Virus record (IMG/VR): IMGVR_UViG_3300028840_002104
Span: 1 to 64,000 of that record
Strand: one strand, 5' to 3'
DNA from: a virus
Length of the DNA: 64,000 nt
In this document: positions 1-64,000 of the stretch, piece by piece
Position numbering within the stretch: the first letter of the stretch is position 1
Layout of the letters: each line of letters begins with the position of its first letter
Notes under the pieces: model-generated
The model's database searches: none
What the model was told of the DNA's origin: nothing
Seen by the model: the letters and a program-made list of their open reading frames with translations, nothing else
Program-made: the position numbers and the translations under genes

Positions 1-1328
1 ACATCATAACGGGAGAGACAAGAGTCTTTGGTGGAGAAAGACAGCTTCCAGACAAGGTAGGATTTAGAGCTGTAGGAAGTTCCGCGACTCTGCGGGTGAT
101 GCAAGGCCCTTTCGTTAGTGGAGCCTCTGCCGGAAGCGCGGGGGCAGATGCGTCCATACCTGCTCGTGTTGTTACTCTGGAGTCAGTTACTGCTGCTCAG
201 CAGGGAGAAATCAACGCTCTTGAGGGCAGAGTTGCTGTTAATGAAGGAGATATCGCTAGTCAAGACTCTAGAATAACGGTAGTAGAGAACAGGTTCTTGG
301 ATACTCCTACTACCTACTACTTCTCTCCTGCGGGAAGTGACTCTACAGGGGATGGTTCTTCAGGCAATCCTTGGCGTAGTTTCCGAAAAGGTTTTGATGA
401 GGTTCTTGTAGGATCTACCATTGTGGGTTGTGACATTACCTTTGAGTTTGCCGATGGTAGCTATGATGTCAATCCCATGCCTGCTATCTCTGCTTGGATC
501 TTTCCTTTTGGGTATCTTGGCGTGGGTACTACCTACGTTGCCCCCTTTGGAATAAAGTCCCAGGACGGAGGTAAGTTAAAACTGGTGTCTGAAAACCCTC
601 AAGGCGCTTCAGTAGGAACACTGCTGGCTGCGGCTTGTGACTATGTTGTATTTGATGGTTGGGACGCTAATACGGTCTCTGTAGGTTCCTGTGACACTAT
701 TGAGATCTTCGATGTGTGCGTTTGCAGGAATAGGTCAGAAGGGTGGCCTGGCATCCCTACGCCAAGGTTTTGGATACAAGAAACAGGGGCTGTAGGCATA
801 GATGGCTGCTACGCTAACGGCGGATCTGCTGGCATAGCCGTAGGCTCTAACTCTGTGGCTATGATCTCAGGTAGTGTACTTCATTCCAACACCAACGGGA
901 TTTACTGCGTAGATGGTGGTATAGCCTCTGTAGATACCACGGATACCCTAAGCGGAAACCAGATAGATATCCAGAGCATCTCCCATTTGGGCGGCGGTAT
1001 ACACAGAGTTACCCTGACGGGCGGAACCTTTTCAGCAACTGAGGTCAATAGGACCTTCTACGTCAAGATAACCGACGTTACTACCCCCGCTGAGGAGTAT
1101 AACGGTACTTGGCCTGTGGATGCCATGACCACAACTACTGTAGATATTGATACAGGATTCACAAATCCAACAAGTTCAGGGACAGAGGGCAAAGTAGTTG
1201 TCTCAAATGACCAGACTGGTGCCAATGTCAGCTATCTTGGCCTTTTGGCTACTGTAGGCGGTAATTGGAACATCTATGGCGCAACCGATCAGTTCACCAG
1301 CAATGGCGGAGTGATTCACCCGTATTAA
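1..1328 (+). CDS. Beta-helix (pectin-lyase-like) virion spike/fibre protein, 5'-truncated by window edge
   Basis: Frame is open from position 3; coiled segment followed by YYFSPAGSDSTGDGSSGNPWRSF (typical start of right-handed beta-helix domains); G/S/N/D-rich repeats. Confidence 0.55.
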   Translation, partial: IITGETRVFGGERQLPDKVGFRAVGSSATLRVMQGPFVSGASAGSAGADASIPARVVTLESVTAAQQGEINALEGRVAVNEGDIASQDSRITVVENRFLDTPTTYYFSPAGSDSTGDGSSGNPWRSFRKGFDEVLVGSTIVGCDITFEFADGSYDVNPMPAISAWIFPFGYLGVGTTYVAPFGIKSQDGGKLKLVSENPQGASVGTLLAAACDYVVFDGWDANTVSVGSCDTIEIFDVCVCRNRSEGWPGIPTPRFWIQETGAVGIDGCYANGGSAGIAVGSNSVAMISGSVLHSNTNGIYCVDGGIASVDTTDTLSGNQIDIQSISHLGGGIHRVTLTGGTFSATEVNRTFYVKITDVTTPAEEYNGTWPVDAMTTTTVDIDTGFTNPTSSGTEGKVVVSNDQTGANVSYLGLLATVGGNWNIYGATDQFTSNGGVIHPY

Positions 1329-1337
1329 GGAGGAAAC

Positions 1338-2558
1338 ATGGAACTAGCAAAGGTTGCTTCAGCCGTTCTGCTTTCTTCTCCAGAAAGTACGGACGATGTT
1401 TGGGTATTTCCTCCTACAGAGGAGAAGGTAACCAGAAGTGGTGCAGCAGGTGACTGGAAAGTCACGAGTGATTCAGGAGAGGTAATGTACCTCACTGACG
1501 CTGAGTGGCTGGATATGCGTCTTTCTGAGGCCCTTATCACGTGGGATCTCACTCTCTATGTCGCCACAACAGGTGATGATGAGTCAGGAGACGGCACTTC
1601 AGCAAATCCCTACCAGTCACCAAACAAGGCAATTGAGGTGGTCACAGGAAAGATTATCTCCAATTGTACGGTTACGATTGAGCTAGCAGACGGAACCTAC
1701 AACACCAATCAGCAGCTAGCAGAACTAGACGTCTATCAGTATGGTCATGTTTCCATTCCTACTTTCATGCTTGTGGATGGAATCAAGACACAGGGATCAG
1801 GTATTCTTAAGATCCAGGCGGAAAATGAGCATGGGGCAACTATTGCACGAGCAAATGCCCTTACAGTAGCTATTCTGAGATCTTCAGGAGTAACCATAGA
1901 CGGCATCAAGATCACTGACGTAGCCAACACAGGCGGAGGAGTAATCCTCTTTCAATCTTCCGAAATTCAGGTCCTCAATAGCCACATTACGGAAGCAGGT
2001 TTTTCAAACAACGGAGCCTGTGTCTATTGCATTGAGGCGGCCAATGTTTTGGTCAAGGGATGCTATCTTTCTGGGTGTGCTGTTGGGGTCTATCAGACAG
2101 GCAATTCCAAAGGCAGTATAGAAGACTGTGAGATCCACGGATGTCTTCGTGCCGTGCACCCAAGGCACTCGTCTTATGCCACGGTCGAATCAGATAATAC
2201 TTCGGGAACTCAGAGAGGCGTGGAAACCATAGAAGATCAAGGAGGTGATGTCTGGAGGGTAACTGTTTCCTCGCCGCCACTGACTCAAGATGAGAAGGAC
2301 TTTTCAGCCTGGGTAAAACTGCTTGACTGTGAAGGTGCTGATGATGGTGTCTACGATGTGACAGGAACAGGCGACGACTACTTTGAAATAGAGGGTGGTG
2401 GTCAAGTGTCCGCTTACGGGTATCCTTCAGGAGATGCCAGAGTCAGTAATCGAGACTTCGGTGTTTATGCAAGTCGAGCCTCTTCAGCTTCCACGGGAAG
2501 TCACACTTTGGTCGGGGAAGCTGATGAAGGTACAGGTTCAGGAGGATACATTGAGTGA
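1338..2558 (+). CDS. Beta-helix virion spike/fibre protein, paralog of upstream gene
   Basis: AGGAGG RBS; LYVATTGDDESGDGTSANPYQS and TIELADGTY motifs; collinear similarity with 1..1328. Confidence 0.6.
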   Translation: MELAKVASAVLLSSPESTDDVWVFPPTEEKVTRSGAAGDWKVTSDSGEVMYLTDAEWLDMRLSEALITWDLTLYVATTGDDESGDGTSANPYQSPNKAIEVVTGKIISNCTVTIELADGTYNTNQQLAELDVYQYGHVSIPTFMLVDGIKTQGSGILKIQAENEHGATIARANALTVAILRSSGVTIDGIKITDVANTGGGVILFQSSEIQVLNSHITEAGFSNNGACVYCIEAANVLVKGCYLSGCAVGVYQTGNSKGSIEDCEIHGCLRAVHPRHSSYATVESDNTSGTQRGVETIEDQGGDVWRVTVSSPPLTQDEKDFSAWVKLLDCEGADDGVYDVTGTGDDYFEIEGGGQVSAYGYPSGDARVSNRDFGVYASRASSASTGSHTLVGEADEGTGSGGYIE

Positions 2559-2856
2559 CTTTCGTTGGTTGGCTGATGCAGGTTCCGCAGGTCTTGTAGT
2601 AATTGCTCTGATTGTAATCTTGAGATGGGTTAGATCCCTCCAGGAAGATATGAAAGAAGCTATGAAGCTTATGGCCAAAGCTGTGGACAAGAACTCAGTC
2701 TCAGTAGTCACTCTTGGGCAGTCGATTGTTGGTTTGGTTACTATTTTGGCCCAGAAGCCCTGTGTTTCGGAAGATCTTCAGGGTCAGGCTACCGCATTGA
2801 TTGAAAAGCTCAAAGAGGCGCAGGAAAACATCATTAGCCAGGGAAATGGATCGTGA
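2551..2856 (+). CDS. Holin-like single-TM membrane protein
   Basis: GGAGGA RBS before TTG 2551; TM segment AGLVVIALIVILRWV followed by coiled coil. Confidence 0.4.
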   Translation: MSDFRWLADAGSAGLVVIALIVILRWVRSLQEDMKEAMKLMAKAVDKNSVSVVTLGQSIVGLVTILAQKPCVSEDLQGQATALIEKLKEAQENIISQGNGS

Positions 2857-3131
2857 GTCCGCCTCTTAAAACTGCCAGGAAGAAGGCTACTAAGAAAGAG
2901 AAGAGCAAGGTACGCAGTTCAAACATTGCGGAGCTTGTTGAGAGCGGGCGACCACAGAAACAGGCTGTGGCCATTGCCTTTTCTCACGAGCGCCAAGTAG
3001 CTAAAAAGAGGAGAAAACAAACCATGGCAAGGAAAAAATCAAGACGTCGTAATTGTGCGAGTAAGCCCAAAGGCATGAGAGGTAAGAAGGTCATTCGGAA
3101 GAAGCTGACCGGTCGCGCCAAGGGATTCTAG
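2853..3131 (+). CDS. Small very basic phage protein upstream of terminase
   Basis: K/R-rich; SSNIAELVESGRPQKQAVAIAFS motif common in phage packaging regions. Confidence 0.45.
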   Translation: MSPPLKTARKKATKKEKSKVRSSNIAELVESGRPQKQAVAIAFSHERQVAKKRRKQTMARKKSRRRNCASKPKGMRGKKVIRKKLTGRAKGF

Positions 3132-4807
3132 TGGTAGGTTCTGTAGCAGTAAATCCCGTAAAGAGGAAACAGATAAGGAAAACGACGTCCAAAGTTGACG
3201 TTGAATTCCTTGCGGAAACCTGTACGCGGGAAAATAGCATTATTGAGGTTCCCACCAAGGTCTTGGTGGCTTTCATTGTGGAGCTTGCTCAGTTCCTCTC
3301 TGAGAAGGAGTTCTATTCGTACCAGCTCCTTCCCTGCATGAGGATGATTGAGTCAGTTCTGAACCACGATGCGGCCACTATCACTGGTCTTTTCTCGCGC
3401 CAGAGCGGAAAGACTGAGATGGTGGCTGGAACTATGGCCTCCTGTGCTATTGCTCTACCTTTCTTAGCCAACCATCCCCTGTTCGAGGGAGACTGGCGTC
3501 TCAACATGACGGATGAGCGGGGAAGGTATAGAGGCTACAAAAATGGAGTAAAGATTGGTATCTATGCTCCTAAGAGAGACCAGGCAAGGCTTCAGTTTGA
3601 GCGGCTAGTCAGGGATTTGAGTACTGACACAGCAACTCAAGTGCTCGAAGAGCTTGGTCTGGAGTTTACTGCCAAGAACAGAGGCTTTGTAAGGCTTACG
3701 AATGGCTCTGAGATCATAGCAAGCTCTGCCTCGGATACTTCCCATGTGGAGGGCTCTACTCACCACATTTTGGTCATGGAAGAGGCTCAAGACATCAGTC
3801 AAAGGAAGATCCTGAAGAGCTTGAGGCCGATGATTGCTGCCACCAAGGGAAGTACCGTCATGATCGGAACCGCCACGACAAAGAAAGGCGAGTTCTACCA
3901 TTCAATTAGACGGAACCTCCATGCTTACGCCACGGGTGACAGGAGAGACAACTTCTGCGTTCCTTGGAGAGTGGCCGCCAAAGAAAACTCCTTGTATCGA
4001 GAGTATGTGACCGAGCAGATCCGACAGTACGGAGAAGACTCAGACGAAATTCGGATGTCCTACGGCTGCGAGTGGATACTTGAAAGAGGGATGTTTGTCA
4101 CTCCTGCTCAGTTGATGAACCCCTTTGTGGCTCTTACGGAAGGCCCTTATTCTTTCTTCCACTTTGGAAGCAAAAACAAAGACCAGTGCGCGGGAATTGA
4201 CTTTGGAAAAGGTCAAAGTTCTACTGTCATAACAGTCGTGGAGGTTGATTGGACAGAGCCTGACTTTGACCAGTTTGTTATGACCCCTGACGGAGAAGTT
4301 CACTATGTTTCCTACAAGAAGCACGTGATAAACTGGTATGAGATCCACGGCGACAACTGGGAAAGACAGTTTGCCCTCATTCTGGAGTTTCTCTTCCAGT
4401 TTCCGAATATGTCCAAGATCACTTTGGATCGAACAGGTCTTGGAGAAGTCCTCTGTGACCGCTTCATCGCAACTGTGGGAGAAGAGATTGAGGTTGAAGG
4501 GATCGCTTTCAGTAGACCTATGAAATCAGACGGCTACAAGAACTATTCCTTTGATCTCATGGGAGGAAGGTGGACCTTTCCTGCCAATCCCGCTATTCGG
4601 CATGAGATGAGCTGGAAGAGGTTCGTGAAGCAAATGCTGGACCTCCAGAAGACCTATGTAGGGAATTTGATGGTTTGCGAGAAGCCGGACGAAAAAGGCG
4701 CATTGGATGACTTTCCTGACAGTGGAATGCTGTCAAACATATCAGGAAATCGACCGGCAAGATCAACTGACGTAGAAGTTACTGACAACGTGTTTTTTAT
4801 GTCATAG
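3131..4807 (+). CDS. terL: Terminase large subunit
   Basis: Walker A FSRQSGKT, Walker B LVMEEAQD, RNase H-like nuclease motifs GIDFGK / LDRTGLG / DDFPDS. Confidence 0.93.
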   Translation: MVGSVAVNPVKRKQIRKTTSKVDVEFLAETCTRENSIIEVPTKVLVAFIVELAQFLSEKEFYSYQLLPCMRMIESVLNHDAATITGLFSRQSGKTEMVAGTMASCAIALPFLANHPLFEGDWRLNMTDERGRYRGYKNGVKIGIYAPKRDQARLQFERLVRDLSTDTATQVLEELGLEFTAKNRGFVRLTNGSEIIASSASDTSHVEGSTHHILVMEEAQDISQRKILKSLRPMIAATKGSTVMIGTATTKKGEFYHSIRRNLHAYATGDRRDNFCVPWRVAAKENSLYREYVTEQIRQYGEDSDEIRMSYGCEWILERGMFVTPAQLMNPFVALTEGPYSFFHFGSKNKDQCAGIDFGKGQSSTVITVVEVDWTEPDFDQFVMTPDGEVHYVSYKKHVINWYEIHGDNWERQFALILEFLFQFPNMSKITLDRTGLGEVLCDRFIATVGEEIEVEGIAFSRPMKSDGYKNYSFDLMGGRWTFPANPAIRHEMSWKRFVKQMLDLQKTYVGNLMVCEKPDEKGALDDFPDSGMLSNISGNRPARSTDVEVTDNVFFMS

Positions 4808-4819
4808 ACGGAGGCTCTG

Positions 4820-6532
4820 ATGGCCTTATCTGCTTATCGGCGTGTTACCGACTTCATGGGCCTTACGGACAAGTACTTGGACGCTGCTCTCTTTGGTTCA
4901 TCTATTCTAGATGTAAGCCGTATGCAGTCGGATGAGTGGCAAGAGATGGCAGTCCAGAGACTCGATCGCTACCGAGAGAACTGGATGTTCTACAAGGGAG
5001 ATCAATTTGTCCAGTACATGGCCGATGGCGAGAGAAAATCTGTACTAAACTACTGTCGGAAAGTAGCTGACAAGAGCACAGATTGGCTCTTTGCTACGCC
5101 TTTTGAGGTTGTATCGCCTCCAGGGAACGAGGCTGCTTCCCTCATGGTGGAGTCAGTCTTCAGAGCAAACAGAATGGCCCTGCAAGCCTACTACGGCGGA
5201 CAAATGGGCGCGGTGACAGGTGACTGCTTCTTTCAGGTCACGCTGAATACCCATGAGATAGACGCATACTCAGGAGAAAGAATTCAAATTCCATTCGATC
5301 AGTGGCAGATCAGAATAAGGAGACTTGACTCCTCTCACGTTTTTCCAGTTTTCAGTTCCGACGACCCGCATAGAATGGAAGCCTGTTTGATCCAGTATCC
5401 CATCAGCGCGTCAGCACCTATAGTGTCAAGAATCGACCCAAGAGCTGCGGAGGCCAAGAGCCGGAGGGCTCTCTATAGCATCTTCATCACTCCCACTGAA
5501 GTTCGGGAGTTCATCAATCATGAAGAAACCGATTGGTCTCCTTTCCCCAACCTTCTGGGAGAGATTGGTGTGGTTCACATCCAAAATCTCGCGTTGGCGA
5601 AAAGCAGCTTTGGCTTCAGTGACTTAGACGGCATCAAGGAACTCTGTGAGGACCTGAATACTGTCGTCTCAAACATCAGGCAAATCATAGACAATCACGC
5701 AAATCCGATTACTATCCTTTATGGAGCAAGAGTAGGTCAGTTAGTCAGAGGACCGAACAAGCTCTGGGGACTTCCTGAAAAGGCAAGGGTTGAAATCTTG
5801 AAGCTTGAAGGGGAGCTTACGGCTGCTGTAGCCTTCACGGATATGTTGAAGGACGAGATATCGGTTCACAGTGATACTCCACGCTCTGCCCTTCAGACCC
5901 CTCCGAGCGTGGGGAACACAACCAAGGCAGCTATTGACATGGTTTTCTTGCCTCTGACTGAAAAGACGCTTCGCAAGCACTTGACCTATGGAGACGGCCT
6001 TGCTAGGCTAGGAGGTATAGTACTTAGAGCCCTTGAACGGATCTTTCTCCTCGATTTAAGGAGCTACGTTGCTTATCCACAAAGGCGATACGACCTCAAG
6101 ATCAAGTTCGGATCTCCGATACCGGAGAACGAAATCGAGAAGCTTGAAGTCACTCGCCAGAAGCTGGAACTTGGCCTTGAGTCCAAGTACAGCTCTCTTG
6201 TGAACTTAGGCGTAGAAGACGTGAGGAAAAAGATCGTTGAAATACTTGCGGATGAAAGAGAGAAACTAGTAGTTGACGCAGAGAGAGGAAAAGCGGCACA
6301 AGGCATGATACCCAATTTGAGAGCCTTGTCGCTTGGTAGTTTGGCTATTGGTGGAGATCTAGTTGAGATCTTCGAGGCGGACGATGAGATTTTTGAGCAG
6401 ACTGCCCAGATTGCTAAGGACCTGCAAGATAGCCTCACACAGCTTCAGGTTGCACAGCAACAGGAACAGATGATGGCTGAGCAGGCCGAGATGGAAGAAA
6501 TGGAAGGCATGGTAGAAGATTCGTCCACGTGA
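4820..6532 (+). CDS. Portal protein (SPP1 gp6-like)
   Basis: Follows terL; 570 aa; NYCRKVAD, VVHIQN..FGFSDL, helical acidic C-terminus typical of portals. Confidence 0.85.
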   Translation: MALSAYRRVTDFMGLTDKYLDAALFGSSILDVSRMQSDEWQEMAVQRLDRYRENWMFYKGDQFVQYMADGERKSVLNYCRKVADKSTDWLFATPFEVVSPPGNEAASLMVESVFRANRMALQAYYGGQMGAVTGDCFFQVTLNTHEIDAYSGERIQIPFDQWQIRIRRLDSSHVFPVFSSDDPHRMEACLIQYPISASAPIVSRIDPRAAEAKSRRALYSIFITPTEVREFINHEETDWSPFPNLLGEIGVVHIQNLALAKSSFGFSDLDGIKELCEDLNTVVSNIRQIIDNHANPITILYGARVGQLVRGPNKLWGLPEKARVEILKLEGELTAAVAFTDMLKDEISVHSDTPRSALQTPPSVGNTTKAAIDMVFLPLTEKTLRKHLTYGDGLARLGGIVLRALERIFLLDLRSYVAYPQRRYDLKIKFGSPIPENEIEKLEVTRQKLELGLESKYSSLVNLGVEDVRKKIVEILADEREKLVVDAERGKAAQGMIPNLRALSLGSLAIGGDLVEIFEADDEIFEQTAQIAKDLQDSLTQLQVAQQQEQMMAEQAEMEEMEGMVEDSST

Positions 6533-6547
6533 ACAAAGGAGGAAAGC

Positions 6548-6796
6548 ATGGCTCCTCTTAAGCAGAATCTTGGATATCTGCCAGAGAGAAATGCATCTCT
6601 CGGTCGTCCCTTCAATGGCGGGACAAAGAAAGATCAGAAGATGACTTCTGGAGGCAAGCAGGATCTCAAGAGAGGTTCTACGTTCAACCGCCTCAGTAGT
6701 GCCAATCAGCCCGCCGCGAAGGGCGGTGTTTGGCGGAACAACAAGCCGATTCCGCAGAGGAAAGAGGGTTTTTCTGGCGCTGACAGCCGATATTAG
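6548..6796 (+). CDS. Hypothetical basic protein
   Basis: AAGGAGG RBS, in head operon. Confidence 0.5.
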   Translation: MAPLKQNLGYLPERNASLGRPFNGGTKKDQKMTSGGKQDLKRGSTFNRLSSANQPAAKGGVWRNNKPIPQRKEGFSGADSRY

Positions 6797-6851
6797 GCTT
6801 CAGCATTAACTATGGCGGACCTCGAATTGCAGAGAATTGAAGGAGGATGGA

Positions 6852-7721
6852 ATGGCAGGCGAAAAGGTCCAGGACGGAACGAAAGAAGAGAAGAAGACAG
6901 AAGGGCAGTCTAAGGATGGTATTGAGACTCCTAAGTCTCAGGAAGGCGACGAAGAAGAAATTCAGGTTCGCATTCCCGACGATGTTAAGGAGATCCTGAA
7001 GAAAGCCAAGGAGGATGCTCGTCTCGAAGAGAGGCAGAAACTCGGCGGACAATTAAAGTCTGCTGAAGAGCTGTCTCAGGAGAAGCTGAAAGAGAACAAA
7101 ACCTTGCAAGAGAAGCTCGAATTGTTGGAACGACAGGTGCAAGAACGCGAAACTGCTTTGGCTGAGTTTCAAAAGCAGGCCGAAGCAGATGAAGGAAGCA
7201 AGAAGAAGGTTTCCGAAGATGAGATGAATGCCGTCATCGAAAGTAAAGCGGAAGCTCTTCTCAAGCAGGTTGAGGCTGCCATGGTTGAAAAGGACAAGGT
7301 AGCCCAGACTCAGATAGAGCAGCTCCAGGAACAGCTCAGACAGAAAGAGCTGAAAGAGTACAGAGACGCGCTGATTGCAAAGGCTAATGGCCAAATCATC
7401 CCTGAGCTAGTTGCGGGAAACAGCGTAGAGGAGCTTGATGCTTCTTTTCTTGTTGCCCGTGAGAGGTATCAGGGAATTGCAGAGAGTTTGGCTGGCAATG
7501 TTGGGAATCAGCTTGCAGGTTCGGGAGCAGGTGCTCCTCCTGCGGCTGGTCCTGGCATAGAAGCTGCTGGTTCAGCCCCTCCAGGCACAAGTCAGGAATC
7601 TCAGTTAGTCCGGAAGGTTGCTCAGATGACTAATGAGGAGTTCAACGCCAATAGAGATGCTCTCAAGGCAGAACTTGAGCATCTATTTCCAAGGGGACTC
7701 CCCGGGGCTCCCTTGACCTAG
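6852..7721 (+). CDS. Capsid scaffolding protein
   Basis: E/K/Q-rich coiled coil with flexible G/P/A linker immediately before MCP; AGGAGG RBS. Confidence 0.75.
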   Translation: MAGEKVQDGTKEEKKTEGQSKDGIETPKSQEGDEEEIQVRIPDDVKEILKKAKEDARLEERQKLGGQLKSAEELSQEKLKENKTLQEKLELLERQVQERETALAEFQKQAEADEGSKKKVSEDEMNAVIESKAEALLKQVEAAMVEKDKVAQTQIEQLQEQLRQKELKEYRDALIAKANGQIIPELVAGNSVEELDASFLVARERYQGIAESLAGNVGNQLAGSGAGAPPAAGPGIEAAGSAPPGTSQESQLVRKVAQMTNEEFNANRDALKAELEHLFPRGLPGAPLT

Positions 7722-7756
7722 TTTGGCTGTTGTACTCCTAAAAGGAGTAACATCAG

Positions 7757-8743
7757 ATGCCTAATTACACGACTTCACTGAGCGCAACAGGCGGATCTCC
7801 TACAGCGGTTCCTCTTCCAGAGGCCGTTATGACGGTCTATTCCAGGGAGATTCTCTGGACAGCTCTTCCGCTGCTCATGTTTGAGCAGATCGTAGAGAGA
7901 AAGGAAGAGCTTGGGGCCATTCCTGGGCAGGAAATTGTTTTCACGAAGTATGCTTCCCTCGCTCGTGGTGGGCAGCTTGTAGAGAACACTCCTATGGAGA
8001 CCCAGAACTTGGCAGCGAGTCAGATCACTCTGACTGTCTACGAACATGGCAACGCTGTCAGTGTCCAGGAAGCTCTCTTGAGAGCGTCCTGGATGAATGT
8101 CCTCAACGACACCGCCCGTCTCCTTGGCATGGATTATGCCACCTACCGCGACGAGATGATCCGAGACGAACTTCTCGGAAGTGCAAATGTTCTCTTCGCG
8201 GCTGGCAGGAGTGCCCGAACACAGCTCACCTCTGGGGATGTCTTTGACACTCGGATGGTGAAGGATGCGACCGAGCTTCTGGCTAACAACAAGACCCCGA
8301 AGTTCACGCAGTTCGGACCTCTTCCCGCCTACATCTGCTTTGTCTCGCCTCACCAGGCAAGAGGCATTCGGGATGACAAGAACTGGATCAACGCGCAGAA
8401 TTATGGCCCGAACGATAACATTTTGCGCGGCGAAATAGGCAAGTATGAGGATGTTCGATTTATCGAAACAACTCAGATCACCTATATCCAGCAGAACACA
8501 GGCAAGATCTACAGCGACAATGCGGATAGCGGCAACGTGGCAGGGACCTACAGTGCCAATGCTGATGTCCATCAGGCCCTCATTGTCGGAGACCATGCGA
8601 TTGGCCTTGGAACTTCTCTTGATGCAGAGCTGAGAGACGACGGAGTTCATGACTTCGGTAGGGAGCATAAGCTTGGTTGGTACGGTATCTGGGGAGTCAA
8701 GAGAATTGAAGAGGGTCATTCCGCAGTTCTGGAGACCGCCTAA
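7757..8743 (+). CDS. Major capsid protein (N4-gp56-like, HK97 fold)
   Basis: YEHGNAVSV, GEIGKYEDVRFIET, DFGREHKLGWYGIWG motifs; position after scaffold. Confidence 0.88.
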   Translation: MPNYTTSLSATGGSPTAVPLPEAVMTVYSREILWTALPLLMFEQIVERKEELGAIPGQEIVFTKYASLARGGQLVENTPMETQNLAASQITLTVYEHGNAVSVQEALLRASWMNVLNDTARLLGMDYATYRDEMIRDELLGSANVLFAAGRSARTQLTSGDVFDTRMVKDATELLANNKTPKFTQFGPLPAYICFVSPHQARGIRDDKNWINAQNYGPNDNILRGEIGKYEDVRFIETTQITYIQQNTGKIYSDNADSGNVAGTYSANADVHQALIVGDHAIGLGTSLDAELRDDGVHDFGREHKLGWYGIWGVKRIEEGHSAVLETA

Positions 8744-8789
8744 ACAAGGACTTTGAACGCAACCTTGGTTGCTATGGAGGTTTCTAGAA

Positions 8790-9608
8790 ATGGATCATTG
8801 GAATGCACACGGGGCGCTTCCAGTAGGCCCTTCGGCAGCGGATTTGCATCCTGAGCTGAAGACCATGCTGGAATCTGCCTATAAGACAACGCCTGCTACC
8901 CCGTCTGCGGGAGCTGCTTGCGCGGCTGCTGTGGCGGATAGTGGGAATTCTGAAACGTTCGATCTTTCCTCGTTGACGGCGGGCACTCTCACCGTTCAGT
9001 TTTCGGTTGATGGTGGGATAGTCTACATTCCCATTATTGTTGACGTAACAGTCACAGCAACGGCGAATAGTAGAGCAGATGCGGCTTTGGCAGCGGATAT
9101 CGTTGCGGATCTCAACGGGAATACGATGTTTAGCTTGTACCTTGAGGCTTCTGACAACAGTGGTGCTGTCAGGATAACGTCAAAGGCTATCGGAAGCGAC
9201 GTGAAGATCTATGTCGTGGACGAAGAAGCCAACACGCCTCTTGGGTACACTGAGATCTCTGACGCCACTGCTGCGGCTGGTACAGGAACTCCGATTGATA
9301 TCGAAGCTGACTGTGCCGACTGTGCTGGTCAGGTAGCTGCTTTCAGGAGAGTCACGGTTGCCGTCTATGACGCTGCTTCTGCTGGCGCTCTTGTGTCAAC
9401 TGCCCAGATTCAGGCCGTATCAAAGGGACGTCTCGTGTCGGGAGGATACACCAACCTGGCAGAGATTGAGTCAGACGAGAACGGAGAGGTCGATTTCCAG
9501 GTGGCGGATACTGGTTCCAACACTGACTACCTTGAGATGTCCGGTCCTGCGGAACTCTTCTTGGTCGGTTTGGCAGTGGGTGACAGAACCACTTTGACCT
9601 TCGCCTAA
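8790..9608 (+). CDS. Putative capsid decoration/virion structural protein
   Basis: A/T/G/S-rich beta protein directly after MCP; GGAGG RBS. Confidence 0.5.
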   Translation: MDHWNAHGALPVGPSAADLHPELKTMLESAYKTTPATPSAGAACAAAVADSGNSETFDLSSLTAGTLTVQFSVDGGIVYIPIIVDVTVTATANSRADAALAADIVADLNGNTMFSLYLEASDNSGAVRITSKAIGSDVKIYVVDEEANTPLGYTEISDATAAAGTGTPIDIEADCADCAGQVAAFRRVTVAVYDAASAGALVSTAQIQAVSKGRLVSGGYTNLAEIESDENGEVDFQVADTGSNTDYLEMSGPAELFLVGLAVGDRTTLTFA

Positions 9609-9625
9609 ACTAAAGGAGGAAATGC

Positions 9626-10003
9626 GTGCCTAGCAAGAGAGAGGACCAAGTGAAAGTGAATGCAGTGGAAGAGCTACAGGCTCCTCCGGCTCCTGCTGTG
9701 GAAACTACTAGTGAGGTTCCACCTCCAGTTGCTGGAGAGTCTGCGGTCAACATGGCTGGCATGGTTACGGTCCAGATTGATCCTAAACAGGTAGCGGTTC
9801 CGATGAGTGCTCAGAGAGGACAGCTTCAACTCAATGATTTGGTGGCTGTGCGTACTCTAAAGACAATCGAGCCTCCCCCTGTCATTGGAAAGTTCAACTT
9901 CCGAAAGGAGTTTGAATTCTTCCTTGAAGGAAAGATCTATCTCGTACCTGCTGGTGTTGCTGCAATTCTCCGGGAGAAAGGCGTGGCGTTTGGAGGCAGG
10001 TAA
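9626..10003 (+). CDS. Hypothetical virion-associated protein
   Basis: AAGGAGG RBS, in head-neck operon. Confidence 0.45.
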   Translation: MPSKREDQVKVNAVEELQAPPAPAVETTSEVPPPVAGESAVNMAGMVTVQIDPKQVAVPMSAQRGQLQLNDLVAVRTLKTIEPPPVIGKFNFRKEFEFFLEGKIYLVPAGVAAILREKGVAFGGR

Positions 10004-10809
10004 TGCCCGAAGCCACTCTACTTGATTCTGCGTCTATTCAAGGCCAGTCGGTTGCGGAACTTATGGTCCATTTGTTGACCACGAGAGCCCGCATTCGAGA
10101 AGGCGGAGAGTTTGGCCTTAGCTTTGGAGAGGCCAGAATCTTTCTAGAAGAGGCAATTCAGCGTCATAACGACGAGTATACCTGGGACACCTTACCCGCA
10201 AAGGAGCGCCCGGCTGTTCTCCTGTTGGCTTGGAAGACAGTTTGCTTTGTAAGAGCTACAGAAATAGGCTCTCACCAGTTTTCTGTCACCGGTCAGCAGG
10301 GCAGTTCCAATCCTGCGGAGCGATTTAACTATCTGATGCAGTTAGTTGAAAAGCTCGAAAAGGAATATGAAACCCTTTGCGATGATATAGGCGTGGCCTC
10401 AGATGACGTTACTGTCGGAACAATAATCAGGGTAGATAAGCTCACAGACTGGGTTATTCCCTATAACCAGCATACGGGGCCTACAGCTTCAACGTTGGCG
10501 GTCACGGCTTCTGGTGCTACACAGGTTGATCTGGTTTGGACTCAAGAAGCTGTTCCTGGTTTCTTCCGATACAGCGTTTTCTATGACACTTCCCCAGGAC
10601 TTGAAGACTTGACAACGCTGAATGAAGCTAATCCCACTCACTATGGGATAACGTCTTCTGCTTCTCTTCTCAGTACGATAACCGCAATCCACAAGACAGC
10701 TTTGAGGGTTACTGATCTGGAGGCCGGGCAACTCTACTACTTTGTCGTCCAGACCATGGACTCCTCGAAGCATGTTAGTCTGAGTAATGAGGTTGAAATC
10801 GTTCTATGA
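10003..10809 (+). CDS. Head-tail adaptor with C-terminal fibronectin type III-like domain
   Basis: Helical N-terminus; FN3 motif VDLVW...VTDLEAGQLYYFVVQTMD...SNEV. Confidence 0.6.
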   Translation: MPEATLLDSASIQGQSVAELMVHLLTTRARIREGGEFGLSFGEARIFLEEAIQRHNDEYTWDTLPAKERPAVLLLAWKTVCFVRATEIGSHQFSVTGQQGSSNPAERFNYLMQLVEKLEKEYETLCDDIGVASDDVTVGTIIRVDKLTDWVIPYNQHTGPTASTLAVTASGATQVDLVWTQEAVPGFFRYSVFYDTSPGLEDLTTLNEANPTHYGITSSASLLSTITAIHKTALRVTDLEAGQLYYFVVQTMDSSKHVSLSNEVEIVL

Positions 10810-11243
10810 GCGTGGCAAGTGAGGATGTAAGACAGCAACCCCTGAATGAGGCCAATCTTCAGTTCATTCATGACCAGGATAGAGTCATTTGGACTGTAGA
10901 CAGGTTTCGTTTGGGCGACCCTTCCTGCACGCTTCACAGGTATGTCAGAGACGGCGGAAATCCCGCCACAGGAGTTGAAGGCACTCAAGTTGACCAGTTG
11001 AATACGGACTATGAGTGTACCTTCAAGGATTATTCCGAGCACAGAATTGTCAATTCTGGTGGTGACATTCAGAGAGAAGATCAGGAAGTTGTGATCTACT
11101 ACTTCGAGCCTGAGCTTTCGGACGTTGTAGAACTTCCGAAGGACTCAGGCCGAATGTGGCAGATCATCAAAAGGACTTATCACGAACCTTCAGGGAGGTG
11201 CTCAATTCAGGCTAGGCCCCTGAATGCCAGGAGAGATCCTTGA
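10806..11243 (+). CDS. Putative head-closure (stopper) protein
   Basis: Size, beta character and position between adaptor and gp10-like gene. Confidence 0.45.
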   Translation: MSVASEDVRQQPLNEANLQFIHDQDRVIWTVDRFRLGDPSCTLHRYVRDGGNPATGVEGTQVDQLNTDYECTFKDYSEHRIVNSGGDIQREDQEVVIYYFEPELSDVVELPKDSGRMWQIIKRTYHEPSGRCSIQARPLNARRDP

Positions 11244-11692
11244 TATCTGTCAAAGTTCAAGTGCTTACTCAAAGCTTAAAACGCACTGAGAGCACCCTGA
11301 ATGAGGCTAAGAAGGAAATCGACGGCTTAGTGGTCTGGGCTCTGGAAAGAGTCAAAAAGAAGACGCCAGTTGATGCAGGAGCTACTAGAGCTGCCTGGAG
11401 AGTTGTGCGTCACAGAACAGTCGGAAATGCATGGCGCTGGAGCATTCGTAACCCAACAAAGGTGTCTCTTTGGTTAGAAGAAGGAACTCCTCCTCATGAG
11501 ATCCCTAGACCAGGCGAGTCCCTTAGCGGACAAGCCATGCGGTTTGAGATCGGGGGAGAAGTGATCTTCGCGAAAAGAGTACAGCATCCCGGAACTAAAC
11601 CTCTGGGAATGATGGCCACGACTGTTCCAGAGATCGAAAGACGCGCCAATAAGATGGTTAAGCGGATTACCGTTCTGATAAATAAGAAGTAG
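11240..11692 (+). CDS. HK97 gp10-like tail completion protein
   Basis: TPVDAGATRAAW, WLEEGTPPHEI, VQHPGTKP motifs. Confidence 0.8.
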   Translation: MISVKVQVLTQSLKRTESTLNEAKKEIDGLVVWALERVKKKTPVDAGATRAAWRVVRHRTVGNAWRWSIRNPTKVSLWLEEGTPPHEIPRPGESLSGQAMRFEIGGEVIFAKRVQHPGTKPLGMMATTVPEIERRANKMVKRITVLINKK

Positions 11693-11718
11693 GGCAAGCG
11701 CCCTTTTACATAGGAGCG

Positions 11719-12522
11719 ATGTTGGCAGATCCCGCAGATCCTCAAATTTGGGTTCTGACTGCGGTAGGTCTCGGAACTCCTGTCAATAATGCTGTTGTCG
11801 TTGGAGCTTTCTGCAAGAATGCGGAAGAGGCTCAGTTTAGAGTAAAGGACCTTGATCTTGGTGTTACGGAGCCATGGCCATCAACTTGGTCTGCTTACGC
11901 ACCAGAAACACAGGTTAGCCTTTCTGGAAATGGCCCTTGGGTTGTTTACGGAAGGTTCAAGTCCGCTGAAGGTGGTATCTCTTCGGAAGTTGAGGCTCCC
12001 GTTGGATTGCCTGCGGCGGATGATGAACAGCTTGATCTATTCGACAGCAACATTAAGAGGAGTCTTCACGAGTTTATCTATACGCATTTTCAGATGCCCT
12101 ACGACTATCCAGTCAACTATGAGGACGCAAGGTTTGATCCGGAAGGAGCGGAAAGATACGTCGAAATCAAATGGCTCAGCTTTGGAAATATGCCCTGGAC
12201 AACAAACGTTCTTCACATTCGATGCTTTGGCAGAGTTGTGGATGATAGTTTGAGAGTCCGGTTTGAGGAGATGGTTGGCCGATTGAAGCGTGTTCTTAAT
12301 GTTACCGCGATTCCTTTCAAGGATTACACGAATGACCCTGAAAATCCAGTTCAGCTTTCATGGCGAGGAGAAGATCTGGAGATGCCAATTCGCTACCAGG
12401 ATAGACCTACGGCAGAGACGCCTTCCGGTGTCGGAAATGCTAACGAAGCAAACAGGCCGTCTGTGGACATGACCGTCTTGACTTACCATGTGTATTGTCC
12501 AAGGCCGTCCGTCGTTCCATAA
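11719..12522 (+). CDS. Putative tail terminator
   Basis: Synteny between gp10-like and tail tube genes. Confidence 0.4.
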   Translation: MLADPADPQIWVLTAVGLGTPVNNAVVVGAFCKNAEEAQFRVKDLDLGVTEPWPSTWSAYAPETQVSLSGNGPWVVYGRFKSAEGGISSEVEAPVGLPAADDEQLDLFDSNIKRSLHEFIYTHFQMPYDYPVNYEDARFDPEGAERYVEIKWLSFGNMPWTTNVLHIRCFGRVVDDSLRVRFEEMVGRLKRVLNVTAIPFKDYTNDPENPVQLSWRGEDLEMPIRYQDRPTAETPSGVGNANEANRPSVDMTVLTYHVYCPRPSVVP

Positions 12523-12534
12523 GGAGGTAGGCAA

Positions 12535-13239
12535 ATGAACCTTCCTGGTTTTGGTGCTGTCGGTGTTGACTCCTTGAGCCTGTCAAGGAACACTGACAAC
12601 TTAGAATTCAGAGACGGCCTTGACGTTCATCTTGTATACAGAACAGAGACGGGAAGCGTACAGCGCTCCGTCACTCGCATACCAGCTTGGGGAATTCAAG
12701 GCCAAGACGTGAATGCTCTGGGTAGAACCCTTGAGTCGGTTTCCTTCCAGGAAACTGAAGAAGTGGCTACCCATGATGCGTGGACAGGTAACACTCCTGG
12801 TACAGGAGATAAGCTTGTCTACACGGATGCGTTCCTTATCCTTGTCGTGCGTCAAACCATGACCGTGACAGGTTTCGGCACGCTTCCTACCAATTACGAG
12901 GAGTCCAAGCACGGAACTCCTGACTACGACCTGACCATAAACTCGGTCGTGGGAAGTTTTTCTGTCAGCATCGAAGACGCGATTCTCATGAATCCGCGTC
13001 TCGACAAGACTCTCACGGATTGGTACAAGTTTACGTTTGAGCTTCAGCGTGTGATCTCTACTCCCCTTCCAGATGCGGATGACCACTTTATGACGGGCCT
13101 TCCTACTCCTCCAACAGAGGTGAAGGCCACAAATTACACGATTACCAGGGGAACAACGCTGAACAACGAGAACTGGGCAACAGAGGAAATCACTTACGAA
13201 GAGCATTACGGAGATACTCAGGCTCCAGATTGGGAATAA
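12535..13239 (+). CDS. Putative tail tube/major tail protein
   Basis: AAGGAGGT RBS; T-rich beta protein at tail tube position. Confidence 0.4.
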   Translation: MNLPGFGAVGVDSLSLSRNTDNLEFRDGLDVHLVYRTETGSVQRSVTRIPAWGIQGQDVNALGRTLESVSFQETEEVATHDAWTGNTPGTGDKLVYTDAFLILVVRQTMTVTGFGTLPTNYEESKHGTPDYDLTINSVVGSFSVSIEDAILMNPRLDKTLTDWYKFTFELQRVISTPLPDADDHFMTGLPTPPTEVKATNYTITRGTTLNNENWATEEITYEEHYGDTQAPDWE

Positions 13240-13242
13240 GTT

Positions 13243-13593
13243 GTGGCTGATAAGACGGTCATTAAGTATTCGGTCCCTCTTCCGAAGAATACTCTTCTCA
13301 ATAAGGGAAGAAATATTGGTAGGAAGATGGGCTACCGCCACTTTATGATCGTCTACGGGATGTTTGTTCTTGGTGAGGAGCTTCAAGACTTCATTGACTC
13401 CGCCATAGACGATCCTGCGTTTGTACTTGTCGGAGATCCTCAACTTTCTGAGGTTGGCGGCGAGACGAACATCTGGAACATCAAAGTAATCGGCAACGGC
13501 TTTGGTACTGCTCCGATTGATGCGGAGGTAACTGGTACTGGAAAATGGGTATATCCAAACTTTGACGCTTCTTTGCAACCACCAACGGGTTGA
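13243..13593 (+). CDS. Hypothetical tail protein
   Basis: Tightly packed in tail operon. Confidence 0.4.
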   Translation: MADKTVIKYSVPLPKNTLLNKGRNIGRKMGYRHFMIVYGMFVLGEELQDFIDSAIDDPAFVLVGDPQLSEVGGETNIWNIKVIGNGFGTAPIDAEVTGTGKWVYPNFDASLQPPTG

Positions 13594-13880
13594 TTATGGC
13601 TTACGAAAGGACAACTATCATTTCGTGGCCCGTGAACAACCTTAGTTGTTCTATTGGAGTCACAAACTCTGTAGTTCAAGCTGGTAGGCAGTTTAAGAAG
13701 TATTGGAAGATCCAGTGGGCTACTTTAGCTTACGCTCTTCAGAGGCTAGAAGAGGAGTTCCCTGGCGGAGAAGGGGAATGGACTCTAGACAGTCCTCCGA
13801 GTGAAATCAAGCCCATTCAACAAGGAGTTGGTCTTGTGAACCTTGAAGTGACAGGTACGCGAAGAGAGCCTGTTCAATGA
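13590..13880 (+). CDS. Hypothetical tail protein
   Basis: Overlaps neighbours in tail operon. Confidence 0.4.
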   Translation: MIMAYERTTIISWPVNNLSCSIGVTNSVVQAGRQFKKYWKIQWATLAYALQRLEEEFPGGEGEWTLDSPPSEIKPIQQGVGLVNLEVTGTRREPVQ

Positions 13881-13895
13881 TGTCAGGAGGTTGAA

Positions 13896-14837
13896 ATGGC
13901 TATTACGAAAAAGCAGAGGTACACCAATCCGACCACAGGCGTCCAAGCAGAGGCGAATGTTGCTATCTCTGTGGATGCTGTACGTCTGGATGCTACAGAG
14001 GGTCCAGAAGAGACTCCCGTCCTTAAGGCAACGTCCACAGGAGGAATTGTCGTCTATAGGGATATTACCGATCTTGTGACTGAGATCCTAGACGGTAGTC
14101 CTGGGAAGGCGCTAGAAGGAAGGCCAACGGCTTACTTCGACAGAGCATACGCCAACAACACGAGTTTGGTGATTGCTGCTGCGGAGTATGTCCGCTTGGG
14201 AAGTCCTTCTTATGGCGCTATTCTTCTGGCAACCAAGGATCATGACGGCACGGACTCTAGCGTAGCCCTGGTCGCTTCGGTTTCGGGAGGAGATCCCAAG
14301 ACTCTGACTTTGGGAGCTATAGATGATGGTGGCGCGTCTTACAATGGTTTCTGGAATGACTATGACATAGGGGACATCCTTCAGCTTGTCTATGATCCGG
14401 GAGCAGCTACTCCCATTAAATTCGACATAGAGTCGTCTCTGAATGTGGAGAATGAGTACGGGGTAAAGGCCCTCTTGGAGGCTCCTGACGCTCCTACTTT
14501 TGCGGTTGCTCAGTGGGCAGGGGATGAAGTTGCCGTCACAATCTATGAGGGAACCGAAGTCGTAGTCACTCACTACGATGTCTATGCCAGGGATCAGAGC
14601 TTTACAGAGCTTCCAGTGAATGCTCAGGCCGATGAAGCAGACGTGGCAGTTACGGACTTTATGAGCGGACAGAGGACAGTCTACTTGTCCACTCATGGTG
14701 GCGGCACAGACGCAGGCGGCGGAAGTTTGGTAAGTGCGGAAGAGTACTTTCTGACAGTGGTTGCAAAGACAGGAACAGGTGAATGGGGTAATGTGGAGAG
14801 CAAGCCGGCTACTCCAACAAGTATCGTGCTTGACTGA
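13896..14837 (+). CDS. Virion structural protein with FN3/Ig-like C-terminus
   Basis: AGGAGG RBS; APDAPT...YDVY...YFLTVVAK...ES pattern. Confidence 0.45.
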   Translation: MAITKKQRYTNPTTGVQAEANVAISVDAVRLDATEGPEETPVLKATSTGGIVVYRDITDLVTEILDGSPGKALEGRPTAYFDRAYANNTSLVIAAAEYVRLGSPSYGAILLATKDHDGTDSSVALVASVSGGDPKTLTLGAIDDGGASYNGFWNDYDIGDILQLVYDPGAATPIKFDIESSLNVENEYGVKALLEAPDAPTFAVAQWAGDEVAVTIYEGTEVVVTHYDVYARDQSFTELPVNAQADEADVAVTDFMSGQRTVYLSTHGGGTDAGGGSLVSAEEYFLTVVAKTGTGEWGNVESKPATPTSIVLD

Positions 14838-14852
14838 ATGTAAGGAGATTTC

Positions 14853-15695
14853 ATGGCAAAACGATTGGATGAAGCGCCAGCAGGTTATGAGTTTTTAGAT
14901 CCCATGGCTGATAAGGAAGTCGTTGCCGTTGGCAGAGACTTCTTTGAGCTTACTCCCATGGTTGAGGGAGAGCTTGAGCTGGTTTGGGCAGAGCTTTCTT
15001 CTGTCATAGATGCGGCGATGTCTAAGCTGGTCAAGGGAATAGCAAATCCGAAGGTTGTGGTTCGTGGTAAGAAAAACCCCAAAGAGCCCCACCATGCGGA
15101 GGAAAAAGCTCAGGCAGACAGCTCCTTTGCTGACTTCCTGCTTGGTATTAAAGATGGTTTGAAGGCATTGATCTCTGATGGCCGTTTGAGCAAAATTCTG
15201 CACATAGTCCTTGGCGAGCCTTTAGAATACATCCAGGATAACATGACAGTAAAGCAGGCTCTCCATGTGGCGGGTGTCCTCTACAAGCAGAACTTCAACC
15301 TTGATGGCCTACCAGAGGATTTCCGAAAAAACTGGGACGGCTTTCTGGGGATTCTAGGCTTCGGAGGGAGTTCAAAGGAAGAGGAATTTGTAGAATTCAC
15401 TTTAGTCGAACTGGCGAAAGCCCTTACGGAGAAACAGAGTCACCAGGAAGCGATCAGCAATCTTCGGGAAGAGGCTTTGAGGCTCGAATACATAAGCGTC
15501 TCCAGCTTTACCGAGTCTACGAATGCCTTGCCCACGAATGCGGATTCTCCAGAGAGTACGTTAGAGGAAGGAGAGAGCGAGTCTGCAAGCTTACCGGAGA
15601 ACGGTGCCGACTCGGATTCGATGGCGTCTGTGAACGTGCCGAATGTGGCGAGCACACCGGATACCACAGATCCGAATACACCATCTGGGGGCTGA
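14853..15695 (+). CDS. Tail assembly chaperone (gpG-like)
   Basis: Two ORFs upstream of tape measure; contains in-frame slippery A AAA AAC. Confidence 0.7.
   Translation: MAKRLDEAPAGYEFLDPMADKEVVAVGRDFFELTPMVEGELELVWAELSSVIDAAMSKLVKGIANPKVVVRGKKNPKEPHHAEEKAQADSSFADFLLGIKDGLKALISDGRLSKILHIVLGEPLEYIQDNMTVKQALHVAGVLYKQNFNLDGLPEDFRKNWDGFLGILGFGGSSKEEEFVEFTLVELAKALTEKQSHQEAISNLREEALRLEYISVSSFTESTNALPTNADSPESTLEEGESESASLPENGADSDSMASVNVPNVASTPDTTDPNTPSGG
15326..15332 (+). other. Programmed -1 ribosomal frameshift site A AAA AAC
   Basis: X XXY YYZ heptamer in frame (CGA AAA AAC); -1 frame has no stop from here into ORF 15731..16375. Confidence 0.75.
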
Positions 15696-16375
15696 CCAGA
15701 AAGCTTCTCATAGTCTATTTTTCGGCGGCGATGGAGAGGTTCTATGATGATCTCTATCTCCAGATCATGCTACACGGCGGAGATCCTGACAAAGAGTCTA
15801 AGGACGCCACGACTAAAGAAGAGGCCGAAAGGCTCATTGATGATCCCTTCGGAGACTTTCCGCACGACGTTGACTACTCTGTTTTCAACCCAGAAGATGT
15901 TTCCAGGATGGTTAACAAGGATGAGGCGAGAATCGCAAAGGCGAAGGCGTCTGGCGTTGAGCTTCCCAAGGAAGTCATCTGGCGTCTCTGGACTCGTGAG
16001 AGGATGGATAGCCTTTTTGGGGATGATCCTCTCAAGAAGCGGGCCAGTGTTAACAGCAATCTTTGGTTTCTCTACAATCAGATGTGTCATCGTGGATACC
16101 AGCCCAAGATGGAGGACATCAAGCAGTGTGTGAAGATTTCCTATGCCGCTTATCTTATTCAGCCGAACAGTGGAGATATGCGCCAGAGGAAGTCTCTCGA
16201 AAAGAAGAGGGGCCTCCCGAAATGCAAGTTTCGCTTGGGAGATTCAAATGTTCCAGTTTGGCACACTGCCAATCTAGTTCGGGAGGGCAGGTTGGATAGA
16301 CTCGTGGCCAGGCTTGACGTGGCTTGCGGCTTTCCTATTGTAGGTCTTCCGAACGCGGAGAAGTTCGATGGCTGA
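15326..16375 (+). CDS. Tail assembly chaperone frameshift extension (gpGT-like; includes ORF 15731..16375)
   Basis: -1 frame read by hand is open 15326-16375 and ends overlapping the tape measure start. Confidence 0.65.
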   Translation, partial: KKLGRLSGDSRLRREFKGRGICRIHFSRTGESPYGETESPGSDQQSSGRGFEARIHKRLQLYRVYECLAHECGFSREYVRGRRERVCKLTGERCRLGFDGVCERAECGEHTGYHRSEYTIWGLTRKLLIVYFSAAMERFYDDLYLQIMLHGGDPDKESKDATTKEEAERLIDDPFGDFPHDVDYSVFNPEDVSRMVNKDEARIAKAKASGVELPKEVIWRLWTRERMDSLFGDDPLKKRASVNSNLWFLYNQMCHRGYQPKMEDIKQCVKISYAAYLIQPNSGDMRQRKSLEKKRGLPKCKFRLGDSNVPVWHTANLVREGRLDRLVARLDVACGFPIVGLPNAEKFDG

Positions 16376-18986
16376 AGCTTCCGTAATCATTAACTTTGTA
16401 GCGACAGGCGCACAGAAAGCAGGAGATTCTGTCAAGAAGATCCGGGAAAAGCTCGGTCAGTTAAAAGACGGTGCTTCTCGGTTGGCTGGCAGACTCAAGG
16501 AAAGTGGTACTTCTGTTGCCAAGTTTGCTAATATCCTAGTTACCGCAGGAGCCGCAGTCGGAACTTTTGTTAGTGCTTTGGCGGCCACAGCGTTATCTAT
16601 GGGACTTGCTGTTCTTGCAGGCGGCATAACAGGTCTAACAGGTCTTTTAGCTAAACTTGGTAGGGAAGCCGTTGCTACGGGTACGATTTTCGACGATTTT
16701 CGTATTAAGTTTCGAACGCTATACGGATCTATTGACTTAGCGTCGGAGAAGATGAGGGTTGCCATTGACTATGCCGCCCAAACTCCGTTCCGAGTCAATC
16801 AGGTTGTGGATGCTTTTGCTGCTTTTCAGGCTGTGGGAATTGATCCTACCCAGGTCCGAAATCAAAAGATGCTCCTAGATGACATGGCCGATCTTGCTTT
16901 CGGAATGGGCAAGAGCCTTCAAGATGCGTATTGGAGTGTGAAAGAGGCTGCCGCCGAGGGCAATTGGATGTCCTTAATGCGGAGATTTTCTACGAGTAAG
17001 CAGCAAATTCAAAGCTTGCTTGAAGCTCGTGGATTTGAAGTAAATCTCGGAACTATACAAGGCCGAATTGATGCTATCCGTGAGTACATCCAAATCCGTT
17101 TTGGTGGTTCTATGGAGGCAATGAGTGGCTCGGTCAGGGTCTTATTGTCAAATATTGGTGACCACTGGATGAAGTTCAAGGACCTGGTATATCAGTCAGG
17201 TCTTTCTGAGTCTATTGCAGACATCGTGACCAGGATCTTAGAAAAGCTCGACGAGCTTTGGGAAACGGGCCAAATGGAAAGCTGGGCACAGAGCCTTGGT
17301 GATGTCTACAGGATGATCCACGCAGGAATTCTTCAGTTTGTGGAGGTGGCCAAGGCTGCTTATGACGACATCCTTAGTAGAGTGCGTATTTTTGGTGGCG
17401 CTTCTTCGGAAGCGATTCTTTTAGCTGTCCAAGCGGCCAAGGTTTTTGTTCAGTATATCGCTGTCACGATCAAAGCTGTCTTAGCTCTGACAAAGACTGT
17501 TCAAGCTTTGGGATCGCTTATCTGGGGGCTTGTTGGTGGAGTCACCGGCTTGAGCGGTGCCTTTACTTTTGTTGGGAAGGTTGCCGAGAAAATTACAAGA
17601 GAAGACACAGGCTTGGGAAAGGTATCAAAGGCTCTAGACGCTTGGAATAATTCTATAGACGCTGCTCGTGCGGGTTTAGGCAAAACCCCCGGTGATATTG
17701 CAGGCACGAGTAAAACCGCTGACAGCCTGAATGCCGTTTTCGAGGAATCTGTTCGCATCATAGACGACCTGAAAGGTGAACTCTCAGAAAGCGACTCTTT
17801 GGTTGAAGGAATAAAGCGTGGAATAGAACTCATCAGGAATGCCGCTCTAGGTGCTGCTGGCGCTGTAGGCGAAATGGCCGATGAAACTGAAAGGCTTCGT
17901 GGTGCAAATAGGGCAGTTGAGCTTATAACGGACAGGATTGTTAAAGCCGCCATAGATGCTAAGAGAAACGTTATTGCCCAACAGAAAGAGGTAGAAAAGC
18001 TAAAGAATCAATATGCAGGACTCCTGGACAAGCAATTTCAGATTAACGAAGCGGCTGCTAAACTCAATCGTAGCTACGGCATTTTGACAGGAACCCTTAC
18101 CAAACCTGCTGCAAGGCTTCAGGAGATTGCTGAAATTGAAAAAAGAGCCGCTCGCTACAGAGCCGAAGGAATGACTGAAAAAGCCTTGGACCAACAGAGA
18201 AAAGCGGCTACGGAGAGAATGGGCTTTGCTCGCGACTACAGGATGCTCATGGCTCAGACTGGTCTTGTTAGACAGGTAGAGGGAGAGCTAGTTGACCCAT
18301 TAAAGGGAAAGGCTCTTTTTGAGGCGCAAAGAAAACTCAGGATGATGACGGTCGAATCGTCGAGAGAGTTGGGCCTTTCTCCGAGAGCAGGTGCTCAAGA
18401 AGTCTACCGAGCTATGGAGCAAAAACTAGGCGTAGACATCCAAACGGTTTCTCAGGAGACCAGATCGCTGGCTGAAAAGTTTGGCGCTTCTATGGTTGAC
18501 ACTCAGCAGCGGCTGGAAAAAGCTATCAAAATGTACGCAGATAATGTGGCCGGAATGAATGAAGCTATGATAAATCTTGAGCTTACTAGACAAGCCATAG
18601 AACAGTCTGGTTTGGACATAACTAAGTTTATGGCTGAGAATGTTGTGAGAAAGCTTGAAGAAGCAGCTACGTCACTTAATACGATTGCAGGAAAGATGGG
18701 TTTAGAAATTCCTGCGGCAGTGGGAGCTATGCCTGAAGATCTCCCCAGAGGCATTAGAGGGGTGCAGCAGGCGAGTGCAGCGGTTCTTGGTCCTAGAGGT
18801 GGAGTGCCTATGACCCTCTTTGAGATGAGTGTTGCTGCTGAGGCAGAGGCTAGAAAGCAGACCACTCTTCTCGCAGAACAAAAGAAGGTCCAAGAAGATA
18901 TGAGGGATGAAGCAAGAAAACCGCTTACTCCTAGAAGAAGAGATGATCTTGAGGTGGTATCTCCGGGGATATCTGTTTGGATGTGA
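16368..18986 (+). CDS. Tape measure protein
   Basis: 872 aa, A/G/L-rich helical; YAAQTPFRVNQV and LLSNIGD tape-measure motifs. Confidence 0.88.
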   Translation: MAEASVIINFVATGAQKAGDSVKKIREKLGQLKDGASRLAGRLKESGTSVAKFANILVTAGAAVGTFVSALAATALSMGLAVLAGGITGLTGLLAKLGREAVATGTIFDDFRIKFRTLYGSIDLASEKMRVAIDYAAQTPFRVNQVVDAFAAFQAVGIDPTQVRNQKMLLDDMADLAFGMGKSLQDAYWSVKEAAAEGNWMSLMRRFSTSKQQIQSLLEARGFEVNLGTIQGRIDAIREYIQIRFGGSMEAMSGSVRVLLSNIGDHWMKFKDLVYQSGLSESIADIVTRILEKLDELWETGQMESWAQSLGDVYRMIHAGILQFVEVAKAAYDDILSRVRIFGGASSEAILLAVQAAKVFVQYIAVTIKAVLALTKTVQALGSLIWGLVGGVTGLSGAFTFVGKVAEKITREDTGLGKVSKALDAWNNSIDAARAGLGKTPGDIAGTSKTADSLNAVFEESVRIIDDLKGELSESDSLVEGIKRGIELIRNAALGAAGAVGEMADETERLRGANRAVELITDRIVKAAIDAKRNVIAQQKEVEKLKNQYAGLLDKQFQINEAAAKLNRSYGILTGTLTKPAARLQEIAEIEKRAARYRAEGMTEKALDQQRKAATERMGFARDYRMLMAQTGLVRQVEGELVDPLKGKALFEAQRKLRMMTVESSRELGLSPRAGAQEVYRAMEQKLGVDIQTVSQETRSLAEKFGASMVDTQQRLEKAIKMYADNVAGMNEAMINLELTRQAIEQSGLDITKFMAENVVRKLEEAATSLNTIAGKMGLEIPAAVGAMPEDLPRGIRGVQQASAAVLGPRGGVPMTLFEMSVAAEAEARKQTTLLAEQKKVQEDMRDEARKPLTPRRRDDLEVVSPGISVWM

Positions 18987-18992
18987 GAACTA

Positions 18993-21311
18993 ATGGCTAC
19001 TTACGAAGTTTTTCGGGAGGTTCCTTGCTCAGAGGATATCATCACCTCTTCCCTCAAGAAGCTTACCTTCAGCTACTCCATTGATGACCTCTCCACCAGG
19101 ATTACCGTTGATCTTGAGGCTCTCACTACCGCGATTGAAGCTGGCCAGGACATTACCCTAGACAATATTGACGGCTTCATTGGTGATATTGGCCATAGCA
19201 TGGGCGGTGCTGACGGCGACTTTGGAACAACTCTTAATTTCAGGAGTGAGCTTTCAAAGCTGCTGCTTTCTTCTCCTGACAGGAACCTTTCTTTCATTAC
19301 CGCGCCAACCTATACGTGGGAGCAGCTCAAGCGGGGAAAAGACGTAGACACAGCCCTCTTCATCCGAAATGGCGACGACATTGGAAGAGGCGGCTGGACG
19401 ATGAGAATGATCCTGACAGAGATTGCTTATCTTCTAGGTCTTGCCATTCGCGGTCAGGGATATAATCTCATCTACAGCCTGCCTGATTTTTGGGTGCAGC
19501 AATACCAGGTTTCAATGACTACGCCCTACTTCCAGGCGCTTGCTTCAGGGATTTCTTCGTTCAAGCCGAACATCAATATTGTAGGCAATTATGTTGTGGT
19601 CTCTTCTCCGCTTGAGAATCAGGTCCTTTCTTCGGGATCCCTGGTGCTGGATGCCACAAAGATAGATGTCCTGAATCAGCGCGAAGTCTACACGAGGCCG
19701 CCTAAAACCTTGATCTTCACAGGAGGTCAAGGTCCCTTTGACATCAACAGATATCGCGGTAGAAAGGTCCATCATTCAGGCAGAGCGGAAGACTTCTACA
19801 TCTTTGGTCAGTCGTGGGGAAGAGGTTGTCCAGGTTTCTTCGAGACTAGGGTAACTTCAGTTAAGGACTCAAACTCGCTTACTGTCATTAAGCAAGTCTA
19901 TGCCATGTCTAAGCTTGGAGACGAAAGGGGTCTTGTCTATCAGCAGACAGTTAAGTACAAAAGAAGAATAGGGGCTCAGTTCTTTCCAGCTATAGGAGAC
20001 CCTCCTCCCTTCGGCCAAGACTGGAACTATCAGTCTTCTGACATCGTTAACTATGACATGACGGATAGCGACACGGGCAGTTCTCCTCTTCCCGATGGTC
20101 TTGACATTGAGGATCTTATTGTGGAGAACTACCAAAGCTTGGAAATGACGGTAGATCCCACTGAGTATCGTCTGATGGGCATGGATCTTGTCTTGAACTT
20201 TTTCTACAACCTTGGGGACGATTACGACAGACCGCTTCTTTGGAAGACTTTGATGTCTAAGGTTCAGTATCTCTACTACCCACTGCCCAAAGTAGAACGC
20301 ACTCCTTACGGAGTTACTCCTGCTCCTAACTATATAGACATCTTGAACTCTTCCAAGGAAGCGATAGAGCAGGCTATCCGCGAAGTCTACCTCAGAAAAG
20401 AAGGGGAGACTATAGTTAACTACACTCCTGATCCTAATCTACCTATACCGAACGGCTACGAAAGAGCTATTTACTGCGGAAAGACCGAAGCCCCGGCTAT
20501 TGGGATTTGGGCGGAAGAAGGCTGGATGGAGCAGACCCTCTATCACTACGAACATGAGCAGCACGGCGGGAGATTGAAAGAGCAGATCAACCGAGCTTGG
20601 GGAGACGTTTATTTAGAAAGTGCTTACTGGGACGAAGAGGGCGTTCCGCATAAGAATGATGTTCAGATTTACCAGAAAAGAGCGGACATAGATAGGTTCT
20701 CTGCTTTTCCTTACAGGATTCCTCCAGAATACCCTATGCGGAACCTCAGAACCTCTGTTACTAGATATAAAGAGGTGGGCTACAGACATGCTCAAAAAGC
20801 TACTTTTGAGTCGGAGCTTAATTCAGACTGGGTAGATGTTGAGCAAGAAAAGATCATTGAACTAGCTGACTCGGAAACTAGGTATCCGCACTCTCACTAC
20901 AAGGTCAAGACATCCTTTCAGCAAATCCCCTTGTCCCAGGTCCCTACTAGCTGGTCTCGGATGAGACAGATGCCTATCAAGCTCTTTCTGAGCATTGATG
21001 AAGAAGACGCTTTCGGAAAAGCTGAGATTTCCGTTCCTTTGGTCTGTGACTGGTTTGATGCTCAAGTAATAGCTGAGTGGTTTAAGAACTATCTCATTCA
21101 GTCCTCTAACAGGAAACAGACCACCATTGTCATGAAGGGTAAGCACAATGTTCCTGTGGGAGCTGCTGTGTCCGGTCAAGTAAGAGACGGCATGAACAAC
21201 TTTGACTCCCTTGAGTGCGGAGAGAATCCTTACGCAGAGTCTGTTGTTCAGGTTGAAGACGGCAATGGCGATGTGAGCACGGAGGTAACAATCATTGGCT
21301 ATAGACGGTAG
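18993..21311 (+). CDS. Tail tip/baseplate hub-like protein
   Basis: Large gene immediately after tape measure. Confidence 0.45.
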   Translation: MATYEVFREVPCSEDIITSSLKKLTFSYSIDDLSTRITVDLEALTTAIEAGQDITLDNIDGFIGDIGHSMGGADGDFGTTLNFRSELSKLLLSSPDRNLSFITAPTYTWEQLKRGKDVDTALFIRNGDDIGRGGWTMRMILTEIAYLLGLAIRGQGYNLIYSLPDFWVQQYQVSMTTPYFQALASGISSFKPNINIVGNYVVVSSPLENQVLSSGSLVLDATKIDVLNQREVYTRPPKTLIFTGGQGPFDINRYRGRKVHHSGRAEDFYIFGQSWGRGCPGFFETRVTSVKDSNSLTVIKQVYAMSKLGDERGLVYQQTVKYKRRIGAQFFPAIGDPPPFGQDWNYQSSDIVNYDMTDSDTGSSPLPDGLDIEDLIVENYQSLEMTVDPTEYRLMGMDLVLNFFYNLGDDYDRPLLWKTLMSKVQYLYYPLPKVERTPYGVTPAPNYIDILNSSKEAIEQAIREVYLRKEGETIVNYTPDPNLPIPNGYERAIYCGKTEAPAIGIWAEEGWMEQTLYHYEHEQHGGRLKEQINRAWGDVYLESAYWDEEGVPHKNDVQIYQKRADIDRFSAFPYRIPPEYPMRNLRTSVTRYKEVGYRHAQKATFESELNSDWVDVEQEKIIELADSETRYPHSHYKVKTSFQQIPLSQVPTSWSRMRQMPIKLFLSIDEEDAFGKAEISVPLVCDWFDAQVIAEWFKNYLIQSSNRKQTTIVMKGKHNVPVGAAVSGQVRDGMNNFDSLECGENPYAESVVQVEDGNGDVSTEVTIIGYRR

Positions 21312-21504
21312 GGGACGACTGCGTGTAAACCCACGCGAAGCCGAGTTAAGGAGACGAAGAGACGTCCGATTTGTGTCTACTTTTCTTTTGGCCTCGTCGG
21401 AAGGCGTGGCTGTAATAGTGGGTCCTCAAGGGGGAACAGGTGAAATCGCCAATCCCAGGCCCGCCATTCCGATCAACGACGGACATAAGCTGGTGGTCCT
21501 GTGA
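21295..21504 (+). CDS. Small hypothetical tail protein
   Basis: Packed in operon. Confidence 0.3.
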   Translation: MAIDGRGRLRVNPREAELRRRRDVRFVSTFLLASSEGVAVIVGPQGGTGEIANPRPAIPINDGHKLVVL

Positions 21505-21519
21505 TAGAATGGTCTCGGG

Positions 21520-21738
21520 ATGATACGATTTCGCGAATTTCCTAAAAGCAGCCCTATTCTCCTCAGAACGCCCTTATTCAACGGGTTTCCCGTCCAATGC
21601 TGTGGAGATGTTGTTCTCTTTTCCAAAGAGCCTCTTGGGAGTTTGACCGTCGCGGTCAGAAAGGGGCCTATGGTTGATACACTAACCAGTGAGCTTTCCT
21701 CGGACTTTCCTGACTACTTTGATGAGGAGCCAGAGTGA
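21520..21738 (+). CDS. Small hypothetical tail protein
   Basis: Packed in operon, overlaps next gene. Confidence 0.35.
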   Translation: MIRFREFPKSSPILLRTPLFNGFPVQCCGDVVLFSKEPLGSLTVAVRKGPMVDTLTSELSSDFPDYFDEEPE

Positions 21739-22694
21739 GCTTAAAGCAGCGCATCTTTAGTCTTTTCTCAGGAAGAGCAGACTACAGGGGTCTAAGCAAT
21801 CTAGGCACAGGCCAAGTAATTCAGGCTGTGGAGTGGGCCAGAACTGCCGACGACAACAACTCCTTGCAAAATTCAGCCGACTTATACGACGCCGAAGGAC
21901 TGGCCCCTCCGCCTTTTCTCTTTCACGACGAAGTTCCTTCAGGAAACCTGAAGAGAAGGGACGCACTTAGAGCTTTTCCTCGAATGGCTGAAGAAAGGTG
22001 GGGAGATACTTTCATTACCAAGATGGGGGGCATAATGCTCCCCTTCACTCCGCACCTCTTTGGTTTGAACAACCACGGATTTTGCCCTCCCAATTTTGTA
22101 GTGGGCAAGCTTCACGAAAACTCACGGTTTGCATCAGGAGATTTTAGGCAAGATCCTGACGCTGAAGAGGAAGAGCCTCCTTACGGAGAGGCGGCTGAGC
22201 AGAGATCCGACGACAGAATTATACCCATTGACTCAGCAGTTATTATGTTTAGCGGAGACTGGTCCATAGGACAAGGTGTGGTTACTTTTGGTGGTCTTGA
22301 TGATGGCTCACCAAGCTCCGCGACAGCAGGAGACTACGCTGTTGGGGTTGTCACCGCTCGTCTTGAGAACGGTCTTTATCTAATCCAAGTCAGCGGAGTT
22401 TGCCGAGCTTTTGGTTGGGTAGAAAATCTTGTGACCTATTCTGAAGGCACGGAAGACGAGGTTGTAGGCTCTGAGCCCGGTTATGGTTCTACGACAAGAG
22501 TCTATCCAAAGCAGTACTCAAGTACGGGATTTTTTACGCCATCTGCTTTGGGTAATGCTATTCCTGTTATTGCCGCTTTCTACCCTCCAGAGGAGTACGA
22601 AGAGGGCAAGTATCGTGTTCCTCTCTTGGTTAGTCTAGGAGCTTCTGGTGGTGGAGGCGGCGCTAACTTCATCTCCTTTTCGGAGTACCCATGA
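21735..22694 (+). CDS. Hypothetical tail protein
   Basis: GAGGAG RBS, overlapping start/stop with neighbours. Confidence 0.45.
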   Translation: MSLKQRIFSLFSGRADYRGLSNLGTGQVIQAVEWARTADDNNSLQNSADLYDAEGLAPPPFLFHDEVPSGNLKRRDALRAFPRMAEERWGDTFITKMGGIMLPFTPHLFGLNNHGFCPPNFVVGKLHENSRFASGDFRQDPDAEEEEPPYGEAAEQRSDDRIIPIDSAVIMFSGDWSIGQGVVTFGGLDDGSPSSATAGDYAVGVVTARLENGLYLIQVSGVCRAFGWVENLVTYSEGTEDEVVGSEPGYGSTTRVYPKQYSSTGFFTPSALGNAIPVIAAFYPPEEYEEGKYRVPLLVSLGASGGGGGANFISFSEYP

Positions 22695-25159
22695 GCTATA
22701 CGGTTCATCCACCCTTTTACTTGTTTGACTACGGCACGGATATAGATCTCATGGGCTGGAACGAAAACAGAGGCTTGATTTTCAACTCTACGCCTCTTAA
22801 GATAGCCTACCCAACGGATCTTTACAGAGGTCGTGTTCCTTTGTGGTCTAGTCACATTGAGCAAGTTTTCAACTACCACAATGATCTTCGCCTGGCAGCG
22901 GGAAGAGACCCTTATGAGTTTCATGCCTACATAGACGCTTTCCACTCGGATGTCTACGCGGCCAGAAATGGCTTGACCATGACTCAGGCAACGCTCTATG
23001 GAAGCACCGTTCATTTTGGTGTCTTGGAAATTGTACCTTTTGACTGCCTCTGGTACTCTCGTTGGCGCAGATCTAGTATCCAGGAAGTTCCAATCATTCC
23101 TTTCTGCTATTTTCCTGAAGAGATGGGCAGAGAGCCAAAAGAGCTTGAGTTTTTTGGGGGTGGCAGGCTTCCCTGGGAAAACATTGAGGTTATTGGCTTC
23201 AACGGAGATGTTGACTGGACAAATAATGATCCTGACTACAGACGAATCAATGGTGTCTGGGAAGGTCTTCTTTTCTATCGCAGGCTCCGAGATTCAAATG
23301 GTGTTGAGAGAGACCTAATTTCCATCAAGCAGCTCTACACAACGGGAGACGAGCGTGGGGATGAGTTTTGGTATTGGCCAAATAGTTTCTACAGACAACT
23401 CTTCTTTGGAGCTACTCCGAGCTACAAAAGACCTGACATCTACATTGACCGTCCTTATCCAGGCTCTCGGTCTAGGGATACTAGACCAGAGTACGAGTAT
23501 TTTGAGACTCAGCCTCGTTGGGAGACTCCTGCCTACTTGGGTCCGTTTAAGAACACACATTTCGATCTTATTGAAGTTCCAGAAGAGCTTCCTGAAGGAA
23601 CAGAGTCTTTTGAAGTTGACGTCCCTGTTAGAAGTTCTGACGGCGCAGACTTAGGGATTTCCTTAACACTTAACTTTTCTCGTCCTGGTGTAGATCAGGC
23701 AATCTTCTATGTTGGTTTCCGTCTCCTTCGGACAGAGCCTTCTTTCTTTGAAGAGCATCTGCCTTTGGTTGGTTCTCCGGATCTTTTTAATGAGAGGATG
23801 AACTTCCACATCATGCAGGAAAGGCATCTGACAGAAAGAGGCGGAAACATTAATCCTTCTGATAACGCCATCTATAGCTACTTAGAAATAATTCCGTTTT
23901 CGGAATACGCTTTGTTCTCAATGGGGCGAAACACGATCTTTCCGCGCTTCAGTCATTCCTATCTTGACGGAAGATCTAAGGCGCGAAAAATAGTTGCCCA
24001 TGTTGATTCGATGCCAGCAGAAAGTCGTTTCTCTTTCAAACCAGGAGACAACGTTGCTTCTTTCGAGGGAACGCCTACACTGACAGGCTACGCTTCAAAC
24101 TTTAGGGATTACTTTGCCGAAGCGCGGGAATCTCTAGAGGGCTTGATTGAAGACGGCTTGATAGTGAGAAAGAATGTAGGCGGAAACGACACCCCAGAGA
24201 TTGGTTCTTTGCCTGACTTTCTCCGAACTAAGTACACATCCGAAGGAGAGAGAGACGAGCTATGGAGTGAACAGCCTTGGCCTGATCGTACCAAGTTTGA
24301 TGAATGGGAGCATGAACTTTCTGAGATAGGAACTAAAGTAGTTGTTCTAAAGCCTGAAGATCCGGAGGTCTATGATCTTAGAATAGAAGTCTTGAGAGGG
24401 CCTTGGGACATTGATCTAGATGAAGTTGCTTTCCGTTCTTTCTCAGTTCCAAGACTTCATCTTAGGCTTGATTGCGGCACGGGCCTCTTGGCTTACGATA
24501 CTGTTATATTGGCTCCCGGAGGCTCTGCGTGGGCTCCAGGAGTTTGGCCTCTAGGCCCACATAATCTAAATTGGTCTCCTGGGGATACTCTCGAAAGTCA
24601 CGTATACTATAATCGGTTTCCTGAAGCGTATGCTCTCTTGGAGTCTGAGATCTTGTCGGAAATAGACTCCAACCCTTGGACTGTTCTTGATGCGGCGGGC
24701 AGTAGTGCTCAGCCTGATCCAACAACTCCGCTCGGAAGGCAAGACTGGTTTGACTCAGAAGCTATTCAAAGCGGCTTGGATGCCTATAAGAATTTGCCAG
24801 GCAACGGAGGAGGTTACACTTTTTGGTACTCTCTTGAGGACATTCTCGGCAAGCTACACTTTAGCGCGTATACCTGGTCTGGCTACGGCAGCTCTGACTG
24901 GACAAGAATTACGACCGGTATTTCTAGGAATATCATTGGCGGTCATATTGTCATGCTTGTGTCTGATCCTTGGATATATCGCATGTTCGGCCAGGATATT
25001 ACAGGGGACCCTTTCGCGGAGGGTTGGCTTCTTCCTGCTCTTGGAGAGGGTCTTGCTAGAGCAGGCATACGACTTGACGTTTTAACCAGAAGCGAAAGTG
25101 GCGCGGAAAGAATAGAAGAGCTTACTGAACCTACAGGCGGTAAAATACTAGTTTTCTAG
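22691..25159 (+). CDS. Large virion/tail protein of unknown family
   Basis: 822 aa, aromatic-rich, within tail operon. Confidence 0.45.
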   Translation: MSYTVHPPFYLFDYGTDIDLMGWNENRGLIFNSTPLKIAYPTDLYRGRVPLWSSHIEQVFNYHNDLRLAAGRDPYEFHAYIDAFHSDVYAARNGLTMTQATLYGSTVHFGVLEIVPFDCLWYSRWRRSSIQEVPIIPFCYFPEEMGREPKELEFFGGGRLPWENIEVIGFNGDVDWTNNDPDYRRINGVWEGLLFYRRLRDSNGVERDLISIKQLYTTGDERGDEFWYWPNSFYRQLFFGATPSYKRPDIYIDRPYPGSRSRDTRPEYEYFETQPRWETPAYLGPFKNTHFDLIEVPEELPEGTESFEVDVPVRSSDGADLGISLTLNFSRPGVDQAIFYVGFRLLRTEPSFFEEHLPLVGSPDLFNERMNFHIMQERHLTERGGNINPSDNAIYSYLEIIPFSEYALFSMGRNTIFPRFSHSYLDGRSKARKIVAHVDSMPAESRFSFKPGDNVASFEGTPTLTGYASNFRDYFAEARESLEGLIEDGLIVRKNVGGNDTPEIGSLPDFLRTKYTSEGERDELWSEQPWPDRTKFDEWEHELSEIGTKVVVLKPEDPEVYDLRIEVLRGPWDIDLDEVAFRSFSVPRLHLRLDCGTGLLAYDTVILAPGGSAWAPGVWPLGPHNLNWSPGDTLESHVYYNRFPEAYALLESEILSEIDSNPWTVLDAAGSSAQPDPTTPLGRQDWFDSEAIQSGLDAYKNLPGNGGGYTFWYSLEDILGKLHFSAYTWSGYGSSDWTRITTGISRNIIGGHIVMLVSDPWIYRMFGQDITGDPFAEGWLLPALGEGLARAGIRLDVLTRSESGAERIEELTEPTGGKILVF

Positions 25160-25169
25160 GAGGTTTCCA

Positions 25170-26171
25170 ATGTCTAGACCTTGGGATTTAGGTTTCTATC
25201 ACAGTGGCGCAGGAGACGATGATCTTGGTGGAGCAATAGGTAGCAGGATAGACAATGCTGACATGATCTCTTGGACGTCTCTTGTGAATGTTACAGGAGT
25301 TACGATCATTGATGCTGCTTCATTTCATGCTTTGGACCTAGACGAGAATCCTCTAGGAGTACTTGCTTATGAGAACGCTTCAGGTTCGCTAAAGTGGCAG
25401 CCTCCAGGAGAAGCTGTCTTTGGTTCTCTGGTGGATGTGGGAGCTGGCGGTCTAAACTACTTGTACGGACCTTATGATGACTCTCAGTATCTCGCTGTCG
25501 AAGTTCAGGCAGGCAGTCTTCCAGGAAGTGACCAGCAGGATAATGTGAATTTCTCCTACATCAGCAATGTGATCTTCGACGACGTTACTTCTCAGGAAAG
25601 CGAGACCGGGGACATTGAGTACAAGGGCTTTTTTATCAAGAACGAGAGCGGGGATTTTCTAACTGGTCTACAAGTCTATGCGGATGTTTCCTATGTTGAT
25701 TCCGGTGCTCTTGTTTCAGGCTATGGTAGTTCAGGAAGTGTTGAAGTAGACATGGGAAGTTATCTTGCCGATTTTCCTGCATCAGGCTTCATGTATAATT
25801 CGGAAAGAAGTGAGGCCCTCTATTACGCATCGAAGTCTATAGACGGTACGAAGGCTCTGGTTTCTTCCGCAGGAAGAGGTGTCCGAGGAACGGCTGCTGC
25901 GGCGGGTCTGGCAGGTGACGGCATTAACTACTATGCTCCCATTGACCTGGGATTTGAAGAGCCCTCTGGTGGGAGTATCCAGACAATAGCGAATGAAAGC
26001 ACAGCTCCTTCGGGAGTAAGTTTCAACTACCACGGTCTTTCTTCAGTCAAACTGCTTGGTGGCCTCGGTCCTCTAGAAATGTGGGGAGTCTGGCTCAAGA
26101 GATTTGTTCAGGTCAACTCAAGGCCCCTTGTTGGCCAGAGAGGGTCACTTCGGTTTGTCTTCGACAACTAA
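25170..26171 (+). CDS. Minor tail protein (paralog of 28566..29600)
   Basis: NVIFDDVTSQESETGDIEYKGFFIKN and GVWLKR motifs. Confidence 0.55.
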   Translation: MSRPWDLGFYHSGAGDDDLGGAIGSRIDNADMISWTSLVNVTGVTIIDAASFHALDLDENPLGVLAYENASGSLKWQPPGEAVFGSLVDVGAGGLNYLYGPYDDSQYLAVEVQAGSLPGSDQQDNVNFSYISNVIFDDVTSQESETGDIEYKGFFIKNESGDFLTGLQVYADVSYVDSGALVSGYGSSGSVEVDMGSYLADFPASGFMYNSERSEALYYASKSIDGTKALVSSAGRGVRGTAAAAGLAGDGINYYAPIDLGFEEPSGGSIQTIANESTAPSGVSFNYHGLSSVKLLGGLGPLEMWGVWLKRFVQVNSRPLVGQRGSLRFVFDN

Positions 26172-26181
26172 GGAATGACAC

Positions 26182-27774
26182 ATGGCAGATCATTACGTCA
26201 ATTTTGACGCTACAAACAATGGTGATGGTACTACTTGGACAGATGCGGCTGCTCCAGGAGGGGCGGGTGCTTGGAATCAGTTCACAGCCGCTGAGCACGC
26301 TTCTGTTTCAGCAGGAGACTTTGTTTGGTTCAAGCCCGGAAATTCGACAAGAAAGTCTCTGTCACCGAAGGCGGGGAGTTTAGGTAGCTGGATTCATTAC
26401 TGCTCTTGGCCCTCTGCTAGCCATCGTTACTATGAATCTAGGCCCTCAGGTCCTAGAACTACTTGGGACCCTCTTGGTGAGTGGGCAAATCTTCTTTCCT
26501 TAGTCGCGGAAAGCCATAACTGGTACTCAGGTTTTAACATTGCTCAAGGTTCTGATGGTTTTAAGATCAATTCCAAGGAAGATGTCTATGGGGAAAGAAT
26601 AGATTCCACTCAGTACGATCCTTCCACGTCCAAAGGAGGGCTTCAGATTGTTAGTTCTAAGCAGATCTTTCTCTACAGTTGCTGGTTTAGAGGTAATTCC
26701 ACAGTTTCTGGCACAAGAAACGGCATTGACATTGATTCTGCGGAAGCAGTTACCCTGTCGTCTTGTCAAGTAGAAGCAGGAACTTCTGATGCATGGATGG
26801 TCTACTGTTTAGATAGCAAAGGTGTTCGTCTCTTCACCGCTTCTCTCACAGGAACTGAACCTGGCTACGGAATGGGTTTCGTGGGCTGCTCTCGTTGTTC
26901 ACTGCGTAATTGTGAGACTAGCAAGATCAGAAGTAGATATAGCTCGGACCTTCACATGATCTTTTGTGAAACAACCGAAGGCTCAAGTGACTACGGTCTT
27001 GAGATTATGGATATTACAGATTCTGACGATGATTCGTGTCATATTGTCGCGGACTCTTGTATCTTTGAAGGAAGCAGTGCCGACGTGTACCTTCCTTCGG
27101 GAAACCTGAAGGGCTCTATCATTGGCTCTGAGAACACTTTTGACCTTCCGAGTTTGACACAGGATCCCGACAACAAGTTTCTGATTTCCTTGTCCAACCA
27201 CAACAGCGTTGACAATAATTTCATTCAGCGAAGTTGGGCGGGAGACATCAGCGTTTCGCCTGTCAAGCGAGAGGGCCACTATTGGTTTAGTTATTTGATG
27301 TCCCCTAGCTCTGCTGTCGGCACATCTGGCGGAGTTGACGGCCTTGTCCTGAGCCCTCCAGGTCATGAGACAATGAGAGTAGTTTTTCCTGAAGTTCCTT
27401 GGTACGACGGATACGCCATGATTAAAATATACGGAGCTTATTCTTCAGGCTGGTCTTCGGGAGAGCTAAACCACCACACTCTCTGGGCAGAGGGCGAGGT
27501 TCTTTTGGAGTACACCCGAAGAGCCCTGATTCCCATGGTAAATCAAAGGCATTATTTAAGCGGCCTGGACGAAGATATAGGAACAGGTAGCACAGAAGAT
27601 ACGGCGTCAACTTGGTCTGACGGAACCGTAACTCCTTTTGTTTTGACCCTTTCCTGCTTTTTTGGCTCACTAGAATTTTTGGACAGAAGAGCGCAAATAA
27701 GGGTCTATTTGGCGAATTCTGGTGGTCTCGTATACATTGACCCTGTTCCGGAGGTTGCGAGGTACTATTTCTGA
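26182..27774 (+). CDS. Tail spike/receptor-binding protein with beta-helix
   Basis: HYVNFDATNNGDGTTWTDA, AGDFVWFKPG, repeated beta-helix strands, C-terminal VYIDP. Confidence 0.6.
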   Translation: MADHYVNFDATNNGDGTTWTDAAAPGGAGAWNQFTAAEHASVSAGDFVWFKPGNSTRKSLSPKAGSLGSWIHYCSWPSASHRYYESRPSGPRTTWDPLGEWANLLSLVAESHNWYSGFNIAQGSDGFKINSKEDVYGERIDSTQYDPSTSKGGLQIVSSKQIFLYSCWFRGNSTVSGTRNGIDIDSAEAVTLSSCQVEAGTSDAWMVYCLDSKGVRLFTASLTGTEPGYGMGFVGCSRCSLRNCETSKIRSRYSSDLHMIFCETTEGSSDYGLEIMDITDSDDDSCHIVADSCIFEGSSADVYLPSGNLKGSIIGSENTFDLPSLTQDPDNKFLISLSNHNSVDNNFIQRSWAGDISVSPVKREGHYWFSYLMSPSSAVGTSGGVDGLVLSPPGHETMRVVFPEVPWYDGYAMIKIYGAYSSGWSSGELNHHTLWAEGEVLLEYTRRALIPMVNQRHYLSGLDEDIGTGSTEDTASTWSDGTVTPFVLTLSCFFGSLEFLDRRAQIRVYLANSGGLVYIDPVPEVARYYF

Positions 27775-28052
27775 TGGATGTCTGGAATCGTTTCGGCCTA
27801 ATCCGACAAGCTGACCAAAAGTATTGGACTCCCCACGGTCTTTTGATCCACGGGAATCCTCAGAAGGTCCTTGGTCTTGAGGAATACGAGATTGAGGCGT
27901 ACATACTCTCTTCCCAGGCTCTTGATAAGTGGGATATCTCAGGTGTCAAGGGTCCTAGAAGTAGAGTGGGTGCTTCTCCAGGAGTACCTTCTACTGCTAC
28001 AGGGAGAGACAAGGCAGCCAAGCCTTATGTGACGCAAGGAGGTTTCTTGTGA
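27774..28052 (+). CDS. Hypothetical protein
   Basis: Coupled start/stop overlap. Confidence 0.4.
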   Translation: MDVWNRFGLIRQADQKYWTPHGLLIHGNPQKVLGLEEYEIEAYILSSQALDKWDISGVKGPRSRVGASPGVPSTATGRDKAAKPYVTQGGFL

Positions 28053-28555
28053 ACGTCACTTATCGTTTCTGGGTTTCAAATGCTGGTTTCATGGCCGAAG
28101 GACTAAGCCCTGATTTTGAGGCGCTTCATCGTGAGTCTGACGGCTTTGATCTCATAGGTTCCGCTCCGTCTATCACTGAGATTGGCGGAGGCTGGTACAA
28201 GTTCACCATTCCACAGACAGACATGCCTATAGTAGGCGTGGTTGATGCAGATCCAGGAGACTCGAACAATCTTGACAGCAGGGATCGTTACATTCCTGTG
28301 TTCATGCATGAGGATGACTACAATCTGGACTTGCAGCTCTCTTCGCTGAACATCTCGGCCTCTCAGATTGCAGATGCAGTTTGGCAGGAACCAATTGATG
28401 ACCATGATGGGGTGTCCGGCTCTGCTGCCCAGTATCAGTCTGTTCTCCTGCGCGGTGAGTGGGAACTAGATGGCAGTACCTTGAAGCTAAAGACTCCAGA
28501 GGGCGTGACCTTCCAGGAATTCACGATCAGTACGACAGCTCGAACGCCAACGTAA
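28049..28555 (+). CDS. Hypothetical virion protein
   Basis: TEIGGGWYKF and IADAVWQEPI motifs seen in phage tail proteins. Confidence 0.5.
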   Translation: MNVTYRFWVSNAGFMAEGLSPDFEALHRESDGFDLIGSAPSITEIGGGWYKFTIPQTDMPIVGVVDADPGDSNNLDSRDRYIPVFMHEDDYNLDLQLSSLNISASQIADAVWQEPIDDHDGVSGSAAQYQSVLLRGEWELDGSTLKLKTPEGVTFQEFTISTTARTPT

Positions 28556-28565
28556 GGAGACTCCA

Positions 28566-29600
28566 GTGTCTTTGGATATTCGTTTCTTGCGAACAAATAG
28601 CCTGGCAACTCAGGATGGTCAGGCTGGCTACAACATGCGTGGTGGTAGGTACTCTGCTGATGAGATAGTTGATGTAATTGCGGAGCTTCCCTACGAGCTG
28701 ACAGGAGTTAACTTCACCTCCGCTTCTTCGAGAAACCTCAGAGGCGGAAGAGTAGGCTATCTGAACTTCAACTACGATTATGGCTATTTCAACTACTCTT
28801 GGAACTATCGACACCAGATGTCGTGGAAGGCTCCCGGGTCCCCTGAGTTTGGACCTACTCTTGATGTCCCCCTTGATCCCTTTGATATTTCCGCACGCAT
28901 AGAGCTTTACGACGGATATGATCCTGACAAGTATCTTCTTGTCGAAGTAGCCCAAGGCGAGCTTCCTCTCCAGAACTTCTCGGATCTTCCAGTCATGCTT
29001 CTTCCGAGCATCAACAACATCTTCGACGACGCCACGCCCCTTGAGGCGGAAGAAGGTATGACTGACTACAGATGCGTAGTTGCTCGAAACGTAGGAGACT
29101 CCTCGTGGACAACAGCCTCCCTTTGGTTAGAGACCAACATCTCTTCAACCACGGTTTCCAATTTCTCAGGATACGCCACTGAGGGAGAGATCACTATCAA
29201 CGTAGCTTCTACCATCGGCTATCCCAAGTCAGCCTACATTTTCAATCGGAACTACGGTGAGATCATGCTGTATGACTACAAGACGCCTACTTCTTTCCAC
29301 GTGCCAGTCCTGGGAAGAGGCGCTCTGGGGTCAACGGTGACTGGCGGTGAATACGAGAACACCATTGACTACTACGTGCCTATTGATGTGGGAGTAGGTG
29401 GCTCCTATCCAACGGTTACAGTTAGCAGCTATGAGGCCCGTCCTTTCGGAATTACCTTTGCCCATCCCCTCCCAAATTCTCCTCTTTCGGCTACCGTGGT
29501 CAACGGAGAATTTGTACCCATTTGGCTAGGAAGACAGATCACTCCTGGCATGTCTGAGGTCGGTAAATTGCGGTTTGATCTTATTCTGGAGGCGGCATGA
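28566..29600 (+). CDS. Minor tail protein (paralog of 25170..26171)
   Basis: NNIFDDATPLEAEEGMTDYRCVVARN and PIWLGR motifs. Confidence 0.55.
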   Translation: MSLDIRFLRTNSLATQDGQAGYNMRGGRYSADEIVDVIAELPYELTGVNFTSASSRNLRGGRVGYLNFNYDYGYFNYSWNYRHQMSWKAPGSPEFGPTLDVPLDPFDISARIELYDGYDPDKYLLVEVAQGELPLQNFSDLPVMLLPSINNIFDDATPLEAEEGMTDYRCVVARNVGDSSWTTASLWLETNISSTTVSNFSGYATEGEITINVASTIGYPKSAYIFNRNYGEIMLYDYKTPTSFHVPVLGRGALGSTVTGGEYENTIDYYVPIDVGVGGSYPTVTVSSYEARPFGITFAHPLPNSPLSATVVNGEFVPIWLGRQITPGMSEVGKLRFDLILEAA

Positions 29601-30397
29601 GACGAAGCCTTAGTGGATCTTACGGCATCTGTAGGACTAAACGCTTCAATCTTCGAGAAGGCTTTGCTGTCTGGAATACTTCCAGAACCCTCGTGGATGG
29701 CCATAAGATTATGACCTTTGGTTACTTCCAGGATGATCCTGTCAGCTTTGAGACCATGGCCAAGTGGGGATACTTTGAAAGCTTGCCTGATCCTCCAGAG
29801 ATCGAACTTTTTCCCGATGTGACAAGCTATGACAACATGCAGCTAGCTGTCTTCGGAGACTTTGGTGTTGTCATGACTATTCCTTACTACTTCTACATCC
29901 TCGGCACCAGGAGAGTTCTCCAGGTTAGGGTCTGGTGGTGCAAAGACAAAGACGATGGGCCTGATCTGGCCGATTTGGTCTTGAAGGTAAATCCTCTGGA
30001 TGCTTCTGAGCTTCAGCTAGGATCAGAGCTTGCTTCATATGCGATAGCCGGTCTTACTGAGGCAACAGCGGAGTACATACCCAATGGCTTGGACATGGGC
30101 TCTATGACCACTAACAGCTACAAAGATATCTATCTCGGCTTCCATGCTCCGCCTTCGGTGCAGAGCACGGGAGAAGTATACATGAAGGTTGACTTTGAAG
30201 CAGGTATTCCGCCATCTGACATCGGAGATGCTGTCGTTGGTGGGTCTGCTCACTATGGCGGCCAGGACGCACCAATAGATCAGATCGTTCTTAACTATGA
30301 CATCATTTTGGCCGTTCATTGTATAACTTCCCAGGAAGCAGAGAACCTCCCAGGGACGGTTACAGGCGTACCAAGCCATATTGAATGGAGTGACTAG
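29597..30397 (+). CDS. Hypothetical tail protein
   Basis: Coupled in tail operon. Confidence 0.45.
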   Translation: MRRSLSGSYGICRTKRFNLREGFAVWNTSRTLVDGHKIMTFGYFQDDPVSFETMAKWGYFESLPDPPEIELFPDVTSYDNMQLAVFGDFGVVMTIPYYFYILGTRRVLQVRVWWCKDKDDGPDLADLVLKVNPLDASELQLGSELASYAIAGLTEATAEYIPNGLDMGSMTTNSYKDIYLGFHAPPSVQSTGEVYMKVDFEAGIPPSDIGDAVVGGSAHYGGQDAPIDQIVLNYDIILAVHCITSQEAENLPGTVTGVPSHIEWSD

Positions 30398-31318
30398 ATG
30401 AGCTTTCCTACGGACTCTCACGACGACTTTGTGACCATGGTTGACCATAGGCTTACTCCTGTGGATAACTCCGAGAGCTACGAGATACCAGAGGAGCCCT
30501 CTGATCCTACGGTCTATACGGAAGAGCGACCTACCGAAGGGACCCTCTTTGTCACAGGCTCAATCACCTTCACGGAAGTTTCATACGAGCCTACTCAGAG
30601 CGGCGAGTTCTACGTGAACTACAATACGGGACAGATCCTCTTCCATGAGGACGATAGAACCAAGGTAGTCACCGTTGTTTACCAAGGCGTGGGAAGTGCT
30701 TCTAAGGCGGTAGACTGGAACAACGTCTACACATCCATCCAGAATACTCAGGATGAGGTAACCGTCCTTAGAGACCTTCTGCTGGCAGGTAAGGTAGAGG
30801 CCACAGATCCTGTTTCTAAGAAGGTCCAGGTCTACGGAGGCACTTTCTATCCCACAGCCAAGATCCCTGCCACCTTGACGGACACATTGGTAGACTTCGC
30901 GTCTCCCCCGTACCTTCTCAGCGCCATCACGGTTTCCTATTGGAGACCCATTCTCTTGGTTGTGGACCCTGACGGCGACCTTGAGGTAATCGAGGGAACC
31001 ATTTCCGCGACTGAGACAGACTTTAGCTTTCCTGGCACCTTTGAGCTGGCCTACAGGAACTATCTTGTGATCTGTGAGATCCACGTCCGAGACAACGGCA
31101 CAGGCGCTCCAGGCACGATCATAGATATCACGGACGACAAGATCTTTGATAGGCGGCCTTTGGTTGCTTCAGGCGCTCCTATTGAAGGAGTGGCTCCTCC
31201 TGCGAATTCCGTGGTTTTGTGGCCCTCTTCGGAGACAGTTCCCACAGGATGGCTCAGAATAGGCACAGAGACGCTCTCCCTCGGAGGGGTCGAGCACTTC
31301 TACATCAAGAGAACGTAA
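30398..31318 (+). CDS. Tail fibre-associated protein
   Basis: GEFYVNYNTGQILF, IFDRRP and collar-like VPTGWL motif; last gene of virion module. Confidence 0.5.
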   Translation: MSFPTDSHDDFVTMVDHRLTPVDNSESYEIPEEPSDPTVYTEERPTEGTLFVTGSITFTEVSYEPTQSGEFYVNYNTGQILFHEDDRTKVVTVVYQGVGSASKAVDWNNVYTSIQNTQDEVTVLRDLLLAGKVEATDPVSKKVQVYGGTFYPTAKIPATLTDTLVDFASPPYLLSAITVSYWRPILLVVDPDGDLEVIEGTISATETDFSFPGTFELAYRNYLVICEIHVRDNGTGAPGTIIDITDDKIFDRRPLVASGAPIEGVAPPANSVVLWPSSETVPTGWLRIGTETLSLGGVEHFYIKRT

Positions 31319-31338
31319 AAAATACTACGTTTATACCC

Positions 31339-31368
31339 TTGACCCCTGCTTTCCAGCCGTGATACAAT
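31339..31368 (+). promoter_or_regulatory. Sigma70/sigmaA-type promoter at start of replication module
   Basis: TTGACC-18 bp-TACAAT with extended -10 TG. Confidence 0.7.
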
Positions 31369-31369
31369 G

Positions 31370-31386
31370 CTATTGACAGTCAATAG
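31370..31386. promoter_or_regulatory. Operator-like palindrome CTATTGAC-A-GTCAATAG
   Basis: Perfect 8-bp inverted repeat over the predicted transcription start. Confidence 0.6.
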
Positions 31387-31395
31387 TTTGAAAGA

Positions 31396-32871
31396 ATGGT
31401 CACGGAGGTTAGCATGAAAGAGGACCGGTCCCCCTTCCTGGCCGTAGACTGTAGAGTCCACCTTTGCAACCTACGCCCGGAGGTTTTTGAAGCCATTCAG
31501 ACGTCTCTGACGTTCAAAAATCCGAAGTATGAGCAGACTAGGAAGTTCAGCCCCTACAACTTCATCTCTCCCAAGATCCCTCGGAACATCAAACTGTGGC
31601 GCAAGGTGGGAGAGGTGCTCTCTGTTCCCAGGGGATACAGTTTTGAGACTGTGGGGGGTTTTGACTTCCTTCCGAAGACGTTTCAGCAGTCGCGGAATAA
31701 CTTTGCCTACGGAACCCATCTTGCTCGTTTTCCAAAGCCTCACTATACATTAACAGGTATACAGGAGAGAGCCCTCGAAGCCTTTGTGCGGGGAGAGCCT
31801 AAGCGCCCTTTCAATACATATCTCTTTGTGATGCCCACAGGTACAGGGAAGACGGTCACAGCGGCTGTGGCGGCGGCCAAGACACGAGAGAGAACACTCA
31901 TCCTAGTCCATAACCAGTTGATAGCGAGCCAGTGGCGGAGAGACCTGGCGGGCTGCTTCAATCTGGCCAACAAAGACATTGGTTTGGTGAGGCAGAACAC
32001 AATTCGTCTGGGAGATCAGTTCACCATTGCTTTTCTCCAGACTCTCTTCAAGCGCCCAAAGGTTTGGCAGGATATCAGGTATTCCTTTGGGTGCATGATC
32101 TTTGATGAATGTCACATCGTACCCGCCAGAACGTTCTATGACATCGCGGATGATTGCCCTTCCCTTTATCGAATTGGGCTCACCGCGACACCGACTCGGA
32201 ATGACGGTCTTCATGACATCATGTTTAATGTCTTTGGTCAACCATTCTACGACCTCTCTACAGACAGCAACGTGGAGTCAGAAGTTTCCATTCCAGTCTC
32301 AGACGTGATTGTCAGGCATACAAACTTTGTACCTGATGTTCCAAAAGGAATGCCTCTAGACATCTCAACAACTGTCAAAGAGCAGGCTTTCTGTGAAGAT
32401 CGAAACAGGCAGATCGTTGCGGATGTAAAGAAAGAGGTTTCAGAGGGTCATAGCTGTCTGGTTATCTGTCTGAGAAAGGCCCACGTGGAGATATTGATCC
32501 GAATGCTTGCGGATAGAATGGTCCTCGCTCTTCCGCTTACAGGCAGCCTCACGAAGAAGAAGGTTAGGGACTATGAGGCCAAGCTTTTGGATAGAAGCTG
32601 TCGCGTTGCTGTAGCCACGTCTCAGTTCGTGAAGCTTGGAACCTCAATCAATCCTTTGGATCGTCTCTTCATTGCTTGTGTCGTGGCTAATGAGAAAGAC
32701 CTTCTCCAGCTTGCAGGAAGAATCAGGCGGAAAGCAGACTCTAAGAATGATGCTGTAATTTATGATTACGTTGACTCTAAGGTTCGAATGCTGTGGAACC
32801 ATTTCCGCAAGCGGGCCAAAGTCTACAAGAAGATGGGCGTTGAAAGGTTCCGAAAAGCCGAGTTTGTGTGA
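31396..32871 (+). CDS. SF2 DExH helicase
   Basis: MPTGTGKT, FDECH, GLTATP, QLAGRIRR. Confidence 0.9.
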   Translation: MVTEVSMKEDRSPFLAVDCRVHLCNLRPEVFEAIQTSLTFKNPKYEQTRKFSPYNFISPKIPRNIKLWRKVGEVLSVPRGYSFETVGGFDFLPKTFQQSRNNFAYGTHLARFPKPHYTLTGIQERALEAFVRGEPKRPFNTYLFVMPTGTGKTVTAAVAAAKTRERTLILVHNQLIASQWRRDLAGCFNLANKDIGLVRQNTIRLGDQFTIAFLQTLFKRPKVWQDIRYSFGCMIFDECHIVPARTFYDIADDCPSLYRIGLTATPTRNDGLHDIMFNVFGQPFYDLSTDSNVESEVSIPVSDVIVRHTNFVPDVPKGMPLDISTTVKEQAFCEDRNRQIVADVKKEVSEGHSCLVICLRKAHVEILIRMLADRMVLALPLTGSLTKKKVRDYEAKLLDRSCRVAVATSQFVKLGTSINPLDRLFIACVVANEKDLLQLAGRIRRKADSKNDAVIYDYVDSKVRMLWNHFRKRAKVYKKMGVERFRKAEFV

Positions 32872-33077
32872 GGTGTGCTATGGAGAAGTGTCCTAACTGC
32901 GGGGCTTTCGTGAGAAGCTCTGTAACAAGAATAGCTAGCGCAAAGTTTCAACTGCTGGTCAGGATTGATTTGCTTCGAGACAGGATGTCAGAAGAAGAGT
33001 TCAGGCTTCTGGAGAATGATATTTTAGAGATTGTTGACGAAGGCGATCACAGGAGACGTTACCCGCACATTGAATGA
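32868..33077 (+). CDS. Small Zn-ribbon hypothetical protein
   Basis: CPNC motif, GAGGTG RBS. Confidence 0.4.
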   Translation: MRCAMEKCPNCGAFVRSSVTRIASAKFQLLVRIDLLRDRMSEEEFRLLENDILEIVDEGDHRRRYPHIE

Positions 33078-33089
33078 AGGGAGAACTTA

Positions 33090-33374
33090 ATGTACGGACT
33101 ACCTGAGCTTGTAGAAGGCGAGTGTAATGCGATTTTGGAGATTGCTGATGACTACGGAGATAACAGCGCAACTATTCGCTGTCAGCTTGAGCCAGAGCAT
33201 GAAGGCCCACACAAGGAGGTGTTTCAGCGAGACGGAATGCCCGTAGTCATTACCTGGCACGGAGATGAGCGAAAGGTCTGCTCGAAGTGTAAAGCAAAGG
33301 TGTTTGATTGGAACATAGACACCTCTGGAGGTAAGTTTAAAGCCAAGTGTCCTGAATGTGACGCAGTTCAGTAG
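33090..33374 (+). CDS. Small Cys/His-rich hypothetical protein
   Basis: CQLEPEHEGPH, CSKC, CPEC. Confidence 0.45.
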   Translation: MYGLPELVEGECNAILEIADDYGDNSATIRCQLEPEHEGPHKEVFQRDGMPVVITWHGDERKVCSKCKAKVFDWNIDTSGGKFKAKCPECDAVQ

Positions 33375-33386
33375 AAGGGAGAAAAG

Positions 33387-33827
33387 ATGGGTAAGGTGTC
33401 GTTTTCTGGGAAGAAGTCAGACGGTCCTCCCAAACTAGCAGTCTTGGAGACAAAGGCAAAGAGGTATGGCCAGATCCAAGAACAGATCAATACGCTGGAA
33501 AAGGAGAAAGATGTCCTGAAGGCTGAGATGAAGCCTCTGGTCAAAGATCTAGGCGTTCCTACCAAGAAAGGCGGAAGTAAGCTCACCATTGGTGGTTGGA
33601 TTCCTGAACGCCGCGCTAAGGTCGAGGTATTCCTGAAAGAAGGTGCGGAAAAGAAGCTGGAAGAAGAAGGCATCCTTGATCTAGTGACTACTCGCAAGCT
33701 AGACAAGAAGAAGCTAGAAGCCGCGCACAAAGAGGGACTCATAGACGATGATCTCCTCTTGGCTGTGGTTGATGAAAAGGTTACTTACAGCTTCTACTGT
33801 ACCAAGGTTAAGGATAGTGAAAGCTGA
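33387..33827 (+). CDS. Coiled-coil protein, possibly Gam/gp157-like
   Basis: N-terminal coiled coil and C-terminal LDKKKL motif. Confidence 0.35.
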   Translation: MGKVSFSGKKSDGPPKLAVLETKAKRYGQIQEQINTLEKEKDVLKAEMKPLVKDLGVPTKKGGSKLTIGGWIPERRAKVEVFLKEGAEKKLEEEGILDLVTTRKLDKKKLEAAHKEGLIDDDLLLAVVDEKVTYSFYCTKVKDSES

Positions 33828-34602
33828 CAATCTGAAGAAGGTCAGAAAGCTTCCAGACGGATGGCTTGAGTATGTGGTTGATTGCGATGAATGCAAGGCC
33901 CTGGCCCCTCTTCCGCTTTTTCGGAAAGGCGTTTTGGGAAGCGTGTTCTTTGTGTTCTATCCTTTCTTCTACTCTCAAGACAGCGAGCTTCTGAAGAGAT
34001 ACATTTCACAGGAGATCCTTGGTATCTCTATCTTGATGTGTTTTCCTTTCTGCGCTCCTCTAGATAAACCGAAGATTTCAAAGCCGCATTCCAGAACGTG
34101 TCTTCCGAAGTTTCAGGAGTTAGTAGATCACTATGTTCCCGAAGCTATAGTCACGGTTGGTTCGGATTGTTTCAGTCACCTTTGCTGTGAGGGTTCTAGC
34201 CCTCCTGATATGAGGTTACTTGCTGGCACATTTGTCTATCCCGACCAGTTTGCCCTTCAGTCAGGAAGAGTTCCTGTGGGAGTTGTCAGAAGTCCTACGA
34301 AGCTTATTTCAGAAGGCCACCCTCTTGAGGAGGTGCTAGGCATATTCAGATCTCAGATTGGTCACATGAACGCATGGTTTGAGCGGGAGAACATTCCGAC
34401 AGAGTTAAGAGAAAGGAGAATTGTTGCGGAACCTAATGACTCCAAAGAGAACCAGGAAGAGACACGTACAGCTTCCAAGCGGGAGAGAGATTCCAGTTTT
34501 CTCTATCGGCGCTCTAGCAGCAAGGATAAAGAGAAAGGCGCACACAATCAGGTGGTGGATTCGAGAAGGAATAGTTCCTCCTCCGGTCCTCGATTTAGGT
34601 GA
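33817..34602 (+). CDS. Degenerate uracil-DNA glycosylase (family 4)-fold protein
   Basis: CDEC, C..P, CLPKFQELVDHYVPEAIVTVG; lacks GEAPG and HPA catalytic motifs. Confidence 0.45.
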   Translation: MKADNLKKVRKLPDGWLEYVVDCDECKALAPLPLFRKGVLGSVFFVFYPFFYSQDSELLKRYISQEILGISILMCFPFCAPLDKPKISKPHSRTCLPKFQELVDHYVPEAIVTVGSDCFSHLCCEGSSPPDMRLLAGTFVYPDQFALQSGRVPVGVVRSPTKLISEGHPLEEVLGIFRSQIGHMNAWFERENIPTELRERRIVAEPNDSKENQEETRTASKRERDSSFLYRRSSSKDKEKGAHNQVVDSRRNSSSSGPRFR

Positions 34603-34765
34603 TGGTAAACGTTGGTATATGGCCAGAGAGATTGAGATCTATGTCACCATCGCGGAGAATGAACAGATCAAACAGGGCTCTTCAATGAAGAAGACCAACT
34701 TTTCTTCCCGTCTTCGTGCGGAGATAGCACAACTTAGAGAGGATGTCGAGAATGCCAAGATCTAG
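34421..34765 (+). CDS. MerR-type HTH DNA-binding protein
   Basis: FSIGALAARIKRKAHTIRWWIREGIVPPP...GKRWY. Confidence 0.8.
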   Translation: MLRNLMTPKRTRKRHVQLPSGREIPVFSIGALAARIKRKAHTIRWWIREGIVPPPVLDLGDGKRWYMAREIEIYVTIAENEQIKQGSSMKKTNFSSRLRAEIAQLREDVENAKI

Positions 34766-35108
34766 AAAGAACACAAAGAGTGGATTGCCCAAAGATCCTG
34801 CAAAGAACTTCAAGGTTCTGAAAGCAAAGAACGACGAAATGATTAAGAAGGCTGTCGAATCCTCAATGAAGGAAGGTGACGTTGATATAGGAACACTCAA
34901 CCTTTCTTATAGCCCGCTTGAGGTAGGCTTTGTCGAGGTTGACATAGGAATTAAGAATTTTGGAAATGGCGCTCGTGTTGCTCTCCGTATTCCTTGTCAG
35001 CCTGGTGAGGAGCCAGAAGCTTTCGCCAAAGCTTGGGATCTTTGTGAGAATCAACTAGGTCCAAAACTCAAGGAAGTGGCTCAAGTGGCTAAGAAGTATA
35101 AGGTATGA
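34752..35108 (+). CDS. Hypothetical protein
   Basis: GAGGA RBS, coupled. Confidence 0.45.
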   Translation: MPRSRKNTKSGLPKDPAKNFKVLKAKNDEMIKKAVESSMKEGDVDIGTLNLSYSPLEVGFVEVDIGIKNFGNGARVALRIPCQPGEEPEAFAKAWDLCENQLGPKLKEVAQVAKKYKV

Positions 35109-35737
35109 ATGACCGTCTAGTGATGCTCTTGATTTCCAGATCTTCTCTGAGCAGCGATGGCAAGGTCCTTCTTACGGAGCTTTATCCTCACGTGGAAGAA
35201 GGGTACATTCCGAATGACAGGAACATCTCAGTTCTTCTAGGTTGGCCGCTTGATAGAGTCAAGCATACCTATGAAGAACTTGAGGATAGAGGCGTTTTCG
35301 TTGGCGTTCCTCTTATTGGCGAGCACCAGGTTTACGGAGGTTGTAGGCTGGACTTAGAGGTTTTGGCCAAAGAGCAAGGCAAGACACTCTCTGAGTTGAA
35401 GTACAAGGAGTTCTTAGGCACGTTGCCTAAAGAGGTCCCGACTCACCATTCTGATTTTTCTGACATCGGTGAGCTTTCAACTAAGGATCTGTTTACTTAC
35501 TTCTCGAAGCTTCATCGTATCGTAGAGAAAAGCGAGTACTGTTCAAAACCAAAGGACTTCCGTCAGATCCAAGTCTTACACAAGACCTATGGCTCTGAGA
35601 TGGTTTATCACATGATTGGTACACTTCTCTGGGATAGAAAGTTCTACGCCTGGGGTCCTCCAACCATCGCTAATCTGTTTGAGAAACGGAAGCTTCTTTA
35701 CACAGACATCCAAAAATCCCTTACTAAGAAGGTCTAG
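35105..35737 (+). CDS. Putative replication initiator (N-terminal winged HTH)
   Basis: LSSDGKVLL...ISVLLGWPLDRVKHTYEELEDRG wHTH pattern; precedes DnaC-like gene. Confidence 0.4.
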   Translation: MNDRLVMLLISRSSLSSDGKVLLTELYPHVEEGYIPNDRNISVLLGWPLDRVKHTYEELEDRGVFVGVPLIGEHQVYGGCRLDLEVLAKEQGKTLSELKYKEFLGTLPKEVPTHHSDFSDIGELSTKDLFTYFSKLHRIVEKSEYCSKPKDFRQIQVLHKTYGSEMVYHMIGTLLWDRKFYAWGPPTIANLFEKRKLLYTDIQKSLTKKV

Positions 35738-35799
35738 AGGCCATCTATAAAGATTAAAGAATACAGAAGAGAATAAGATGGTCATATCCTATAGAGTAA

Positions 35800-35824
35800 C
35801 AACCTAACTCGGAGAGTTAGGTTG
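35800..35824. other. Perfect 11-bp hairpin in A-rich intergenic region
   Basis: CAACCTAACTC-GGA-GAGTTAGGTTG. Confidence 0.7.
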
Positions 35825-35838
35825 AATAGTCTACAGTT

Positions 35839-36399
35839 ATGTCGCGCCAGGAGAAAAAGATGGAAGTTTCTTTCACCAAAAGGTTTCTTCTTGACCACGG
35901 AGTTTCCGAGAGGTTTCAGGACAAGTACATAGAAGACTTCGAGCACATTAGGGAAAACCAGAGTCACAGTTTCATTGGTTATCTCTCCAGGCTCTTTGTT
36001 GACAAGAGACCAAGCAACCTTTGGCTTCAAGGAAGTCCTTCTTCTGACGCAGAGCTAATGGGAGCTTTGGTTGTGAGAGAAGCCCTCTTTCATAGCTTGG
36101 AAGCTTTCATGCTCAGACCGGGGAAAGTTCAAGATGCTCTGTACGCTTGGTGGCAAGGAGAGTCTCAGCTTTGGATGGAGTTGACCTTGGCCTATGTGGT
36201 GGTTTTCAATCTTGAGAATTTAGTTCTGAGCAGTCAGAAGGAAGCGGCAGCTCTGACTAAGCTGTTTTTGCTTCGAGAAGATTTAGGAAGATCAATTGTT
36301 GTTATTTCTTCCGCTTCATCCAATGCTTTGTCGGATACCTTTGGTGAGGCTTTGGGTTGTGCGGTTAGAAGGTTCCAGCAAATTGATTGTCCTGGCTAG
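35839..36399 (+). CDS. DnaC/IstB-like helicase loader with degenerate Walker A
   Basis: HGVSERFQDKYIEDF, NLWLQGSPSSDAE at Walker A position, SIVVISS, C-terminal RRF. Confidence 0.45.
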   Translation: MSRQEKKMEVSFTKRFLLDHGVSERFQDKYIEDFEHIRENQSHSFIGYLSRLFVDKRPSNLWLQGSPSSDAELMGALVVREALFHSLEAFMLRPGKVQDALYAWWQGESQLWMELTLAYVVVFNLENLVLSSQKEAAALTKLFLLREDLGRSIVVISSASSNALSDTFGEALGCAVRRFQQIDCPG

Positions 36400-36407
36400 G
36401 AAAGACC

Positions 36408-36833
36408 ATGAGCTTCAATCTTGATAATAGACCTATGCCTGCTCTGTTCGTAGATGCTTTAGGCTTTGTCTTTCTTCCGATTGAGCAGACGTGGAAAGAT
36501 AAGTTCCTGGGAAAACCTCAGAGGTATCAAACACTTTCTGTGGTGCGGCAATGGATGTATCAAGTAAGTGGCAGGTTTGGTCTCTATCTGTTGGTTGAGT
36601 CTGAGGAGATGGTAGAGAAGCTTAGAGAAGAGGAGTACATTCTCTTCTACAATGATTTCATCGTTGTGAAGAAACCGGAAGAGCTTATTGAATGGATGAT
36701 GGTATTGAAAGCATACGCAGTGACTAATCTTCCCAAGCAGTGGGAAAAGCCTGTGAGAGGAGCATACACGTATGAAAGCATCTCCCATGCAATTAGGATT
36801 ATCTCAATGCTCGCTCCCTCCAAAGGTGGCTAG
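36408..36833 (+). CDS. Hypothetical protein
   Basis: Packed in operon. Confidence 0.45.
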   Translation: MSFNLDNRPMPALFVDALGFVFLPIEQTWKDKFLGKPQRYQTLSVVRQWMYQVSGRFGLYLLVESEEMVEKLREEEYILFYNDFIVVKKPEELIEWMMVLKAYAVTNLPKQWEKPVRGAYTYESISHAIRIISMLAPSKGG

Positions 36834-37488
36834 CAGTCTCAAGAAGAGGCGGAAGATCCTACCCTTGATTTTGGAGTGGAATGACTGTCGAAAGTGCAAC
36901 ATAGGCAAGTCTAGGGAGAACATCGTTTTTGGAAAGGGCTTTGTCAATGCTCCTGTGGTTTTGGTAGGTGAGGCTCCAGGGGAAAGAGAAGACGAGCAGG
37001 GAATACCTTTCGTTGGTCCAGCAGGCCAGCTCTTAGATGAGATCTTGGATAACCTGATCGTTGGTGAGTTCTCCAGGGCTCTATCTTACAAGCACGATGA
37101 CTGTGTTCCTTGGAGAAGGTGTTTCATAACTAATATCGTGGCTTGTCGTCCTAGAGGTAGGCGTGGTAATAGACAGCCTAATCCACAGGAGATATCTAAG
37201 TGTCGTCCTAGACTAGAAGCCACACTCAATGTCATCAGACCCAGGATCATCGTTGCTCTGGGAAGAGTAGCCGAAGCGAACCTAATTGGTCACGGAGGTT
37301 TGTCGTTTCCTTTGAAGCTTCAGGGGGTGCATATCTTTCAGGTTACGCATCCTGCGGCTTATCTATACGGGGGAAAAGAAAGAATGAGAGAGGACAAGAA
37401 GGTATGGGTGTCTGTTGTAGAAAAGGCGGACGAGCTAAGAGAGGGCTTGCGTCCTACTTCGATAGTCCTTCCGCTTCTGACAATGTAG
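36826..37488 (+). CDS. Uracil-DNA glycosylase family 4
   Basis: CRKC, VGEAPGEREDEQGIPFVGPAG, TNIVACRP, CRPRL, IVALG, THPAA. Confidence 0.9.
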   Translation: MASSLKKRRKILPLILEWNDCRKCNIGKSRENIVFGKGFVNAPVVLVGEAPGEREDEQGIPFVGPAGQLLDEILDNLIVGEFSRALSYKHDDCVPWRRCFITNIVACRPRGRRGNRQPNPQEISKCRPRLEATLNVIRPRIIVALGRVAEANLIGHGGLSFPLKLQGVHIFQVTHPAAYLYGGKERMREDKKVWVSVVEKADELREGLRPTSIVLPLLTM

Positions 37489-37700
37489 AAGAATGGATGA
37501 CCAGAGTTCCAGTTTCAGGTTGGTGGATTCCGAAAGATCAGATTGAGTCGGAGATAAGTTTTCGGGAAGTTCGTTTTCGTGTGCGTATGTCAGGATTAGA
37601 CCGTCATTGGGATTGGCCCCCAATAGATCCTTACGATCCGTATGAATACGATTTTAGGGAGTATACAGATTGGGGCGCTAGAGTTTGGTAGGAGGTAAGT

Positions 37701-37925
37701 ATGGCAGACTATTCTAAGTGGCATTGTCACGTAAGACCAGGGTATCACAAGGTAGAGCACTATGTATGCGTCTGGCGTTGGTTTGTGGATGTTTATGATG
37801 GCAGGGGCAAGCATGTTCGGTCTCACGTTTCTTTGGATAAGAAGTGGGCGCAAAGAAGGGCAAGGAATTTGAGAGAAGATTGGAAGAGAAGAGCCAAGGA
37901 GGTGTCAGGTGGAAGGAAAAGATGA
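37701..37925 (+). CDS. Hypothetical basic protein
   Basis: AGGAGGT RBS. Confidence 0.45.
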   Translation: MADYSKWHCHVRPGYHKVEHYVCVWRWFVDVYDGRGKHVRSHVSLDKKWAQRRARNLREDWKRRAKEVSGGRKR

Positions 37926-38151
37926 TACAGGTCTTGTTGGGTTTGAGGGACAAACGTTCTATTGTCCTGAATGTGAGGCACAGTTGACCTTATGCTTGGA
38001 GGAATTTGGTAGGAAAGCTGTTCTTCATTCTGAGCGGTCTAAGCTAGCGAAGGCCATAGAGCTGAGAGAGGAGAAGATAGCAAGCTTACAAGCGGACTTG
38101 GTTGTTTTAGTCAAGAGAAGAGAGGTTATGGAGGCTGATGGTCAATCCTGA
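37909..38151 (+). CDS. Hypothetical Zn-ribbon/coiled-coil protein
   Basis: CPEC; AGGAGGTG RBS. Confidence 0.4.
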   Translation: MEGKDDTGLVGFEGQTFYCPECEAQLTLCLEEFGRKAVLHSERSKLAKAIELREEKIASLQADLVVLVKRREVMEADGQS

Positions 38152-39496
38152 ACTAGAAGCAATTGCAGCGTTTCTTGAAGCAAGTCCTTCGGAAGGTCAA
38201 AGAGATTTTCTAGCGGCGACCAAAAAGATAGCCCTCTTCAGACAGTTCTATGTTGAGTGGCAATGGATTGTTACCTATGTGGGCGAATACGGGAATGCTC
38301 CTAAGAAGCGGACATTTCTTGAGTACTTTCCTACAATGAAGTTGCCAGAGAAACCAGAGACCTTATCCTTTTGTATGGAGCGGCTTTTTGAGCGGGAGAA
38401 GTTCAACCGCATCAGACAGATGGTACATGATGTTCAGGAAGATCTGAGTAGTACGGATGTCTCGGCTGCGTCGAAAGCAGCAGCAAAGATCTCTGACGTT
38501 GTACTTGACCTTGACCATATGTGGTCTCGGAAGAAAGACATCAACGTGGGAGAAGAGGTCGAAAGAAGATACCAAAGCTATTTGGAGATTGAGAGGCAGA
38601 CCACGGCTTCTGGTGTAGGTACTCCCTGGCCCACGTTGAATAGGATGATCCCTCCTCTGAGGCCCAAGAATTTGGTTGGCTTCCAAGCCAGAGGCGGTTT
38701 GGGAAAGACGTGGCTTGCAGTAGTCCTGGCAACTCATTTCTGGCGGTTAGGCAGGAAAGTCCTCTTCATCACAAAAGAGATGGGGGCCGAAGAAGTTGTG
38801 GCCAGAGTAGACAGCTATCTCTTTGGTATTAAATGGACACCTTTCTCTCGTGGGGAATTGTCTCAGAAAGAGAAAGCACGGTTTGCCTTACTGCTGAAGA
38901 AGGCCGAAGGTCAGTTTTCAGGAGAGCTGATTATCTCAGACGAAGAAGACCTAGATGCTTTTGGCTTGGACTCATTCATCTCCAAGCTGAGCGAGTATAG
39001 TCCTGACGTGGCAATTTTAGACGGGCTTCATCTTTTGTTTGGAACTACTGAAAGGTCAAGCGGTAGAGATGAGAGCTATGTCCAATCAGCCTATGCTATC
39101 AGCAGGAAGATGAAAAGAATAGCGCGGGCAAAGAATGTCCTCCTGCTTGAGACTACCCAGACAGGTAGAGACGCGGAGAAAGGCAAGAAAGGCTACACAG
39201 GGGGAGGAGTTACAGCTACCCAGTGGACAGATGCTCTTCATCAGGATTGTGACTACCTCTTTGAGATCTGTGGTTATCGAGAGACCAAGTACAAGTGGAG
39301 AGAGCTGAAGCTAATCAAGGGAAGAAATTGTCCTGTTGGTGAAAGCGTATTCTACAAGTTTGAGATGGACCCTCCGGTGTTCAAGGAGTTGCCGACAGAC
39401 TTCGATCCCAACGCAGAGACGGAAAACGAAGCTACCAAGATAGCAGTGAGAAGCGTCTTTGGTGAAAAGGAGGCTAGCCGTGAATTTTCAACCTAA
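38138..39496 (+). CDS. dnaB: DnaB-like replicative helicase
   Basis: TPWPTLN, Walker A ARGGLGKT, ITKEM, Walker B ILDGLH, QDCD, KGRN. Confidence 0.88.
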   Translation: MVNPELEAIAAFLEASPSEGQRDFLAATKKIALFRQFYVEWQWIVTYVGEYGNAPKKRTFLEYFPTMKLPEKPETLSFCMERLFEREKFNRIRQMVHDVQEDLSSTDVSAASKAAAKISDVVLDLDHMWSRKKDINVGEEVERRYQSYLEIERQTTASGVGTPWPTLNRMIPPLRPKNLVGFQARGGLGKTWLAVVLATHFWRLGRKVLFITKEMGAEEVVARVDSYLFGIKWTPFSRGELSQKEKARFALLLKKAEGQFSGELIISDEEDLDAFGLDSFISKLSEYSPDVAILDGLHLLFGTTERSSGRDESYVQSAYAISRKMKRIARAKNVLLLETTQTGRDAEKGKKGYTGGGVTATQWTDALHQDCDYLFEICGYRETKYKWRELKLIKGRNCPVGESVFYKFEMDPPVFKELPTDFDPNAETENEATKIAVRSVFGEKEASREFST

Positions 39497-39749
39497 TTTT
39501 ACTTTCGAGGCGAAGGAGGCCAAACAGTTCTATGTAGAATGGAACGAACCCAAGAAGTTTGGAAAGGCCAATCTTCGCGTGGTGGTTACTAAAGATGAGA
39601 TCTTTCTCCAGATCAAGCACGATCATAAGGAGTGGTCAGCTAGATTTGAGAGGGCAGAGGATCTAGATATGGTACGAACAATCATGAAGCAAGGATTGGT
39701 CTTGGTAGACGATGCACGGCGGGATTGGTTAGAAATGAGGCAACCATGA
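39459..39749 (+). CDS. Hypothetical protein
   Basis: AAGGAGG RBS before internal GTG. Confidence 0.4.
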   Translation: MVKRRLAVNFQPNFTFEAKEAKQFYVEWNEPKKFGKANLRVVVTKDEIFLQIKHDHKEWSARFERAEDLDMVRTIMKQGLVLVDDARRDWLEMRQP

Positions 39750-39985
39750 CTAAGGCTGAGATTGAAAAGGTAGAGAAGGACGTTGTAAGTGCTAAACACT
39801 ACTGGAAGTCTCAGAATACTGAGCGATTGTCAATTGAGGATGTCCAGATGGTCGCAAACATGAGGATGATCTGTACAGCTCTTGACTGTTTGCTCAGGAG
39901 AGTTAGTAGATTAGAGGAAATAGCCAACCATCACAAGGACTTTGATGACTGGCTCAGAGAGGAGAAAGAATGCATCCCGCACTAG
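39725..39985 (+). CDS. Hypothetical protein
   Basis: Packed in operon. Confidence 0.4.
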   Translation: MVRNEATMTKAEIEKVEKDVVSAKHYWKSQNTERLSIEDVQMVANMRMICTALDCLLRRVSRLEEIANHHKDFDDWLREEKECIPH

Positions 39986-40056
39986 CGTTTGTCCTCGGTT
40001 GGATTATTGGTGTTCTGTCGCTCATGTTTTGGCTCATGTTTGGTCAGCAGCCGTGA
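39970..40056 (+). CDS. 28-aa hydrophobic membrane peptide (not in ORF track)
   Basis: GGAGA RBS; MHPALAFVLGWIIGVLSLMFWLMFGQQP; TGA overlaps primase GTG. Confidence 0.5.
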   Translation: MHPALAFVLGWIIGVLSLMFWLMFGQQP

Positions 40057-40976
40057 ACGGCCAGGATCTAAAGAGACTCTGTGAAAGTCTGGGATTAGAG
40101 AAGCTTCACAATCGAGGAAGCGACATTACAAGCTTATGTCCTTTCCACGATGAGAGGCATCCGTCTTTCGGAGTTTCGATTGAGAAGAGGTATCATCCGT
40201 TTAACTGTTTTTCCTGTGGAGCTTCAGGTAATCTTTTGACTATGGTTTGTCATCTTCGAGGTTTGAGGAGAAAAGAGGGCCTGGCCTTTATAGAGAGCTT
40301 TGGCAGTTATTCAATCCCACCAGTCAGCGCAGAGATTCAGCCCTATGGTGCATCCAGGCGCGGAAAAGATATCAGGGTCCCTGCGTCTCTGTATGCTCCT
40401 TATCGAATAGGCAGAAGCAAGTCCTTTGCGTGGCTCTTGGAAAGAGGTATTCCCCTGGAGCTTTCTGGAGAGTGTGACATAGGCTTTGATCCAGAAGAGA
40501 GGAGAGTCCTCTTCCCGTGGTGGGAGCCTGGCGGCAAGTTTTTCAACGGTGCCACAGGGAGAAGCATGGTGGGCTCCTCTTTGAAGTCTAAGCCTTTCTT
40601 CGGATTGAAAAAGGGCAGCCATCTCTTCAGGCCAAAGATGAGCGGTCCCTATGACTACAGGAAGACCCTCTTCGTTGTGGAGGGAGAAGTAGACGCGCTT
40701 CGAGTGGCCAGTTTTGGTTATACCAATGTGGTGGCTACAGGAGGTTTTCCTACAAGGGCTCAAGCTGAAAAGATGGCCGAAGTAGCAGGCGTGGTGATGC
40801 TTGCTTTCGATAATGATCCAGCAGGCAAAGAGATGTCTAGGAAACTGCTGTCGTGGACTGGAGAGTGGACACGGTTTGTCAAGTTCAAGTATGTTTCGGA
40901 CGCAAAAGACCCTGCGGAGCTGAGCAAACAAGAGTTTGAAGAAGGTATAGACAAGGCAGAGTTTTTCTTAGGATGA
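40053..40976 (+). CDS. dnaG: DNA primase (CHC2 Zn finger + TOPRIM)
   Basis: CPFHDERHPSF...CFSC; VVEGEVD; FDNDPAG; KDPAE. Confidence 0.9.
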   Translation: MNGQDLKRLCESLGLEKLHNRGSDITSLCPFHDERHPSFGVSIEKRYHPFNCFSCGASGNLLTMVCHLRGLRRKEGLAFIESFGSYSIPPVSAEIQPYGASRRGKDIRVPASLYAPYRIGRSKSFAWLLERGIPLELSGECDIGFDPEERRVLFPWWEPGGKFFNGATGRSMVGSSLKSKPFFGLKKGSHLFRPKMSGPYDYRKTLFVVEGEVDALRVASFGYTNVVATGGFPTRAQAEKMAEVAGVVMLAFDNDPAGKEMSRKLLSWTGEWTRFVKFKYVSDAKDPAELSKQEFEEGIDKAEFFLG

Positions 40977-40987
40977 AAATAAAACTA

Positions 40988-41016
40988 TTGACAAGGTGTC
41001 TGAGGTATGATAGACT
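40988..41016 (+). promoter_or_regulatory. Sigma70/sigmaA-type promoter
   Basis: TTGACA-17 bp-TAGACT with extended -10 TG and A-rich UP element. Confidence 0.75.
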
Positions 41017-41144
41017 GTTATTGTATTGTCGAGATACTGTTTAGGTAGCCGATAGTGGCCCCCAACCCCAGGGAGGTGAGTACCATGTCTGAAATCCTGG
41101 TGTAGTGCTTCGATGGTTTGTTGGAATACTAGAAGGAGGAAAGT

Positions 41145-42110
41145 ATGCGGATGCGAACAAAAGAAGACAGTAGCAAAGATGTCAAGAAAACCTCTTACGA
41201 GGGAGTCTCCAGAGGGAACATCAAGAAGATTGCCTTTGCTCTTGGCGTCAAGGTCATGACAGGCCATTCGGCCACGGATATTGCTCAGAACGTTCTCCAG
41301 AAGCTCAAAGACTACTCTGAGCTTTGGTCTACGCTTGGTGATGAGGAACAGGCCAACGCTCGTCTGATTGGTTACGAGCCTCCCGCAATTCGTGGAGGAC
41401 TTCAAGAGGCTACTTCTGATGGTGAAGACCTTCCCGAAGGAGTTCCTGTTTCAGGCTGGATGAAAACGGGTAGAGACGAGATTCAAGATGCGGTTAATGA
41501 GCAGGAACGTAGAGCCAAGATGCGGTCTGTTCCTAAGCTCTTTGTCCGAGACGGTGACACAGTGACCGTGGATGTTCTCAGAGATCCAGAGACTAGGGAC
41601 CCCGGTGCTCTCTGTGCTCTCAATCTTCATGCAGTGAAGACGACAAGCGGCTGGAATTATTCTGTCTGCTCTCAAGGTACAAGAGACAAAGAGGGTAATC
41701 CTTGCCGTTGTGCTTTCTGCGAGAGCAACAACAAGAGGCTCAATCGGAAGTCTCTGAGAATGATCTACATGGTCGTGGACAGAGATGAGCGAGAGGGAAA
41801 AGACGGCAAGATCTACAAAGACCAGGTAAGGTTCTTTGAGACGGATACCAGGCTCCACAAGACGCTAGAGAGATTGGCTCAGAGAGGTATCCTAGATACG
41901 AACTCTATCGAAATAGGTAGACAAGGTGACAAGCAGGCCGCTTGGTCTGTAGTCCCCATCGGGAAGAGCGACTCTCCTGACAAGACGGAAGAGGCCAAAG
42001 AGCTTAGAGATAAGTTCGAGGATTTCTACAGGCCGCCGACTTACGCGGAGCAAAAAGAAATCATCGCTGATGTTCCTAGTTCAGGAGTTGCTGAGAGGGA
42101 GGCGAATTGA
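41145..42110 (+). CDS. Phage single-stranded DNA-binding protein (gp32-like, Zn-binding)
   Basis: H..C...C.C.FC cluster, VVDRDE, IGRQG strand pattern; between primase and polymerase. Confidence 0.6.
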   Translation: MRMRTKEDSSKDVKKTSYEGVSRGNIKKIAFALGVKVMTGHSATDIAQNVLQKLKDYSELWSTLGDEEQANARLIGYEPPAIRGGLQEATSDGEDLPEGVPVSGWMKTGRDEIQDAVNEQERRAKMRSVPKLFVRDGDTVTVDVLRDPETRDPGALCALNLHAVKTTSGWNYSVCSQGTRDKEGNPCRCAFCESNNKRLNRKSLRMIYMVVDRDEREGKDGKIYKDQVRFFETDTRLHKTLERLAQRGILDTNSIEIGRQGDKQAAWSVVPIGKSDSPDKTEEAKELRDKFEDFYRPPTYAEQKEIIADVPSSGVAEREAN

Positions 42111-42113
42111 GCA

Positions 42114-42431
42114 ATGGCTCTTATATGTGATTACTGCGAAGCTAACGTTACGGAAGACGACGTGTGCGAAGAGTGTAATGCTCATATGTGCTGTGACTGT
42201 ACTTGTGTAGACGACGAAACGGTTTGCAAGGAGTGTGGTACTGAGTGCGGCACGTGCGGTCTTCCTTTTGCAGGTCCTGACTACTGTGCTGAGTGCGGAG
42301 AAGATGTCTGCCCTGAGTGCATAGAGGACGATCTTTGCAGTTCCTGTGCTTATGCAGACGAAAGTACGGAGGATGATTTAGATGATGGAGAAAGACCCGA
42401 AGATTATCTCCCTTCCGACGCAATCGACTGA
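42114..42431 (+). CDS. Acidic multi-CxxC metal-binding protein
   Basis: CDYC, CEEC, CCDCTC, CKEC, CGTC, CAEC, CPEC, CSSC. Confidence 0.6.
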   Translation: MALICDYCEANVTEDDVCEECNAHMCCDCTCVDDETVCKECGTECGTCGLPFAGPDYCAECGEDVCPECIEDDLCSSCAYADESTEDDLDDGERPEDYLPSDAID

Positions 42432-42732
42432 GGAGACTCTTGAAGAGGAGCCCACGACGATCAGTGTCATTGTCAGATCCAGCAAAGGCGAAGAGAAGGT
42501 CCTGGAAGAAAAAGTGATCGAATACGTTTTGGTCACTGGCACGATTGATGGCAATCTGAAGAGCCATACCAACTTGGCGATTGCAGATAGGATCTTGTTC
42601 CTGCTGGAATTGGGCAAGACGATGCTAATCACGATACCCATGGTTCAGAAGATCTCAATGCCCGGGAAGAATAAGGTCGTGGTTCCTTCTAAGAGCGGCA
42701 TAATGAACTTTGTGCGGAGAGGCAAGAAGTAA
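42382..42732 (+). CDS. Hypothetical protein
   Basis: GGAGGA RBS, coupled. Confidence 0.45.
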   Translation: MMEKDPKIISLPTQSTEETLEEEPTTISVIVRSSKGEEKVLEEKVIEYVLVTGTIDGNLKSHTNLAIADRILFLLELGKTMLITIPMVQKISMPGKNKVVVPSKSGIMNFVRRGKK

Positions 42733-42742
42733 ATTGCTGGTT

Positions 42743-44584
42743 ATGAATGACCAAACGCTCCAAATGGTATGTCGGGATTTACTGAAAGAGCCAGCATTCG
42801 CAATCGACACAGAGACCTATGACCCATCAGTTACTCAGAACGCGCTTTCTTTACACAAAGCCAGGATACTGATGGTTTCGATCTGCTTTGGTGACTCTCC
42901 GTATAGAACGTATTCCATTCCCACGTCGGCGCAGTCGCCGGATTTTCTTCCAACATATGCCGTGGTAAACGCGCTTTCAAAGGTCCTAGAAGATCCTTCT
43001 GTGCTGAAAGTTATGTGGAATGCGAACTATGACGTCAATGTCTTTTTGAACCATGGCGTGAGAACTGTTCGCTACTGTTGTGGAATGGTCATGGCGTGGT
43101 GTCTGGATGAGAACAAGCCAAAAGGTCTGAAAGATCGAAGCGTTGAAGTTCATAGGCATTTGCGGAAGACAAAGAATGTTGACTTTGAGGATACCGACGA
43201 ACTAGCCATTTATGCTGAGCAAGACGCTAGAGCCACCTGGGATCTCTACCGTGCTTTTACGAAAGGCCAGATTGAGCTTTCTGAGGTTCCCAAGACAATG
43301 GTTTTGTCAGGAGTCAGAAAGAAGTTCTTTCACGAGCAAGAGATGCCTTTGGTAGATGTTGTGGTTTCCATGGAAAGACGTGGTATCCAGCTTGATGTGG
43401 ACGGCATTCGCAAGACGGCCAAGAAGATGGAGAAGCGTCTAGACGATCTTGAGGATAGGATCTACACCGAAGCAGGCCACGACTTCAACATTGGATCTGG
43501 CCCACAGCTTGCCGGTGTTCTCTTTGATGAACTAGACCTCCCTGTCTTGAGGCGGACAAAAAAGACCTCTAGACCTTCTGTGGATAAGATGACGCTCTCT
43601 CTTTTGAGAAACCATCATCCCATCGTTGACTTTGTTTTGGAGCATTCTGCTGTCAGGAAGCTCTACAGTACCTATGTTTGTCCTGAGAAGGATGGTCTAC
43701 CCTGCGGTCTTTTGGCTCATGCTGATATGGCAGGCGTTATTCATCCTACGATGAACACTGTGGGAGCTGTAACAGGCAGGTTCTCTGGGAGTCAGCCCAA
43801 TCCTCAGAACATTCCGAAAGACGCGGATAGAGATGAATGGAAGATAAGGTCTAAGTTTATAGCGCGGCCAGGTCATTCTCTGATAGTCGCGGATAAATCT
43901 CAGATTGAGCTTAGGCTGCTTACGGTTTTCTGTCGTGACCCCTTACTCATGAAGGTTTACCAAGAGGGCGGAGATGTTCACCAAACGACGGCTGACACTT
44001 GCCGAGTCATAAGAGACAAGGCCAAGGCGGTCAACTTTGGTGCTGTCTACGGGCTTCAGGCTCGAAGTTTAGCGGCAAATCTCACGTTCTATGGTACTCC
44101 TACTACGGAGGCTGAGGCTCAAGCTCTCTTGGATAGCTTCTTCAACAAGACCTACAAAAAGATAGACCCTTGGCGTAAGTCTTGGATTAAGCTTCACAAT
44201 GAGCGGGGTTTTGTTCCTCTGATTACAGGCAGGCCACGGCGCATTCCTGATCTTTTCTCAAGGAATAGGTTCAAGCGTAGCGTGGCAGAGCGTGAGCTGA
44301 TTAACAACACTATTCAGGGAAGTGCAGCAGATCTGATGAAACAGGCCATGCTTCGATGTCATTTTGACAGAGAGCTTCGAGAGCTGGAATGTTTCATGCT
44401 TATCCAGGTTCATGATGAATTGGTGTTTGAGGTTCCAACCGCGAATGCTGAAAAGGCGGCAAGAAGAGTTCGGGAGTTGATGTGCCAGCTTCCAGATGGC
44501 CTCATTTTGCCGATTGACATACCGATTGAAGTTAACGTGGCGATAGGCCCAAACTGGCGAGAAACGGAGAAATTGGCAGCATAG
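42743..44584 (+). CDS. polA: Family A DNA polymerase with 3'-5' exonuclease
   Basis: Exo I AIDTET, Exo II NANYD, Exo III YAEQD; TGRFS, motif A DKSQIELR, motif B KAVNFGAVYG, motif C QVHDEL. Confidence 0.95.
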   Translation: MNDQTLQMVCRDLLKEPAFAIDTETYDPSVTQNALSLHKARILMVSICFGDSPYRTYSIPTSAQSPDFLPTYAVVNALSKVLEDPSVLKVMWNANYDVNVFLNHGVRTVRYCCGMVMAWCLDENKPKGLKDRSVEVHRHLRKTKNVDFEDTDELAIYAEQDARATWDLYRAFTKGQIELSEVPKTMVLSGVRKKFFHEQEMPLVDVVVSMERRGIQLDVDGIRKTAKKMEKRLDDLEDRIYTEAGHDFNIGSGPQLAGVLFDELDLPVLRRTKKTSRPSVDKMTLSLLRNHHPIVDFVLEHSAVRKLYSTYVCPEKDGLPCGLLAHADMAGVIHPTMNTVGAVTGRFSGSQPNPQNIPKDADRDEWKIRSKFIARPGHSLIVADKSQIELRLLTVFCRDPLLMKVYQEGGDVHQTTADTCRVIRDKAKAVNFGAVYGLQARSLAANLTFYGTPTTEAEAQALLDSFFNKTYKKIDPWRKSWIKLHNERGFVPLITGRPRRIPDLFSRNRFKRSVAERELINNTIQGSAADLMKQAMLRCHFDRELRELECFMLIQVHDELVFEVPTANAEKAARRVRELMCQLPDGLILPIDIPIEVNVAIGPNWRETEKLAA

Positions 44585-44593
44585 GAGGATACT

Positions 44594-44842
44594 ATGGAAC
44601 GCACAAGAGAAGCGTCGGCACTAGAAGGGGAGTTGCGGCGAGAGCTTACTAGAATTAGAGGAGACCATGAGTCGGCTAAGATAGCCCTGGAGATTTTGGA
44701 AGAAGAGCCCACCCTAGTTGATGTTAGCTGCTACGAAAGTTTGGATCAAGCTCGAAGGGCAGTACTATTTCTTTCTAAGCGAGAGGAGAAGCTTGTACTG
44801 AGGCTTAAGGAGCTTGCAGACGAGAGTGAAATTGATAGCTAA
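44594..44842 (+). CDS. Hypothetical coiled-coil protein flanked by 16-bp direct repeats
   Basis: AGGAGG RBS; ATTGGCAGCATAGGAG at 44572 and 44844. Confidence 0.55.
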   Translation: MERTREASALEGELRRELTRIRGDHESAKIALEILEEEPTLVDVSCYESLDQARRAVLFLSKREEKLVLRLKELADESEIDS

Positions 44843-44845
44843 GAT

Positions 44846-45040
44846 TGGCAGCATAGGAGAAAGGCCAGCACGTGCGGCAATGGAATGCAGTAATGGATTG
44901 GACCCGCTGTAATTCGAGTCCCTGTTGGATAAAGACCTTAGTCGCGAGAGGTGCTTTTCCAAGCAGACTTGTCATAAGTCGGAGATCTTAGTGTTCTGGC
45001 GTCAAATCTAGCAAGATGTGCTTTTCTCCTACTGCTGCCA
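44846..45040 (+). ncRNA. Candidate structured non-coding RNA (~195 nt)
   Basis: 20-bp closing stem 44846-44865/45020-45040 enclosing at least three hairpins; no + strand ORF. Confidence 0.5.
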
Positions 45041-45057
45041 TTTGAAAGGATGAAGAT

Positions 45058-45291
45058 ATGCTTGAGAACATGAGTCCTGATGTTCGGCATTTTATTACGC
45101 CTCTTCTAGGTTATGGCGGAGGAAGACCTAGTTGTAGAACTTGTGCTTTTTGTGACGATGTTCAGGATACGCCAGGGCCTAACGGAGAGCCCGCTTTAGC
45201 TTGTTTTATTGTGTCAGAAGCGTTAGGTGTTTTTGCGACGGGGGCAGACAACTACTGCCAGAGATGGAAGGCTGTTCCAGAGACACCTTAG
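45058..45291 (+). CDS. Small Cys-rich hypothetical protein
   Basis: CRTCAFC...C...YCQRW; AAAGGA RBS. Confidence 0.5.
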   Translation: MLENMSPDVRHFITPLLGYGGGRPSCRTCAFCDDVQDTPGPNGEPALACFIVSEALGVFATGADNYCQRWKAVPETP

Positions 45292-45308
45292 CTAAGGAGG
45301 ATGAGAAG

Positions 45309-45512
45309 ATGGGCAAATGGAAATTAGGAAAGAAGCCTCATCTAGGTATTGAGCAAGCTCTTTGGAATCAGTTTGCTGAAAATCTGGAAGAGAGTTCCGA
45401 GATAATCGGTTCGACTATCGGAAGATCTGTAGCTGAAGCTTTGTCGGATCAACTGATGAAGACGCCTATAACCATAACCATTTCGGTGAAACCTGAAGGA
45501 TTAGGTAGATAA
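45309..45512 (+). CDS. Hypothetical protein
   Basis: AAGGAGG RBS. Confidence 0.45.
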   Translation: MGKWKLGKKPHLGIEQALWNQFAENLEESSEIIGSTIGRSVAEALSDQLMKTPITITISVKPEGLGR

Positions 45513-45589
45513 CTTAATGAGACCTGGTTTGATAGTTTGTTTTTGCTTGAGAGGTTGCCAACGGTCTCCAGGAGAAATAGATAGGAGGC

Positions 45590-45910
45590 TTGGCGATGCC
45601 AACAAAGTCTACTGCTGACATTAGGACGAAGTACAAGGCACGTTTGAGGGAAGTTAGAGAGAAGTATGGCTGCAAAACCCAGTCCGCTCTCGCGGAAAAG
45701 ATGGGCATACCCAGACAGATAGTCCAGCAGGTTGAATGTGGCCGTATCTTTCTTTCTTCCGCAATGGCGTTGTGGATCAAAGAAGTGACAGGCTGCTCTT
45801 TGGACGAGCTTTTCGAGCTTGTTGAGAAGGAGAAGCCTAAGTCTGCATCTTTTCAGTCCGCTTTGAGTTTTGGTTCAAGTCGTAGGAGAAGGCGAAAAGG
45901 TAGTGATTGA
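45590..45910 (+). CDS. XRE/Cro-family HTH regulator
   Basis: RLREVREKYGCKTQSALAEKMGIPRQIVQQVECG...LDELF. Confidence 0.8.
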   Translation: MAMPTKSTADIRTKYKARLREVREKYGCKTQSALAEKMGIPRQIVQQVECGRIFLSSAMALWIKEVTGCSLDELFELVEKEKPKSASFQSALSFGSSRRRRRKGSD

Positions 45911-47039
45911 AGACATCGTTCTTTCGATTGAAGAGAAGTTTGGGAAAGGTGCCGTCCTTCCTGCTAGCGAAGCTAAAGGCTTGGTTATCAGGAAGTTTTC
46001 CACGGGCAGTATTGTTCTTGACTACGCGCTGAAAGGCGGCTGGCCCAAGGGAAAGATCGTAGAGATCTTAGGAGCTGAGTCGTCTGGTAAGAGTACGCTA
46101 GCCCTTATTGCTTCAGGAGAGTTTCAGAAAGAGCATCCTTCTGGAGTTGTTGTCTACCTTGATTTGGAAGGCACACTAGATAAGGCTTGGGCTTTGCAGC
46201 TTGGCGTTGATTTGGAGAGGCTCTACGTCGCGGATAACACTCATTTGGTAGGCGGTGAAGATGCAGGAGATTTCCTGGTTCGCTGGATGGAGGCGGGGAA
46301 AGACTCAGGAGAGCCCACGCTCTTTGTTCTGGACTCTATTTCTGCTGCGGTTCCTCTTAGAGAGATCGAAGATGAGATGGGAAAAGCACAGGTTGCTCTC
46401 CATGCCAGACTGATAAACAAAATGCTCAGAAAGCTTTTGGTCGGGATGCGGTATGACTTGTCCAGAGAGGAGCCTCCCTTTACTCTGATCCTAATCAATC
46501 AAGTAAGGATGAAGGTAGGTATGCCAGGCTACGGCAATCCCTACATCGGTACAGGCGGCCAAGGCAGGAAGTTCTTGGCTTCTCAGCGCATCTACTTGGT
46601 TAGAGAAGGCTTTGTTACCTACCAGACGAAGGTTGAGGAAAAGACAGTCAAGCGAAGTATAGGGATAAAGGTCAAGTTTCGCGTCGAAAAGAACAAGACT
46701 GGTGGCCAGATGGGAGAAGTAGGTGTCTTTTCATTGTATACTCAGAAGAGAGGCTCTCTTCTTCCAGGAATGATTGATAACGGGAAGGAGATCATTCCTC
46801 TTCTGAAAGACCTTGAGCTGATTGAGAAAAAGAAAGGAAAGCTGATATGGGATGGCGTTCCATTTTCAGAAAGAAAGCTGACAGAACATTTCAGGACGAG
46901 TCGAGAGAGCCTTCAACGCGCCCGGTCGGTATTGTTAGGCGAGATAGGCCAAAGCCCAGGCCCTTCCCAGGAAAAGAAGGCGAAGAGGACGTCCAAGAAA
47001 TCTCCCCAGAAGGGGAAGCCGTTGAAGTTCAAGCATTGA
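45903..47039 (+). CDS. recA: RecA/UvsX-like recombinase
   Basis: STGSIVLDYALKGGWPKGKIVEILGAESSGKST, VLDSISA, LINQVR, VEKNK. Confidence 0.92.
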   Translation: MIEDIVLSIEEKFGKGAVLPASEAKGLVIRKFSTGSIVLDYALKGGWPKGKIVEILGAESSGKSTLALIASGEFQKEHPSGVVVYLDLEGTLDKAWALQLGVDLERLYVADNTHLVGGEDAGDFLVRWMEAGKDSGEPTLFVLDSISAAVPLREIEDEMGKAQVALHARLINKMLRKLLVGMRYDLSREEPPFTLILINQVRMKVGMPGYGNPYIGTGGQGRKFLASQRIYLVREGFVTYQTKVEEKTVKRSIGIKVKFRVEKNKTGGQMGEVGVFSLYTQKRGSLLPGMIDNGKEIIPLLKDLELIEKKKGKLIWDGVPFSERKLTEHFRTSRESLQRARSVLLGEIGQSPGPSQEKKAKRTSKKSPQKGKPLKFKH

Positions 47040-47518
47040 AGGAGGACGCCTCTTTTGAAGACTTGGCCGAGTTGATAAAAGGTCAGGATATCTTCGAGGA
47101 CGACAAGAAGGGCAGGATGATTACCGCTCTGGTAGCCCTCCTCCAGGATTTCGGCAGAAGAGCAAGTGGATGCCTCACGTTTGACGGCTTGATTGAGAGC
47201 GTGGTTGTCAGGAAAATCCCTGCCAATGTGACGTTGACAACTGTTGCCTCAGCTTTCATGGAAGAAGGCGAGCATCGAATTCTTCTCAATATCATCTTTC
47301 TGCGAAAGGTAGACGACAAAGAAGAGACCGTCAGGCTGGAGAGATTGCCTTTGTTGGATGATGTCATTGAGGTAAAGCAGACGGCAAGGCAATTTAGGTT
47401 CATTAGGATAAATAGGTTTCCTTTGGTGGCTAGTGGGGCTCACCTGCTTGAGTTTGTGCTAGATGGTGAGTTGATGGCCAGGTATCCGTTTAGTGTGAGA
47501 ACGGGGAGTCCGAAGTAA
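46847..47518 (+). CDS. Hypothetical protein (beta-sandwich C-terminus; true start uncertain)
   Basis: Packed between recA and glycosyltransferase. Confidence 0.4.
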   Translation: MGWRSIFRKKADRTFQDESREPSTRPVGIVRRDRPKPRPFPGKEGEEDVQEISPEGEAVEVQALKEDASFEDLAELIKGQDIFEDDKKGRMITALVALLQDFGRRASGCLTFDGLIESVVVRKIPANVTLTTVASAFMEEGEHRILLNIIFLRKVDDKEETVRLERLPLLDDVIEVKQTARQFRFIRINRFPLVASGAHLLEFVLDGELMARYPFSVRTGSPK

Positions 47519-48867
47519 TGCTTTTCAATGAAGATGTGGCCTTTGCTCCTCCGGTTGACCATGTTGTGGAGAAGAAGATTGTCAGGGTTCCTTCCTTTGC
47601 CCAAGGTGCCTATACGAGACTAGGCGCACGTGTCCGAGGAGAGGTCAGTGGGGTCAAGAGGTTTCATTGGGGAAGCTACTGGCATACTCGTGATGGTTAC
47701 GGCCAGTCTGCTGTCATAATGGCGGAAGAGCTTCACAAGCGCGGTTATGAGATGGAGCTTCGCGATACCGGCAACGAATACCAGACCTTAGATTGCGCGG
47801 AGTCTCGATTGATCCAGAAGCTGCGGAAGAAGAGAGTCTCTGATCCTGATTTTGAGTTTGCTTTCTGCATGGCTCCAGACATGGGAATGTTAGATCTTAC
47901 CTCGCCCTTCTTAGTTTTCTATTCGATGTGGGAAGCTACCGAACTTCCGAAGACGTGGATTCCATTTATTCGAGAGGCAGACACCATTATCACGCCTTCG
48001 GAGTGGGTAGCTTCCGTTTTTCATGCTGCGGTCAAGAATCTGAGCATTCCTGTTGTGGTGGTGAATGTCCCTCTTCGCTCGGAAGTCTACAAGTTTCGGG
48101 AAAAGGCTTTCCTCAAGAGAATGTATAGGACACTTTCTAAGAGGCGGCCTAAGCCTTTTAGGTTTCTTTTCGTGAGCACGCCCGTTAAGAGAAAAGGAAT
48201 AGATGTTCTGATTGAGGCATTTCAGCAGGCGTTTCCTGTTGAGGCTTTGGATAACGTGGCTCTCCACCTTCATATGCGAACAGGCCCTTTGAATAGGCAC
48301 GTCTTTCCAGAGCAGGATAAAGTAGCGGCGCGGGTTGAAGACGACTACAGAATTACTTACAACCTCAAGCCCATACCGTTGAGGAAACTCCTGAAGGTAT
48401 ATGACAAGCATGATTGCCTAGTTCACACTTCAAGGTCGGAAGGTTTCGGTCTCACTCCTTGTCAGGCTATGGCGTGTGGCTTGCCTGTGATCTGCACGAA
48501 CGCTACAGGCTGTACGGAATACGTGATGTCGCCTGAGCCCTACGCTTTTCCGATCAACATCTCAGGTTGGGAAAGCTGTGACCACGCATTCTACAAGGAA
48601 GGCGAGTGGTCAACTCCTGACGTGGGTCATGCGGCACATCAAATGAGGTATGTCTATGAGCACAGAGAAGAGGCCATGGATAGAGCCAACAAAGGCTCAA
48701 GGTGGGTTCTCAAGAATTTTGGCCGAGAGGCGACAGTAGCAAAGCTGGAAAGGGCGCTTGAATGGTCAAAAGCAGTACACAATTTGAAGATGAGGTCGCT
48801 GAAGAATTCGGCGGGAGAAGACAACTCGCATCAGGTTCCATCCCAGGTAGTCCGGGTGACGTTGTAG
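47518..48867 (+). CDS. GT-B fold glycosyltransferase family 4
   Basis: DGYG, MWEAT, ITPSEW, RKGIDVLIEAF, HTSRSEGFGLTPCQAMACGLPVI. Confidence 0.88.
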   Translation: MLFNEDVAFAPPVDHVVEKKIVRVPSFAQGAYTRLGARVRGEVSGVKRFHWGSYWHTRDGYGQSAVIMAEELHKRGYEMELRDTGNEYQTLDCAESRLIQKLRKKRVSDPDFEFAFCMAPDMGMLDLTSPFLVFYSMWEATELPKTWIPFIREADTIITPSEWVASVFHAAVKNLSIPVVVVNVPLRSEVYKFREKAFLKRMYRTLSKRRPKPFRFLFVSTPVKRKGIDVLIEAFQQAFPVEALDNVALHLHMRTGPLNRHVFPEQDKVAARVEDDYRITYNLKPIPLRKLLKVYDKHDCLVHTSRSEGFGLTPCQAMACGLPVICTNATGCTEYVMSPEPYAFPINISGWESCDHAFYKEGEWSTPDVGHAAHQMRYVYEHREEAMDRANKGSRWVLKNFGREATVAKLERALEWSKAVHNLKMRSLKNSAGEDNSHQVPSQVVRVTL

Positions 48868-49124
48868 TTTCGGATGAGTACCTGATTGAGTGCAAAGAGA
48901 CAGATAAGACTCAGTTCATTCTAAAACGAAGTATTTGGGGAAAGATAATAAAGGAGTCTCTTAGTCTGGGCTTGGTTCCTGCGATAGCTCTTCGATTTTG
49001 GGGTTGTAATCGAACAGGATTTAGGCGAAGAGATCTTATCATTCTAGACAGACACGAGTTTCTTGCGTTGTTGGACGAACTCAGAGAGTACAGGGAGAGC
49101 GAAGATGCCAAGAGGCATGAGTGA
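48762..49124 (+). CDS. PD-(D/E)XK Holliday junction resolvase-like nuclease
   Basis: FEDEVA..GGRRQLASGS..GDV..LIECK. Confidence 0.75.
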   Translation: MVKSSTQFEDEVAEEFGGRRQLASGSIPGSPGDVVVSDEYLIECKETDKTQFILKRSIWGKIIKESLSLGLVPAIALRFWGCNRTGFRRRDLIILDRHEFLALLDELREYRESEDAKRHE

Positions 49125-49356
49125 GATACGGAGAGCAGCCAAAGAAGGTCGTAAGGTCAAAATTCGTTATCTTCGGAAAGGTCGCGGTAGAGACAGAGAT
49201 CGAATGGTCACCAGAACTGTTACCGGCTACGAGCGGAAAGGCCGCTACTTGTATGTTGACCACAGAGGCAGAACGAAGTCGTTTATTGCCTCTAGAATTC
49301 AGTCGGCGCGGATTGCAAAGACGAAAGCAGAACCTAAGTATCCAGTAAAGCTTTGA
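49105..49356 (+). CDS. Stand-alone WYL-domain protein
   Basis: IRRAAKEGRKVKIRY...TRTVTGY...YLY...KSFIASRI. Confidence 0.65.
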   Translation: MPRGMSEIRRAAKEGRKVKIRYLRKGRGRDRDRMVTRTVTGYERKGRYLYVDHRGRTKSFIASRIQSARIAKTKAEPKYPVKL

Positions 49357-49368
49357 AAGAAAAATAGA

Positions 49369-49584
49369 ATGCGAGAGAAGGAGAGGCTGAGAAATTCGAT
49401 AATGCACCACGAGTTGTCAGATAATCAGGAGAACGACGTATCTGCGGTGAGGCAAGATGCCTACGATCTTGGTGAGAGCCTCTTAGCTTATTGCCCTGAG
49501 TGTAGGGAAAGGTCTTTGGCTATGACAAAGCTGGAAGAGTGTTTGATGTGGGCAGTTAAAGCAATTGCTTTGAATGAGGAGTAG
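49369..49584 (+). CDS. Acb2/Tad1-like helical-hairpin protein (putative immune-signal sponge)
   Basis: CPECRERSLAMTKLEECLMWAVKAIA resembles the Tad1/Acb2 C-terminal helix. Confidence 0.55.
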   Translation: MREKERLRNSIMHHELSDNQENDVSAVRQDAYDLGESLLAYCPECRERSLAMTKLEECLMWAVKAIALNEE

Positions 49585-49599
49585 TGAAAGGAGTAGAGA

Positions 49600-50127
49600 A
49601 TGGGAGAATGTTTCATGGTTTTGATCTTATGGTCAGATGGTTCAGTTACTCAGAAGGCCATGACTATTGATGATCTTGAGGACTTTTTCCGAAAGCAGAA
49701 GACAGAGGAATCCTACAAAGGCTCCCGGGTCTTCAGGTATGTCGAGAAAGAAGATGTCATAGGAGACTTTGAGGAGCTAGTGAACGGCAATTGGTCTGAG
49801 TTAGATCCTTCGAGAAGAGCTATTCAGGCAGCGTTGTCAAGTCTCCAGGAGGAAAGTCCCGAAAAAGAAGAAAGGACTTATCTGATCTTTGGTTGTACTT
49901 CTGGCCAGATCTATGTAGAGCAAGGATTAGTCTTTGTTCCGAAGGGAACAGAAATCCTTGAAGTTACAGGTTCTCAACAGGTAGTCCTCACGGATGTTGA
50001 TCCTAGTACGATTGCTCGGACTTCGGTTCCTGGCGTTGGCCGCTGTATCTTTCTCCCGAAGGAAGCTTATAGGGATGTAAGAGCTACTGACTCAGGCACG
50101 CCTGCTCCGGTATTGAGGGGGTACTAG
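49600..50127 (+). CDS. Hypothetical protein
   Basis: AAAGGAG RBS. Confidence 0.5.
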   Translation: MGECFMVLILWSDGSVTQKAMTIDDLEDFFRKQKTEESYKGSRVFRYVEKEDVIGDFEELVNGNWSELDPSRRAIQAALSSLQEESPEKEERTYLIFGCTSGQIYVEQGLVFVPKGTEILEVTGSQQVVLTDVDPSTIARTSVPGVGRCIFLPKEAYRDVRATDSGTPAPVLRGY

Positions 50128-51105
50128 ATGAGCTTGAAGGATGCCGTGGCGAGGGCTTCAGCGAATAAAGGACTACTTGTTCCTCTCATGCGAGACTTTA
50201 TCGCGGCTGAAGAGCAAGCGGTCCTAGATGGTAGAATGAAAGGCTGGAAGATAGCTGCTCACGAGAGAAATAGCCTCTTAGAGCTTTTGGCTATGCAGGA
50301 AGACGAAGTAAAGAATGGCCAAGACAAAGGTATTGTAGGCAGAAATGATTCTGATGGAAATCCCCTTCTGCATCCTTCGCAGATGATGAAGTGTCTGAGG
50401 CAGCAGGCGTATAAGTACTTCAAAGCTCCAGGACAAGCAGGTTCTTCTAGAGAGGTCTTCGAGGGCCACCAAAAGATGTCCAATGGTACTTACTTTCACT
50501 ATCGGATACAGTCATTGTTGATGCGTATGGGCATCTTGGTGGCTCCGGAGATCCTCATTGACGGGTTTCTCGGTCCCTGTCACGTGGTAGGCCATGGTGA
50601 TGGCATAGTCGTGGTCTCGGAAGAGCACTTCCCCAATTTTGGTGGTGTCTTTGGTCAACGGTATCTTCTTGAGCTGAAGAGCGCCAATGACAGGAATTTC
50701 TGTCTTTTCGCGGGAGGGAAGATCTACGAAAGCTATCTTTACCAGGTGCAGATTTACATGCACTTTGTGAAGGCCAAGGGATGTATTCTTCTCTTCGAGG
50801 ACAAAGATAATCAGAGAAAGTTGGACATTCTGATTGAGTACAACCCAGAAGTCGTTGACAAGGCTCAAGAGAGAATGTCGGATCTTCATTTTGCCCTGTT
50901 GAATGGTGAATTGCCTCCAGCAGAGAAAGCTTGGACATGCAAGTGGTGTCCTTATGGCCTTCTCTGTGCAGATGAGAATGAAACAAGGAGATGGCTAGAT
51001 GAAGTTCACAAAGAGTCAGGAAAAGCTGACGCACTTCGAGACTCAGGCAATAAAACGAGTGGAGCAAAAGGGCTTCGCTTTACCCCCGCGTCCAAGAAAA
51101 ACTGA
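50128..51105 (+). CDS. Cas4/RecB-like PD-(D/E)XK exonuclease with predicted Fe-S cluster
   Basis: HPSQMMKCLRQ, GTYFH, GHGDG, LELKS, QVQIYM, CKWCPYGLLC. Confidence 0.85.
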   Translation: MSLKDAVARASANKGLLVPLMRDFIAAEEQAVLDGRMKGWKIAAHERNSLLELLAMQEDEVKNGQDKGIVGRNDSDGNPLLHPSQMMKCLRQQAYKYFKAPGQAGSSREVFEGHQKMSNGTYFHYRIQSLLMRMGILVAPEILIDGFLGPCHVVGHGDGIVVVSEEHFPNFGGVFGQRYLLELKSANDRNFCLFAGGKIYESYLYQVQIYMHFVKAKGCILLFEDKDNQRKLDILIEYNPEVVDKAQERMSDLHFALLNGELPPAEKAWTCKWCPYGLLCADENETRRWLDEVHKESGKADALRDSGNKTSGAKGLRFTPASKKN

Positions 51106-51475
51106 CAAGTATCAGGATCTTCCTGACAACATCACAGAGATCTCCTCAGAAGAGCTTGGGGAACGCTATGCAGCTATGGTTGCTTGGTGGGCTTATGCTG
51201 AGGCGAAGCTAGGTCTATCCCAGGCGCGGCTTGTGGAAACGGCCAGAAACGTCAGCAGCAGGGAGACCTCTCTCTTAGCCCAGTGTACTTCTAAGGAAAA
51301 GTGGCGCTTCGAGAAGTACCTCTGGACTGATGAGATCTGGTTAACGCTCACCAGTGATAGGGATAAAGATTTGGCCTATCACAATCTCCTCCAGCAGTTA
51401 GCGAAGCGGTATGAGAAGTTCGCTTCCTGCTTGTCCAGGGAGATAACCAGAAGGGGGATAGCTTTCGATGCTTAA
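50999..51475 (+). CDS. Coiled-coil protein, possible recombination mediator (UvsY-like)
   Basis: Long helices, C-terminal LSREITRR; follows exonuclease. Confidence 0.35.
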   Translation: MKFTKSQEKLTHFETQAIKRVEQKGFALPPRPRKTDKYQDLPDNITEISSEELGERYAAMVAWWAYAEAKLGLSQARLVETARNVSSRETSLLAQCTSKEKWRFEKYLWTDEIWLTLTSDRDKDLAYHNLLQQLAKRYEKFASCLSREITRRGIAFDA

Positions 51476-51659
51476 AGATGTGTACGTTGTTGAGAAATGG
51501 GAGCCTCACGAGTGCTCTGAGATTGTTGGTGTCTTTGCTGACAAAGAGGACGCTTTAGAGGCGGGGAAGACTTATGTGAATCCTGATCGTTGCTGCTGGG
51601 CTATTACTAGATATCCGTTGAACAAGCGATTTCACGGGCAAGTTATTTTCAGAAGCTAG
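51468..51659 (+). CDS. Small hypothetical phage protein
   Basis: VYVV...IVGVFADKEDA motif. Confidence 0.45.
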   Translation: MLKDVYVVEKWEPHECSEIVGVFADKEDALEAGKTYVNPDRCCWAITRYPLNKRFHGQVIFRS

Positions 51660-51667
51660 GAGAAGAA

Positions 51668-51901
51668 ATGATAGAAGCTGAACGAGAGTTTCAAATGTGC
51701 AGCAAGTATATCTCAGAGCTTCAGTTTCTCAGAGGAGAGCTTCACGGTCTTCTCAGAATGATGGACAACAACAAGCGGATAATTGAACATGCTCTAGAGC
51801 GTGTAGAGAAGGCTACAGGTTTTCCTATGACCATGGAGACCTGGCAGAACGCTTCTCTTAGGCAGGCTGAAGAGCGGCATCAAAGGAAGAGAGATGCCTA
51901 A
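51668..51901 (+). CDS. Hypothetical protein
   Basis: AGGAG RBS. Confidence 0.4.
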   Translation: MIEAEREFQMCSKYISELQFLRGELHGLLRMMDNNKRIIEHALERVEKATGFPMTMETWQNASLRQAEERHQRKRDA

Positions 51902-52355
51902 GTACATACACACGGACTACAATCCTCTGGTTACATTCGATGAAGAGCATGGATGGTTTTATGAGGTCAAACCGGGCTCTCCTGATGAGGTTCTCGATTT
52001 CGCGCCTAGCTGTTGGTTCTCTCTCAGGGAGTTTAGGTGTCCTTGCTGTCAAGCGGTGATTGTTTCCTCAAAGTTGATTAACAAGCTTACGCTTTTGAGG
52101 GAAGAGCTACAGTTTCAGGTAACCATTTCGAGTGGCTACCGTTGTGAGGCGAAGAACACGGCGGTAGGCGGAGTTCCTAACTCTCAGCACTTGAAGGGTA
52201 CGGCAGTAGACATCCCCAAGTACACTCAGGATGTTGTTGTAGTCAGAACTATGAGGGCTGCTCTTGAGAGGCGATTTGCTCAAGGCGGCATGGGCGAGTA
52301 CTCAGGACATTTTCACGTTGATGTGCGTGGATTTCGTGCTCGTTGGCGGAAGTAA
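51894..52355 (+). CDS. Peptidase M15A (Zn D-Ala-D-Ala carboxypeptidase family), possible endolysin
   Basis: FSLREFRCPCC, ISSGYRC..N..VGG..SQHLKGTAVDI, FHVDVRG. Confidence 0.88.
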   Translation: MPKYIHTDYNPLVTFDEEHGWFYEVKPGSPDEVLDFAPSCWFSLREFRCPCCQAVIVSSKLINKLTLLREELQFQVTISSGYRCEAKNTAVGGVPNSQHLKGTAVDIPKYTQDVVVVRTMRAALERRFAQGGMGEYSGHFHVDVRGFRARWRK

Positions 52356-52381
52356 CCCCACATCTGGTATACTTTGGATAG

Positions 52382-52726
52382 ATGACGGCACGATCTACAT
52401 GGAAGGCGAATGAGCGTAAGGCAGCAGGTTTCTTTGGCTCGGTTCGTAACCGATGTTCTGGCTCATCGGGAAGGTCAGACCTTAGCCGTTCTGACTCCAC
52501 GAATGAGCGGATCTACGTTGAGACGAAAACTTCAAAACGAAGCAGTCTTCACACTCTTTTCCGCGAGACAGAAGACAAGGCGGCCAAAGAAGGAAAAATC
52601 CCAATCCTCCAGATATTCCGTACTGGTGATAGACGAGGCCCCCTGATTACGCTTAGACCGGAGCACCTTCTCTATGTTGCTTTTGAACGATTGCTTGCTA
52701 TGCTTGAGGAGGCTCTAGATGAATGA
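52382..52726 (+). CDS. Second PD-(D/E)XK resolvase-like nuclease
   Basis: WKANERKAAGFFGSVR..SGS..SD..YVETK. Confidence 0.6.
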   Translation: MTARSTWKANERKAAGFFGSVRNRCSGSSGRSDLSRSDSTNERIYVETKTSKRSSLHTLFRETEDKAAKEGKIPILQIFRTGDRRGPLITLRPEHLLYVAFERLLAMLEEALDE

Positions 52727-53126
52727 CGCTGAATCTTTCTATCCTGAGTACACTGTTGGGGAGTTAACTCTCAAGATCAAGGGGACGACTAGCCCTCAAG
52801 GTGCTGCTCAGTTTGCCGTTGCGCGGTTGCGCGAAGGCGAGTGGTATGTGGACTTTGTTTTCATGGGGGGCAATGCTGGCCAGCAGGCAGACAAGGCTTG
52901 TTATGCCGCCCACAGGAGTTTGGTGATAGAGTGGGGCATTGATGCCTTCTTTATTCCGCTTCGATTTGTGGCCCAGACGAGACCAGAGAGAGATCCTCAG
53001 ACAGGAGAAGTTACTCGTCCGCTGAAGGACATCTTTGTGTGGCGGCTTTGGCGTTCGGAAGCCTACTATGACGTGGCGGCGGAAGAAAGAAGAGCCCCTA
53101 CAGCAGCTAAGCACACTGGGACGTAG
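52719..53126 (+). CDS. SpoVS-like (Alba-fold) protein
   Basis: LKIKGTTSPQGAA...LREG...FMGGNAGQQADKA...GIDAFFIP aligns by eye to SpoVS LKVS..S.P..VAGA...IGAGALNQAVKA...GVDL..IP. Confidence 0.6.
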   Translation: MNDAESFYPEYTVGELTLKIKGTTSPQGAAQFAVARLREGEWYVDFVFMGGNAGQQADKACYAAHRSLVIEWGIDAFFIPLRFVAQTRPERDPQTGEVTRPLKDIFVWRLWRSEAYYDVAAEERRAPTAAKHTGT

Positions 53127-53185
53127 AATTTGCAGTTTTTGGTCGATTCGTTCTATGAAAGCGTGTATTTTTGTCAGTTGTTTCG

Positions 53186-53215
53186 TTGACAGGCGCTTCG
53201 GATCTCCCATAGCAT
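53186..53215 (+). promoter_or_regulatory. Sigma70/sigmaA-type promoter
   Basis: TTGACA-18 bp-TAGCAT; overlapped by inverted repeat ATAGTGT-N6-ACACTAT (53214-53233). Confidence 0.55.
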
Positions 53216-53267
53216 AGTGTATAGAAACACTATTACACCTCAGTTACCTTTTGAAAGGAGGTAGATT

Positions 53268-53480
53268 ATGGGAGGTGGCGGCGCAACTTACACGATGGTA
53301 GAAGCTGATGGCACTAGGACTCCTGGTCTCACGTATGCCGATGCCCGACAGTTCGTAGGACAGAGAGGTATCCGAATGGAAACGGCGACAGGTCGAGAGT
53401 ATAGGCCGAGACCTCGAAGAGCAGCGGCTACAGGAAGACGGCGAACGGCTTTTGAAGCACAGAGAGCCTACGCTAGGTAA
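53268..53480 (+). CDS. Small Arg-rich protein in its own transcription unit
   Basis: AAAGGAGGT RBS, upstream promoter, downstream terminator. Confidence 0.65.
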   Translation: MGGGGATYTMVEADGTRTPGLTYADARQFVGQRGIRMETATGREYRPRPRRAAATGRRRTAFEAQRAYAR

Positions 53481-53538
53481 GTTCTAGTAATGATACAGAA
53501 GTAAGTAAATGTAGCCCTAACTTGCTTCTGGTCGGTGT

Positions 53539-53567
53539 GGGGAGGTCGTTTCGGCCTCCCCTTTTTT
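53539..53567 (+). terminator. Rho-independent terminator
   Basis: GGGGAGGTCG-TTT-CGGCCTCCCC followed by T6. Confidence 0.85.
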
Positions 53568-53583
53568 GAATGGAGGTATGACA

Positions 53584-54351
53584 ATGGATGCTAGAATTAG
53601 GGCGCTTCTTCTCTTTTCAGGTGGTCTTGATAGCACAGTAGCCTTGTGGCATATCCTGAAAGACCACGATCTTCGGACAGTCTGTCTTCACTTTACCCAC
53701 GGGCTGAAACCTACTCACCATATCACCGATCTATCCGCAATCATCAATGAAGCCAATGATGAGTTCGGAAGAAACAGTGTCACTCTTGAGGTTGTTCATC
53801 TTCCCGACTTTTGGCTAGGTCTTGAGGACTACCAGCCTGAGTGGAGACTGAAAGCAGCCGAAGGCCCTACCAACAGGGAAATTCTCCACGCTCGAAACCT
53901 GGTCTATCTGTCTCTTGCTGTTCCTTACGCCATCCGTTTTGGGGCCAACAATATTTTCACAGGATTTCTCGCTGGTGTTCCTGTCGTCCCACCTGACGCG
54001 ACTCTTCAGTTCTCGGAAATGGCAGAAAAGGTTATCCACGAAGCGATAGGCGAAACTCTTCTAGAGAACTTTGGCGGCCTGGCCGTCATTTCTCCCATGA
54101 TAGCTATGGATAAGCTAGATGTCTGGAAACACGCAGATCAGTTTGGCATTCTAGGTCTTGTCAAGGATCGTGCGTCTAGTTGCAACGCATTCTTCATCAA
54201 TGACCCTGATCTCCTTGTTGCGGAGCATTCTTGGGGATGGGGTTGCGGTAAATGTCAGTCATGCGAAGAAAGGGCGAATTCCTGGGAAGCATTTCAGAAA
54301 ATCAGAAAGGTCGGAGGCAAAGGTGAACAGCAGGGAGAGACAGAAGGCTGA
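53584..54351 (+). CDS. queC: 7-cyano-7-deazaguanine synthase
   Basis: LFSGGLDST, ARNLVYLSLA, C-terminal SC...GCGKCQSCEER Zn motif. Confidence 0.88.
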   Translation: MDARIRALLLFSGGLDSTVALWHILKDHDLRTVCLHFTHGLKPTHHITDLSAIINEANDEFGRNSVTLEVVHLPDFWLGLEDYQPEWRLKAAEGPTNREILHARNLVYLSLAVPYAIRFGANNIFTGFLAGVPVVPPDATLQFSEMAEKVIHEAIGETLLENFGGLAVISPMIAMDKLDVWKHADQFGILGLVKDRASSCNAFFINDPDLLVAEHSWGWGCGKCQSCEERANSWEAFQKIRKVGGKGEQQGETEG

Positions 54352-54922
54352 GAATGCCCTTCGGCGGATGTTCTCAGTTTACCGCGACAAGGACGATATT
54401 CCGCACATAGAGTTTAAGACGACCAGTACGAAAGACACTCCCGCACGTGTAGTTCGTATGTACGAGGAGTTCTTCTCTGCGGAAGAGCCTGACTTCACAA
54501 CCTTTTCCGCTGATGTAGACACTCTTGTCGTTGTTCGGGATATCGAGTTTGTCTCTGTCTGCGAACATCATCTACTCCCATTCTATGGCCGCGCCCATGT
54601 AGGCTACCTGCCAGACGGGAAAATAGCTGGCTTGTCAAAGTTTGGTCGTGTGGTTGACTTCTTCGCCAAGAGGCCGCAGCTTCAGGAAAGAATGACTGAT
54701 GAGACTGCGGAGTATCTTATGAAGAAGCTCAAGCCACGCGCTCTGTGTGTTTATGTGGAAGCCAAGCATACTTGCATGGCTCTGCGCGGAACAAGAAAGC
54801 TCAATTCAACTACGGTTACTCATGCAATTCGAGGGAATGAAGAGAAAGTGCGTTTCGAGGTGAAGCGTGAATTTCTCCAGATGCTAAAAGGAGGTCTGAG
54901 TAATGGTGGCAACAGTTATTAA
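54323..54922 (+). CDS. folE: GTP cyclohydrolase I
   Basis: TPARV, SVCEHHLLPFYG, GLSKFGR, RPQLQERMT, HTCMALRG. Confidence 0.95.
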   Translation: MNSRERQKAENALRRMFSVYRDKDDIPHIEFKTTSTKDTPARVVRMYEEFFSAEEPDFTTFSADVDTLVVVRDIEFVSVCEHHLLPFYGRAHVGYLPDGKIAGLSKFGRVVDFFAKRPQLQERMTDETAEYLMKKLKPRALCVYVEAKHTCMALRGTRKLNSTTVTHAIRGNEEKVRFEVKREFLQMLKGGLSNGGNSY

Positions 54923-55382
54923 GCAACTGAAGTCTCTCTCCCTTGCCCACAAGCTCACTTCTCGTAAGGCGGGAAAGTGTTGTCGTCTACACGGGCATAA
55001 CTACCAAATTACGGTTTTCTATGAGGACGAGGTTGATGAAGAGACTGGCATGGTTCTGAACTTTAGTGAGTTCGACCTTCTTGAGGAGTTTATTTCTTGG
55101 CTTTTTGACCACAGAGCGGTCAAGAAGGCTACCAGGCACACTAAGGATTACTTGGCTTTTCCTTTTGAGCCTACGGCTGAGATGCTGGCCGCCACTATCG
55201 CTTACTCAGCTTTTCTGACGCTCAAGCCTTCAGCTCACGGAGCGATTATGGTGCAGGTGTCTGAAACAGACAGGTGCGCTGCCAGATATCGCTTAGCTTT
55301 AGGAGGGCTTCCGGAGAAGCTAGAGGATTGGATTGTAGACATGCTATCTCGTTTTAGAGTAGGGGGAGTGGCACATGAGTGA
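54903..55382 (+). CDS. queD: 6-carboxytetrahydropterin synthase
   Basis: AHKL..CCRLHGHNY, GMVLNF, FDH, PTAEMLA, VSET. Confidence 0.92.
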   Translation: MVATVIKQLKSLSLAHKLTSRKAGKCCRLHGHNYQITVFYEDEVDEETGMVLNFSEFDLLEEFISWLFDHRAVKKATRHTKDYLAFPFEPTAEMLAATIAYSAFLTLKPSAHGAIMVQVSETDRCAARYRLALGGLPEKLEDWIVDMLSRFRVGGVAHE

Positions 55383-56013
55383 GCGGCTGAAGATTAACGA
55401 CATCTTTCTGAGTATTCAAGGAGAAGGTCAGTATGTGGGGACTCCGATGGTCTTCATCAGATTCGCAGGATGCAATCTTTCCTGTAGCTGGTGTGATACG
55501 GACAAGTATGAGCACTACTGCATGACAGCGGAGCAGGTCTTTAACTATATCAAGACTCTTTGTAACTATCCTAGTTCTATTCCTGTCTGTCTTACAGGAG
55601 GGGAGCCTCTTCTTCAATGGGGATTGGCAATGGAAGAGCTTGCCAACAGGCTTATAGAGAAAGGCTCAGGACTTCATCTTGAGACGAACGGTCTTCTGCT
55701 CGACGGAGAGATTGGTCTAGGTGTTTTTGACTATGTTACGGTTAGTCCTAAGCCCCCCTCTTCAGGCTGCGAAACTCTTGACTACTGGGATAGCTTAGCT
55801 CTCTCTCGCGCTGATGAGTTTAAGGTTGTGATAGCAGATCAGGAGGACTACAATTGGGTTGTTCAGAATGCTTGCTGGTTTGTTGATCGTCCCCTTTTTC
55901 TCCAGCCTTGTGACGGAAGGTCTTCTTTCTCTGATCTCTGGGAGATGTGGCAGAAGAACCCTATCCCCTGTCGGATACTTCCTCAAGTCCACAAGCTCGT
56001 GGGCGTCAAGTAA
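55375..56013 (+). CDS. queE: 7-carboxy-7-deazaguanine synthase (radical SAM)
   Basis: SIQGEG, FIRFAGCNLSCSWCDT, LTGGEP, LETNG, VSPK, QVHK. Confidence 0.93.
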   Translation: MSERLKINDIFLSIQGEGQYVGTPMVFIRFAGCNLSCSWCDTDKYEHYCMTAEQVFNYIKTLCNYPSSIPVCLTGGEPLLQWGLAMEELANRLIEKGSGLHLETNGLLLDGEIGLGVFDYVTVSPKPPSSGCETLDYWDSLALSRADEFKVVIADQEDYNWVVQNACWFVDRPLFLQPCDGRSSFSDLWEMWQKNPIPCRILPQVHKLVGVK

Positions 56014-56042
56014 ATTACTGTCAAAATACCTGCCATATCCTC

Positions 56043-56072
56043 TTGACGCCCCTCTCCTATGAATGGTACAAT
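56043..56072 (+). promoter_or_regulatory. Sigma70/sigmaA-type promoter
   Basis: TTGACG-18 bp-TACAAT with extended -10 TG. Confidence 0.7.
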
Positions 56073-56153
56073 GATAGTGCAAAATGCGAGAATGAATGTA
56101 TGATTCGGAGGTAACCACAATGGGCGTGGTTACACAGATGCAAGGAGGTCAAG

Positions 56154-56492
56154 ATGACGCGGTTATTGTCAGAATCCATGCCTTTTGAGATGAGGCCATT
56201 CCTCTCTCCACAAGAGCTGGAAGAAGCCATCTCAAGCAAAGAGGGAATGGACGCTCTTCTAGCCAAGATGCAAGAGCATCATGGTGCCAACGAGGAGCAC
56301 CAGAGATCCTTTCTCTCTAAACCTATGTCTTTTGTAGGTCCCGCCCATGCGATTCTCTACATGGTGCGCGTATCCAAGGAGCTTTGGCCAGAGGCGCGTA
56401 TCACGGTCAGAAAGATCACAGTTCGGAAGAATGACATGGGGTCTGGGTTCGTTCCAGGCGTCCTGAAGGCGTTTGTTACTTTGAAGTCTTGA
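56154..56492 (+). CDS. Hypothetical protein
   Basis: AAGGAGGT RBS. Confidence 0.55.
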   Translation: MTRLLSESMPFEMRPFLSPQELEEAISSKEGMDALLAKMQEHHGANEEHQRSFLSKPMSFVGPAHAILYMVRVSKELWPEARITVRKITVRKNDMGSGFVPGVLKAFVTLKS

Positions 56493-56502
56493 GGAGTGTG
56501 TC

Positions 56503-56955
56503 ATGGGTTCGCTCAAGATGGTCACAAAGAGGCGTATTCGCCGCCCTATTTATAGGTATCCAGAGCTTCAGGCTTTGGTAGAGAGCGCGGATATTCACAA
56601 AGGGTCCAAGGTTACGAGGGTCGATAGGTGGAATCGAGAGACACAAGTTCTAGATTTCACTACAGTCGTTGGAGAGCCCTTGTCCCAGGGAAGGAGGTTC
56701 AATACTGTCAAGAGGTTTCTTGTCGAAGTGCCTGTGGTTGTGGTCGAAGGAGATGATGGTTTACCAGTAGCCGCGACACTTCAATCGTTTCCGCCGGATT
56801 ATCGTCTGACAGAAGCGATCATTGTGCCATGGTTAGTCCAGAAAGCCGAGCGCCAGGCGAAGAAGGCGCGGAGGAAAGACCTAGACATTGGTTTGGTCAG
56901 CCAACCGTTTGGGGTGATTACCGCTCAGTATCCAACGTTTGCGAAAAGGAGATGA
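56503..56955 (+). CDS. Hypothetical basic protein
   Basis: GAGGAG RBS. Confidence 0.55.
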   Translation: MGSLKMVTKRRIRRPIYRYPELQALVESADIHKGSKVTRVDRWNRETQVLDFTTVVGEPLSQGRRFNTVKRFLVEVPVVVVEGDDGLPVAATLQSFPPDYRLTEAIIVPWLVQKAERQAKKARRKDLDIGLVSQPFGVITAQYPTFAKRR

Positions 56956-56957
56956 AA

Positions 56958-58052
56958 ATGGTTGAAAAGAAAGATGTGGCTAACATTCTTAGTGGTATTA
57001 TCACTCAGGCTGAGACAATCAAGGATCAGGCTGAGTGGCTTCTCTCTAAGTTTGGTGGCAGCAAGAAAGAGCAGAAGGAATCGCCTGGCGCGAAGTCTGA
57101 AACAAGTCTTCAGGATGAGATGAGAGTCTTTCCCAAGCCTGACGTCATCAAAGAGATGGGCAGAGAGAAGTGCCTGGAGTGGTTTGACGCTCTTGGTCTC
57201 AGCACGGCTGAGCATAAGAACGACTCTCCGTCCAAGCTCCGAACGGATCTCTTGGTCATGGCGGTTGCCATAGATGGTGACAGCTCTTCAAGGCATCATA
57301 AGGTGACTGTTGCTCAGGTGGCCGCGCTCCTGGAATGCGAGGTAGAAGATGAGGACAATAAGACGGTCCTTCTTACCAAGATTGGTGAAGCAATATCTCA
57401 GCGCCTGAACAGCGGACAAGAAGTTGAGGAGGGTCCTGATGAGGAAGAGACAGAAGAAGGCCCTGAAGAAGAAGAAACGCCTTCAGGCGAAGGAGAAGAA
57501 GAGACAGAGGAAGGTCCAGACGAAGAAGAGGAAGAGACACCTGATGACGGCGAAGAGGAGGAAGGCCCAGAAGAAGGCCCGGAAGAAGCGAACTTAGGCG
57601 GAGATTTTGTCCTGAAGCCCAAGTTCATCAAGAAGGCCAAGGAGAGCATAGCTGAAGAGGTGGAGAAAGACAGCAATGCTGTTGCGGAACTAGCTGTTGA
57701 GGCTAAGGTCAACTGGGTTCCCTTCCTGCCTGAAGATGTCCAGAAAGCCGCGCTAGACATGAGCGACGAGGACTTAGTTCTCGCTTTTGAGTGCGCCTTT
57801 GTTGATGATGAGGGAGAAGATCATGACTGGGATGAGGCGTATTCTCATAACGGCACGGTGTTCTGCAATGGCGTTGATGTCAAGGAACATGAAGGTGATG
57901 AGGACTTCACTTGGCATTCAAGCGTAGAGTCGCCGCCAGAGGGCATTGATCCCAGTGACTTTGGAATAGGCGTTTCTCGTGGTTCCGATGAGACTCACTA
58001 CTTCATGATCCATGATGGGAAAATTCTTGAAGTAGAACCCGTGTCAGGCTGA
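56958..58052 (+). CDS. Extremely acidic protein with EEGP(D/E)EEET repeats
   Basis: AAGGAG RBS; Glu-rich tandem repeats encoded at ~57420-57590 and acidic C-terminal domain. Confidence 0.65.
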   Translation: MVEKKDVANILSGIITQAETIKDQAEWLLSKFGGSKKEQKESPGAKSETSLQDEMRVFPKPDVIKEMGREKCLEWFDALGLSTAEHKNDSPSKLRTDLLVMAVAIDGDSSSRHHKVTVAQVAALLECEVEDEDNKTVLLTKIGEAISQRLNSGQEVEEGPDEEETEEGPEEEETPSGEGEEETEEGPDEEEEETPDDGEEEEGPEEGPEEANLGGDFVLKPKFIKKAKESIAEEVEKDSNAVAELAVEAKVNWVPFLPEDVQKAALDMSDEDLVLAFECAFVDDEGEDHDWDEAYSHNGTVFCNGVDVKEHEGDEDFTWHSSVESPPEGIDPSDFGIGVSRGSDETHYFMIHDGKILEVEPVSG

Positions 58053-58075
58053 ATTTTCTGGCTGACCGTGGCCAC

Positions 58076-58109
58076 GAGGAGGAAGTCTCTCTTTTGGGGC
58101 TTCCTCCTC
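58076..58109. terminator. GC-rich hairpin upstream of pentamer array (terminator/processing site)
   Basis: GAGGAGGAAGTCTC-TCTTTT-GGGGCTTCCTCCTC, 14-bp stem with two G-U pairs; no clear U-tract. Confidence 0.55.
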
Positions 58110-58154
58110 ACCCCCTAAAAGTTATGCTCAGAGTTATTGCATTTGTTCATAAGG

Positions 58155-58466
58155 GGTTGGGCTTGGCGTGTTGAGGTTGGTTTCGTTCAGGCACGTTTAG
58201 GTTGGTTACGGCTAGGTCTGGTTAGGTTGGCCATGGCGTGGAAAGGTTAGGTTGGCTGTGGTTTGGTAGTGCAGGGTTTGGTCCCTAGTGGGGTCTGTTG
58301 GGTTCAGTTTTGGTTAGGTCTGTTGGGTTGAGGTATGTTCAGTTCTGGCCGGTCATGGCGCGTTGAGTTGCGGTTTGTTTCGTTAAGGCGGGGCGAGCTT
58401 AGGTGTGGTTTGTTTTGGTCCGGTAGGGTCGGTTTGGGTTGGTTGGGTTAAGGTTTGGTATGTCTA
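58155..58466 (+). ncRNA. Non-coding pentamer array (GKY-NN)x61; candidate guide RNA for the adjacent RAMP-like protein
   Basis: Two in-phase blocks (58155-58284, 26 units; 58292-58466, 35 units); G at position 1 in 60/61, pyrimidine at position 3 in 60/61, G/T at position 2 in 58/61; positions 4-5 use all 16 dinucleotides. Confidence 0.75.
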
Positions 58467-58484
58467 CTTGAAAGGATGTGAGTT

Positions 58485-59108
58485 ATGCCAGCAAAGAAAG
58501 TTGCAAAGGTGTTAGGTCCTGAAGTTTCTAACGGTGCCAAGGTTGCTATTGAGTCAGGAATTCCATTTACGCTCAGAGCAAGGGTGCGGGGTGTTTCTCC
58601 AGGTCTCATTATGCATGCTTGGAACTGTGAGGCAATAGCTAATCTTCCAGGCAAAGGCGCAAAGAAGAAGGATGATCTTGAGACTTATGTTCGGCGTGAT
58701 GACGAAGGTTATCTTTGCATTCCAGGTGAGTATTTTAGGGGCTCTATGATTAATGCGGGCAGATCCAGAAAAGATCCCAGATCTTCTAGGAAATCCATGA
58801 TGGATCTTTTGAAGGCGGCAGTTATTCCTCTGACCTATTTGGCTCCTATTAGTCCTAAGTCTAAGGAGTGGCCTAAAGTGCATAAGTGCCGAGCGGTCAT
58901 TCAGCGTTCGGCTATTACTAGAGAACGTCCCTGGTGGCCTGAAGGGTGGGAAGCTCAGATAGACCTTCAGTGTATTATGCCTGAATACGTGAGTCCCACG
59001 GTGTTTCACGACATCTTGGTAGATGCGGGAAGGTTTGTGGGTGTGGCTGACTATCGTCCTACTTACGGTCGTTTTCAGGTTATTCACAGCGAGATTCTTG
59101 AGGACTAG
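58485..59108 (+). CDS. Stand-alone Cas7/RAMP-like RNA-binding protein
   Basis: RVRGVSPGLIMH (RAMP first strand), DDEGYLCIPGEYFRGSMINA (IPGSSLKG-like), C-terminal G-loop GRFVGVADYRPTYGRFQV; no other cas genes nearby. Confidence 0.7.
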   Translation: MPAKKVAKVLGPEVSNGAKVAIESGIPFTLRARVRGVSPGLIMHAWNCEAIANLPGKGAKKKDDLETYVRRDDEGYLCIPGEYFRGSMINAGRSRKDPRSSRKSMMDLLKAAVIPLTYLAPISPKSKEWPKVHKCRAVIQRSAITRERPWWPEGWEAQIDLQCIMPEYVSPTVFHDILVDAGRFVGVADYRPTYGRFQVIHSEILED

Positions 59109-59132
59109 AGGTGTCTTGGTTGTGGCCAAAAC

Positions 59133-59168
59133 GGGGAGAGGGTCGCTTGTGAGAGAGGCTCTCTCCCC
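59133..59168. terminator. GC-rich hairpin downstream of RAMP-like gene
   Basis: GGGGAGAGGGTC-N12-GGCTCTCTCCCC. Confidence 0.5.
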
Positions 59169-59193
59169 ACCTCCTATTTTAGAAGGGAATATC

Positions 59194-59472
59194 ATGGCTG
59201 CGAAAGCGGGTCTGAAAGCTAAAGAACACCTGTGGCGGCATAACTACAGGAAGCTTAGCCCTCGTGAGCAGAGGGAAGGGCAGCCTCCGTTCATTGAATG
59301 TTTTCTCTGCGGGAGTTATACTTCTGTTCAGGGTAGAGAATGGGTTCAGATGGCCTCTTTGTCTCCTCGGATGTTGAAGAAAGAGGGTCTAGATGGGTTT
59401 CCTCAGACTCACCTTTTGGTCTGTCGTCTCTGCGAGAGGGATCTTTTGAGATTGGAGAAGTCCTTTGCCTAG
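59194..59472 (+). CDS. Small Zn-finger protein
   Basis: CFLC...CRLC. Confidence 0.5.
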   Translation: MAAKAGLKAKEHLWRHNYRKLSPREQREGQPPFIECFLCGSYTSVQGREWVQMASLSPRMLKKEGLDGFPQTHLLVCRLCERDLLRLEKSFA

Positions 59473-59487
59473 AATCAGGAGAATCTC

Positions 59488-59742
59488 ATGAACATTGAAA
59501 GCTTGAAAGATGCAGAAGCTCATGTGAGGGTTGCTCAAAACATTCTTACGGCTCAAAGGAAAAAGTGTCCCGATGATGGGCCTTACGAAGATTTAGACAA
59601 GGGAATTAAAGCCTGTTCTTGGGTCCTTTCGTCTCTTGAGGATGTGCTTAACGATTTTCCTCGCAAGTACACGTGCTCTGTTTGTGGCGCTATCTTTGAG
59701 CCCTCTTGTCCTGTTTGCGCGATGTATTTGGACGAAGGTTAG
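59488..59742 (+). CDS. Small protein with C-terminal Zn finger
   Basis: CSVC...CPVC; AGGAG RBS. Confidence 0.5.
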   Translation: MNIESLKDAEAHVRVAQNILTAQRKKCPDDGPYEDLDKGIKACSWVLSSLEDVLNDFPRKYTCSVCGAIFEPSCPVCAMYLDEG

Positions 59743-59752
59743 GAGGTCTCTG

Positions 59753-61054
59753 TTGCCTAGAATCTTCTATGCGGGAACTGATGAAGATGAATTCTACAAC
59801 CTATCATGCGAGCAAGGCGTTGATGCACAGCTTGTCTCTTTCTACAAAATGCGGAAATGGCCTGCCCTACTCCGCAAGCGGAAAGAAGAGCATCCAGAGG
59901 TAGACTTCTTTGTTGATTCGGGGGCCTACACGTTTCAGCGAGAAAAGGGTCAAGAGCTTACCCTTGATGATTACGAGCTTTACGCGGAAGAGTACACCAA
60001 GTATCTAGAGACAAACATTGACTGTATATTTGCTGCGGCAGAGCTGGATGTTGAACAGGTTGTAGGGCTGGAGAGAGTGTATAGATGGCAGCGGGAATTG
60101 TTTGCTCCTCTTGAGGATCGCATCCCCATTGTGTATGTCTGGCATCCTTTTCGCGGTCCAGATGGCTGGACAGAGATGTGCAAGCAGCATGAGTATGTGG
60201 GCTTCTCCCGCGACGTCTCGCATGAAGAGCGCGTGAGACTGCTTGCCACAGCGCGGAAATATCTGACCAAGGTCCATGGCTTTGGTATCACTGACTCCAC
60301 CTCTCTGAGAACGCTGAATTGCTATTCCGTGGACTCTCTGACGTGGAAGACTTGTGAGATGTATGGCACTACCTACTATTGGGACGGTTCTACGCTGAAG
60401 GTCTTCGATAAGACGCAGAAAGATCAGAGGCGCAGGTTCAGAGGCCAGTTTGAGACTCTAGGACTTGACTGGGCGGCCATTGAGAATGATGAAAGGCGAG
60501 AGATCACTAGAGCTTCCCTGATGGCCTTTCGTCTCATGGAATTCGCGATGGAGAGGCGGGCGGTCATGGTCCCCTTCTGGGAGTATCGAGTCCCTCCAAG
60601 AGAGCTGAGCCCTGAAGACATCTCGAAGTGGGCAGAGAAGTTTGGCTGGAAGAATGCTGAGTTTGATGATTCTGAAGAGGACAAGTTCTATGTGAGTCTT
60701 GTCCAGGCTGTGCAGAACAACTGGGGACTTGAAGACTATGATCCAGAGGATCTGGCAGAAGGTCTTGGCTGGCTTCTGAAGAGTCACGGGAAAGTCACGA
60801 GTGATCCTCACGACGCGGCGATTTATGACAAGATTCGGGTGAAGATGAATGATTGCTTGGTGCCGAAGAAGACATTCGCGGTGCCGAGGACTTCAAATGA
60901 GGTATTTCTAGACAGGTTCCCAAAGCCTAGAGCAAGGTCTTTAGAACCTACTGACTACAATACTTTGGACTGGCGAGAAGTGGATAAGAACATGGCTGCG
61001 GCGCTAGATGCAGGTGTCCGCGAAACGATGGAGGATTCTGATGGGCTTTTCTGA
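59753..61054 (+). CDS. dpdA: DpdA-like DNA guanine transglycosylase (TGT fold) with C-terminal extension
   Basis: FFVDSGAYTF, ELDV, VWH, KVHGFG, YSVDSLTW motifs; preQ0 pathway encoded nearby. Confidence 0.72.
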   Translation: MPRIFYAGTDEDEFYNLSCEQGVDAQLVSFYKMRKWPALLRKRKEEHPEVDFFVDSGAYTFQREKGQELTLDDYELYAEEYTKYLETNIDCIFAAAELDVEQVVGLERVYRWQRELFAPLEDRIPIVYVWHPFRGPDGWTEMCKQHEYVGFSRDVSHEERVRLLATARKYLTKVHGFGITDSTSLRTLNCYSVDSLTWKTCEMYGTTYYWDGSTLKVFDKTQKDQRRRFRGQFETLGLDWAAIENDERREITRASLMAFRLMEFAMERRAVMVPFWEYRVPPRELSPEDISKWAEKFGWKNAEFDDSEEDKFYVSLVQAVQNNWGLEDYDPEDLAEGLGWLLKSHGKVTSDPHDAAIYDKIRVKMNDCLVPKKTFAVPRTSNEVFLDRFPKPRARSLEPTDYNTLDWREVDKNMAAALDAGVRETMEDSDGLF

Positions 61055-61784
61055 CATGCTTGAAGACTTTCTTGAGGAAGAGGCTGACAGTAAGTTTGGT
61101 AAGCTTCTCCAGAAGTTTGCTAAGAAGCTTTGGAAGAAGTACTTCAATGATGATGGGGATGAAGATGAGCAGCCTGAAGTGCCTGGTGAGGAGTTTCACG
61201 TTCCTCGGTTCTTGCGCGTGGTTCCTCTGACTAAGGCTCCGTCTGAAGGCTCTGGCTTTGCTGTCTGTACGGAGAACTACATGGCCTACTACATACCAAC
61301 GTACAAAGACAGAGGCGGTTCCATTTGCTTCATCCACGTGGAGATCCACGGTGAAGATGGCTCTGTGGAGAAGGTTCACTACAACAATATGGAGCCCAGA
61401 AACCAGTATCGAAAGGGCAAGGCGCATACAGGTTGTCCAGGTGGCGCGAAGAACTGGACAGACAATGGGGATCATCCTGGTGAGAAGAAGTCATACCTCT
61501 ACACGACGGCATATCCAGACAAAGAGGCCGGTGCTGACGGAACTAGAAGAGGCTATGCTTTCGTCCCATTCTCCAAGCCTGGTAGATACGACGTGAAGAT
61601 CAGATACCGCCCGACTGGGAATAGAACCTTTCAAGGCTTTGTGGTCCTCTACTCCAAGAAGATCCGAAATGGCCAAGAAGAATGGGCGGCACACTGTTAC
61701 TCTTGGAACCAGAGAGGCGACGGAATTCACAGAACGGTTACGTTGGCCGAAGGTTTCCGCTTCTTCGAGGAGATAAGTCAATGA
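61041..61784 (+). CDS. Hypothetical protein with golvesin/xanthan-lyase CBD-like C-terminal domain
   Basis: PGRYDVKIRYRPTGNR...WNQRGDG...TLAEGFRF. Confidence 0.4.
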   Translation: MGFSDMLEDFLEEEADSKFGKLLQKFAKKLWKKYFNDDGDEDEQPEVPGEEFHVPRFLRVVPLTKAPSEGSGFAVCTENYMAYYIPTYKDRGGSICFIHVEIHGEDGSVEKVHYNNMEPRNQYRKGKAHTGCPGGAKNWTDNGDHPGEKKSYLYTTAYPDKEAGADGTRRGYAFVPFSKPGRYDVKIRYRPTGNRTFQGFVVLYSKKIRNGQEEWAAHCYSWNQRGDGIHRTVTLAEGFRFFEEISQ

Positions 61785-62566
61785 TTGTCGTGTCAGATCT
61801 GCACTTTCAGCCGTTCAAGAGAGCTTCGGAACAATCTCCTTTGCTTGAGCCTTTCTTTACCTATGTGTGTGGCAGAGACGAGCTGCTTATCTTGGATGGC
61901 GACACCTTTGATTGCTTTCCATACACCTTCTTGATGGCTCTAGAGATGTTTGGTCATTGGTTTGAGGATGTGGCTTTGAGTGGTGGTCTCATCGTTATTG
62001 AAGGCAATCACGACTACGGCATCAAGAGTATAGCTTCTTCTTTGGAGCTATCTGTCTGTTCCCAGGGAGGCTTAGAGATCCAGGATTGTAAAGGCAGGCT
62101 GTGGATGATAAAGCATGGTCATACCCTTGATTCTGTGTGGGGAAAAGAAGGTGTGTTTGACTCAGAGCAACCGAAGAAGGTCAAGTTCGGAAGAGCTTTT
62201 TTGGCTGTTTCGATTCTGCTTGAGCGAGCTATCCCGTCTTCGGATGATCGTCTTCTGGCGGCGGGGAGAAAGGTCTATCGTGCTCTGTGTCCAAAAGGTG
62301 AGGAGGTCCAGACAGAGATCTATAGACAAGATGCTCTCAGGCATTTCTCTAGAGGCTTTCACGGATATCATTACGCCCACACTCATGATCTACACCATGA
62401 AACGGTGAGCGTTGGCGATAGACGAGCAGTGATCCTAAACGCGAAAGACTGGACAAGTGGCTCTGAGTCCGTGTACTTTTCGCGGCTAGAAGAAGACGCA
62501 ATCTACGAGTTTACCGAGGATGGTCCTCGGCTACATTGGCAGGCTGGTCAGTCAGAAACCGCCTAG
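61781..62566 (+). CDS. Calcineurin-like metallophosphoesterase (LpxH-like)
   Basis: VSDLH, DGDTFD, EGNHD, KHGH, AHTH. Confidence 0.85.
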   Translation: MIVVSDLHFQPFKRASEQSPLLEPFFTYVCGRDELLILDGDTFDCFPYTFLMALEMFGHWFEDVALSGGLIVIEGNHDYGIKSIASSLELSVCSQGGLEIQDCKGRLWMIKHGHTLDSVWGKEGVFDSEQPKKVKFGRAFLAVSILLERAIPSSDDRLLAAGRKVYRALCPKGEEVQTEIYRQDALRHFSRGFHGYHYAHTHDLHHETVSVGDRRAVILNAKDWTSGSESVYFSRLEEDAIYEFTEDGPRLHWQAGQSETA

Positions 62567-62783
62567 CAGAAGGAGGTGAGGTGAAAAGAGTGCTCAAAGT
62601 CAATCGACCCTTTGAGAGAAGACGTAATGGCAAGGATATGTCCGTTTCCTTGGACAGAATCCGGAGAGTGCAGGCCATACGTCCAGGTCTTGGCCCAGAG
62701 CTGGAGCACAGACTGCGTGAGGAGGGCAGAATTGTTGGCCGCAGTGTCTGAGCCAAGAGAATGTCAGAATGAAAGGATGAACG

Positions 62784-62984
62784 ATGGATGAAGTTAGATT
62801 TCCTGATGTGACTGTTCGATTGGTGGGCGAATCTGGTAACGCTTTCGTCATCATGGGAAAAGTGATAAGCGCTCTGAAAAGAGCGGGTCACGCTGACGCG
62901 GTAGATGAGTACACCGCTGAGGCTGAGTCAGGAGATTATGACAACCTGCTTACTGTCACGATGAGGTGGGTTAACGTAGAATAG
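62784..62984 (+). CDS. Conserved small phage protein
   Basis: VRLVGESGNAFVIMG...SGDYDNLL motif. Confidence 0.6.
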   Translation: MDEVRFPDVTVRLVGESGNAFVIMGKVISALKRAGHADAVDEYTAEAESGDYDNLLTVTMRWVNVE

Positions 62985-62996
62985 GAGGTTGCCAGT

Positions 62997-63347
62997 ATGC
63001 GTGGTGAGAGAGAGGACGACGGCTTTGCAACAGGCGTTGTTGTCGTGATTTTGATTGTTGTGATCGGAGTAGCTCTTTTTGGAAGCGGTTATTGGTTAGC
63101 AGCAAGGCACTATAATCGAAGTCTGGATAAGATCAGAGCTTGGTATCTTGCAGACCTCAACAAGACTCCTATGAGAGTCCTAATGCCGGAAGATCTAGAC
63201 GTGGACGATCAGATCAGATTGGCCACAGCCATTCTCAACAGCGCACTTCAAGTTCAAGGATCTGTGGTTGATGTCACGGTCACGCCTCCAGAGATTGTGC
63301 GAGGTGTTGAAAAAGTAGAAGCTGCGGCGAAAGGGATGGTAGAATGA
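62997..63347 (+). CDS. Membrane-anchored hypothetical protein
   Basis: AGGAGGT RBS; strong N-terminal TM helix. Confidence 0.55.
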   Translation: MRGEREDDGFATGVVVVILIVVIGVALFGSGYWLAARHYNRSLDKIRAWYLADLNKTPMRVLMPEDLDVDDQIRLATAILNSALQVQGSVVDVTVTPPEIVRGVEKVEAAAKGMVE

Positions 63348-63658
63348 AGACAAAGACAACGTTGATCGGACCAAACGATGGCCTACCTACCTGGGTTACG
63401 TTCAAAACGCTTTCGGGTAGAGAGATCGAAACCATCGGTCCCGCAGGAGAGATCAAGCTCCAGGAGGAAGATCGAACCTTTGTTCGTTGTCGCGGAGAAA
63501 AGGTCATGCAGGTTCTTCAGATAGATGAAGACAAGGTGACTTATGAAGACCTTTTCAAGGAAGCGAAGCGGCAAAACCTGAAGTGGATTGTCTTTGGCAA
63601 TCCTGCGGCGGTCCCAAGAGCAGGAGAAATCAAGATACTGGAACTGATAGAAGAGTGA
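63344..63658 (+). CDS. Hypothetical protein
   Basis: Coupled ATGA overlap. Confidence 0.5.
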   Translation: MKTKTTLIGPNDGLPTWVTFKTLSGREIETIGPAGEIKLQEEDRTFVRCRGEKVMQVLQIDEDKVTYEDLFKEAKRQNLKWIVFGNPAAVPRAGEIKILELIEE

Positions 63659-63750
63659 CACCTCCTCCCCTTACCGGGGAGCCCGGCGAGACCGGCAATC
63701 TGGAATTGTGCTTGCGTGGTTTTGGATTGCTGGTCTCTTTTTATTCTGAG

Positions 63751-63766
63751 AAGCTTCGCGAAGCTT
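63751..63766. other. Perfect 16-bp palindrome AAGCTTCGCGAAGCTT
   Basis: Self-reverse-complementary; abuts tandem repeat. Confidence 0.85.
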
Positions 63767-63936
63767 TGGCCTGTGGCTGGCCTGTGTCAGGCCCTGGCAG
63801 GCCCTGTGGCCTGTGGCTGGCCTGTGTCAGGCCCTGGCAGGCCCTGTGGCCTGTGGCTGGCCTGTGTCAGGCCCTGGCAGGCCCTGTGGCCTGTGGCTGG
63901 CCTGTGTCAGGCCCTGGCAGGCCCTGTGGCCTGTGG
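63767..63936. repeat. Perfect 40-bp tandem repeat, 4.25 copies
   Basis: Unit TGGCCTGTGGCTGGCCTGTGTCAGGCCCTGGCAGGCCCTG, no spacers. Confidence 0.95.
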
Positions 63937-64000
63937 TTACTCTTGTAACCTGACTACGTTTGTTACTATTCCCAGATTTTGCCTAAAATGCTTAAATACG

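What the first reader, a model, noticed from the sequence alone, without database searches (positions are those of the whole stretch)
58076..59168. Candidate phage RNA-guided system: (GKY-NN)n pentamer array plus a lone Cas7/RAMP-like protein
Seen: a 312-nt non-coding, strand-biased array with strict 5-nt phase ends 18 nt before the ATG of a 207-aa gene. That protein has RAMP/Cas7 hallmarks (first strand RVRGVSPGLIMH, IPGEYFRGS corresponding to IPGSSLKG, terminal G-loop GVADYRPTYGRF). Two GC-rich hairpins (58076-58109, 59133-59168) bracket the pair like a self-contained cassette; there are no cas1/2/5/6/8/10 genes and no CRISPR repeat-spacer array. Established: Cas7-family RAMPs polymerise along guide RNA with a fixed nucleotide step per subunit. 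Inference: each subunit grips one constant GKY triplet and displays the variable NN, so the array is a guide whose specificity is spelled non-contiguously, possibly silencing competing phages/MGEs or host defence genes without a nuclease. From memory this resembles recently reported phage 'VIPR'-type systems (RAMP protein plus GGY/NN RNA). That match is unverified, and the frequent GTY triplets here would be a variant.
Basis: partly seen in the sequence, partly recalled or inferred. Interest (0 to 1): 0.97.

Follow-up and report, generated by a model that had tools for sequence, protein, structure and literature searches.

The report
Phage VIPR guide array and protein
This phage carries a clear new example of a VIPR system, the CRISPR-like RNA-guided DNA silencer first described in 2026: one Cas7-like protein plus a 61-unit pentamer guide array that is unusually rich in G-T-T units, with targets still unknown.

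Summary
At 58155-58466 there are 61 in-phase G-[G/T]-Y-N-N pentamers on the + strand. They form two blocks of 26 and 35 units, separated by a 7-nt joint that shifts the phase by +2. The array ends 18 nt before a 207-aa gene, and it is the only such array in the complete 85.8-kb phage.

In 122 of 133 distinct relatives' loci, pentamer arrays sit next to the gene on the same strand. I also tested the published code on this clade. Its guides match other loci only under the 1-nt-skip rule: 573 strong matches against 6-7 in each control. Matched runs are 9-16 units long. The skipped base falls on the codon wobble position in 84% of cases, and rival vipr genes are among the targets.

This is a new member of a published kind. 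This scan has already noted such loci in at least 338 other genomes.

Features specific to this locus:
- 36% G-T-Y units, against a clade maximum of 20%
- unique thumb residues W150-W151
- no 3' tail
- no accessory gene

No target of its own guides was found.

The parts
58076..58109 (+). Upstream GC-rich hairpin (10-bp perfect stem, 14-nt loop), 24 nt after the stop of the preceding 407-aa gene. Left border of the cassette. No T-run follows, so it is not a classic intrinsic terminator.
   Evidence: (I4)
58110..58154 (+). 45-nt leader between the hairpin and the array. A promoter is presumed here but none was found by the sigma-70 scan.
58155..58284 (+). vrRNA array block 1: 26 pentamers G-K-Y-N-N in one phase, probably about two guides of 10-13 units.
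   Evidence: guide length inferred from clade matches
58285..58291 (+). 7-nt joint (CTAGTGG) that shifts the pentamer register by +2. Likely boundary between guide RNAs.
   Evidence: boundary role is inference
58292..58466 (+). vrRNA array block 2: 35 pentamers, G at position 1 in 35 of 35, T at position 2 in 17 of 35. Probably about three guides. Units 1-5 and 6-10 are a diverged 25-nt duplication.
58467..58484 (+). 18-nt spacer with the ribosome-binding site (AAAGGA). The array therefore lies in the 5' leader of vipr, with no room for a 3' tail.
   Evidence: similar AAGG..GGTGA..ATG spacing in relatives L003, L035, L058
58485..59108 (+). vipr gene: 207-aa single-RRM RAMP protein (Vipr homolog). 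Strand 1 spans residues 28-36, helix 1 spans 81-94, the thumb hairpin 131-151 and the G-loop 186-196.
59133..59168 (+). Downstream GC-rich hairpin, 25 nt after the vipr stop. Right border of the cassette.
   Evidence: I1

Best explanation
This is a VIPR (Viral Interference Programmable Repeat) system of a complete 85.8-kb phage from a marine sediment or seawater metagenome. It consists of one vipr gene and one guide array in the gene's 5' leader, and nothing else.

Proposed mechanism:
1. The array and vipr are transcribed together from the + strand. This is inferred from the 18-nt gap and the flanking hairpins.
2. Vipr protomers coat the RNA, one per pentamer. By homology to the SUSP1 cryo-EM structures, they hold G1 (with H44 tentatively, and D189), position 2 (R148 and Y190) and Y3 (E82, Y83, R191). 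N4 and N5 are left exposed.
3. The 61 units are used as about five guides of 10-13 units. This is inferred from the clade's matched runs of 9-16 units. The +2 register shift is probably one boundary.
4. Each ribonucleoprotein binds double-stranded DNA whose sequence reads NNxNNx..., skipping every third base, and represses transcription. No nuclease or accessory gene is present, so silencing rather than cutting is expected.
5. The likely targets are genes of rival mobile elements in the same host, as found for this clade. The actual targets of this array remain unidentified.

Steps 2 and 4 are shown experimentally only for SUSP1 and P. fulva VIPR. Here they rest on homology and on my clade-level test of the code.
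For: Protein:
- phmmer's best PDB hit is the SUSP1 Vipr protein 36pp_D.
- A 30-sequence profile hits it at E 1.3e-9 over 131 of 208 positions. The next hit is at E 1.6.
- The AF2 model (pLDDT 83) matches Csm3 and type VII Cas7 with Foldseek E about 1e-6.
- R148, D189, R191 and H44 are invariant in 107 clade members (H44 in 106 of 107, one unresolved). R148, D189 and R191, with E82, align to SUSP1 R138, D177, R179 and E71.

Array:
- 61 phased units, the only such array in the genome.
- Its RNA folds no better than shuffles, z -0.33, as expected for a single-stranded guide.

Family:
- At least 373 homologs.
- In 133 distinct loci, same-strand arrays lie immediately upstream and/or downstream in 122. 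Only 12 + strand arrays lie elsewhere and only 4 are on the opposite strand.

Code test on 224 clade arrays against 2 Mb of loci:
- Windows with at least 18 of 20 NN matches: 573 with 1-nt skip, 6 with the reversed control, 7 with skip 0 and 7 with skip 2.
- All 573 lie in other loci, none in the array's own locus.
- Matched runs are 9-16 units.
- The skipped base is at codon position 3 in 209 of 249 cases.
- Inside rival vipr genes it is at position 3 in 60 of 61.

Tolerance of GTY: inside 41 clade guides, the NN of GTY units match targets as well as those of GGY units, 46 of 48 against 464 of 512.

No self-target exists in the phage genome. The phage is complete, with a 144-bp terminal repeat.
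Against: - No RNA data exist for this phage, so transcription, processing and binding are unshown.
- No convincing target was found for any of its guides.
- 22 of 61 units carry T at triplet position 2. In SUSP1, changing that G to A abolishes silencing (fig. S12 legend).
- There is no 3' tail, unlike type II vrRNAs, and no vap gene.
- No sigma-70-like promoter was detected upstream of the array.
- The VIPR type (I-VII) could not be assigned, because the classification is in figures and data files that are not held.
Confidence: 0.92

Rival explanations
1. A decaying or inactive VIPR relic. The protein is a Vipr, but the array has drifted (36% G-T-Y units) and no longer forms working guides. 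That would explain why no targets are found.
For: SUSP1 GGY>GAY abolishes silencing. The T fraction at position 2 is 36%, against a clade median of about 5% and a maximum of 20%. No target turned up in eight collection scans (and relatives searched in 64, 65).
Against: - G1 is kept in 60 of 61 units, and phase is kept over 26 and 35 units.
- Position 2 is G or T in 58 of 61 units and never A. Random decay would not produce that.
- The ORF is intact, with every key contact residue conserved.
- Clade guides with GTY units still match their targets in register.
- The target searches needed exact seeds and the phage has no relatives in the collections, so a blank is weak evidence.
Confidence: 0.06
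2. The array is mainly a cis-regulatory leader. The RAMP protein binds its own 5' UTR to control its own translation, with no trans DNA targeting.
For: The array ends 18 nt from the start codon and abuts the ribosome-binding site. No targets were found.
Against: In relatives the same kind of array also lies downstream of the gene, or 1 kb away behind other genes. Those arrays match foreign genes under the skip rule. A pure autoregulatory leader would not need 61 units with all 16 NN dinucleotides. Autoregulation could still exist alongside guide function.
Confidence: 0.015
3. A fragment of a class 1 CRISPR-Cas system (a lone Csm3/Cas7) next to an unrelated G/T-rich simple repeat.
For: The best solved structural matches are Csm3 and type VII Cas7.
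Against: - The phage has no Cas1, no Pfam RAMPs match and no CRISPR-like repeats.
- Sequence homology points to Vipr, not to any Cas7.
- The repeat is tied to the gene across 122 of 133 loci.
- The step is 5 nt, not 6 nt.
Confidence: 0.005

Closest known systems
VIPR systems (Vipr protein plus vrRNA), defined on Escherichia phage SUSP1 and a Pseudomonas fulva prophage (type II). bioRxiv 10.64898/2026.04.26.720920, .720927 and 10.64898/2026.10.15.759431; PDB 36pp.
   Same: - Phage-encoded, with a protein of about 200 aa (single-RRM RAMP with thumb and G-loop).
- Same-strand pentamer array with a constant triplet and variable NN.
- No CRISPR array and no cas genes.
- Contact residues conserved: D189, Y190, R191 correspond to D177, W178, R179. 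R148 corresponds to R138. E82 corresponds to E71.
- The clade obeys the 1-nt-skip rule with wobble alignment and targets rival elements, including their vipr genes.
   Different: - Only distant in sequence: a single-sequence search gives E 0.03, and a profile is needed to reach E 1e-9.
- One continuous 61-unit array in the gene's 5' leader, instead of separate ~100-nt vrRNAs of 9-16 repeats.
- No 3' tail or pseudoknot.
- No vap gene.
- 36% of triplets are G-T-Y rather than G-G-Y.
VIPR variants with tail-less 'staggered' arrays and with non-canonical pentamers (fig. S17-S18 legends of 10.64898/2026.04.26.720920; 21 clusters with GAC/NN, CAC/NN, WGT/NN, TGH/NN in 10.64898/2026.10.21.760802).
   Same: Long uninterrupted arrays in which one guide ends where the next begins. 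Departures from strict GGY.
   Different: Here canonical GGY and G-T-T units are mixed within one array, rather than a different fixed triplet throughout. A G-K-Y pattern is not among the variants named in the texts I could read. I could not see the figures.
Class 1 CRISPR backbone subunits Csm3/Cas7 (types III and VII; e.g. 6xn3_F, 6ifn_E, 8yhe_F).
   Different: 5-nt step instead of 6-nt. Three guide bases are hidden per step instead of one. No repeat handle, no Cas10, Cas5, Cas6 or Cas1-2, and no CRISPR array.
Phage DSL-LC04 (OR003939.1), gene WJZ48083.1, annotated 'helix-turn-helix transcriptional regulator'.
   Same: The nearest homolog in an isolated, named phage (45% identity over 98% of the protein). 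It has about 50 pentamer units in the 320-nt gap upstream of the gene.
   Different: Its triplets are mostly canonical GGY. Its host is recorded as Gammaproteobacteria. The public annotation misses the system.

Membership tests
VIPR system | Protein homologous to an experimentally validated Vipr | tested here: met
   A profile of 30 clade members hits SUSP1 Vipr (36pp_D) at E 1.3e-9, covering profile positions 71-201 and chain residues 57-188. The next PDB hit is at E 1.6. The single-sequence hit has E 0.031 and is also the top hit.
VIPR system | Adjacent same-strand tandem pentamers of the YNNGG / GGY-NN type (at least 4 units) | tested here: met
   61 units at 58155-58466. 34 are strict GGY, 22 are GTY and 5 are other. 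The array lies 18 nt upstream of the gene.
VIPR system | Strict GGY constant triplet | tested here: not met
   Position 2 is T in 22 of 61 units and C in 3. The papers allow 'a related consensus' and internal degeneracy, so this marks a variant rather than an exclusion.
VIPR system | The protein-array association is conserved across relatives | tested here: met
   122 of 133 distinct homolog loci carry flanking same-strand arrays.
VIPR system | Guides recognise DNA by the 1-nt-skip rule (NNx), with skipped bases mostly on codon wobble positions and no self-targets | tested here: met
   Met for the clade. 573 matches against 6-7 in each control, none in the array's own locus, and wobble alignment in 209 of 249. 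For this window's own array only the absence of self-targets could be shown.
VIPR system | Identifiable natural target of this locus's own guides | tested here: inconclusive
   The exact-seed scans and local mismatch-tolerant scans gave only hits that chance explains.
VIPR system | Conserved 3' tail capping each vrRNA (type II feature) | tested here: not met
   The array runs to 18 nt before the ATG. There is no Rfam hit and no excess RNA structure. The closest relatives are also tail-less. The published text indicates that array architecture varies by type.
VIPR system | Accessory gene (vap) next to vipr ('typically') | tested here: not met
   None of eight neighbouring proteins has a homolog in any of the 147 loci. 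There are no Pfam, NCBIfam or PADLOC hits for the flanking small proteins.
VIPR system | vrRNAs are expressed and co-purify with Vipr, and silencing is programmable | not testable with these tools
   No RNA run holds this DNA. Wet-lab work is needed.
VIPR system | Assignment to one of the seven published types | not testable with these tools
   The types are defined in figures and data files that are not held as text.
Class 1 CRISPR-Cas (type III/VII Cas7 backbone) | CRISPR repeat-spacer array and partner cas genes (Cas1/2, Cas5, Cas6, Cas10 or Cas14) | tested here: not met
   The 85.8-kb phage has no Cas1, no Pfam RAMPs hit, no CRISPR-like repeats and no Rfam CRISPR-DR.
TIGR-Tas | About 18-nt alternating repeats with a Nop-domain Tas protein | tested here: not met
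   The period is 5 nt. The protein fold is RAMP/Csm3.

The most novel reading that the evidence does not exclude
This Vipr has a remodelled pocket for the second triplet base. It carries W150-W151 in the thumb, next to the G2-contacting arginine, where 105 of 107 clade members have alanine. It also has Y190 in the G-loop. Such a pocket might accept U as well as G, making a natural G-K-Y code variant. That would show the constant triplet can be re-specified by a few residues. A second, weaker possibility: because the array is the 5' leader of vipr, coating of the leader by Vipr feeds back on Vipr translation.
Probability: 0.25. Interest if true: 0.45.

Novelty: new member of a known kind. Interest (0 to 1): 0.3.

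Why it matters
VIPR is a newly described way of reading DNA with RNA, and it has been proposed as the ancestor of the CRISPR backbone proteins. This locus adds a compact, self-contained example: array plus one gene in about 1.1 kb, with no accessory gene and no tail. It sits in a complete phage that also carries a 7-deazaguanine DNA-modification pathway.

Its mixed GGY/GTT array, together with the unique thumb residues, gives a concrete and testable lead on how strictly the constant triplet is read.

The clade-level analysis done here independently reproduces the published 1-nt-skip code on a distant Vipr clade. That code includes wobble alignment, avoidance of self, and targeting of rivals' vipr and replication genes. 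The result supports the generality of the code. None of this changes the picture of what VIPR is.

Tried and rejected
1. Targets of this array.
- Own genome: no run of six or more perfectly matched units under skip 0, 1 or 2. The best 10-unit window scored 17 of 20.
- Homolog loci: the maximum is 16 of 20, the same as the controls.
- IMG/VR seed, block 2 units 23-30: 6 hits, none extends.
Flank matches follow a binomial distribution and fall in unrelated proteins.
- A 22 of 24 match of block 1 units 8-19 in L208: 1 of 300 unit-order shuffles reached the same score, but the skipped base is not at wobble.
- IMG/VR seed, block 1 units 8-16: 8 hits, all from one conserved gene of 36%-GC phages. 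They match 18 of 18 and then fall to random, with the skipped base at codon position 2. I judge this chance.
- IMG/VR seed, block 1 units 1-8: 10 hits, none extends.
- Metagenome seed, block 2 units 1-10: five near-identical contigs plus one unrelated. In the five, the match lies antisense in a 758-aa hybrid sensor kinase gene, with the skipped base at codon position 1. There is no second guide hit on those contigs and no similarity to the phage. This is about the number chance predicts.

2. Relatives of the phage, to scan as likely rivals. The DpdA-like protein finds none. polA finds only relatives of 24-29% identity, and 32% at best among isolated phages.

3. Expression. No RNA holder is listed. 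The two DNA holders give identical 85,564-bp contigs. They may be the source data, so they are not independent and show no variation.

4. Known models. No hit for the protein in Pfam, NCBIfam or PADLOC. The only hit is PHROG 4652 (unknown function), at E 3e-12. No Rfam family, including no hammerhead.

5. AT pressure as the cause of the GTT units. Rejected. T at position 2 does not rise in low-GC loci (rho +0.20), whereas T at position 3 does (rho -0.69).

6. Y190 alone as the cause. Rejected. L124 has Y at this position and no T at position 2.

7. Supplementary tables of the VIPR paper for type assignment. None is held.

Full report
**What is in the sequence.**
Between the stop of a 407-aa acidic protein gene (58052) and a 207-aa gene (58485-59108) lies a non-coding stretch that is 79% G+T. 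Read in fives, it resolves into G-[G/T]-[C/T]-N-N units on the + strand. A simple scoring scan finds two in-phase blocks: 58155-58284 (26 units) and 58292-58466 (35 units). A 7-nt joint between them moves the register by +2.

Over the 61 units:
- position 1 is G in 60
- position 2 is G in 36, T in 22 and C in 3
- position 3 is T in 47, C in 13 and A in 1
- positions 4-5 use all 16 dinucleotides

Shuffles of the same composition never come near the observed scores (maximum 6.5 against 16 and 32.5). No other such array exists on either strand of the whole 85,818-bp genome. The array ends 18 nt before the ATG, directly against the ribosome-binding site. They rank first and fourth among the short-range inverted repeats found in 40-64 kb.

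**The protein.**
Pfam, NCBIfam and PADLOC give nothing. PHROGs gives only family 4652, of unknown function. Against all PDB chain sequences, the best hit of the single sequence is "SUSP1 Vipr protein" (36pp_D). The hit is weak (E 0.031), but it runs through the C-terminal G-loop.

The protein has at least 373 relatives of about 50% identity in metagenomes, IMG/VR contigs and Planctomycetota, cyanobacterial and other genomes. A profile of 30 of them hits 36pp_D at E 1.3e-9 over 131 positions, with nothing else below E 1.

The structure paper names the SUSP1 residues that hold the triplet. Through the HMM alignments they map as follows:

| SUSP1 residue | Contact | Residue here |
|---|---|---|
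| D177 | G1 | D189 |
| W178 | stacks on G2 | Y190 |
| R179 | Y3 | R191 |
| R138 | thumb, G2 | R148 |
| E71 / M72 | Y3 pocket | E82 / Y83 |

R148, D189, R191 and H44 are invariant in the 107 clade members that could be scored (H44 in 106 of 107, one unresolved). Mapping H44 to SUSP1 H17 is my guess from its position after strand 1. The alignment does not reach that far.

**What is known.**
VIPR systems were reported in 2026 (bioRxiv 10.64898/2026.04.26.720920; structures in .720927; biology in 10.64898/2026.10.15.759431; recovered independently in 10.64898/2026.10.21.760802).

The papers state:
- Vipr is a minimal RAMP, found mostly in phages and proviruses.
- vrRNAs hold 9-16 YNNGG repeats, followed in type II by a structured tail.
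- One protomer binds one repeat, hides GGY and exposes NN.
- The NN pairs read double-stranded DNA while skipping every third base.
- Natural targets are rival mobile elements, mostly in coding sequence with the skipped base at wobble.
- The outcome is transcriptional silencing.
- There are seven types, which differ in array architecture (separate, staggered, ribozyme-spaced, single) and in accessory vap genes.
- Non-canonical pentamers exist.

**Tests of family membership beyond homology.**
I fetched 147 loci around relatives, 133 of them distinct. Same-strand pentamer arrays lie directly upstream, downstream or on both sides of the gene in 122. Only 12 + strand arrays lie elsewhere in the ±4 kb, and only 4 are on the opposite strand.

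I then tested the published code on this clade itself. I took 224 arrays of at least 10 units (5031 units in all). I compared them with the array-masked loci (2.0 Mb, both strands) in 10-unit windows.

| Reading of the array | Windows with ≥18 of 20 NN matches |
|---|---|
| 1-nt skip | 573 |
| Same arrays read backwards (control) | 6 |
| No skip | 7 |
| 2-nt skip | 7 |

All 573 hits lie in loci other than the array's own. About 4 self-hits would be expected if hits fell at random. The hits collapse to 252 array-target pairs with matched runs of 9-16 units and a median of 10. The best is 30 of 32 NN bases.

The skipped base is at codon position 3 in 209 of 249 pairs, and in 60 of 61 pairs that fall inside rival vipr genes. 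Targets pile up at fixed places in the conserved prophage module AAA_24 – DUF669 – vipr – RusA – helicase.

So this distant clade follows the SUSP1 rules. Its long arrays are head-to-tail strings of ~10-13-unit guides. Several guides start at the first unit or end at the last unit of an array.

**What is particular to this locus.**
1. *No accessory gene.* None of eight neighbouring proteins has a homolog in any of the 147 loci. The two small Cys-rich proteins downstream have no family.
2. *No tail.* The array abuts the ribosome-binding site. Its RNA folds no better than shuffles, z -0.33. No Rfam family matches. The closest relatives (L003, L010, L035, L058) have the same tail-less long arrays.
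3. *Triplet position 2 is T in 36% of units.* With position 2 left free in the detector, the 107 clade loci with at least 20 units reach at most 20% T. In the earlier G/T-restricted scan the median was 4.6%.
   - AT pressure does not explain it. T at position 2 does not rise in low-GC loci (rho +0.20), whereas T at position 3 does (rho -0.69).
   - The published SUSP1 mutant GGY>GAY is dead, so this matters.
   - Two observations argue that the GTT units are tolerated rather than decay. Position 2 is G or T in 58 of 61 units and never A, while G1 and the phase are kept. And inside 41 clade guides with predicted targets, the NN of GTY units match the target as well as those of GGY units, 46 of 48 against 464 of 512.
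   - The protein has W150-W151 in the thumb, two residues after the G2-contacting arginine, where 105 of 107 relatives have alanine. It also has Y190 where 99 of 107 have phenylalanine. A remodelled pocket is a hypothesis, not a finding. One relative with Y190 has no T at position 2.
4. *Internal duplications.* Both blocks contain diverged 25-nt (5-unit) duplications. This hints that arrays grow by local duplication.

**Targets.**
I could not identify what this array is aimed at. There is no self-target and no match in the homolog loci. The phage has no relatives in IMG/VR or among isolated phages that could be scanned as likely rivals.

The public collections can only be searched with exact patterns, so I used six NNx seeds. 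Every hit either fails to extend or is a single gene family matched at the rate chance predicts:
- One is a conserved gene of 36%-GC phages, matched 18 of 18 by block 1 units 8-16, with the skipped base at codon position 2.
- Another is a bacterial hybrid sensor kinase gene, matched 20 of 20 by block 2 units 1-10. The match is antisense, with the skipped base at codon position 1 and no second guide hit nearby.

I do not count either as a target.

**Context.**
The genome is a complete phage: 85,818 bp, a 144-bp terminal repeat, 48.6% GC, and every ORF of 250 aa or more but one (an overlapping one) on one strand. It comes from a sediment or seawater metagenome. The cassette sits between queC-folE-queD-queE and a DpdA-like transglycosylase (PHROG 887, E 7e-35), the 7-deazaguanine DNA-modification genes. 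I see no functional link between the two. Watson-Crick pairing by the guides should not be affected by that modification.

**Verdict.**
Both the observation and the interpretation stand. The thing is already a published kind, and this scan has noted it in at least 338 other genomes. The locus is therefore a new member of a known kind. It has one modestly interesting variant feature, the mixed GGY/GTT triplets with unique thumb residues, and its targets are unknown.

Noticed in passing
window 63767-63936: A perfect 40-bp tandem repeat of 4.2 copies at 100% identity (unit TGGCCTGTGGCTGGCCTGTGTCAGGCCCTGGCAGGCCCTG). It is the only sequence in the genome with 18-mers present three or more times. 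Its function is unknown; it could be iterons or a protein-binding array.
   Followed up: partly
window 53566-56013 and 59642-61054: queC, folE, queD and queE homologs lie upstream, and a DpdA-like transglycosylase (PHROG 887 'queuine tRNA-ribosyltransferase', E 7e-35) lies downstream. Together they bracket the VIPR cassette, so the phage probably modifies its DNA with a 7-deazaguanine.
   Followed up: partly
window 59194-59472 and 59488-59742: Two small proteins (92 and 84 aa) with paired CxxC motifs, like zinc ribbons, lie directly after the cassette. They have no hit in Pfam, PHROGs, NCBIfam or PADLOC and no homolog beside any other vipr gene. There is no evidence that they are accessory (vap) genes.
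   Followed up: partly
window 56829-58052: A 407-aa protein with a long Glu/Asp-rich middle region lies directly upstream of the cassette. No family was found.
   Followed up: no
L001 2433-6972 and about 50 similar loci: In many prophages of this Vipr clade the gene sits in a fixed module: AAA_24 ATPase, DUF669, vipr, RusA, DEAD/ResIII helicase. The clade's guides are aimed at these same genes, and at vipr itself, in other prophages.
   Followed up: yes
L422 (Phage DSL-LC04, OR003939.1) 2183-3115: The only close homolog in an isolated phage is annotated 'helix-turn-helix transcriptional regulator'. It has about 50 GGY-NN units in the 320-nt gap upstream, so it is an unannotated VIPR system.
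   Followed up: partly
L398-L405 (eight IMG/VR contigs, 36% GC): Block 1 units 8-16 match 18 of 18 NN bases in one conserved gene. The local peptide is ...KLPIVPNYIASCFLKIAEGL... The match does not extend, and the skipped base is at codon position 2. Judged chance.
   Followed up: yes
L406-L409, L411 (metagenome contigs, 47-50% GC): Block 2 units 1-10 match 20 of 20 NN bases, antisense, in a 758-aa hybrid sensor histidine kinase gene (peptide LDISEIKMTQ). The GC content equals the phage's. There is no wobble alignment and no second guide hit. Judged chance, but worth a look if the host turns out to be such a bacterium.
   Followed up: yes

Follow-up and report, generated by a model that had tools for sequence, protein, structure and literature searches.

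A probable VIPR locus in the genome of an uncultured marine phage

The genome of an uncultured phage carries a long array of five-base units in which three letters are conserved and two (NN) vary, directly upstream of a gene for a 207-residue protein. Are the variable letters guides to other DNA, and if so, which protein reads them and by what rule? The initial annotation, made by a model from the letters and a list of open reading frames, held that the NN letters bear information and offered two forms that a target might take, namely, the concatenated NN string or a gapped NNx pattern that would ignore codon wobble positions.

A system with such arrays, VIPR (Viral Interference Programmable Repeat), was first described in 2026 (bioRxiv 10.64898/2026.04.26.720920, 10.64898/2026.04.26.720927, and 10.64898/2026.10.15.759431). 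As set out in these preprints, it comprises a minimal stand-alone RAMP protein (Vipr, with an RRM core, a G-loop, and a thumb) and vrRNAs of alternating GGY and NN, with one Vipr protomer per repeat and neighboring protomers burying G1, G2, and Y3. Targets are recognized by pairing of NN with double-stranded DNA, in which one base out of every three is passed over (the “1-nt skip,” NNx); the skipped base is mostly the codon wobble position, which blocks synonymous escape. The preprints describe VIPR as requiring no PAM and as silencing the transcription of rival phages, prophages, and satellites, and in their experiments, swapping the NN letters alone reprogrammed the target. The RAMP effectors of CRISPR have been proposed to descend from VIPR. 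Here, we report that the array and the gene downstream of it very probably form a VIPR locus; this kind of system is already published, and the locus adds a member with modest variant traits.

Materials and Methods

The window analyzed is a stretch of 64,000 nucleotides (positions 1 to 64,000 of IMG/VR virus record IMGVR_UViG_3300028840_002104); the whole record is 85,818 bp long, has direct terminal repeats, and is estimated to be 100% complete. Array uniqueness was assessed with an 8-unit GKYNN pattern (≤2 mismatches, expectation from shuffles). The comparison set consisted of 154 loci encoding relatives of the protein, taken from IMG/VR and GTDB genomes (1.3 Mb), in which arrays were called strictly (G[GT][CT]NN, at least 8 units). 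For the skip-rule test, 295 unique arrays were compared with the 1.3 Mb of the 154 loci, arrays masked, and scored as unique guide-target pairs with at least 18 of 20 letters in the best 10-unit window, alongside five shuffled-guide runs. An all-against-all alignment of arrays was discarded as circular, as any two GGYNN arrays align. To look for targets of the window’s guides, exact 8- to 9-unit NNx seeds that together covered 57 of the 61 units were run against IMG/VR (six scans) and JGI metagenomes (one scan).

Results

The array (Table 1) occupies 312 bases of the + strand as 61 five-base units with a strict 5-nt period. Both NN strings of the initial annotation were correct on re-derivation (61/61 dinucleotides), all 16 dinucleotides were present, and the NN entropy was 3.84 of 4 bits (1.92 and 1.93 bits at unit positions 4 and 5). 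Its description of positions 1 to 3 as near-invariant holds for position 1 (G in 60/61; 0.12 bits) but is somewhat overstated for position 2, which is G or T (G 36, T 22, C 3; 1.19 bits), and for position 3, a pyrimidine (T 47, C 13, A 1; 0.86 bits). By class, 56/61 units were G[GT][CT], with 34/61 of the published GGY kind and 22/61 GTY, and 5/61 were irregular; the array as a whole was G/T-rich (G, 41%; T, 37%). The definition given in the VIPR preprints calls for GGY/NN or “a related consensus” in at least 4 units beside vipr and allows internal degeneracy. The GKYNN pattern gave 44 overlapping matches, every one inside the array and on the + strand (0.04 expected from shuffles), and no other such array was present anywhere in the complete 85.8-kb phage genome. 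No long open reading frame spans the array, and its RNA folded at the level of shuffled sequence (z = −0.33).

Table 1 Positions in the window of the array, the vipr gene, and neighboring features
Feature	Position	Strand	Description
7-Deazaguanine (preQ0) cluster, 5′ part	53566..56013		queC-like, folE, queD, queE
Upstream gene	56829..58052	+	407-aa protein; long acidic Glu/Pro/Gly-rich repeat region
Hairpin	58076..58109	+	GC-rich, 14 bp; between upstream stop (58052) and array
Array block 1, vrRNA	58155..58284	+	26 pentamers G(G/T)Y-NN
Register break CTAGTGG	58285..58291	+	7 nt; shifts pentamer frame by +2
Array block 2, vrRNA	58292..58466	+	35 pentamers G(G/T)Y-NN; 17 are GTY
Shine-Dalgarno-like AAGGA	58472..58476	+	8 nt 5′ of vipr start codon; read from sequence
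vipr gene	58485..59108	+	207-aa stand-alone RAMP (Cas7/Csm3-like)
Small ORF	59191..59472	+	Two CxxC-type Cys pairs; zinc-ribbon-like
Small ORF	59488..59742	+	Two CxxC-type Cys pairs; zinc-ribbon-like
7-Deazaguanine (preQ0) cluster, 3′ part	59636..61054		dpdA-like transglycosylase

Block 1 contains three copies of the 10-nt motif GKTTAGGTTG, at 58195, 58220, and 58245, an exact 25-nt spacing that amounts to a 5-unit super-period (lag-5 NN autocorrelation, P = 0.004, uncorrected), and the unit after each copy has a letter other than G at position 2 (GTT, GCC, and GCT). The recurrence could reflect a history of 5-unit duplication, punctuation, or a guide for a 15-bp tandem repeat. Units 1 to 5 and 6 to 10 of block 2 form a diverged 25-nt duplication; tandem-repeat detection (TRF) found weak internal duplications and nothing else.

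The 7-nt phase break that had been noticed between the blocks was borne out. It may separate guides or filaments, and marks one boundary at most; a hairpin local to it was not above chance (z = −0.1). Among 91 inter-array gaps in relatives L009 to L162, most register shifts were either 0, with blocks in frame across degenerate units, or +1, which was the commonest out-of-frame shift, and the +2 shift seen in the window was rare (5/91). Successive blocks shifted by +1 are the “staggered” arrays of the VIPR preprints. As a break motif, TAGTGG was set aside after weak enrichment near arrays (7 seen versus about 2.4 expected).

Upstream of the array, the segment 58053 to 58154, which holds the GC-rich hairpin, has a folding energy of −38.3 kcal/mol (z = −3.9 versus shuffles), and no T-run lies 3′ of the hairpin. 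The hairpin may be a terminator, an insulator, or a 5′ boundary, processing, or stability element of the array transcript, and its membership in the system is uncertain. The vipr start lies 18 nt past the array end on the same strand; as the array runs up to the vipr ribosome-binding site, it forms the 5′ leader of the vipr mRNA. No 3′ tail or pseudoknot was recognizable, block 1 being followed by the 7-nt break and block 2 by the ribosome-binding site; positions 58440 to 58530 folded no better than shuffles and matched no Rfam family. In the VIPR preprints, a structured 3′ tail capping vrRNAs is described for type II, with a pseudoknot in the SUSP1 clade, and loci “typically” include a vap (vipr-accessory) gene. 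No vap gene was recognizable here, and no open reading frame within 6 kb was common to any of the 153 other Vipr loci.

All genes around the cassette lie on the + strand. The 407-aa protein encoded upstream had no family match and was not seen beside other vipr genes. Directly 3′ of vipr, the two Cys-rich open reading frames had no Pfam or PHROGs match and no counterpart in other Vipr loci; both are candidates for accessory genes specific to this lineage. A 7-deazaguanine gene set (Pfam and PHROGs assignments) brackets the cassette. The phage DNA probably carries 7-deazaguanine modification, and no functional link between the cluster and VIPR was found. A Hoogsteen/7-deazaguanine shield was considered and dropped, the R-loop “triplex” being described in the VIPR preprints as geometric, with a third strand that makes no base contacts.

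The locus is virally encoded, in a genome with terminal repeats and with genes for terminase, portal, major head protein, tape measure, helicases, and a family-A polymerase; relatives of its capsid and terminase proteins infect Bacillus, Streptomyces, and Bacteroides. The window contained zero tRNA genes. Two DNA sequencing runs that contain the phage yielded identical 85,564-bp contigs, which may themselves be where the record comes from, and these revealed no microdiversity; none of the runs listed for it was of RNA. DNA comparison of positions 56000 to 61000 with GenBank phages returned nothing relevant, and an Rfam scan of positions 57000 to 60000 (E up to 10) gave chance matches only. In an Rfam scan of 15 related loci, no hammerhead-interspersed arrays were found; a single hammerhead (L113) was present, on the other strand and some 1.5 kb away from the closest array.

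The 207-aa protein belongs to the unannotated PHROG phrog_4652 and had no Pfam match. Its AlphaFold2 model (pLDDT, 79; pTM, 0.74) had as best Foldseek matches Csm3/Cas7 chains (E about 5e−6, probability 1.0), which build the backbone in CRISPR complexes of types III and VII. A profile built from 27 homologues led to a single solved structure of relevance, chain D of PDB 36pp, “SUSP1 Vipr protein” (E = 4.3e−9); the pairwise match to SUSP1 Vipr was weak (E = 0.03, low identity). In the HMMER alignment, window residues R148, D189, Y190, and R191 correspond to SUSP1 R138, D177, W178, and R179, and the window G-loop (G-V-A-D-Y-R-P-T-Y-G-R-F) aligns with that of SUSP1; H17 was not alignable. According to the VIPR preprints, the SUSP1 contacts are R138 to G2, D177 to G1, W178 to G2 (stacking), and R179 to Y3, so that G1 is read via hydrogen bonds and G2 via stacking plus a salt bridge, and the Y3 pocket shuts out purines. 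The pattern of the window array (invariant G1, relaxed position 2, and a pyrimidine at Y3 in 60/61 units) fits these contacts. The thumb motif reads R-P-W-W-P-E in the window versus R-P-A-x-x-A in the clade. The family is large, with 373 matches in a word-indexed search and 2,650 representatives (E up to 1e−3) in a 50%-identity clustered library, in which the window protein is its own representative.

The 154 related loci come from Planctomycetota, Actinomycetota, Bacillota, Pseudomonadota, and other groups. Arrays lay on the vipr strand in 144/154 loci and on the opposite strand in 3, and the strict caller found zero arrays in unrelated control loci (811 kb); the association of gene and array in the clade is near-universal. 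Arrays adjoin vipr upstream, downstream, or on both sides, and most relatives have a downstream array. Pooled over the clade, units had G (98%), G (90%), and Y (97%) followed by near-uniform NN.

The skip-rule test separated the two proposed target forms at clade level. Plain NN (skip 0) gave 1 pair against a shuffled mean of 4.2 and stayed at background; gapped NNx (skip 1) gave 76 pairs against a shuffled mean of 3.8 (maximum, 5). Skip 2 (NNxx) was likewise at background with 3 pairs (shuffled mean, 3.2), and skip 3 gave 14 (shuffled mean, 3.6), an excess that probably stems from arrays that escaped masking. No guide-target pair lay within the guide’s own locus. The NNx rule thus operates in the Vipr clade to which the window belongs, and the proposal that the NN letters bear information agrees with both this enrichment and the published mechanism. 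The skipped base was codon position 3 in 76/109 matches, as anticipated for a pattern that ignores wobble positions and in agreement with the preprints. Targets lay in related prophages, in a helicase N terminus, RusA, an AAA ATPase, a primase-like gene, and vipr itself. Spans matching at ≥80% in relatives ran to 9 to 19 units (median, 12).

The initial annotation had also named two contrary outcomes, a lack of enrichment over shuffles at every spacing and NN letters as conserved as the triplet. The search instead found NNx enriched at clade level, and in seven pairs of syntenic upstream arrays, mismatch was 0.04, 0.13, 0.22, 0.34, and 0.30 at unit positions 1 to 5, so that NN diverges about 8-fold faster than position 1; the vipr genes beside these pairs had a mismatch of 0.076.

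Several relatives have features of their own. In most (L096 3382 to 7933 and similar), VIPR lies within a prophage replication module in the order AAA ATPase, DUF669-like gene, array, vipr, RusA, array, and DEAD-box helicase. The guides of sibling prophages strike exactly these replication-module genes, which suggests mutual exclusion among close prophages. L009 (IMGVR_UViG_3300014204_000021; 3688 to 3783 and 4494 to 5040) encodes a distant Vipr-like protein (44% identity over 41 residues) with variant arrays on both sides; the upstream units resemble GGA-NN, with a purine at position 3, and the downstream units keep only G-T at positions 2 and 3 (N-G-T-N-N), like the published YNNNG class. 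Phage DSL-LC04 (L260, 2220 to 2470; OR003939.1; Dishui Lake), whose host is given as Gammaproteobacteria, encodes a 45%-identical Vipr annotated as “helix-turn-helix transcriptional regulator” and has a GGYNN array upstream. Its register break, CTTAGTGGGG, resembles CCTAGTGGGG of the window and forms base pairs with a complementary segment that lies about 60 nt further downstream.

For the window’s own guides, spot checks behind the initial annotation had shown no self-target, and this was confirmed across the 85.8-kb genome, where the best matches equaled those of shuffled guides (skips 0 to 3; windows of 10, 12, and 14 units) and none reached 80% over at least 12 units. Other VIPRs are likewise described in the preprints as having no self-target in the source genome. 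Against the 1.3 Mb of related Vipr loci, the guides matched at background level only. The seed scans gave 0 to 23 matches each, with in-register extension at about 25% identity, equal to chance. The shuffled-control pattern search that had been suggested thus yielded NNx pairs for the clade but no natural target for the window guides in the IMG/VR and JGI collections, by a scheme that recovers only about 10% of the clade’s verified pairs because these have a median perfect run of 7 units. The window’s guide letters are T-rich (N4, 39% T) and those of the clade are G-rich at N4 (35% G), like codon position 1; the window’s targets may be antisense, noncoding, or in AT-rich DNA.

Discussion

By homology to SUSP1, the + strand of the locus would be transcribed, and Vipr protomers, predicted to polymerize at one protomer per pentamer, would line up along the RNA. 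Neighboring protomers would bury G1, the G or U at position 2, and Y3, leaving the two NN bases exposed to pair with double-stranded target DNA, every third base of which would be skipped (NNx). The resulting protein-clamped R-loop would keep the targeted gene, which typically belongs to a rival phage, prophage, or satellite, from being transcribed. We infer that the window array is expressed and loaded, and that its targets are competing mobile elements in a marine host. The suggestion that the register break divides just two guides seems doubtful; since matched spans in relatives are 9 to 19 units, the blocks of 26 and 35 units probably contain several guides each, and the array may hold about 4 to 6 guides of 9 to 19 units.

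The type II VIPR of Escherichia phage SUSP1 likewise pairs a stand-alone RAMP of about 200 aa with G-G-pyrimidine/NN pentamers; it is phage encoded, has no self-targeting, and shares the Asp/aromatic/Arg G-loop residues and the thumb Arg. SUSP1 has, as reported, discrete vrRNAs of about 100 nt with 9 to 16 repeats, a 3′ pseudoknot tail, and a vap1 gene (10.64898/2026.04.26.720920 and.720927), whereas the window has two uninterrupted blocks, and the similarity of the proteins is remote. Closer are the Viprs of the retrieved clade (e.g., those of prophages in Phycisphaerae MAGs, Thermomonas, and Alicyclobacillus, and of Phage DSL-LC04, OR003939), at 45 to 54% protein identity, in which arrays flank vipr directly on the same strand and upstream arrays reach the start codon. 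Unlike these relatives, which mostly sit in a replication module and have a second array downstream, the window has a single upstream array between queE and the dpdA-like gene of an 86-kb phage with terminal repeats. In addition, 36% of its units have U as the second scaffold letter, which ranks first among 106 loci of the clade (median, 4%; maximum, 24%); the U fraction was uncorrelated with GC content.

The backbone of class 1 CRISPR-Cas (Cas7/Csm3 on crRNA) has the same RAMP fold, one protomer per fixed RNA step, and a thumb that periodically breaks the guide-target duplex. The window system differs in its step (5 nt versus 6 nt), in that three bases per unit would be buried sequence specifically and two would pair, and in that its guides are fixed parts of the genome and are not acquired. 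Neither a repeat-spacer array (5-nt units only) nor any cas gene was found among the flanking open reading frames (Pfam and PHROGs), and no cas6, cas5, large-subunit, or adaptation genes were recognized near the array.

It is quite improbable that the array derives from a VIPR but is now degenerate or repurposed, as an autoregulatory leader or as a sponge titrating its own or a rival Vipr. The outlying GUY fraction could mean degeneracy, and this reading would suit the missing tail, the position of the array as the 5′ leader of vipr, and the lack of a target in its own genome, the related loci, and the seed scans. The second VIPR paper has vrRNAs serving also to redirect or antagonize VIPR, and decoy vrRNAs that satellites encode in E. 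coli set a partial precedent. G1 and Y3 (60/61 each) are nevertheless as strict as in active arrays, NN is near maximal entropy with no drift to the G/T-rich composition of the scaffold, and the vipr open reading frame is intact with its contact residues conserved. Upstream arrays abutting the vipr start are moreover the rule in the clade, and some have clear targets, while the sensitivity of the target search was low.

The remaining alternatives deny the NN letters any target. In the TRAP-regulated trp leader of Bacillus, an oligomeric protein binds 11 repeats of (G/U)AG triplets with 2- to 3-nt spacers that carry no information, which results in attenuation. The array resembles such sites in its 5-nt period of a conserved triplet plus a 2-nt spacer, repeated and read by an oligomeric protein, and in its place in the 5′ leader of a gene, and it might thus be a periodic protein-binding site, wrapped by the protein to control its own translation. 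The triplet, G(G/U)Y versus GAG/UAG, and the fold, RAMP versus MtrB, are different, however, and most relatives have arrays on the downstream side of vipr as well. Mere spacers would not match prophage genes at NNx about 20-fold over shuffles, as the NN strings of the clade do, nor would changes in NN alone reprogram the target, as the preprints report; we regard a spacer role as highly improbable. The chance that the array is a nonfunctional simple repeat (a slippage microsatellite, a G-quadruplex tract, or another DNA-level element) is practically negligible. The region is G/T-rich and contains the weak duplications found by TRF, but a decaying microsatellite, with which the initial annotation had likewise contrasted the array, would not keep one position 98% fixed beside two at about 1.9 bits. 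The arrays are also strand specific and tied to one gene family in 144/154 loci across many phyla, and 22 units of the window array lack the GG needed for G-tetrads.

Within the VIPR reading, it is possible, though we hold it doubtful, that the locus represents a stripped-down lineage with assembly rules somewhat unlike those of SUSP1, working without vap or a pseudoknot tail, with an unusual thumb that tolerates U at scaffold position 2, and with long multiguide blocks delimited by register breaks or RNase protection rather than by tails. A block 1 guide of such a lineage might aim at a 15-bp tandem repeat, e.g., iterons or a 5-residue protein repeat of a rival element, because the 25-nt super-period equals one filament turn, which in the ternary filament described in the preprints is 5 units and 15 bp of target.

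With this locus, VIPR gains a member encoded by an uncultured phage of marine sediment or seawater that also carries a set of 7-deazaguanine genes. A reading of the raw sequence had arrived at the wobble-skipping NNx rule already established in the 2026 preprints, and the clade data are evidence for the 1-nt skip that does not draw on the preprints’ own work in E. coli and Pseudomonas, extending it to a large, mostly planctomycete-associated clade whose guides aim at the replication and vipr genes of sibling prophages. Phage DSL-LC04 could be an experimental model for this clade. The relaxed G/U position and the absence of a tail and of vap are natural variants that could help to define the minimal requirements for filament assembly and engineering.
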